In this document: positions 1 to 49,480 of the stretch, in pieces
How positions within the stretch are numbered: the first letter of the stretch is position 1
Layout of the letters: each line of letters opens with the position of its first letter
Source of the DNA: Guillardia theta CCMP2712
Taxonomy: Eukaryota; Protista; Cryptophyta
Length of the DNA: 49,480 nt
Assembly: GCF_000315625.1 (NCBI RefSeq)
Contig: NW_005434549.1
Coordinates: 20,516 to 69,995, forward strand
Direction: 5' to 3'
Made by a program: the position numbers and the translations under genes
The notes under the pieces: model-generated
Told to the model about the DNA's origin: nothing
Databases searched by the model: none
What the model saw: the letters and a program-made list of their open reading frames with translations, nothing else

Positions 1-102
1 TCCCTCCCTCCCTCCCTCCCTCCCTCCCTCCCTCCCTCCCTCCTCCTCCTCCTCCTCCTCCTCCTCCTCTCTCTCTCTCTCTCCCTCTCCCTCCTTCTCT
101 CT
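1..102. repeat. Pyrimidine microsatellite tract (TCCC)n/(TCC)n/(TC)n
   Basis: Directly visible simple repeats at the window start. Confidence 0.95.
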
Positions 103-348
103 CTTGGCTGCATCCTCCCAATCTTCCGCCTCCTCTGCGCATGTCCTGCCGCATCCCATTCGCAACTCTTCGCTGATTTCGAAGACAGAGTGGACCCCTG
201 GACTCTCATCAAGCCTTGACCCTGTCGACCCCCTTCTCCCCTATTCCTCTACCCCTCCTTGTCCCTACTACTACCCCACCGGCAAGCCGGTAGGCTCGGA
301 GGGACACGTGCCAAGGGGACAAGCATTCCATGATCTCAAGGACGAACA

Positions 349-546
349 GAGCTAGCGAGAGGTCGCAACAGATCACCTGCATGTCTCATCGGAGAGATGA
401 GCTAGCGAGAGGTTGCAACAGATCATCTACATGTCTCATCGGAGAGATGAGCTGGTGAGAGGTTGCAACAGATCATCTACATGTGTTATCGGAGAGATGA
501 GCTAGTGAGAGGTCGCAACAGATCACCTGCATGTGTTATCGGAGAC
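349..546. repeat. 50-bp tandem repeat, ~4 copies
   Basis: Unit gagctagcgagaggtcgcaacagatcacctgcatgtctcatcggagagat; the ggt(c/t)gcaaca block recurs at 361, 411, 461 and 511. Confidence 0.95.
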
Positions 547-927
547 TCAGATGCTGACCCTAATGGCGAGTCATTTCAAAGTTGAGGTAGGTTTATGACT
601 TGCGTAAGAGATGGAGTCAGAGCAGGGTGACAACTTCTGGTGCCAGTGACATGTTCTGATACGGCTGGGAAGAGCTCAGAGCCATGAGTCAATTCAACTC
701 TCGAAAGTGATCACTATGTTGCATTGATTGCTAGCAGAATGATGACCTTGCTCGAATGTAAAAGACATGGAAATCACGTGAATTTGGCTCATAATTTAAC
801 AGTATCTAATATTATCACAGAAATTTCGACTCGTTCGTCTCATCTGGTGAGTGTGTCTCAGATCCTTATTAGCGTCTCGTCATGAAAGATTCTTGAAGAA
901 CTGCACTTCATCGCATCATCATGTCGT

Positions 928-3851
928 TCACCAGAAGGCAGGATATGATCTGTCGTTTGCAATATTGTTGATAATGACTCCAAGAACAAGCAGAAGCTGC
1001 AATCAGAGCTGAGTATACCAGCGCAAATCGATTATTAAATCACCACACAGTCAAAGGTGACAGGAATAACAATGAAGAGCCAGCCCATGTTTCTGACCTG
1101 ATGCGCAAAATCATTACCAGCGACAACTTTGGAGGCAAAACTCACTAGCGGGTCACCCGCTAGGAAGATGACAGCAGCAGCACAGGCAGGCGGGTGCAGT
1201 AGCCCTGTGAGCTTGTAAGAAGCTGCTTGCAATCATTCAAGCCTTCACCTGTCTTTGCCATGATCATGGTCGACACAGCCGGCGCAAGAGGCGTCGCTAC
1301 CCACTGCCCATCTACCGTCACCTCAAGCTCACGAGCAGAGGAAACATGGGACAACAGTACAACTTGGGTCAGCGTCGCATCGGCATAATCCAGCAAATCA
1401 TCAAAGAATGAAACGAGCAAGGAAAGAAGTCTCATTAGTCCTATGCATGCCCACCTGAGGCAAATATGCACGCCCTCCGCCGTTTCCAGAGAGATAGCTG
1501 ATGGAAATCGCAACCACCGCAGATATGAGATGTCCAAAGAGAACATTTCTGGGCTGTACAAGAGGCGAAGAGGATGACGAGAAGAGCATGGCAGCAAGAG
1601 CGGCCATGGAGTTGAGCAGGACGAGGATGTACCTGACAAGTACGAGATCAGGGCAACGAAAGTCTCGAAGGCCTTCGGATACCCTCCTTCCAGCTTTGAT
1701 TGGTTGGACGAGTAACTGATCCGCTTGAAGACTTCATTTAACCCTACAAGAACAACGTCATCTCCTCCTCCGAGGTTTTATCTCACCTGTAAGAAGGAGG
1801 ATGGATACAAATGTACCGAATGTGGTCCAGAAAACAAAGTACCAATCATGACCAGGAGGAATTTGAGCCCCCGGCATGCCTCGAAACTTCTTGAAGTACT
1901 TCTTGATGAAATGATAAGTTCGAAGCGTCCAAGTCTGGTTGATCGTAAGATAACTACACGGCCATGAGCAGCCCACGCACATGATTCATTTCTTCTTGCT
2001 CTTCTTTCTTGATCAGTTTTCGCAGTCTCTTGGGTTGGAGGTGACTTGAGCCGTTAACATGTACAGGTTTGATCGCCTGGAACGCAGCATCGCACTCTCT
2101 GGCTGCTTCTTGCATCTGTATCGACCAGTAGGCCACCCTTGCAAGCTCCTGCAGCCGCTGAGCTGAGACGACAGGCAGTCTCAAGTGTAAAGACCTTGAG
2201 AGTGTCTGTCAAATGACCGTTGGAGCTCAGCGCTTTCCAGTTTTGATTCGGTCTTCGATATTTCCTACGACTGCGTCAGGTTTATAGTCACTTGTGGCTC
2301 GATCTCGCACTTGGTCTTAGCACGGTACATCATCACGATAGCCAGGAGGTGACCAGTATCAGGGTCAAGCACGGGAACCCCTGGACGATAGTGATTTCCT
2401 CGTTTCCTTGGTACCTCCCACACACACCTACTGACACATCGAAGATCTGCTTCGCGGAGACGACTCTCCGATCAAACATGCTGCAACAACTATCACGACA
2501 AGACATCAGAACGGAGGGCAGCAACCTGTTCTCGTCATCTTCTTGCATGAAGGAAAGATCATGCCAATCCAACTCCTGATGTTGTTTCAATTGAAGGGTC
2601 GGCACGATCCTTAAAGACCTTGCGGGCCCATGCAAGCCCGGGGAATCCTTTCCCTTTCTCGTACCTGTCGCGAGAACACAGTAAAGCCGGGAAACAGTCA
2701 CGCAAAGGTTACCATGTGTGCTTGTCGAGCGCCAAGTCAATGAAGCTGTCGAGCTGGCGGTTCCAGTCATTCCCGATATAGCCCATGGCAGCTGACGTTT
2801 GAAACTGCTCGGTTAGTCGATGAACATGACCACTCCAACTGCCGCCTGAGCGTCATCAACTTTTGACTTCAGTGGTAGCTGACCGGAGTCTCTTGGCCAT
2901 CGGCTCGCCGTCTCCTTCCCCGTCGTTGCTGCGTCGGTCTACACTTGCTCGTCCTGCGCTGCCTGTAGCCGGGTTGCCCCAAGCTGGCGCGTATCTTCTC
3001 TCAGCAGTTCCATGAATATCCTGAGCAGCAAGCCATGAGTTTGGCGGCGACTCAGAAGAGCTTGAACAGTACGACAGAGTTGGCTTACATGTATGTTGAA
3101 CCCCCGAGCTGACCGATTGTGAATGGCGTGAATCAACCTGCTGACGTCTTTGCTCCTCCGGAAACCTGATGACGCGAATCTCTCCTCGTCTATCAACTGT
3201 TACCGCACAGACGACATCACATGTCCAACCTTCAGTGCCATGCGCTAAAGCCTCGTGCCGATGCTGCCGCAGCCAGACTTCAGCATAGGCGAACCCGGTG
3301 CTTTCACACGCCTTCTGCAGGAGGTCCGTGATCTGACAGCACCAGCCCCGTCACTGGCCTCACTCAGACTCTCTTGCAGTACCGGGTCTATCATGGAGAT
3401 CCGATACCAGCGAACAGTCTGAGAGCCATCATCCTTCTGCTCCTGCCGTCAGCAGCCGATGGGGATAGGAAGGGGCACCGTCTGCACGCTCATCTCTACC
3501 GACCGCCTTTGACGACGAGAAAACTCCATGAGCCCTGACAGGCTGTCTCGTCAGTGGGCTCCAGCCGCCTCGTCACCTTCACCTTGACTCTTCATCATCC
3601 CGCCCGCAGAGGAGATGGCAGAGGAGATGGTTCCCGCATATCGTTTCATCCATGACACCGGCTGCAGCATCAGGCTAAGGTCACCAGCTGACTGTCTGCC
3701 AACCTTCTCACCGTCTTCTCTTCCGATACGTCAGTTGGCGATGGTGTTGTTTGTCGGGTTGCGAGTAACTTGGTATCATCAAGCTCCTTAGATTGACGTA
3801 CTGATATAGCTGGCTGAATCTCCTGCACCTGCTCCTGTCCCTGTCCCTGTC

Positions 3852-3928
<77 letters not shown>

Positions 3929-4260
3929 GCCTGCGCCTGCGCCTGCGCCTGCGCCTGCGCCTGCGCCTGCGCCTGCGCCTGCCCCTGCCCCTGCCCCTGC
4001 TCGGGCTTTGCCTCCCTCTCTTCGTCAGACTCGCTGTGAAAAGCGTTGTCGACGGTACGAGTGTCAACAGGCTCGACAGGCAGTGTGATGCGTACATCTT
4101 CGATGCTGGCGAGACGAGCGTCACCCCAGGGAACGTCGCGAGCTTGAGCGAAGTACACGTCCTCAGACTGCCAGCGAAACGACGAGGACGAGCTGGTTGA
4201 CGAGATCATGGTGTCCATTTCCATGGAGGAGTTCTCGCTCGAGTCCCTGCTGTCAGCCAT
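928..4260 (-). CDS. Multi-exon HPP-family membrane protein with N-terminal low-complexity region and GAF-like domain
   Basis: Spliced by eye. HPP motifs SSPLVQPRNVLFGHLISA and LLHPPACAAAVIFL, with C-terminus NNIANDRSYPAFW* (stop 928-930). Upstream exons give ACESTGFAYAEVWL and YEKGKGFPGLAW (GAF-like). The ATG at 4260 opens the (GQ)n(AQ)n(EQ)n exon. Joining all exons into one gene is inference. Confidence 0.75.
3827..4000 (-). repeat. Coding hexamer repeats encoding (GQ)n(AQ)n(EQ)n
   Basis: cctgct/cctgcg/cctgcc runs within ORF 3670..4260. Confidence 0.85.
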
Positions 4261-4270
4261 TTTAAACTGC

Positions 4271-4336
4271 CAGGTCTCACGCCTGCTCAGATTGACTCTT
4301 GCACAGGTCTCACGCCTGCTCAGATTGACTCTTGCA
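4271..4336. repeat. 33-bp perfect direct duplication between divergent genes
   Basis: caggtctcacgcctgctcagattgactcttgca at 4271 and 4304. Confidence 0.9.
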
Positions 4337-4697
4337 CATCATGTCAAGGCAGTTGAGTGAAAGCCCCTATGGTCTAGGTCGAAATGCTCGAGACTTGGAG
4401 CGTGTGCAGGAGATCTGACTTTCATTTTCGTTCGTCTTCCTGGCTTGTTGTCTTCCTGTCTCGTTGTCTTCCTGTCTCCTGTTTTCCTGTCTTGTTATCT
4501 TGCTATCTTGCTATCTTGCTGGCTTGCTGTCATGTTCGCTCTGCTTCACGCTTGTCGCATAGCCTTGTGCTATCTCCCTCCCAGCGCCTCCATTTCAAAC
4601 CAACGCGGCGCATTCGCTGCCCCCACGCCCTAAGCCCCTGACTCTCCTAGGCGAGCTTGGTCAATGCGGGTCTGCCCCGGCAGGAATATCCACATCC

Positions 4698-6394
4698 ATG
4701 GTGCGATCAGTCTGCATCGTGGGAGGGACGCACGGGAACGAGCGGCATGGCGTTCACATGGTGAGACAAGACACATGGTCTCACAGCTCATCGTCTTTAG
4801 CACGATGAACTTGTGTCGCTTCGTGACATAACCTAGCCATAATCTAGCAGCTCGTTCAGCGCTTAACGCAGCCTCTTGCAGGTTCGCCACTACCAAGAAC
4901 ACTCGCGCCTAATTGAGAGGAAGACCTTCACGACTTCTCTGCTCATCGCCAACCCCATGGCGGTGGCGAACAAAGGGACTGGCGCAGGTCTCGTCATGCT
5001 CCGTTGCGCTCGTTCGCTCGCTCACGGCACGGCAGGAACCCGATACGTGGACGAGGACTTGAATCGATGCTTCCTGAAGCAGACCTTGGCTTCAGCTGAG
5101 AGTGCGACAAGTGTGGAGGGAGCGAGAGCAAGAGAGGTGCGAGGATGAGGCAGGCCCCCAGATATGATACATGCGAATCAGATCAATCAGATTCTGGGGC
5201 CCAAAGCATCTCCCGAACCAGGTCACCAGTGCATGGCTGATCTCTTGTCTTTGACGTGCTGTAGCTTGTGACTTCATCTTCGATCTTCACAACACCACGT
5301 CCAACACCGGGATACTGGTCACTTTGCTCACTTTGATTGATCGCTTTGGATTGTGATACGAGCGGGTGCAGCTCTGTTATCATCCCACCGACAAACTCTC
5401 TTACCTCATGTCTGTGAGTCGCTTTCCCTCCTCCTCTTCATATCCCTCACGCGTCAGTGCTTGCTTCACCTGCCGTGCTCGGGTGTCATCAGGAGTACTT
5501 GTTCTCCAAGAATCCCCACATCCGCGTTTGTCTATGGCCGGAGGGAGACAGGCAGGTCGTTGTGGTTCCTCTCTCGTGCGCTCATCTCCAGCAGAGCTCT
5601 TCTACCGACCGTGGCCAGAAGTGGCATGACAGTGGAGGTAGTGTGTGCAGCTTAGAGGAGGAGGGGCTGAGATCGCGTTGCTAGGTAGGCGCCGTGTCGC
5701 ATAGTACTGTGCATGCTAAGAAGCTCATGGAGACCATGGAGGTGAAGAGAGGATCTTGTGTGCCAGTGCTGAGCAAGCGGCAGCTGATTCAACATGGTCT
5801 TGACTTCATCGACATGTTCAACATGCGGATGGAGGAGCTAGGAGCCTCGGCCGACTTCTCCGTCACAGATGTGAACATCTCCGAGCTGGGCAAGGTCCCC
5901 ATCTTCACTGGGGCAGGCAAGATAGACTACCCGAGGTACCTCAGACGCGCAGAGCTCCTGCTTGATAGTGAGCCATGGCAATGGCAGAGACAGCGACGGA
6001 AACATCATCGGATTCATCCATCCCAACCTGCAAGGCATAGCAGAGCTACAGGTGGGAAAGGAGGAGGGGAGAAGAGTCTCATAATGCGCAGGAGGGCAGC
6101 ACGATACAAGAAGGAGACGATCTCTTCCAGGCAAAGCACTTCATTTCAGCCCCCTGCTCCTCCTTATCCCCTGCTTGTCAGATGCTCGATGGCTCCGTCC
6201 GGCCCTTCGTCATGGAGGTGCTGCCGTGCGCTCCTATCTCCTCGATGCTAATCTCTGCTCAGGTCGCCCTGAAGGAGGCGGTCGGGAACGCGGCGCTCTA
6301 CCCGCTCTTCGTCAACGAGGCCGCCTACTACGAGCAAGGCAGCTGCTGCTTGCCCTCGCTCAAGCATGATACTTTCACGCAGGGACTGCAATGA
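4698..6394 (+). CDS. ASPA: Aspartoacylase (AstE/AspA zinc-peptidase family), multi-exon
   Basis: Spliced motifs VCIVGGTHGNE, ANPMAV..TRYVDEDLNRCF, INQILGPKAS, DFIFDLHNTTSN, IDYPR, IHPS and YPLFVNEAAYYE occur in aspartoacylase order. The true start may lie upstream of 4698. Confidence 0.9.
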
Positions 6395-6409
6395 TATTAT
6401 GCCGCCAAA

Positions 6410-7683
6410 CTAGCTTCTCTCCCGCATGAACGCACCTTCCTCCTCTTGGAACGCCAGCATATAGCGGTCATGATACGCGTCTACTAGCCCCAGCAGACGC
6501 TCCCCGTCCGGCAGAGGACGGAGAAGCTTCTCGAGGAGAGGACGGACTTGCGGCCAGTTGACCTCGTCGTAGCTGCAGCAACGAATCGGCATGTGGACGA
6601 AGGAAGGAGCAGAAGAGTCGGGAGTATAACAGACGGAGGGAGAAGCTGAGAAATAGGAGGATGTAGAATAGGAGAAGGATAGAAGTGTTGTCGTACCCTG
6701 GTTGAGGAAGGTGGGCGTCTATGAAGCCCTCCAAGGAGTTTGGAATCTCCCAGCTGTGAAGGTGTGAGGAGACGAAGAGGAGGGAGGGAGGGTTTGTCAT
6801 ACTGCATTCTGTCGATTCGATCTCGAGAGCCGTGTCGGGGAATGAGCTCGACGTCACCTGGGAAATGCTGCCATGCTCCAACCTAGGACAAGAAAGTTGG
6901 AACGATGAAACAAACGAATCCCAAGTGAGATCAGTGCGGGAAAGGAGGTGAGGGGGGGGGGGAGGAGAAGGTTCAGACGGAGGGGGGTGAGAGGGGAGGA
7001 GAGTGGGAACCTTAGAACTCCACAATCGCTGATCGAGGTGCCACATCTCAAGGTCCGCGTGCTTGAGATTCGACGCCACATTTCGCCTCGCCTTCTCCTC
7101 CCCCAAGTCGTGAATGATTCGGTTCTCCACCGCCATCTGTCCCTCACGTTCAGCGACCAACACGCAGCTCAAGCAGCCTCTCCTCACCTGCAGGATGTTG
7201 TCTATCCCAGAAGCTCGAAGAGCTTCTTCCTCACTCCGAGGGAGATTCATCAGCTGCCAGCCCCGTCATCCTTCCTCCCACTGTCTTCAAACCTCCACCT
7301 CTTCCTCCACCCCCACCTCCTTCCTCTCTCCTCCACCCTCCCCAGTGTACCTCTCGCCAGACTTGAGCTTCGGCCCCGGCGTAAGAGATGGGAAGATGCA
7401 GAAGCCGGTGATCGGCCTCGACGCCTGCTCCCCTGCGCTCGCATGACTCGCCTCTTCCTCCAGACCTTCACCATACCGAGACAGCGCAGGGGCTCCCAGT
7501 CGCACTTGATCAATGTGGTCGGGGGCAGAAGCAAGACCCTCCTCGGGAAGCAGGAGAGGAGCGCAGCAGAAAGGGTTGTACAGGTGCAGCTTCTTGTTCC
7601 AGTCCCTGTGCGAGGGCTCAGGGAAAGAGGAAGAGGAAGGAGGGGGCATAGGAACTAAGACTAGGAAGACAAAGATGTGTGCA

Positions 7684-7731
<48 letters not shown>

Positions 7732-9344
7732 GGAAAGGAGTAGCAAGGAGGACAGACAGGAGGAGCGAGAGGAAGAGGAAAGGCAAGAGGAAGAGAAGGC
7801 AGTCATGTCTAACCTCTCGGAGTCGAAGTGCAAAGCAGACACAGGGATCAGATCAGCATCGCTCGTCAGCAGGTAGTCGTCGTCCTTAATCCCCTCCACC
7901 AGGCACGCATACAGCCTTCCCACCTGCCCTCCAGCTCATGATGCTGTCAAACTGCAGGACATCGATGTTACCTGGGCGATGGCGGCTGTGTTGATGGAGG
8001 AGGAGGAGGGAACGACCTCTACGCGGAATTTCATCTTTCTCAGCATGTCCAGCACGACCTCCTGTCGGCTCTCAGGCAGGGGCTGCTCCCACGACTTGCC
8101 GATGAGGAGGACGAGGGGCTGGAAGCGCATGAGCTTGTCCCATACGAGGGCTGCGAGGGGGAGGATGAAGGCGTACTCCGAGTTGCTGTCCGCCGACATC
8201 ACCGCCCAGCGCTTCCTGTAGGGCTTGGGGGGCACGAGCGGGCGCATGGCATCGAGCTTGAGGCGCTCGCGGAGGAAGAGGAAGGAGTCGATACCCTGGT
8301 AGACCTGCAGCATTTCAATCCTCCCCAGCTCAAAGAGCTCTGCCACTTGAGCTGCTGCCGAGCTGAGGGAGGAGGGGGAGCGCGAGGAGAGCGCAAAGTC
8401 CACGTGCTCCTCTACCCTCTCACCCCCGTCCTCGTGCACGAGGAGACACTCTACCACAACCTCCTTCGTCTCCTCCCGGTCCACCACCCGAGCTTTGCCC
8501 CGCCCTCCGAAGGAAATCTCCCCCGAGTAAGAGTTCACGAGCAGATACACCAGACGGAAGGACGCGGCATGCGCGGCCACCATGCCGCCGGCACGAGCAT
8601 GCACCTCGATGGTATGCCATCCGATGCTCAGGTCAACCACCCGCGTCTTCGTCGCCTCCTCAGCCACCTGCAGCTCGGCTGCCTGCTGCCCGTTGATCAT
8701 CAGCACAGCTGCTGCTTGCTCCCGCTTATTCCCCTTCCTCCCCTTCACTTGCAACTCCAGCTCGACCACACACTGGGGGCTGTCACACACCACATGCTGC
8801 CCCTGCTGCGGGTGTACTATCCTGACCTCCAGCTCTCCATTGCCTGCCCGTCCTCTTCCTGCTTCTGTGCTCCTTCCCTTCCAGAGCTCCTCCAAGCTCT
8901 CCGCTTGTTCCTGCAGCGACTGCTCCATGCCAGGCTCCTGCCGAGCAAGTCCCGAGCTTGCACTCGTTGTCTCGTGCTCGAGCTTGTGGATCGTCGCAGG
9001 AGCCTTGCGGCGAGGAGGCGGAGGAGGAGGAGGTGGTGGTGGTGGTGGTGTATCAAGAGGAGGTGGTGGCGGCGAAGGAGCAGGAGGCTTTCCCTTGCGT
9101 TGAGGGCGAGAGGCCTTCTCCTCTCTTTCTTTCGATCGCTTGCTCTTGTCCTCGCGCTCTACCTCCTGCCTCCTGAACCAGAAGGCGATAAACACCGAGC
9201 TCTGCTCAACCGCCAGCCCTTACCACTCTCTCCCTTCATCCGCCTCGCTCCTCCACCTGCTCTCAGCTCCTGCGCTTGCACCTTCCTCGGGTTCCCCTTC
9301 CGTGATCGAAGGATCTTCATCCCAGCCGAAGGCTGACGGGCCAT
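6410..9344 (-). CDS. Membrane-anchored glycosyltransferase-like protein (DxD motif), multi-exon
   Basis: Long exon 7936..9195 (hydrophobic FIAFWF, Pro-rich stem, VRIVHPQQGQHV module, RWAVMSADSNSEYAFILPLAALVW). Later exons give DDYLLTSDADLIPV and WHLDQRLWS. Function and boundaries are uncertain. Confidence 0.5.
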
Positions 9345-9468
9345 GCGCTCCGTAGATCGACTGCAGCAGGCGAACACAGTGAGCGAGGAGGAGAAGGAGG
9401 AGGAGAGGGAGGAGGAGAGGGAGGAGGCCAACGAACAGGGCTCAAGATAGCACAGGATAAAAGGATAA

Positions 9469-9790
9469 AAGCATGCAGCAGGGGTAGAATAGAAGCATGC
9501 AGCAGGGGTAGAATAGAAGCATGCAGCAGGGGTAGAATAGAAGCATGCAGCAGGGGTAGAATAGAAGCATGCAGCAGGGGTAGAATAGAAGCATGCAGCA
9601 GGGGTAGAATAGAAGCATGCAGCAGGGATAGAATAGAAGCATGCAGCAGGGGTAGAATAGAAGCATGCAGCAGGGGTAGAATAGAAGCATTAAGCAGGGG
9701 TAGAATAGAAGCATGCAGCAGGGGTAGAATAGAAGCATGCAGCAGGGGTAGAATAGAAGCATGCAGCAGGGGTAGAATAGAAGCATGCAG
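9469..9790. repeat. 24-bp minisatellite, ~13 copies
   Basis: Unit aagcatgcagcaggggtagaatag, near-perfect copies with no spacers. Confidence 0.95.
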
Positions 9791-10407
9791 AAGGGGTTAA
9801 GGGTTAGAGAGAGAGAGAAGGTATGTAGAGGATCTGACCTGTCTGTGCGCAACAACAGCAGCAGCTCTCATGTCTAAATGCAACGTCATCGCAAGTAGCG
9901 GGAAGGAAACGACTACCAGTCTCTGTCTCCTCCTTCCTCCTCTCAACCGCCCGCGGCGTGACGTGCACGCATGGCAGTTCACATTCAGAGATCGACATGC
10001 CCCCGTTGTGACAAAGTTTGAGATGCCACTGAGAAGACACGTCAATAGGGATGAGAACCATCACAAGAGGAAAGTAAGACATAGATGATCATCGTTGTCT
10101 TTCTTAGGATCATCTTTGAGACTTCACCGGGCAAAAACACAATACTTTACAGCACATCACATCACATTGCAAGATTCTGATTGAGAACAACATGCAACTT
10201 TCGGCAGGTTCACCTTGGGATAGTCCGGGCATGATGATGGTTTCACATCCCAGTGGAAGTTCCATCCGCTGCCTCCTCTCCTCCCCCCCTCCCCTGCGCG
10301 ATCTGGGATCGGCTTTTGCTTCATTGCAAGCTTGTCGTGGGCCCATCCCGTTACTGTAGAGCTTCCTGCCCTTTCATGTGCTCCATCTACACCCCTTCTC
10401 CCTTCCT

Positions 10408-10652
10408 CCTCCTCCTTCACCCTACCCTCCTCCTTCCCCCCGAAGCTCGGGGCCTTCTTCTTTCCTCCTCCCTCCTCCTTCACCCTACCCTCCTCCTTCC
10501 CCCCGAAGCTCGGGGCCTTCTTCTTTCCTCCTCCCTCCTCCTTCACCCTACCCTCCTTCTCCCCCCCGAAGCTCGGGGCCTTCTTCTTTCCTCCTCCCTC
10601 CTCCTTCACCCTACCCTCCTTCTCCCCCCCGAAGCTCGGGGCCTTCTTCTTT
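10408..10652. repeat. 63-bp tandem repeat, ~4 copies
   Basis: cgaagctcggggccttcttc at 10441, 10504, 10567 and 10630. Unclear whether intronic or coding. Confidence 0.9.
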
Positions 10653-10667
10653 CTTCCTCTTCCAGCT

Positions 10668-23108: not shown

Positions 23109-23228
23109 CCTCGATACACTTGAAGCGTTTGACTGATTCGTTGATCGCTCCAAGAGTGATGTGGTCGTAAAGTTCACCTTCATGTGTATTTGGTGTACAC
23201 CTTCGTCTTGGCGAAAGAAATTTCATAG

Positions 23229-24933
23229 ATGAATGCACATGAACATGTTATGCAGGTTCTAACGGACCATCACCAGAGTGACGTGATGAAGGTGGTGGCA
23301 CAAGTTGTCAGTGGAAGGCTCTGGTTTCTTGACGAGTCAGGAGTTTGGTTCAACGACACCTTCATCATCAGCAAGGGAGTGCTACGCGTGGTGAATGAGC
23401 ATGATCATCTTCCGGTCATGGTGCAGGAGGCGCTAAGGTTGGACATGAAGCACGTCGGAGTGAAGGTCAAGCCAGCAGGCGGCATTGCCATGGAACAAGT
23501 CAAGATGTGCCTGCACGGCAGCTTCTCGGGGTTTTTCTATGGGCAGGGCATGAGAGATGGAGTGCGTGGGATCAACATCATCAAACATGACGACACTGTG
23601 CATCAGTTTGCCGTGGACACGCAGGAGGAGCAGCAGGAGTGGGTGACGAGCATCAGGAGGCTGACGGAAGGCGGATATTCCTCCTGCTCCTCTCCCCTAT
23701 CCGACGTCGATCCCATCACGATCAGCAAGAGCTGCGGCATGTGTCACGTCCCCTCCACTCGCCTGCACGAGCTCACCGTGGAGAATGCGAGCCTGCGATG
23801 TGCTCTCATGGCAGCTCTCGACCGACTGAAGCTGTTCTCCTTCCCAGAGCCAGCAGAGGAGGCGGGGCGGGACGAGGAAGAAGAACAGCTGCTGAAGGAG
23901 AGACGGGTCGTCGATGTAGTGAGCGAGGAAGAGCATGAGCGACACGTCAGAGCGTTGAAGTCGCAAGTCAGACAGCTCCTTCCTGTGGCCCCTCCTTCTC
24001 CTCACCCATGCCGCACAGATTCACACGCAGGAGGAGGAAATTTCATGCTTGTCGTCAGAGCTCGCGCGACACCGTGAGGCGTACAAGGAGCTGGAGCTTG
24101 CTCTCATGGAGACCTCTGAGCGAGTGAGAAGCTTGTCCCTTGAAGGTTGCTGAGCTCGCCTGACGCCCACCAGGTGATGGTGATGGAGGAGATGGTCAGC
24201 CGCGCGTCGGTGAGGTCGCGAGTAGCAGCTGCGACGAGATGACTGGAGGTGGCAGGAGGAGAGCAGGAGGAGCCTCGACGAGCAGAGCAGCTGCATTGAA
24301 GCCTTGCATGCTGCCGGGGAAGAGATCGAGGCGGGGTTGGAGTATCTGAGACACGAGCGCCAGCAACTGGGACGGCATCAGGTCTTGGTGGGCAGCATGG
24401 AGGGCATGGAAAACCTCGCATGCGGCATTGAGCTCACGCTCTACTCGCTGTCAGCTTGTGTCTCTCAGCTCGAAGCTGAGCTCTGCTTGCACGTGGAGGG
24501 GGAGATGCATGGGGCAGCGCAAGATGCAGCCAGGCAGCCGATGCCGCGGGGTCAGCAGTCGGAGACGGGAGGGACAGGGCAACACATGAGGGAGGATGGG
24601 AATGGAAAAGAGGTGCCAGGAAGTCAGAGGAGACCTGAAGGAGTTGATGAGGATCCTCGGGCTATCAATCAGAGCGTCTTGATTCTGAGCAACGAAGTTT
24701 CTCAATCTCAAGCTGACTTCCATCAGGTCTTTCTCAAGCAACGACTCTCACTCAAAAGCTTGACAAGTCGACTCGCTTCTCACTTCCTCTTGCCCTCTTC
24801 TACTCCCATCGCCCCCCCTGCAGATGCTCCCTGGCCTGCATCCTCTTCCCCTCCCCTTGCTGACGTCGAGGCCTCAGAGCAAGTACCTGCTTCTCGTGTC
24901 CTGCTTGTCTCTTTACCCTCCTTCATCTCTTAA
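23229..24933 (+). CDS. PH-domain + coiled-coil protein, multi-exon (ends uncertain)
   Basis: HQFAVDTQEEQQEWVTSIRR matches the PH-domain C-terminal strand/helix pattern; downstream exons are E/Q/L-rich and helical. Confidence 0.55.
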
Positions 24934-25045
24934 CATGCTTCTCGTGTCCTGCTTGTCTCTTCACCCTCCTTCATCTCTTAACATGCTTCCCTTGTCCTGC
25001 TTGTCTCTTCACCCTCCTTCATCTCTTAACATGTCTCCCTTGTCT
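24888..25045. repeat. 48-bp tandem repeat, ~3.3 copies
   Basis: tgcttctcgtgtcctgcttgtctct...cttaaca units start at 24888, 24936, 24984 and 25032 (partial). Confidence 0.9.
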
Positions 25046-25363
25046 TTGGAACCTTGACTCGCTCCTGCCCTCCCGCCCCGTGAGCTCAAGCTGCTCTGCT
25101 CCCCATCCTCCACGTTCCCGATCCCTCCTCAGATCCCTCCTGGTCCATGGCTGAGTTGCTCTGCTACATGCAATCGAAATCCAGAGGCAATGAAGAAAAA
25201 TAAAACCAGAGAAGTGGAGTGGTTGGAGAACAGGTCAATGAGCGAGAAGTTCAAAGTCTCAGTATGAGCGTCATTTTACATCATTCTTACAAGCAAACAA
25301 TATCTCGTCTTATCTTACATGTCTTTCTGCTTCTCTTCTTACTGTACATTTAGCTCACTCCCG

Positions 25364-28300
25364 TCAGGCTTGCGGGCTCACGCCGAACACACTCAGCCCT
25401 GCCTCCTCCCCCATGTGCTCTGCATCCTCCTCCGCGAAAAATTGCTCGCACCAGAGCTCCCCGTCCCTCTCAAGCTCCGACTCCTGTGTGCTCGATCCCT
25501 TGGCACTGCCTTCCCCTTGCTCGATCCCTCCTGCTCTCGCCCTCTTTGTCGGACGGCCTGTTGCTTCCGGACCTTGTGGGGCGATAGCGCCTTGCAAACC
25601 ACGAGCAGCTAGGAGACAAATCAGACTACCCGCAGGTCTCTTCCTCACCCTCACCTTTCCGTGGGTTCGCCAGAGACTCCGCACCCTCTGAGTTGGCAGC
25701 TATTTGATTCTCCTCTCCTTGCATGGCACCTGCTGGCATGGTGAGGACGCGAGGAATGATGGTGAGGAGGGAGTGACAAGGCAAGAGACAAAGAAGCACT
25801 GAGTTTGATCGTAACATCGGGAAGGAGGTTGTGGGTTGTGTCAGAGCAGGAAACTGAAGTCATCTGGATTGGAGGCAGAGAGAGGACAAGGCAGTATTTC
25901 CGAGGACGAGATTGAAGTTAAGAGCAACGAGAGGAGAGGGTTGGAGGACAAGATAGCGAGAACAAGCAGCCAAGGGTTCAAGGCAGGGAGGACGGACCCA
26001 TCATCGGAGGCTGCATCATGACGCCCATTGAGCCTGGGGCTTCAAGTCATTCGCTAATATCTCGTCTGCTCCTTTGGCTTGCTTACCCGTCACTGGCGCT
26101 GCTGCCCACTGCTCTTCACGAGGAAGCATCCCTTCTATCTCCAGCTGCATCTTGGCCATCTTGTCCAGCAGTCATTTCACCTCCAGTCATGTCCTTCTTT
26201 CTCACCTGCATGGCCTGGTGCATCAGCGATGCCGCGCTCGCGCTCTCTCCAGGCGCATTCGCTCGTGGCACTCGCTGCATCCTCCAGTTGCCTCCCCTCG
26301 GCACAGAGTCCGGCATGAAGTCTGCCATCCCGACCCCCCGGAAGTTGGAAGGAAGCGGCCCTTGTCCTCCGCTCCACTGAGGTTCCATGCTAGAATGCGC
26401 AGAGTTCTGCATTCCATTCATGGGCATCACCTGCTCTAAATGCATCAGCTGACAACTTCCCCGAGCCTGACGCCTCACCATCTCGTTCCTGGGCATCGGC
26501 GGCCCCTGCCATCTTGGCATCGGCTGCATCCGCATTGGCATACTTGCAGGCATGACATGGGGAGCAAGAGTCGTTGGCTCCACGTAAGTTAACCCAGCAT
26601 TCCCGCGAGGACCCCAGCTCGCGCTCCTGCCCTTATTGGCGGCATGACTCCTGCCGACCTCATTGGGGAGTGACTGGAGCGCATAGGAAGCGGAAACGTC
26701 TGCTTGTTCTGAGAGCAACATCAGCAACAACATGCACGTGTATCATAGCCCACCGGCTGGCGCACTGGCTTGTCTAGATGCTGACCACTGCATGAAATCC
26801 CGTCAACGGCAGTCAAATCAAGTTGCATAACCGTCAGCGTACCTGGTCAGGCTTGTGAGCCACTTCCAGCCCTTGACCTGCCCTGGTGATCTTCTTCCCA
26901 TTGTCCGAGCCGCTACGAGCAAGACCTGCCTGGCGTCACTCGCAGCTCAAGGAGGCATCGCTCGTTACCCGTTGGAGGCTGAGGCTCTTCATCCCTCATG
27001 CTCCGCTGGGTCGGTTGTGGTTCTTGCAGGAAGAGATCTTGCGCGGGCCCGGAAGTGTTGCGCTGGTCCACTTCGTCTACTTTGGCAGATTTGGATCCTT
27101 TGGACACGCCCACTGGTAGTCGGGAAGCAGCCATATGAATAGTTCTCCTCCAATCCTCTATCTCTTTCTTCCACTGCTCCTCCTTCTGCTGCGTCATCTG
27201 CTGCAGATCATTTTCCAGCCTGTCCATCTCCTCCTATTGCAAGTTTCACGAGACATTAATCAAGTGCTGCATCAACAACCTGATTCTGCATGAGAAACTT
27301 TTTCGTTTCAAGCTGCGATCGGCAAGATGTGAGCCTTTGCCGATGCACTTCTGCAAGTTTCTTTGTGGAAGCCAACTTCATGCTCATGAATTCCTCTCGC
27401 TCTTTTTCTGCAAGAAAAATCACCTACTGAGAAGTTACTTCATGGTACTAACGTATTTCTTTGAGCTTGAGGTCTTCCAGGTGTTCCACGGCCTGCCTTG
27501 TTCTTGTCTGATTGTTAGGGGCAGCGACCTATTATTGAATGAGCATGAAAGGCAGGTGCAAGTACTCTCCACAAAATACCCTTGGCGAAGTCGATGACTG
27601 CTTCACATCAACAATCCCTCGGACATCTGTACTTTTCTTGCTCCCAAGGTTGCCCTGAGAGAAATCTGGCCCTGCTGGAAGTAGATTTGCGGCAGGTTGT
27701 CCGGTGTTAGCTAGCTGAGAAGTGCTCTTTTTAGCAATGTCGATCTACAAGGAAGACGAATCAACAGGGGTCAAACTTGGTAAAACCAGGCGAACACACC
27801 TCTTTTGTCTCTGCACTGTTAGCGAGATGGTTGAGGGGTCCATTAGGCTGTCTTTATTCGGAGCACGGGAAAAAGAAAAAATTAAGTTTTCTTTTCCCCG
27901 GGTTTCAAAAAATCCGAGGTTGTCGAAGTCGCACTTTATTCGAGCATTTCAAATTTTCGAAAATTAAAAGGTTTCCCGCGCACCAGGGAAGACGCTCCAT
28001 GCAGGCACCAGCGAGACCAGGCAGCATGAAGCCCTTACAAGCCAAGCCTTATGTGAGGCTTATTGCATGTCTTACGTTCCTTGATGTGTCAGACGGAGGA
28101 CTACGGAAAATTGCAGAGTTGCATGTCTTACTTGAAGAAGCATATCCTAAGCATGTTCGTTATTTCCTGCAGAAGCATGGTAGTGAAATACCAGGTTTGA
28201 CAGAGGACTTGTTGTTGTACAAGTCAAGAAATCAGCCTTGGCCAGGATCCAGCATCATGGAGTTTTACCAATCTACTAAAGATTTGATAAACAACCGTTA

Positions 28301-31300
28301 CAATCCCGAATTCCTGGCTAATTGCAATCCTGACGGCTCTTTGCCGTCTGGACGAAGTCTGGAAGAACTTCGCATGGCAACAAAGGAGCAGTTGTGGAAT
28401 AAGCACCAACTCGAACTTGTCGCCAAGAATATGCAGTCATCGCCTTCCGAACCTCCGCCGCAGACTCCCGATCCCCAAGAAGCGCAGGAGAGTCTCGCCG
28501 AATCACCTGAATTGTTGGCAGAACAGAAAAAGAACGGAAGTGGGCGTAGAAAGCAGACATCAGTCATACCTTTCGATGTCACCAACCCTATTCACAGAGA
28601 TTGGACCCCATTAGGTTGGATCGCATGGCTGCACCTTGGATTGGGTTCTCCAGAACCTCATGATAAGTTTTCACTGAAACCTAGCGGAGGCGATGTACCT
28701 CCTGCACAGAATCAGATGACACCTGACTTCCATCAGCGTATGTCGAGAGGCAGATCTGAACAACGTCGGAAATTGCGAGAGAATAATCGTCCAGCACAAG
28801 AGGACTTGGGACGTGGAGTCACAGACCCACGTGCCTCAGATAGTCTTTCCAATGTTTTCATGGCTGCAGTGGATAGACTCATGTGTCATTATCGACAAAG
28901 TCATGAACGCACACAGATGGTCAAAGAACGTAACCAGATGATCCACGAACGTACACAGAAGATCAACAATCTGCAGATGCTCATGCAAATCACAGCTCCA
29001 GGTAGTTCCGACCACGCGCAGGCTAAGGCAGAACTCGTGCAACTTTTGAAGGGTACAGCTGACAATGACAACATCCCAAGTGTGGCTGAATGGGAATGTG
29101 CGTCTGGTACACCTGGCTCGTCATCGATACCACCTGCGTCTGTGACGAATTCCAGGAACATGGGCATTGCATCTCCTGTCTCATCTGTGGTTGCCACCCC
29201 TGTATCTCTGTCGGACGAACGTATCTTTACGAATGATGTGATTGGAACGACAGAGAATTGTTCTCCTCAATCACGTGTTCGTGCAAGGCCAATGGATTTG
29301 GACAGATTGTTCAAAAAAAACAGAACGAACAATGTGTAGAAGGTCACAACAGGAATTCCTGACGCAGATGGAAACATCCATCCAGTGTGAATGAAATGTT
29401 ACTGAATTCTCACTCGATTTTATTGCAGCATCACCTGGAACTCTCGTGCCGTCATTTCGCTGTCAGTATTCCACAGCGCCGATAGCAAGTGCTTCTTTAT
29501 AATGAAGAATCAATGCGCTTTGCAATTCCATCCAGCCACTTTGTATACTCGTAGTCAAATCTTGGTCATTCTCAAGAGGAAGTCGATGATGGGAAGACGA
29601 TGATACAATAGGTTGTCGAGGAAAGGACTCACGGTTATCCATACCCTCATATTCCTCATCCTCCGTGTTTTCATCAACCTGAACATCGGCGGCGTCTGCA
29701 CCATCCGTCGTCTGTGCATCATGCGCAAGGATGATGTTCTGAAGAATACAACAAGTTATGAACATGTTGTCCACTTCATCCTTGTACCAAAAGTTGCACG
29801 GTATTTTCACACACCGGAAGCGCGACTTCAATCTTCCAAAGAAGCATTCCACATCCTTCCGACATGATTCCAATGCTCGAGACCACTGTCGTCTATCAGG
29901 ATCCACTGTGTAAGGTAAAGGGCATTGTAACACCCTCCAACGGTGATAGCCTTGATCCACCATGATCCACAATCCTTTGTGAGTTTGTACACGACCTCCA
30001 CCAACATACAAGTCAAACTCTTCTTGCGCATAACGAGTTCCCTGATGCACGGATTGCAAGAATGAATAACAACATCCCAGCGTCTCAAGCGCAATCCGTG
30101 ATCCGCCTCCTCTAGTTTCCCGCCCGTGGCCTCCTGCTCGCTCCTACACTTGATATGCAATTGTTGGATATTTCTCTTTGCCTTTATACGACGGAAGATC
30201 TTGGGCTGGACACTTGTCCCAGGGAATATGTACACAGTCACATGACGCGATACATCCGGGAAAGCCTTTCTTGCGATACATCTCTGTGGTTTTGAAGATT
30301 TCATCCGGCGAGGTCGGGGGGTGGACATACTTGGGATACTGCTTTGCCATGTTTCGACAGAACATGTGGAAAAAGTTACGATTGGATGCCTCACATGCCC
30401 CATTCCCTTCACGGATATTGTTAAAACTGTATCCTCCTCCTAACACACGCAGAACACCAAGAATCATGAGTTCAAGGGACGGCATGGGCTGCCCACACAC
30501 GTTGGTGATCTGATCATGATACCATTTCTCTTCACGAGCCAGTTTGACAATGTCAAGATAAACAGGATATGGCAAACGAAAGCTACGCCTGAATTCTTTG
30601 GCAGCACGTGACGATGGATCAGCAAGGGAAGGATCTTCCAGGAGCACAGCCCACCTCGATGCTGCATAATTCCTTGGGAGCCGAGGCTGCTCCTCCACCC
30701 TTCGCTTCTTTCGAGCTCGTGGAAGAGGTTCAGAGTCATGCAGTGACTGAGCTTGTTGAGTGACAATGTAAAGTCTCATCAATTCAAGAAGACAAGCAAC
30801 CAGAAACAAGAACTCGGGGTCTCCAACATGAACATTGTCGCCGTCAATGTCCGATGGCGACGGCATGGCTTGGGCGGGAATTATCTTTTTCAAGAAATCC
30901 AGAGCGGGAAAAAGAAAGCGAAATTTCTCCCGAAATCCAGGTCTGGAAAAAGAAAACTTTCTTTTTCCCCCCGAATAAAGTGGGGGTTGGGAGAAGTTTT
31001 AGGGAAAAGTTTCATATTTTTCCCTAAAACACGTCCGAATAAAGACAGCCTTAGACTGCAACCAGCAAGTCATGAAAAAAAAACGGAGAGAAAAGCAGGA
31101 GGTACTTCGAGCTGTAAATCATTCCAAGAGCATTCAGAGTTGCTCAAGAAGAAGTAGTTATAATGCTGCTCACAGAGGGCTCTAATGATTTTTTCATCAT
31201 CAGGATTCGCCGCAGATTTTCGCAAATGAAGTTACCTCATTTCACTGCAACTGTCCTCGGGAACAAGTTTGTTTTGACTCCAGACATTTGGAAGTCTGCA

Positions 31301-32746
31301 TTCTGTATCAGATTCGTCTTGGCTCAAGGGCATGCTCTTTGACCTCATGACATTCAGTACAACATTGTTCTCTTCCTTCTCCAGTGCAATCGAGCACACC
31401 TACACATTTCAAACCATGAGGGATCTTGTTCTCTGATCCCCGCAACAAGTAACCTGTGGCAAAAGCTTGACAAGCGCATCTGCTAAAACCTCTCTCCATT
31501 TATCATTCTTGGGCGATTGCTATCACGCAAAGATAAAATGTTATTCTAGAATTATAACGACATGGTGTGCACCTGTAGTATTTCGTTTGCTACGTAAAAC
31601 AATGCCAAACATCTCCTTGCTTGACCAGTGGATACATTTTCCCTCAACGACTCCACATACATCTTCCCAAAATATGAGTTAAATGAAACATGGAACATGC
31701 GAAATCACCTTGTGAGCAGCACTTTCATTCACTGTACTCAGCTCCAGGAAATGTTTGGAAATATCAACAATCTGTCCAAAAGTCAGCAAGCTGTGGGGCA
31801 TGAGAGAAGAGAGCAGAGGACCTTGGAGTTTGAATAACTGTTTAAGCCCCGTATCGACTCCTTGAGCTTCTTCAGTATCTCCAAAGCATCCATCACGCCT
31901 TTCTTCAACTCCTCCTTCACCCTCCTTCAGTCTCCGCTGAACTGAAAATAAATCGCTAACCGGGAGATGTGTGAGATATCTAATCCAGGATATTCAAGGG
32001 GCTTTCTTGATCATTTTCGCACCAATACCGCGAATGTGTCACTGCAACTAACAATGTGGACCCTGCACTGTCTTGGTTCCAGCACCACGCTGCCAGAGAA
32101 TGCTTTTTTCCAAGTCGATTGGTTTCTGTGAACTTTGAACAAGTTCAACGGTATTGTCTCCACATTTCAAACCTATGAGTTCCTCCTGTGCCACATGACT
32201 GTCAGTCAGCCTGGTCGCACCGGCATGCAACTGTCCGAATATTTCACAAACGCTCTGTCTATGTTTCACCACCACCCCTCCACCACCACCTCAGGCAATG
32301 TTTTCGTTACCAAAAATGCGGTTTGAGAAAGACGACCGAGGTCACGGAACTACCAAGACTGTCCCTCGGAAAAGTCCGGGGTATCACGCTACGTCATTCT
32401 AGCCTCAACCTTTTCTAACATGGATTATTGTATGTGCCTGCTATGCATACTTTCCTTTCTTGATTGTTCCATTTTCATTCCATCTTTTAACAGGAGGGAC
32501 CATTCATCCACACTCACAAGTGACACTCCTTCTCTGCATACCCCTGAAGTCAGACTAGGAGTTCTTGGGTTCCAACCTCCACGTTTCTGCCAGTGCCCCC
32601 TTCTCCCCTCCCCCTCCTCCCCCTCCTCCCCCTCCTCCCCCTCCTCCGCCGCAACATTTCTCGCTCGTTCTACATGCTATCTTTGCTTACACACATGAGA
32701 TATCAACATCTACTTCCATTGCTGCCGCGTCAGCTTCTTCTCTCAT
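25364..32746 (-). CDS. Unknown multi-exon host gene (coiled-coil, Met/Pro-rich C-terminus) interrupted by the Harbinger element
   Basis: With the element removed, exons join in frame across canonical introns: YFFLSNSECSWNDLQLE | SNGPLNHLANSAETKE | IDIAKKSTSQLANTG. A later exon reads MDRLENDLQQMTQQKEEQWKKEIEDWRR. Outer limits are approximate. Confidence 0.5.
27999..29339 (+). CDS. Harbinger accessory ORF (putative DNA-binding partner), 446 aa, intronless
   Basis: Intact ORF between the TIRs, first ATG at 27999; LPSGRSLEE motif and a C-terminal coiled coil. A Myb/SANT assignment is expected for the family but not confirmed by eye. Confidence 0.75.
   Translation: MQAPARPGSMKPLQAKPYVRLIACLTFLDVSDGGLRKIAELHVLLEEAYPKHVRYFLQKHGSEIPGLTEDLLLYKSRNQPWPGSSIMEFYQSTKDLINNRYNPEFLANCNPDGSLPSGRSLEELRMATKEQLWNKHQLELVAKNMQSSPSEPPPQTPDPQEAQESLAESPELLAEQKKNGSGRRKQTSVIPFDVTNPIHRDWTPLGWIAWLHLGLGSPEPHDKFSLKPSGGDVPPAQNQMTPDFHQRMSRGRSEQRRKLRENNRPAQEDLGRGVTDPRASDSLSNVFMAAVDRLMCHYRQSHERTQMVKERNQMIHERTQKINNLQMLMQITAPGSSDHAQAKAELVQLLKGTADNDNIPSVAEWECASGTPGSSSIPPASVTNSRNMGIASPVSSVVATPVSLSDERIFTNDVIGTTENCSPQSRVRARPMDLDRLFKKNRTNNV
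29463..30866 (-). pseudogene. PIF/Harbinger DDE transposase with an in-frame TAG inside an 82-bp foreign patch
   Basis: Single frame of 468 codons: FRRSFRLP, GFPGCIASCDCVHIPW, KGKEKYPTIAYQV*, VDQGY and RKDVECFFGRLKSRF. The stop is at 30144-30146. Confidence 0.85.
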
Positions 32747-33884
32747 CTCTGCCCGTCACCATCTTGAGAGCTTTGAGGCCTCCCCTTCGCCATCACTTGT
32801 GCCGACCCTACCCCCACCCTCTTGTCAATCCGCATACACACTTGAAATGTGACCACCCCTTCATCTTCCAATCTCTACCTACCCCCGTTACTGAATACAT
32901 GAATACCTGCACCCCACCCCTGATCAAGCTTTCTGCAGGAACCCCAAATGTCTCTCAACTACCACCCCCCTAGTGGTTCTGACATTTTACCTGATGACCC
33001 ACGTTGCTTCCTATCAACATACCCACCTGCAACTGGTGGACTTATTCATATCAGACCCCACCCTCAATCTATGATCATATAACCCCTCCATAGCTATCTC
33101 CAATCTCAACACCCTCTTTTCATACCCCAGACTTTGAAGATACCCACCCTAGACAAACATTTTTAAATCTTTATACAGTACCCCTACCCCAGAATTTGGA
33201 ACCTTGACCGGTCTTTGCTCGAAATACATATGCCTCGAGGGGTGGGTTCACAAGCCGGGGTAGTTGGGTGGAAGGGGTGTTGTGGGGCGTCTGCAGAGGG
33301 GTCTGCAGTGCAATCTGAATCGTTTGCCGAGACAATGAGGAGTACCAAGCTTTTCCTTGGGTAGTCGAGGAAAGGTAGGGTACTTGGACGGGAGGGTGGT
33401 GAGAAAGAAGGGGGTGCAAGAGGGGGGGATCAACATAAGACGAGGGTAGAGAGAAGGAGTCTACTGACGCAGGGGTGACAAAGGATAGGGAGACGTGGGG
33501 GAAGAACCACCGTGGAGATATGGTGGGTACTCAACTTGAACCAGGGGTAGGGTAGAAACCTGAACATGTCAACTGATGGAAACAAGGGTGGGGTAGTGGA
33601 GGGGGCATAATTCAAATGGGGGTTATTACGGGACACATCTCGTGGAAAGTTTCTTAATAGCAGAAATATAGATTATACTGACTAATATTGTCTAATTGTG
33701 GTATTGTAATAGAGTATTTCTCTTTTATTTAAGAAGCCAAGGTTTATTTAGTCGAAGACAATCTCGTTTGGCTGAGCTGTAGGCGAAGGAGATGAGTACT
33801 GAGACTTTTAACAGTACTTGAATTTCATACAAACTAGTACTAAAAGATTGTGCCTCAAAAACTCTTCCATAAAATTAACATTAT

Positions 33885-33924
33885 TATGACCGGGCATACA
33901 GCCGGGTATGCCCGGTCATACTAG
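33885..33924. repeat. Perfect 15-bp-stem hairpin followed by CTAG
   Basis: tatgaccgggcatac-agccgg-gtatgcccggtcata-ctag. Confidence 0.85.
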
Positions 33925-34467
33925 CAGACATAGTAATAATCGTATGTCTTGATATCAGAGGCCTAATAAGGGGATGGCTGCATTACATTTTAAAAGTATT
34001 TTATTACCCGCACTCTTATAAGTCTATCTGCAGTGCTTTCTGGTAATAGAATAGAACTCAGTTGAGTAAACATTGTATAGCATGTGAAACCCAATTGTAG
34101 TACCATAATTGTAGCTTTATGGTCGCGTGACCTCGGGCCGGAGACAATCTGTGTAGTAAAGAGGCGGACCCGGATTCCGCTCCCTGCCCCGAAGAAATAG
34201 ATTAAAAACAATCTTGTGTTTCTACAGTAGCGGTTTTCGCTGCCTCCTTCTTTTCCTAGTATTTCATTGAGGCGGGTTTGTAGGGTTTATCCTCCCCCTC
34301 CTTTGTTTGCTCCGGTTTGCCAATAATAAAAGAAGTTTGTACATGATTGCGTCTGATGCTTCTCAGTGCTACGCGTCTGGGAGCGAAAAGGGTGAACTCA
34401 GAAACGCAAAGGTGCTGGATTGCTGCATAATGACAGTCATCCCTCTCTTGGTTTCTAGATCATAGCG

Positions 34468-37094
34468 ATGCAGCAAGCAGAAGGCCTTGCCGAACATGCA
34501 CAGCAGGAGTTTCTCGTCAGGAATGCGGAGAAGAAGGCGGCATGGGACTTGGTAGCGGCGAGGAAGGCAGAGCTTGATCAGGCTGAGCTGAGCGGGGATA
34601 GAAAGAGGAAAGGAGAGGCTAACATGAAGCTCTTGTCTGCCAGGCTCGCTGTTGCCAGGCTCGAAGCAGACGAGAAGAAGAGAGTGGAAGCACGCAAGCA
34701 GGTCTGGCAGGAAGAACATGAACTAGCTGGGCTCGAAAGAGACACTGTGAGGGAAGCATTGGCACTTGTGAACGTGAGGAAGGCAGAGCTTGAACTAGCT
34801 GGGCTCGAAGAAGACCAGAAGAAGAAAGCGGAGGCTGAGTATTGGTGCACGGATGCAGAGCTCGAATTGTCAGTTGCAACTGCGAAAGCATCGCTGGCAA
34901 AGGCAGAACGGAATGATGTTGGTCGTTGCACCAGAGAATACGATATTGCATCTTATGCATTGATTTCGCATCGATTCGATGGGAGAGAAGGAAAGTTTCT
35001 TTCAGGTGAGAGTTTATGCCAGCCCTGAATGCTTTTGTTCTCATTTGATTGCTAGTTTTGAACGATATCGCCAAAACCATCAATTTGAATGAGGTTTTGA
35101 TCCGGTTGAAGGAATTCGTTCAAAACTCTCTTGACTTTGCATGGACTTCGGAATCCTCACGGGTGCGACCCAGCGAGGAATTCAGCAGCTTGAACCCGAT
35201 AGACCGAATAGTTGAGAAGGCAAAAACTGATCAAGATCCTTACTTGTGCATGATTGAGGCTTGCTCTGGCTGTGGTAAGTCACTTACCGCCGTTGATTTC
35301 TTTGTCCGGAATGCAGATGTAAGCATCTATTTTCTCTTCAATCCTTCGCAGAGGGTAGATACCGTGCAAGATATTTACGAGCCAGTAGAACAGATCACGC
35401 GACTGATAAACAAGGCGATTGAGTGCGATCTTAGTATGTTGGCAAAGAGCCATGCCGGATCTCAGGGAACCGCACCTTTGGATGCTTTGGAGGTTGATTT
35501 CGCTACGGATGGAAGGAAATTGCATTTGCTGGGGGTCCTCGCCTTCCTGTGGTCCGAGGAGACTACCTGGGCTCCGGTATCTGTAAAAGACGCTCAGAAT
35601 TGGAAAAAACGGCGCTGGGTACTTGTGGACGAGGTGATTCCTCCTCAGCAGGAAGATACGTGCATTTTCTCAGTGACTGCAAAGATTGTTCTGTTGAGGC
35701 GAGTATTGATCAACTCAAAAATTAACTGCATCCTGTTGGGGACGAACACAATGGTGATGAATTTGGGAATGGTCTCGCAAAGCTCTCAACACCTTCGCAA
35801 TAAGGTGCGAAGAATATACTGCTTTACCCATCGCTCGCTTCCTCCATACATCCTGCCCTCAGACGCTTCTGAAGAGGTCATGAATAAGGTTTTCGGAAAG
35901 GCACAGGTACCCAAGTTACTGGACCACGTGAACCCATGGACCTGCTCCCTTTTCTTGCGCGAGCTTGGCCGAGTATTAGAAAACTCCAAACCACACATGC
36001 TTATACAAAGTGTCTCGAGGACGCTGTGGCAGCTTATCACAGCGGCAAAACCAAGTTTGAGGAAGGAGTCTATCTACTGCATGTTTCAGATTGCTGCGCG
36101 TGAACCTGTTTCTCAGTTGCACATCTCCCAGGGGTTTGCTCTTTTGAATGTATGGGGCAATTATCCGCCACCCCGAAATAGTGAAGAGGCAACCGTTCTG
36201 CTCGATCTTGAGGACAGGAAGCCTGCGCTGAAGGGTACTTTTCTTTCAGAGCTGACATCGAGGTTCGCCTCTGCAGTTCTTGACCCAATCACGACAGTGG
36301 CTTGTGCGGGGGGGGGCATGCCTTTCTCTCATGCATCAGCACTTGAGGTCTTGCAGAAGATTCATTTGGATCAGAGGATCGGGCAGGAATCTCTGAGCAG
36401 AGATGCGTGGAAGCGGGATGGGAATCTGCTGGAGTCGTTTGGGGCAGTAGTTGTAATGATCAGCAGCTGGTCTCCCCCTCAGGATCTCTTGAAGAACTTT
36501 GCTTTTCATTGCGGTATGAAAGACGAGAGGAAAGTGGATGATATTCTTGCTTCTGTTGCAAACAAAGAAAGCTTCGTTGAGATGCTGACGTCGTGCATGT
36601 GCAATCTGGTCCCTGTAAGGGAGAGCGAGTATGAGCATTCCCTTTCCGCAGTCTTGGGCTCCTACGTGCGTAACAAGGACATGAAAGGCAGGGACGGTAC
36701 TTTCTCTGGGCCAGCTTCCAAATGGAGAGGAGGAGCAAAATTCAAGAATCGTTCGGCCGAGTCTCCTTTGCAAAGTAAGTCGTCCGAATACATCACAAGT
36801 CTGCTTTCACATAACCTGGATGTCAACATATTCATGGTTGCCGAGATGTCATTTGACATTGAAGGTTACATGAGCTCAATGTATGATGGCACCGAGTGGC
36901 TGGTATTGCATCTTGAAAACAAAGGAAAACAAAAGTGGACCGCCTCGACATTCCGCCGCCCAACAAACAAGAGAAAGAAAGGCGAAGCAGATTCTGTAGA
37001 TGAAAGGATGGTGGAGAAGATCCTGCGCAAAAGGGTGCTCATCGTTGTGGAGATTGGAATGCAGACAATGCCATTCTGTGGTCAACAGTGCTAG
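34468..37094 (+). CDS. Crinkler-like protein: helical header + P-loop NTPase + restriction-endonuclease-like domain, 858 aa, one intron (35006-35055)
   Basis: A GT..AG intron joins the two ORFs in frame (FLS-V-LND). Walker A EACSGCGKS, Walker B VLVDEV, ILLGTN; C-terminal RNKDMKGRDGTF...AKFKN resembles the D...ExK nuclease motif. Confidence 0.75.
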
Positions 37095-37099
37095 GTGGC

Positions 37100-38660
37100 A
37101 GCCTTCATATCGGTGCACTCCAGACGTGAGGACATTCGTGATGAACTTTGTTATTCTTGATACAAATAATTTGGTGTTGGTTGCCAACATTGTTCAAACC
37201 CTCCGAGCCATTCCTCCCCTTCGATAACAACATCCCAGCGTCTCAAGCGCAATCCGTGATCCGCCTCCTCTAGTTTCCCGCCCGTGGCCTCCTGCTCGCT
37301 CCTACTGCTCTCCATGTTGGCCTTGGCAAGCAGCTTGTCTGCCTCGACTTCACGGCAGTTTCCTCTGTCCTTCCCTCTCGCCCTCTCTCCCACACAGTCA
37401 CATGACGCGATACATCCGGGAAAGCCTTTCTTGCGATACCACTGAGCGTCTCCAGCCTCTGGACCATCTTGGAGCAGCAAGTCAGCGATGAGTCAGGGGT
37501 TGACAGCATCCGATAGCCATATCAGAGAGTTTCGACTTGGCGCTAGCGCCGACCTTGTCCAGAAGCCAGGTCCTTGAAGTACTGTGGAGCATCGTTGACG
37601 ACGGCCTTCAGGCTGGTGGTTGGTTTGCTCCATTGTGCTATGCATGGACTGGCCCGATCTACAAGCAAGTGAATGGGCTGTCCGCTCCGAGCTCCGAGGA
37701 TGCTTGTCGGGGCGTTGAGGCCAAGCTCATCTCCTGGAGACGAATGGTAAGCACTCTACAGAGAGAAAGAGTTCAGTGGTGATGTGCCGTTTTTGACATA
37801 CGATTCTTAGTGGAACTCGACCACACCCTGTCTTTTCTCGAAGGCCGTTGGAGAGGTCATCAATGGCCACCTCCTCTCCTAGCTTCTTTGCTCGCTTGTT
37901 ACATCAGCAACGCAACGGAATCACTCTCTAAGCGCTGCTCAGGATGATATGATTCGATTCCGACCACCCTGGTTCTCTACTTCGTCTTGTCTGCTGGGTC
38001 GTCGTAACTTTCCCTCTCACCACTCCCTTCTCCTGTCCACGTCCTTCAACTATCCTCTCTGGGCCCTTCGCCGATTTGTTGTTTGTTCTCAGTAAAACTT
38101 GATCCGAGTCACTATCCGTAGATTCCTGATCTGCCACTGAGTCAACGTAGATGCTCAGGCATGTCCCATTCGTCAATCCCATCCCAATCCCCTTCCAAGT
38201 CACTGGTCGTTCCCTGGGGGATGGTGTGAAAACCACAATGGAGTTCTCCGCAGTGGGAGACACCATGGGTGTGCGGCAGATTGGACGGGGCCTCGGAAGG
38301 AGTTCCAGATTCGCTCTGTGATGAGAGAATGATGATCACTGCTGGCATGGCAGTGGATACGGGAGAGTGGGTATGGAGGTTTAAATATTCTCAAAACAAA
38401 TTGAAATGCATACCTTACACTATCACAAGCCGTCATGAAAGCCAATGACTTCATTTAACTCCAAACACAGTCATGTTCACCATGCTTCAAGGGCATGATT
38501 TTGTATTTACATGCTACTCAACGAACTGAGATTCAAATCTTGCATTATTGATCAGTACAATGAGAAGAGTCCTCTTCATCCACATGACAGTACACATAGA
38601 TTCGAAGTATCTCATCATTCAAATCGGTAGTCGCGCGCGAGCAAGGCATCAGTTCGCCAT
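37100..38660 (-). pseudogene. Possible degenerate gene remnant carrying the exchanged patches
   Basis: Short coding-like pieces (EVEADKLLAKANMESSRSEQEATGGKLEEAD; VDSVADQESTDSDSDQ) but no continuous frame. Confidence 0.3.
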
Positions 38661-38705
38661 CTCTTGCTTGTTCAAAGTTCAACGGGAGGGGGAGGAAAAG
38701 TAAGG

Positions 38706-39560
38706 TTTAACTTAACTTTGAGTAAGGAAAAGGGGTGACCCCTTGTTTGTCTGGTACAATAAATTCCAGAAGTGACTACTACCGGGTACGCCCCGCGGGG
38801 CCCGCCGGCCGCGCGGGCGCCGTACGGTCACCGGGTACCGTACCGGGAGTCGAGTCTCAGTCTCGCTGATGAGCCGCTGAGCCGGGCTGGGCCCGGCAAA
38901 CTTCAGTCACAAGTTTCCGATCTCCGATCGAATGATTTCACATTGAAGTTTGGCACTCAGACTGCCGCACCGGGTGTAAACTCGGAAGCCCGGCTGCGGC
39001 TTGCTACGCCGTGACAAACTTGAAAGCGGCCGGCGGCTGACCGTAACGGCACCCAGGGTGACCCGACGGTCCGTCCGGTACGGTACGATCGGGTGACTGT
39101 TCCGAAGTTCAACCGTACAGTTCAACCAGCCGCTGAGCGGCGTCCCGGATCCACGCACTGGCGCGGCCCGGGACAAGTGAACCGTGACAGTCAAAGCCTC
39201 CGTCAAAGGCCCTCTACTACTTTCTTTACTCAAAGTTAAGTTAAAAATCAGTACGAGGACAATCACTGATCAGGAGAGTCAAGGAGGCTCCGCTTGACCG
39301 TTCAGTACTCAAAGTTCAAGTAAGCCTGACATTCCAAACCTTTACTCAAAGTTAAGTTAAAAATCAGTACGAGGACAGCCCTGACACTGTCGCACTGGCC
39401 GCCAAACGGCGACCTGATTGACCCGCCCGTTGACACTTGATTTCATAGGAGTGACGATAGGACTGGGAGGACAGCCGCTGCAACCGTTGAACGCCGCCGG
39501 TTAGAGATAAGCCTCGATCCGATGGCGAGGAGTTAAACAGACGGTCCGTTGAGATGAGGT
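38706..39560. repeat. GC-rich island with TTACTCAAAGTTAAG-family dispersed repeats
   Basis: Inverted copy at 38706-38725; 36-bp perfect direct copies at 39226-39261 and 39342-39377. Confidence 0.8.
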
Positions 39561-39888
39561 GCCCCTCATTTCCTACTCTTGTTCCCTAGGTGATTTATAG
39601 GACCTTCCTATGACCCCTGAGACCTCTGCGGTGATCGAACGCGACAGAACACGATTTCGAGGATTTTGAAAAGCGACAAACACCTTTTCGTTTAATATAG
39701 TTATAAGGCTTCCCCGTTCCTTGCCCATCATAATTCCGTTCACCCCCGCCCTCCGGCTCAACCGCCCTCTTCCCATCCTCGGAGCGAGATCTCCCACACA
39801 CCCCGGCCTCAAAATCCCTGTCCATCAAATCTCGTCCTTCTTTCCCTCACTGTGTCTACGCGTCTGCTCAAAAGATCAAGGTTCCACG

Positions 39889-40302
39889 ATGAAGCTTTCG
39901 GAAATAACACCAAGGGGTCAAATGCTTGTTGGTTCCAACGTGGTCGCCACATTTTGTATTGTTGCGGTACTCCTGGTTGCTACTACAAGAACACGAAAAT
40001 GCCAACAAAGCAAAAGAAATTACGAGCCGAACGCCCAAGAAAGATCGAAGATAGACCATGACCTCAAAGAAATTTTCGCCATCCTCGATGATGCAGAAAG
40101 GATGGGATATATCCATGTCACGAGCCCACCAGAGGAAAAGCATGCAGACTGGGAGGTGATCGGTCAATGGCTCACCTGCTGCAGTGTGTATGTTGCTGCA
40201 AATGTAAACATTTTTCATCGTGCGCATTCTCGGAAAGTAACTTCCAAGCATCAACACGACGCTCAGCATCGTGTTTTGTCTCGCTGGATCGATATGGACT
40301 GA
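39889..40302 (+). CDS. Small hypothetical single-TM protein
   Basis: ATG-initiated 137-aa ORF with hydrophobic VVATFCIVAVLLVA, followed by a T-rich 3' region. No homology recognised. Confidence 0.4.
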   Translation: MKLSEITPRGQMLVGSNVVATFCIVAVLLVATTRTRKCQQSKRNYEPNAQERSKIDHDLKEIFAILDDAERMGYIHVTSPPEEKHADWEVIGQWLTCCSVYVAANVNIFHRAHSRKVTSKHQHDAQHRVLSRWIDMD

Positions 40303-40638
40303 AGTGCTCAAAGTACAACTTTATTCTTTTCTACATTTTTCCTTTTCTACCCATCTTTCGTTTTTGAATCTCTTTTTCTCCCATGAAATAAAAATCGTCA
40401 TCGAATTGATTGGCAAATTTCTTGCGGAGATTGTCACCCTCCGAAATCAAAGAGGGTATTGTTCGTGCTGTAACACACCGCAAGCCATTGTAGTGTATTC
40501 ACTTGAGAAACCTTATTTCTAGCTGCTTGACCTGCAATTCACATGCATGGGAAGATGGCTGCCAACCTTTATACAAACCCCTAGGGAGCTATTATACATT
40601 CTATACACAATAGAGTAGGATCGTTTTTCTTGGACCAC

Positions 40639-41223
40639 TTAGAGATCTACCCATTTCGAATAGATTCTATCCACTTGCTTCATTCTTTTCCGTTGAAGAA
40701 AGCTTCTTGACATCTTCTTCCCAGACTGGTGGAAAAGGCTGATCTTCAAGTACTGCCTTGCTTCACATACTTTTTGCCCAATGTTACGCTTTCGAGACCC
40801 GGCAAACTGTCCAGAGCTGCCCCATATCTTTCTTGAATGTATCTGCTCCATTTTGGGAAATCCTGGGGACGTGGAAAGTTTCTGCTGCGGATATGTATCT
40901 GTCAAGGTTATGCTACCGTTGCTGACTGCCGATCGCAATGTATCCCACAGTTCTACCTCGTCTCTATTCGGTATACATGAAATGCGAATTTTCGCCTGGT
41001 CTTCGTACAAAAAGCCCGTTACAACACGGAAGATCTCTCTCAAGCAAAAGAATACGCACTCCACTACTTGCATAAAAGGACAAATCTTTGAAAACAAAAA
41101 AATGTACATTGAATCATTCTTGGCATCGAACTTTGGATAGAACGATTTGAAACTGTGCTGATGCTGTGATTTTCTTTTGTAGAAGTTTCTGCCACAATGG
41201 GCCTGCGGACTTAGAATGCTCAT
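40639..41223 (-). CDS. Hypothetical protein
   Basis: ~195-aa ORF in AT-richer DNA; no motif recognised. Confidence 0.3.
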   Translation of the reverse strand: MSILSPQAHCGRNFYKRKSQHQHSFKSFYPKFDAKNDSMYIFLFSKICPFMQVVECVFFCLREIFRVVTGFLYEDQAKIRISCIPNRDEVELWDTLRSAVSNGSITLTDTYPQQKLSTSPGFPKMEQIHSRKIWGSSGQFAGSRKRNIGQKVCEARQYLKISLFHQSGKKMSRSFLQRKRMKQVDRIYSKWVDL

Positions 41224-41794
41224 CACTGCTGAATAAGCCTGTTGATTCGACAGCGCCGACTCAATTGGTAGTAAGCTTGTGTGAGTTGAGGGGAGGACAA
41301 ACGCAGGAGGAGGAAGAGGAGGAGGAAGTTGAGATGGAAAAGGAGGGTGTGCCAGAATAAAGTGACAATCAGAACAAGGGGTGGTTGTGGAGAACAGAAT
41401 TGAACCGGAGGACTAAACTGAGGGGATGGGATGCAACAATCATAGGGTACCCGTACTTGAGATAGGGAAGTCGAGGGTGACTGTGCGACAGGAATGCTTT
41501 TGAGCTGTGCTGACTGGAGGTTTTGGGCGTGATATAGCTTTACTACCTTCAAACTTCGAAAAATACTTGTTTTCGGCACGAAAGATGCTTCAGCGACTGT
41601 CAGCAATACCGAAACAACTAGTTTTCGAAATAATCTCGCGCCCATCCGCACACCCAAGGGTTTGACTGGTCGTTGGGGTAGGAGGAGGGGTGATGTCCAA
41701 CCACAGTCAATTGAAGGGGTACATCAACACGCGCCTCACGTCACGCTCCAACTGATGACTTTAAAACTGACTCAGGGCCGAGTTTAACGGCTGA

Positions 41795-42259
41795 CAGCGT
41801 ATCGCGAATCCATGAGCGAACGAACACTTTTTGACATACATAGATTTAACTTTTTTGCCAAAAATATCCCTTTCCCTGTCAAACAAGCATTGCTTCGATA
41901 TATATCAACCTGACACGAACAATTTCATTTTGGAAACATTTTCCTTCAACAACGTTTCAAACCATTTCGTCATCCTGCTTTGACCTATATTTTTGTGGTA
42001 CAAATTCAAATACATTAAAAAGCAGTTTTAATCTCATGGATACGGAGAATCGCGAACGTCGTTCGCGATTCTCTTTATTACAACACAGCTTTACCACACG
42101 ATGATCACGGCCTGCTTACATTTAATAAATGACATTGTAAATATATAAATCCACTTATTTCAAATTTACACATTGTTTGGAAATTTTATAATAGTTATAA
42201 ACGTTTTACAATATTTCTAAAACGTTTCGTTGCGTTCGCAATATTTTCGCGATACGCTA
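41795..42259. mobile_element. Putative MITE (hAT-like), ~465 bp
   Basis: TIR (C/T)AGCGTATCGCGAA at both ends (13 bp perfect, 41796-41808 and 42246-42258); AT-rich non-coding interior; central palindrome at 42045-42073; 8-bp flanks acggctga/acggacgt match at 5 of 8. Confidence 0.6.
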
Positions 42260-42920
42260 ACGGACGTTAGTCTCGGCCCTCAGTGAGTCCGGAGTCCACA
42301 TGGCAGCGGCGTGGCCGGGCGCCGCGGCGCCCCCCCCGGGGCCGGCCGGGCGGCCCCTCACGCAGAGGGACCGTACGGTACTCAGGGCACGGTACGGTAC
42401 TGTAGTACCGCGGCCCGGCCGGCCGGGGGCCGGCCCGGCCTTGGCTTGAACCGTCACAGTGACTGCCATCAACTTGCGCCGTGCCAACCGTAACGGCCCT
42501 CAGTCCCGGGCCCGCCGGCCGATCCGGCGATCGGAGGGGGGGGGGGGGAGGGGGGCAGTGACGGCGCGCGGCCGCTCAGACGGTACGGTACGGTGACTGT
42601 GACCGGACTACTTACTTACTAAGTTAGTACGGTACTACTGAAGTAGGCCGCAAGGCGGTCATCAGTACTAGCGGCCGCGTAGACGGTACGGTACGGTACT
42701 CCCGTACTACGTGTGCGACCGATGGCGGCCATGATCATCTTATCACGATGCACCGTGGCACTGCACTGCACAGTGACGGGTGACTCGGATACCGTACCGT
42801 CATTCCGAAGTTCAATGCAAATGGGTACCATCGGCGATGATCGGGTGACCGTACGACGGTACGTCACGGTGACTGTGACGGTGGCACTTGAAGCAACCGT
42901 GAACGGTGATCAAAGTTAGT
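42260..42920. other. GC-rich island with cggta/gtgac microrepeats
   Basis: Repeated cggtacggtac and gtgac words, as in the other islands. Confidence 0.6.
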
Positions 42921-42942
42921 TGACCTTGCAGGGTTGAATCAT

Positions 42943-43087
42943 AAGCAAGCCCAAGCCAAAGCAAGCCAAACTTAAAGCAAGCATCAAAGCAAGCATCAAA
43001 GCAAGCAAAGCAAGCAAAGCAAGCAAAGCAAGCAAAGCAAGCAAAGCAAGCAAAGCAAGCAAAGCAAGCAAAGCAAGCAAAGCAAGC
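42943..43087. repeat. 9-bp tandem repeat (aagcaagca)n
   Basis: Directly visible; degenerate at the left end. Confidence 0.95.
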
Positions 43088-43271
43088 TTAATCAAAGGTT
43101 CCGATCATTTGTCTGTGACGCTTGACTTCAAATTTAATATTCACTTGTAGTGCTGCATTACGGTTCAGGCGCACTGGCTGCGGCAAGCAGATGAGTTGGC
43201 AAGCTCGCGTTGAAAATTTGTGTAGCTGGTGAATCATCCCAGTTCAGCCAACCATATCATAGCAGTATGTT

Positions 43272-43616
43272 TTACTCAAGATCGATTTTATCTGACAACC
43301 TCTTCCCTCTGCCAGGCAAGCAATCCCAGCACTCCCCCCCGCCCTCCTCGGTGCTTGCATGGATGTACTGCTCCGAGGACGCTGAGATTGCCTGCATGAA
43401 ATGTATCCCCTCGAATACGTCCATCCAGTCACTGGAATGGGCTTGATCCAGACCAATGTTGAAGTCTACTCGAAGGTTTTTCTTGTTGGTGACTGGACAT
43501 GCTGTAAGACTACTAGAGCCGAAAAAATCTTCGAAGATCTTTCTCGGCGCTGGTCTGCATGGGGCATGCATAATGCGCGTCTCGATCGAGAGGTCGCTGT
43601 TGTCTTTGTTGGCCAT
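43272..43616 (-). CDS. Small hypothetical protein
   Basis: ATG-initiated 114-aa ORF (MANKDNSDLSIETRIM...); no homology recognised. Confidence 0.25.
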   Translation of the reverse strand: MANKDNSDLSIETRIMHAPCRPAPRKIFEDFFGSSSLTACPVTNKKNLRVDFNIGLDQAHSSDWMDVFEGIHFMQAISASSEQYIHASTEEGGGECWDCLPGRGKRLSDKIDLE

Positions 43617-44340
43617 TAAGGAGAGTACTAGCGGCGATGGCACAGGTGGCTCAACTAGGTCAACGAGATTCGTACTGCGGAGGGATGATAGCAGGAATAG
43701 GGAGGGGAAGAATAGAGTAGAGACGACAAGCCGCAAGATGGAAGAGGGAGGGGATACAGGATAGAGTGGAGGCAGGACAGAGTGGAAATAGGATGGTAGC
43801 AGTGTCAAGAGTGGGTGAATATCAAGGAAGACGGAACGGAGAAGACCTGAGGCTGCAGATTCTTTTAGTGCGAAGTGGGTATGCCCAGGGGATATCGCTT
43901 TTCATTTAGTACCGTACTTAAAGAATAGCTGATCTTGGGGTAGCAAGGTAAATGGATTGGAATGGAAGGGGTAAAATGCTCTATTTCAAGTCTTTACTAC
44001 CAGACTGATGACAGAGGGGAACAAAAATGGGGAAAGGGGGCAGTGGATACGCCCCCCCCTGTACCCAAGGTTGGAGATTTCTTAAGTGAAGCATCAAGAA
44101 AAGTATCAGTACTGCCAGGCTCTCCAGAATTTGCTAGAGCTCGTTTAAGCCTTCTTTGCATACAAGGATCGCCCCGTTTTCATGGGAGTCTTGACGTTTT
44201 TATCCTCCACTAGTTGTATGGTTCCGATACTCAAGCTCTGTCACACGGCCGCCGGTGACACCGGGTACGCCGCTCAACCGCCGTCTCTTCCGTCGATATC
44301 TTTGAGGCGCGGCGTGACTGATGAATGAGTAACCGTCACG

Positions 44341-44665
44341 TTACTCAAAGTTAAGATAAAAATCAGTACGAGCCTCGGAGGACAATCGGCCAGGCCCTGA
44401 GAGTCGAGTCGGAGGGCACAGCAGGATTAGGTTTGGTTCTCGCTGTCTTTCTCTTCTCGCCGTTTGGCCTGTGCGACAGTGTCAGGGTCAAGCCTCCTCG
44501 ACTCTCCTGATTGTCCTCGTACTGCACGCTTAACTTTGAGTCACCGTCACATGAAAGTCGTCGGCGGCCGGGCCGGGAGGCTTGACCCTGACACTCAGTG
44601 ACTGTCGCACACTGGCAGCCTGGCCAAACGGCGAGAAGAGAAAAGACAGCGAGAACCAAACCTAA
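44341..44665. repeat. Imperfect long palindrome of the TTACTCAAAGTTAAG repeat family
   Basis: Arm 44427-44496 (ttaggtttggttctcgctgtctttctcttctcgccgtttggcc...aagcctc) is the reverse complement of 44577-44665, apart from short insertions. Confidence 0.8.
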
Positions 44666-44699
44666 CCGTAACCCTGCCGACTGCTGTCCCCCAACTTGC

Positions 44700-45345
44700 A
44701 AACTTAACCGTCTGATACCTAACGGTCAGTGAGTTCACTGGCTTAACTGCGCGCCGCAGGACTCCAAGTCCGGGAGTCCCCGCGCGGCCACCGTGTGCCA
44801 GCAGTGACACCATGCGTTGTGCTCAGTTGGCATTGTGCTAGTATCCGATCTGTGGCCGCGGCCCCACACTGTGACAGTCACGGCCGGTCCTGCCCCGCCG
44901 GGCGACCCGGCGGGCCCCGGGCCCGGGGATCCGGCGCCCGGTGACCGGCCCGGGCCCAGCGCCGGTGGCGCGCGGCCCACCGCCCGGGCCGCGGCGAGTC
45001 CGATCGGCCGGCCCGGCGCCCGGATCATCGGATCGAGTCAGTGAGTACTAGCCGCTGACTCAGTGAGCTGCACTGGGTCGGGCCGGGCCCGGGCCCCGGG
45101 CCCGGGCCCGGCGGCTGCCGCGGAGCCTCAGCCGCGTGTGCGGAGCGAGGCTGAGCCTCCCGGAGTCCGGCCCGGCGGCGGGAGTCCGGCCGTCCGCGGC
45201 GGAGTCACGATCGGATCCACCTTTTTTTTGTCGGATCATGTCGCCGGGCCGCCCCGGCGGTGCCACCGGTGCCGGGCGGCCCGCCCGCCGGGGGCCGCCC
45301 CGCGGCCGGGCCCGGCCTGGCTCAGCCTGCAGGGTGCCACGATGA
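44700..45345. promoter_or_regulatory. GC-rich island upstream of HSP70
   Basis: Very high GC tract ending ~35 bp before the HSP70 ATG. Confidence 0.45.
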
Positions 45346-45379
45346 TGGTTTCAGTGAAACCAACCAACCAGACGGAAAA

Positions 45380-49480
<4,101 letters not shown>

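Follow-up and report, generated by a model that had tools for sequence, protein, structure and literature searches.

Does a transposon lodged in a coding exon, with an AG in its terminal inverted repeat (TIR) that falls in register with the interrupted reading frame, act as an intron, or does it simply disrupt its host gene? The question is raised by an element in a 49,480-nt stretch of the Guillardia theta CCMP2712 genome (the window, in whose coordinates all positions are given). The element occupies positions 27846–31050 of the minus strand (3,205 bp), as delimited by its TIRs, its target-site duplication (TSD), its Plant_tran / DDE_Tnp_4 matches and its genomic copies. The 17-nt TIR, GGCTGTCTTTATTCGGA, is present at 31050–31034 (proximal) and 27846–27862 (distal), the two copies being complementary at 17 of 17 positions by minus-strand reading and by repeat finder, and they are flanked by a TSD that reads TAA on the minus strand (31051–31053 and 27843–27845). 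With a DDE_Tnp_4 / Plant_tran transposase and a 3-bp TWA duplication, here TAA, flanking its TIRs, the element is a member of the PIF/Harbinger superfamily.

The first-pass annotation had described a full-length transposon with two ORFs. The transposase frame (29463–30866, minus strand, ATG at 30866) has the orientation of the host gene and converges with a second ORF on the plus strand (27999–29339, 446 aa from the first ATG). The second ORF is indeed open, and is kept in the copy designated C45, although no recognisable domain was detected in it (0 matches in Pfam and Atlas). The transposase, however, is dead. An in-frame TAG is found at 30146–30144, and an 82-nt foreign block (30066–30147), 100% identical to window positions 37224–37305, 7.16 kb away, replaces the native 28-residue segment of the DDE core that carries the conserved GFPG..ND (PG..ND) motif. 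Matches of the window copy to PF04827 and PF13359 (Plant_tran and DDE_Tnp_4) cover profile positions 72–158 only; in the intact copy C133, the DDE_Tnp_4 match extends over positions 3–158 of 158 (E 5.5e-25). C133 also has a single uninterrupted frame of 503 codons, which rules out a transposase made of two exons and an intron; the family gene is intronless and is broken in the window copy by the TAG. The 82-nt block probably arrived as a conversion patch, which brought in the stop and took out part of the catalytic core. With its transposase interrupted and its catalytic core incomplete, the window copy is not coding-competent (autonomous) and, as its frame reads, is unable to make transposase.

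The family is small, with about 6 copies or fragments in the 87-Mb assembly, the partial copies elsewhere being 87–93% identical. Scanning the assembly with the TIR pattern gave 6 exact and 2 one-mismatch matches, and two-mismatch matches stayed at the level of the reversed-pattern control; no swarm of MITEs of this family was found in the scan. Two copies, C4 and C14, are internally deleted derivatives, C14 being likewise flanked by TAA, and one family copy adjoins CCCTAAA-type repeats. Some TIR ends in other copies have the variant GGCTATC, in which the AG is kept as TAG/CC (a slash marks a splice junction or potential junction throughout) and the GT is lost. The few flanking sequences at hand showed no extended target-site preference including the AG. 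Both flanks of the window copy are single copy, and neither an empty site nor a paralogue exists within the same assembly. Introners form a multi-copy family that supplies spliceosomal introns to many genes; this family, with its roughly 6 copies, does not fit that description, and the introner-like self-masking proposed in the first-pass annotation is not supported, given the few copies, the lack of MITEs and the absence of any sign of genic proliferation.

The host gene model (26969–31893, minus strand; 11 exons around the insertion and 10 introns) is our own and was built from genomic sequence alone. All 10 modelled introns are GT-AG and 45–55 nt long (mean 50.4), and the frame stays open. 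Enumeration of GT-AG paths without a length limit was uninformative (1,803 models), but became informative with the gene's own range of intron lengths: with introns limited to 44–56 nt, 3 stop-free, in-phase paths were left, all 3 of which use 31105 to 31056. This is intron 6 (31056–31105, minus strand, 50 nt), which is intact from its GT (31105–31104) to its AG (31057–31056), including the T-run upstream of the acceptor. The acceptor, ..ttgcAG, is followed by TC-TAA, so that the first 5 nt of the interrupted exon (TCTAA) lie at 31051–31055; the remaining 43 nt lie beyond the element, at 27800–27842, and are followed by a 55-nt intron (27799–27745). As best modelled, the insertion site is thus a coding exon of 48 nt. 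Exon 3 alone matches the CID domain (PF04818) with an E value of 0.025 and 15.3 bits, below the cut-off of 23.9, the exons having been searched singly, and the exons downstream are coiled-coil-like. The interrupted exon has no Pfam match and belongs to a linker of low conservation. Downstream of the insertion, more than 210 codons can be read in phase without a stop, across three short introns that are intact, which is compatible with a gene still in use and with a recent insertion alike. Since at least 4 other CID-domain loci are present, loss of the host gene may be tolerable. Searching the 55-aa exon at 27580–27744 against a representative library of 1.84 billion proteins gave 0 matches, and no exact match turned up for four long ORFs of the window. 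Metagenome scans likewise gave 0 matches, whether to the genomic empty site or to a pattern of the spliced junction that covered its empty, S-to-P and +9 versions.

Is the in-register AG a sign of design? The element was said to adjoin a TAA 2 nt after the host acceptor (ttgcAG/TC-TAA), and its distal TIR to carry an AG 2 nt before the TSD. Both readings are correct on the minus strand, the TIR end reading ..aaagacAG/CC-TAA with its AG at 27849–27848, and the caveats attached to them also stand: a competing AAG 4 nt upstream, an intact original acceptor and short local introns. The donor, in contrast, had been placed at 31115, 10 nt off the actual GT. The claim that splicing to 27848 restores the frame with one change is therefore exact in its arithmetic, but from 31105 rather than 31115. 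By our junction script, this join removes 3,258 nt and keeps the frame, and the junction ..CAGCTCGAA/CCTAATGGACCC encodes LQLE-PNGP as against LQLE-SNGP for the empty site, a single S-to-P change. Use of the other AG in the distal TIR (27853–27852, 4 nt upstream) would give a frameshift and a stop. The register of the AG is explained by the TIR, which starts GGCT and therefore gives AGCC at the opposite end; every copy end reads ..AGCC before the TSD. From these ends, an AG 2 nt from the element's end is an intrinsic property of the TIR. The sole coincidence is a TAA target 2 nt past the host acceptor, which, given an exonic insertion in this gene, has a chance of roughly 1 in 14 and was noticed post hoc; the modelled exons contain 14 TAA/TTA sites in 1,213 nt. 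Beyond the junction arithmetic, we see no support in these data for the splice-out interpretation.

We consider it probable that the element is an ordinary PIF/Harbinger insertion, probably recent, whose TAA target lay 2 nt into a coding exon, 48 nt long, of a putative CID-domain (RPRD1/Rtt103-like) gene. This reading starts from the observed anatomy, family size, broken transposase and junction arithmetic; the splice sites that the cell actually uses are what we infer. Because the upstream 50-nt intron is untouched, it is expected to be spliced normally through the old acceptor by default. The message would then enter the element and meet a TAA after 18 codons (..LQLE-SKAVFIRTCFREKYETFP-stop), and the transcript would either decay or yield a truncated protein with only the CID.

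On paper, three routes would remove the element and preserve the frame: the S-to-P join, a join from TIR GT to TIR AG, and exon skipping. For the first, the host donor at 31105 would have to pair with the TIR CAG at 27848 and bypass the old acceptor, giving the junction ..GCTCGAA/CCTAATGG... In addition to the exact arithmetic and the intact downstream host exons, a T/C-rich subterminal motif about 20–33 nt upstream of the CAG acceptor speaks for it, as does pairing of the TIRs, which would loop the element out: in host-sense RNA the predicted TIR-TIR duplex has an energy of -82.3 kcal/mol, versus -43.3 +/- 6.2 for shuffles, and such pairing could draw distant splice sites together. However, the same duplex buries the distal AG in its stem, and this acceptor must also outdo the intact one, which lies at 50 nt from the donor they share, by way of an intron about 65-fold longer than the gene's others. 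Purines dominate the 19 nt that precede the AG, the AAG 4 nt upstream would put the message out of frame (none of the 10 host introns has an AG that close, within 15 nt upstream of its acceptor), and the branch-like CTTAAT is some 35 nt away, compared with 13–22 nt for the CTSAY-like motifs of the host introns, as read by eye. We regard this route as quite improbable. We would say the same of skipping the interrupted exon by joining 31105 to the acceptor at 27745, which would keep the frame at the cost of 16 linker residues. The 48 nt of the exon are divisible by three, the join LQLE/IDIAKK is open and the exon lies in the linker, but a 3,361-nt intron is needed and the intact proximal acceptor must again be bypassed.

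No such competition with the old intron arises if that intron is spliced first and the GT of the proximal TIR (GGCT/GTCTTT, 31046–31045), a possible donor, is then joined to the distal AG at 27848. The resulting junction, ..TCTAAGGCT/CCTAATGG.., would leave 4 + 2 + 3 = 9 nt (S-KAP-NG) without a stop and in frame at any insertion phase. Of the routes considered, this one comes closest to introners equipped with both sites; the addition of codons by introners is on record, as in Aureococcus with +12 nt (PMC9860276), and introns can arise from autonomous TIR elements (PMC12130899). On the other side, the intron would have to be 3,199 nt long in a gene of short introns, its two splice sites fall within the TIR duplex, no spread of the family through genes is seen, and the GT, being lost in the GGCTATC ends, is not a conserved family feature. 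We therefore judge this route very unlikely. The broader proposal that the family TIR (GGCT/GT..AC AG/CC) is inherently "intron-ready", with a 9-nt in-frame footprint, and that the window copy is a nascent 3.2-kb intron, an introner at copy number one among introns of about 50 nt, seems to us very improbable too. Removal might also be independent of the spliceosome, through pairing of the inverted ends as in the "SOS splicing" of C. elegans and human mRNAs (PMC12779559). The element resembles the substrates of that system in being a DNA transposon whose inverted ends, by the predicted duplex, pair inside the mRNA, and RtcB ligase genes are present. SOS splicing is, however, known only in animals, needs AKAP17A, CAAP1 and RTCB, and makes junctions that do not depend on GT-AG, with a low reported in-frame fraction (PMC12779559). 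Of RtcB and the CAAP1 domain, the two looked for here, only RtcB was found (the CAAP1 search had no positive control), and the perfect repeat is only 17 bp. We hold this mechanism to be extremely unlikely.

Like Tourist-type PIF/Harbinger elements, the element has a DDE_Tnp_4 / Plant_tran transposase, a 3-bp TAA/TTA TSD, short TIRs beginning with GG and a second ORF, and its family includes internally deleted derivatives, C4 and C14. It differs from them in that its second ORF has no recognisable Myb/SANT/MADF domain and that the transposase of the window copy is inactivated by the foreign 82-nt patch. Maize Ds/dSpm and C. elegans Tc1 are spliced from exons through cryptic sites in their termini, as established from cDNA in organisms that handle kilobase introns. 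The window element likewise has sites in or near its terminal repeats through which it could be cut imprecisely, at times in frame, out of the host mRNA, but for it such removal is a possibility read from the sequence. With introners it shares a TIR/TSD structure in a coding exon and ends that offer GT and AG (PMC9860276, PMC12130899), and its 9-nt TIR-to-TIR footprint recalls the 12 nt of the Aureococcus introners. Introners, however, are many near-identical copies that coincide with annotated spliced introns and are mostly short and non-autonomous (PMC9860276, PMC12130899), whereas the window holds one exonic copy of 3.2 kb, from a family of about 6, in a gene with introns of about 50 nt, known here through genomic data.

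As it stands, the locus is a well-resolved gene-disrupting Harbinger insertion whose apparent design is explained by the sequence of its TIR, and its analysis has yielded corrected coordinates, a host gene model and the recognition of a dead transposase in the window copy. Clean splicing of the element, if it occurred, would give an uncommon glimpse of how a transposon starts to become an intron, here with a large element in an alga whose introns are short.

The 3,205-bp element at 27846–31050, delimited by minus-strand reading and a repeat finder, ends in perfect 17-nt terminal inverted repeats (TIRs; GGCTGTCTTTATTCGGA) and is flanked by TAA on both sides (31053–31051 and 27845–27843), and its minus-strand frame matches Plant_tran (Pfam:PF04827) and DDE_Tnp_4 (Pfam:PF13359); judged by these features, it is a PIF/Harbinger element. 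The plus-strand ORF (27999–29339, 446 codons) has no match in Pfam or Atlas. Subterminal GGGAAAAAGAAA motifs recur in both orientations at both ends (27866–27912 and 30905–30969; repeat finder) and are probably binding sites of the element's proteins; the polypyrimidine tract described ahead of the distal TIR (the 27846 end) in the first-pass annotation stems from them.

The host gene was modelled on the minus strand as 11 exons running from ATG 31893 to at least 26969, and its 10 introns, all GT-AG, are as short as had been claimed (50, 46, 53, 54, 54, 50, 55, 51, 45 and 46 nt). A DNA search found no second copy of the host flanks in the assembly. In an exon-by-exon Pfam search, exon 3 matched the CID domain weakly (E 0.025), short of the Pfam cut-off; this exon bears an LxxFYVANExLQ-type motif and the exons downstream read as coiled coil. 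The gene is putatively RPRD1/Rtt103-like. At least four other CID-domain loci occur in the genome (G000:C53:430263-430658, C87:170497-170859, C37:268037-268318 and C7:684653-684766), two of which belong to long reading frames without introns, of 459 and 449 codons, unlike the intron-dense host gene. The empty-state target exon would comprise 48 nt (31055–31051 plus 27842–27800; SNGPLNHLANSAETKE). With intron length held to 44–56 nt, the host gene's own range, 3 of 3 stop-free in-phase paths through the stretch take the intron 31105→31056, but without this limit the model is not unique; the exonic status of the insertion site is therefore well motivated but unconfirmed. The exon just downstream of the insertion had no match in a representative protein library, nor had four long window ORFs in exact protein look-ups, and neither spliced junctions nor the empty site turned up in two metagenome scans.

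The earlier description of a full-length two-ORF transposon holds for size only. A relative on contig C133 has a single unbroken 503-codon transposase frame covering DDE_Tnp_4 positions 3–158 of 158 (E 5.5e-25). The window copy keeps this frame throughout, for which reason an intron within the transposase was rejected, yet it carries a TAG at 30146–30144. Its bases 30066–30147 are 100% identical to window 37224–37305 and replace native transposase sequence (CVDHSGKALSITRGFPGSFNDKMIARYD in C133), including a conserved motif of the catalytic core, PG..ND, which we take to bear a catalytic Asp. The exchange behind this 82-nt block kills the transposase, and the window copy is not coding-competent. 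A second identical block lies in register (30232–30279 = 37392–37439). The two blocks are collinear between the transposase and a second locus, at a distance of 7.16 kb, with about 85 nt of differing sequence between them; at the place of the 82-nt block the C45 and C133 copies have native sequence, so this block is foreign to the transposase, whereas the 48-nt block is transposase sequence residing in the other locus. This pattern suggests a recent event of two-way conversion or template switching. The 82-nt block is part of a repeated sequence that reads as E/A/G/R-rich coding repeats, found again at about 90% identity in at least three further loci (L014, G000:C106:238911-238978; L015, G000:C106:232284-232351; L016, G000:C6:940180-940223), two of which share a contig and lie 6.6 kb apart.

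A DNA search of the whole assembly (87.1 Mb, 669 contigs) recovered few relatives: a degraded near-full copy on C45 (87–88% identical), the truncated C133 copy, two copies of a common deletion derivative on C4 and C14 (89–93% identical) and a solo end on C116. The TIR pattern gave 6 exact matches and 2 with one mismatch, two-mismatch matches being no more numerous than with a reversed-pattern control (equal counts, whole assembly). As neither search revealed a MITE swarm or genic spread, the family is not introner-like, contrary to what had been proposed. The C14 (L005, G000:C14:18914-20747) and C4 (L006/L008, G000:C4:497303-498827) copies lack the same internal stretches (element positions 830–983 and 1395–2718), so a non-autonomous derivative of about 1.8 kb has undergone at least one transposition; on C14 it is flanked by a TAA target site duplication (TSD), and CCCTAAA-type repeats start 8 nt from the end of that copy. 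Within the second ORF of the C45 copy (L002, ORF at locus 297-2204) a segment of about 100 codons (PDFHQRMSRSRSEQR..SVA) is duplicated in tandem, and the ORF is still open over 636 codons.

It had been suggested that splicing from the host donor to the AG of the distal TIR removes the element and restores the frame. The donor GT lies at 31105–31104, not 31115 (a 10-nt slip), but the acceptor register is correct on minus-strand reading: the old AG (31057–31056) is followed by TC-TAA, and the distal TIR terminates ..GACAG|CC-TAA with its AG at 27849–27848. A junction script likewise upheld the frame, junction 31106|27847 translating as LQLE-PNGP versus LQLE-SNGP for the empty site. The TIR AG is no special adaptation, since it is fixed as the reverse complement of TIR bases 3–4 (GGCT), and AGCC precedes the TSD at all ends of all copies, including those with GGCTATC TIRs. 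The sole coincidence is a TAA target 2 nt past an acceptor. Since TAA/TTA occurs 14 times in the 1,213 nt of modelled exons, its probability, once the element has hit an exon of this gene, is about 1 in 14, a post hoc figure.

Although arithmetically valid, this splice is unsupported, and the sequence context makes it unlikely. The original 50-nt intron, intact as first noted with its T-run and CAG, shares the same donor, and the proposed intron, at 3,258 nt, would be about 65 times as long as any in the gene. The competing AG 4 nt upstream of the TIR AG was confirmed, and its use would give a frameshift and immediate stop; in all 10 host introns the 15 nt upstream of the acceptor are free of AG. 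The 19 nt preceding the TIR AG are purine-rich, and the branch-like CTTAAT lies about 35 nt away, versus 13–22 nt for the CTSAY-like motifs of host introns (read by eye). Pairing of the two element ends in host-sense RNA (predicted −82.3 kcal/mol versus −43.3 ± 6.2 for shuffles) would bury the TIR AG, but would also draw the distant splice sites together. Three other routes can be drawn. Splicing from a GT at 31046, in the proximal TIR, to the AG of the distal TIR would leave 4 + 2 + 3 = 9 nt (S-KAP-NG; same script) and would not compete with the old intron; of the four routes it comes nearest to introners that bring both splice sites and add codons, those of Aureococcus adding 12 nt (PMC9860276). 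Skipping of the 48-nt exon would also keep the frame (same script). SOS splicing, a spliceosome-independent removal set off by paired inverted repeats (PMC12779559), is a formal possibility; RtcB genes were found in the genome, but CAAP1 was not, in a search that had no positive control. Even taken together, the four routes have perhaps a small, though appreciable, chance of being correct.

In the most likely reading, which we hold with moderate confidence, this is an ordinary insertion, probably a recent one, that disrupts the gene. Given the intact 50-nt intron, the upstream AG, the purine-rich stretch with its distant branch motif and the duplexed TIR AG, the old acceptor would be used by default and the message would read through into the element, meeting a TAA after 18 codons (junction script). 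Downstream, over 210 host codons remain open and in the correct phase, which fits a recent insertion as well as continued use of the gene. Even if one of the removal routes were true, it would be of a known kind, namely introners, terminal cryptic-site splicing of DNA transposons or SOS splicing.

Follow-up and report, generated by a model that had tools for sequence, protein, structure and literature searches.

Identical short tracts in a Harbinger transposase gene and a decayed gene 7.16 kb away in Guillardia theta, probably copied in opposite directions by template switching

Two loci lying 7.16 kb apart in the genome of Guillardia theta CCMP2712 each appear, from comparison with their paralogues, to bear a short tract that is native to the other. 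The analysis covered a stretch of 49,480 nt (contig NW_005434549.1, positions 20,516 to 69,995; hereafter the window), in which one locus (A) is a PIF/Harbinger DNA transposon and the other (B) lies in the relic of a gene. With a probability of roughly 0.6, we favor the reading that the tracts are genuine and of recent date, left by template switching while a break was repaired or replication restarted, each locus having once been the template for the other. The features involved are as follows, with the strand where one was assigned.

27846..31052, minus strand: PIF/Harbinger element A, delimited by TIRs, target-site duplication (TSD) and Pfam matches; homology to other copies stops at 27843 and 31053.
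29463..30059, minus strand: C-terminal transposase ORF, 198 aa, with the C-terminal half of DDE_Tnp_4; it is in frame, across the patch, with the N-terminal ORF.
30066..30147: 82-bp tract in A, foreign, from locus B, as judged by alignment with the C133 and C45 copies of the element.
30144..30893, minus strand: N-terminal transposase ORF, 249 aa, whose stop is a TAG from the 82-bp patch.
30148..30231: spacer a3, 84 bp of native transposase sequence absent from B (alignment of Harbinger copies and diagonal test).
30232..30279: native 48-bp tract of A from which B has its copy; all Harbinger copies can be aligned here, with identities of 88-94%.
34442..37316, plus strand: duplicated block, 87-88% identical to two tandem copies on C106.
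37224..37305: native 82-bp tract of B from which A has its copy; in both C106 copies, and partly in C6, it runs on into its flanks.
37260..37967, minus strand: decayed gene paralogous to the C6 gene, from comparison with C6.
37306..37391: spacer b3, 86 bp, native to B, matching C6 at 940226-940265 and 940635-940685.
37392..37439: 48-bp tract in B, foreign, from A, identical to A only.

The exact pairs reported in the original prediction are present with the offsets given there. Positions 30066-30147 and 37224-37305 are identical at 82/82 nucleotides with an offset of 7158, and 30232-30279 and 37392-37439 at 48/48 with an offset of 7160; both are direct repeats, and their order is the same at the two loci. 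BLAST within the window gave E-values of 2e-40 and 4e-20, respectively, and the two pairs are the only dispersed exact repeats of at least 30 bp in the window, barring a MITE-like 38-mer family. Along diagonals 7150-7170 outside the patches identity is at the random level (23-27%) with a longest run of 11 bp, so neither the flanks nor the spacers (84 bp in A and 86 bp in B) are homologous, again as claimed. Hidden homology or flanking repeats at the ~7.16-kb spacing, through which sister chromatids might have mis-paired, were sought and not found, the best match being an 11-mer at chance level, and hairpins or structure-prone DNA at either site were unsupported (fold z-scores of -0.18 and +1.10). 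A third genomic source was found for neither tract: matches to the 82-mer are confined to B, C106 (two copies) and C6, and those to the 48-mer to B and the Harbinger copies.

Element A has perfect 16-bp TIRs (GGCTGTCTTTATTCGG / CCGAATAAAGACAGCC) and is flanked by TTA at 27843-27845 and 31053-31055, a target-site duplication of the 3-bp TWA type, and both halves of its ORF match PF04827 (Plant_tran) and PF13359 (DDE_Tnp_4). By transposase domain, TIRs and TSD it is a PIF/Harbinger DNA transposon. A second, Myb/SANT-like ORF was sought, and the 520-aa ORF assigned to the interior of the element (27777-29339) has no Pfam match. The 48-bp tract had been identified as transposase core, and in the transposase frame it does code YRKKGFPGCIASCDCV, which includes the region of the first catalytic Asp. 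The 82-bp tract had been described as unlike a transposase, and alignment with C133 and C45 agrees with this: it places a TAG at its start in the transposase frame, with the frame kept, at the site where both copies carry the native segment GFPGSFNDK. Comparison with other copies, the check proposed at the outset, thereby recovered what was replaced in A, namely 81-83 bp coding CVDHSGKALSITRGFPGSFNDKMIARYD (GFPGSFNDK, the G-S-x-N-D region). With the patch, 80 bp separate two anchors for which the intact C133 has a spacing of 83 bp, and each junction of the patch has 2 bp of microhomology common to the native element (AT at 30066-67, AC at 30146-47). The segment with the second catalytic Asp was removed and a stop codon gained in a transposase that is otherwise intact; with both changes the patch inactivates the enzyme.

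Four other Harbinger copies were compared, and the 82-bp tract is absent from all of them. In C133 the ORF is intact (478 aa), and its DDE_Tnp_4 domain is complete (residues 220-387). C4 and C14 carry an internal deletion overlapping the segment that is patched in A, and these lesions are plain internal deletions of the abortive-gap-repair kind.

The relic at locus B comes from a gene for a secreted protein, and the related C6 gene encodes a signal peptide followed by a coiled-coil/QWGIG-repeat protein. Relative to C6 the relic has four deletions, including one of 69 bp that takes away the start codon. The duplicated block takes in the left part of the 82-bp tract and also holds a 681-aa ORF (35049-37094) with no Pfam match; the tract has a 21-bp deletion relative to the C106 paralogues that is private to B and present in the A copy too. 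In spacer b3 the two C6-matching parts are joined over a 369-bp deletion with 5 bp of microhomology (GCCTC). The junctions of the 48-bp tract are blunt, and at this site C6, the only paralogue covering it, has 1,056 bp (940686-941741); no native equivalent of the 48-mer was found in 16 kb of C6. An origin of B as a processed retrocopy was rejected, as the segments missing relative to C6 fall inside long ORFs and the first gap, the sole one examined, is without GT-AG ends.

The direction of copying can be read from these comparisons. The 82-bp tract is native to B, since it is continuous with the B flanks in C106 and C6, and it passed from B to A, since the A copy shares the private deletion. 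The 48-bp tract passed from A to B, because it is identical to A only, with other Harbinger copies differing at 3-6 sites (88-94% identity). Both donors retain their own tract, so the pattern represents two non-reciprocal copies in opposite directions, and the reciprocal exchange originally proposed is not borne out. The related claim that each locus had overwritten a tract of the other without flanking homology holds in that both loci carry a foreign tract; it may not hold for B as the overwriting of a tract of equal length, since with 1,056 bp at the corresponding site of C6 the B event reads as a deletion with an insertion.

Among the three causes first suggested, repeated template switching is the best fit to the exact tracts, the microhomology in A and the absence of homology in the flanks. 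On this reading, the Harbinger transposase gene had an internal gap of 81-83 bp that was filled with 78-80 nt from locus B, and 48 nt copied from the transposase gene lie between two segments of an already decayed gene. From the offsets of 7158 and 7160 and the nearly length-neutral replacement in A we infer that the events were coupled. Were they independent, the chance of an offset shared within 2 bp would be roughly 5/3,200-5/20,000 (about 0.0003-0.002), assuming that the donor could lie anywhere within 3-20 kb. A return copy in B and a register common to both tracts are unusual, and likewise imply coupled events. Coupling could have come about through two concurrent breaks or forks, with the 3' ends priming on each other's flanks ~85 nt from the ends; under this two-break model each template would lie ~85 bp from the end of the other break. 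It could also have taken two steps, the first patch serving as an island of identity that paired the loci and an unclipped heterologous 3' tail of ~85 nt then being extended roughly in register. In favor of template switching, both loci have deletion histories (the GCCTC joint in B, the C4 and C14 copies of the element). Against it, the B junctions are without microhomology, unlike those in A, and this is a single case. Known templated insertions do not require register, and long heterologous 3' tails are normally clipped; clipping would have replaced the 84-bp spacer too, which counts against the favored reading.

Several known systems resemble parts of this pattern. Filler DNA is known from Ac/Ds-type elements (PMC3260210). 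Pack-TIR gap filling of the single-copy, transposition-independent kind (Tan et al. 2021) has the parental copy in cis, a median microhomology of 2 bp and internal gaps amounting to a few percent of the element (PMC8277862). Element A, a TIR transposon, likewise had an internal gap closed with non-TE DNA; the parental copy of that DNA (37224-37305) is 7.16 kb off on the same contig, with paralogues on C106 and C6, each breakpoint has 2 bp of microhomology, and the gap is about 2.6% of the element, with one such copy in the genome. By analogy in insert, parental copy, microhomology and cis position, the A side fits Pack-TIR gap filling. The two cases differ in that the parental locus here has itself received a copy from the transposon, on the same diagonal, and in that the fill in A nearly equals the gap in length.

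Templated (filler) insertions at break junctions are also produced by synthesis-dependent MMEJ or polymerase-theta end joining (PMC2943611, PMC7165422). The insertion in B resembles these in being identical to nearby DNA and in lying at a deletion junction, and locus B has deletions of the microhomology type. However, the distance to the template is 7.16 kb and not some tens of bases, tracts of 48 and 80 nt are long, and the B junctions are blunt, so that neither junction microhomology nor a template within about 100 bp, as expected of polymerase theta, is found. The genome has at least five family-A polymerase loci, counted regardless of helicase-polymerase fusion. In FoSTeS/MMBIR and in template switching during break-induced replication, serial non-homologous template switches take place at 0-2 bp of microhomology and nearby templates are favored. 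Switches of this kind between nearby non-homologous templates match those seen here, yet such models change the repaired molecule only and do not predict a two-way, in-register pair. Ectopic (non-allelic) gene conversion also copies a short tract non-reciprocally and leaves the donor unchanged, but it needs flanking homology, which is absent at A and B.

If real, the paired tracts would record a complex repair event cleanly and without divergence, before and after, and intact paralogues of both loci let each junction be read to the base. They would document the inactivation of an apparently active Harbinger transposase through capture of 80 nt of neighboring DNA, as well as a route by which 16 transposase codons came to lie in the relic of a host gene. 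A common register and tract lengths of ~83 bp would moreover indicate that something physical constrains the process (for instance paired ends, a ruler of filament or chromatin, or coupled forks), a constraint that is absent from standard template-switch models. A stricter form of this idea, which we regard as tentative and rather improbable, is a single coupled event in which ends or forks 7.16 kb apart acted as mutual in-register templates and an ~83-bp ruler set the tract lengths. The replaced tract (83), the copied tract (80-82) and the spacers (84 and 86) could then together correspond to one ~167-bp nucleosome repeat, and the pattern would be what mutual trans-templated synthesis leaves behind in nature, or else the result of unclipped heterologous tails being extended in register. 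To our knowledge neither process is part of current repair models.

An assembly or consensus artefact, in which the true genome has an intact transposase and an unpatched B and the loci were stacked in an alignment or correction step, is unlikely, and would represent a rare kind of reference-assembly error, misleading for TE annotation. A consensus mosaic would be expected to give both the shared diagonal (7158/7160) and a swap of almost equal length (83 to 80 bp), and this counts against template switching; the 100% identity and the otherwise intact ORF also suit an artefact. Protein searches returned no second source for either junction, although Guillardia theta records may be excluded there and the result is thus uninformative. 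The assembly is presumably a Sanger/Arachne product, and the patches (48 and 82 bp) are far below Sanger read length. The loci share nothing else that could cause stacking, the window has zero N-gaps, and all four junctions would need a wrong majority of reads; with overlaps of 0-2 bp, they would probably be hard for an overlap- or k-mer-based assembler, which argues for template switching. The A side, with its 2-bp microhomologies, also looks exactly like a described biological process (PMC8277862).

Two unrelated templated insertions, made at different times and sharing an offset by coincidence, would explain why the junctions have microhomology in A and are blunt in B, and B does have a record of separate deletions; with the low chance of a shared offset estimated above and zero divergence in both patches, we consider this very unlikely. 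Less credible still is a directed genome-defence process that overwrites transposase catalytic cores with neighboring DNA. It would account for the removed Asp segment and the added stop, and the lesion of a second lineage (C4/C14) overlaps that segment as well. However, only one copy is patched, C133 is intact, the C4/C14 lesions are simple deletions, and transposase sequence written into a dead host gene is unexpected for defence; the targeted TE inactivation raised in the original prediction is therefore unsupported. Ordinary gene conversion driven by homology, or a reciprocal double crossover of A with B, would yield exact tracts in the same order and orientation, but is scarcely tenable and can be taken as refuted already, because there is no homology outside the tracts and the donors retain them: neither locus lost what the other gained, and each spacer is native to its own locus.

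A 47-bp pair on C106 was considered as a second case and rejected, as it flanks a 4.8-kb duplicated unit at two repeat-family edges and was read as a flanking duplication. Within the window, one MITE-like family of 38-mers is the sole other dispersed exact repeat of at least 30 bp.

Self-comparison of the window returned two direct repeats in the same order, with 30066-30147 identical to 37224-37305 (82/82, offset 7158, BLAST E-value within the window 2e-40) and 30232-30279 identical to 37392-37439 (48/48, offset 7160, E-value 4e-20). These values reproduce the coordinates, offsets, order and orientation of the original prediction. Besides a MITE-like 38-mer family, the 49-kb window has no other dispersed exact repeats of at least 30 bp, and it contains no N-gaps. 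On diagonals 7150-7170 there is no homology outside the patches (identity 23-27%, longest run 11 bp), so the 84-bp spacer of element A, the 86-bp spacer of locus B and all flanks are unrelated, as had been proposed for the flanks and for the ~85 bp of intervening sequence. The four tracts around the junctions all measure 80-86 bp, summing to ~167 bp per locus.

Features of the window, with locus B blocks described relative to the gene on contig C6
27846-31052: PIF/Harbinger element A; its 16-bp TIRs are perfect and its target-site duplication is TTA
34442-37316: block with the 681-aa ORF, no Pfam match; two tandem counterparts lie on contig C106 (87-88% identity)
34468-35028: coiled-coil ORF, no Pfam match
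35049-37094: 681-aa ORF, no Pfam match
37260-37345: locus B block, then a 369-bp deletion with GCCTC microhomology
37341-37391: locus B block, then the 48-bp patch where C6 has 940686-941741 (1,056 bp)
37440-37562: locus B block, then a ~539-bp deletion
37560-37729: locus B block, then a 69-bp deletion with loss of the start codon
37729-37967: locus B block, at whose end the C6 match ends
38706-38730, 39221-39261, 39340-39377 and 44339-44376: short MITE-like repeat CTTTACTCAAAGTTAAGTTAAA..., direct and inverted copies

In element A the transposase is split into two minus-strand ORFs, of 249 aa and 198 aa, each of which matches Plant_tran/DDE_Tnp_4. At least four further copies of the element are present in the genome (87.1 Mb, 669 contigs compared). 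Only the copy on C133 (L002:1550-2986) is fully open, as an intact 478-aa ORF with a full DDE_Tnp_4 domain; that on C45 is frameshifted, and those on C4 and C14 are internal-deletion derivatives. Alignment of the copies recovered the replaced segment: where element A carries the 82-bp tract, C133 has an unrelated 83 bp, coding for CVDHSGKALSITRGFPGSFNDKMIARYD, and C45 an unrelated 81 bp. Anchors that are 83 bp apart in C133 are 80 bp apart in element A, keeping the frame, and the first codon of the tract in that frame is TAG, which bears out the in-frame, stop-introducing patch that had been described. The transposase frame is otherwise open throughout. Each junction shares 2 bp with the native sequence, AT on the left and AC on the right. 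The internal deletion of the C4 and C14 copies overlaps the segment patched in element A, so this part of the element may be fragile.

The 82-bp tract of locus B runs uninterrupted into its flanking sequence in both C106 copies, relative to which it has a 21-bp deletion. Window positions 37260-37967 align in five blocks with the 5' part of an intact-looking minus-strand gene on C6 (L025, C6:939800-942800), which encodes a signal peptide followed by ~7 QWGIG-containing repeats and a coiled coil. Given the multiple breaks and the lost start codon, locus B is what is left of a decayed paralogue of this gene.

The 82-mer of element A equals that of locus B exactly, including the private 21-bp deletion, while the match to the C106 copies covers 68 bp at only ~90% identity; the donor was therefore locus B itself. 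Likewise, the 48-mer of locus B equals element A exactly, the remaining Harbinger copies differ at 3-6 of its 48 positions and nothing similar stands at the corresponding site in C6, which identifies element A itself as its donor. A genome search gave no third source for either tract. The "reciprocal patch exchange" originally suggested holds insofar as each locus was copied into the other; however, because both donors retain their own tracts, this is two-way non-reciprocal copying and not an exchange. With zero divergence over the 130 bp of copied tracts versus 7-17% between paralogues, both copies are either recent or artefactual.

A consensus or assembly artefact could account for the common register and equal length, as a consensus mosaic would give both, and exact-protein look-ups and a large protein search returned no independent source for the patched loci. 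We nevertheless consider it improbable, since the two loci have nothing else in common that could stack them in one alignment and the patches are far below read size. Four junctions with 0-2 bp overlap would also be hard to obtain by overlap or k-mer walking, and the microhomology in element A is the signature of a real process. Targeted TE inactivation, also raised at the outset, is unsupported, this being one case among Harbinger copies that are otherwise intact or simply deleted.

Coupled template-switch repair is the best explanation (probability about 0.6), and either of two coupled routes may explain the geometry. In one, two breaks or forks would be concurrent: a 3' end at the left edge of the element A spacer would prime on locus B at the AC microhomology and copy the 82-mer leftward, a 3' end at the right edge of the locus B spacer would prime on element A and copy the 48-mer rightward, and each extended end would rejoin its proper partner. 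This would place the new tract left of the spacer in element A and right of it in locus B, matching what is observed. In the other, two-step route, the first patch would form an island of identity pairing the loci, and an unclipped heterologous tail of ~85 nt would then be extended roughly in register. In both routes something, such as a recombinase filament, chromatin or contour length, would have to hold an unpaired stretch of 85 nt in register, which is outside established models; ordinary clipping of such tails would also have replaced the spacer. Neither patch site lies in structure-prone DNA. Family-A DNA polymerase domains (PF00476) occur at no fewer than five loci, on contigs C61, C7, C91, C21 and C120.

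In single-copy Pack-TIR gap filling, a TIR element breaks internally and its repair switches template to nearby sequence on the same chromosome, with a median microhomology of 2 bp and gaps of a few percent of the element (PMC8277862). The element A side, with a gap of 83 of 3,207 bp, fits such an origin; a related case is the filler DNA of decaying Ac/Ds elements (PMC3260210). The locus B side resembles templated insertions at deletion junctions, but differs from those described (PMC2943611, PMC7165422) in its blunt junctions and in a template 7 kb away. What is unusual is that each locus templated the other, that both copies lie on a common diagonal to within 2 bp, and that the replacement in element A is almost length-neutral (83 to 80 bp). 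Offset agreement this close has a chance of about 0.0003-0.002 on the assumption that donors could lie anywhere within 3-20 kb.

Several further observations concern the same loci. A GT...AG interval of 108 nt (30042-30149, minus strand) takes in the entire foreign patch of element A; its hypothetical splicing would give a 440-aa open frame (...IAYQ joined to GTRYAQ...) lacking the second catalytic Asp segment. The C133 transposase reads CECVH where element A and C45 read CDCVH, Glu replacing the presumed first catalytic Asp. The 681-aa-ORF block occurs three times in the genome, at window 34442-37316, C106:232271-235354 and C106:238898-241902, the tandem C106 blocks having a 6,627-bp period and 97.8% mutual identity. 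One C106 copy is bracketed by a 47-bp sequence (46/47 identical) found genome-wide only at L028:3608-3654 and L028:8452-8498 (C106:237607-237653 and 242451-242497), 4.8 kb apart. At one site the 47-bp sequence directly adjoins the end of a repeat family that has many 100%-identical members; at the other it adjoins the start of a second repeat family. The pair resembles a long duplication flanking a segment that was inserted or duplicated. Within 32500-33650 strand composition flips sharply from C-rich (GC skew about -0.5, CCCCT/CCT runs) to G-rich sequence (about +0.47), the switch point near 33,230 lying roughly 500 bp off the midpoint between the two loci.
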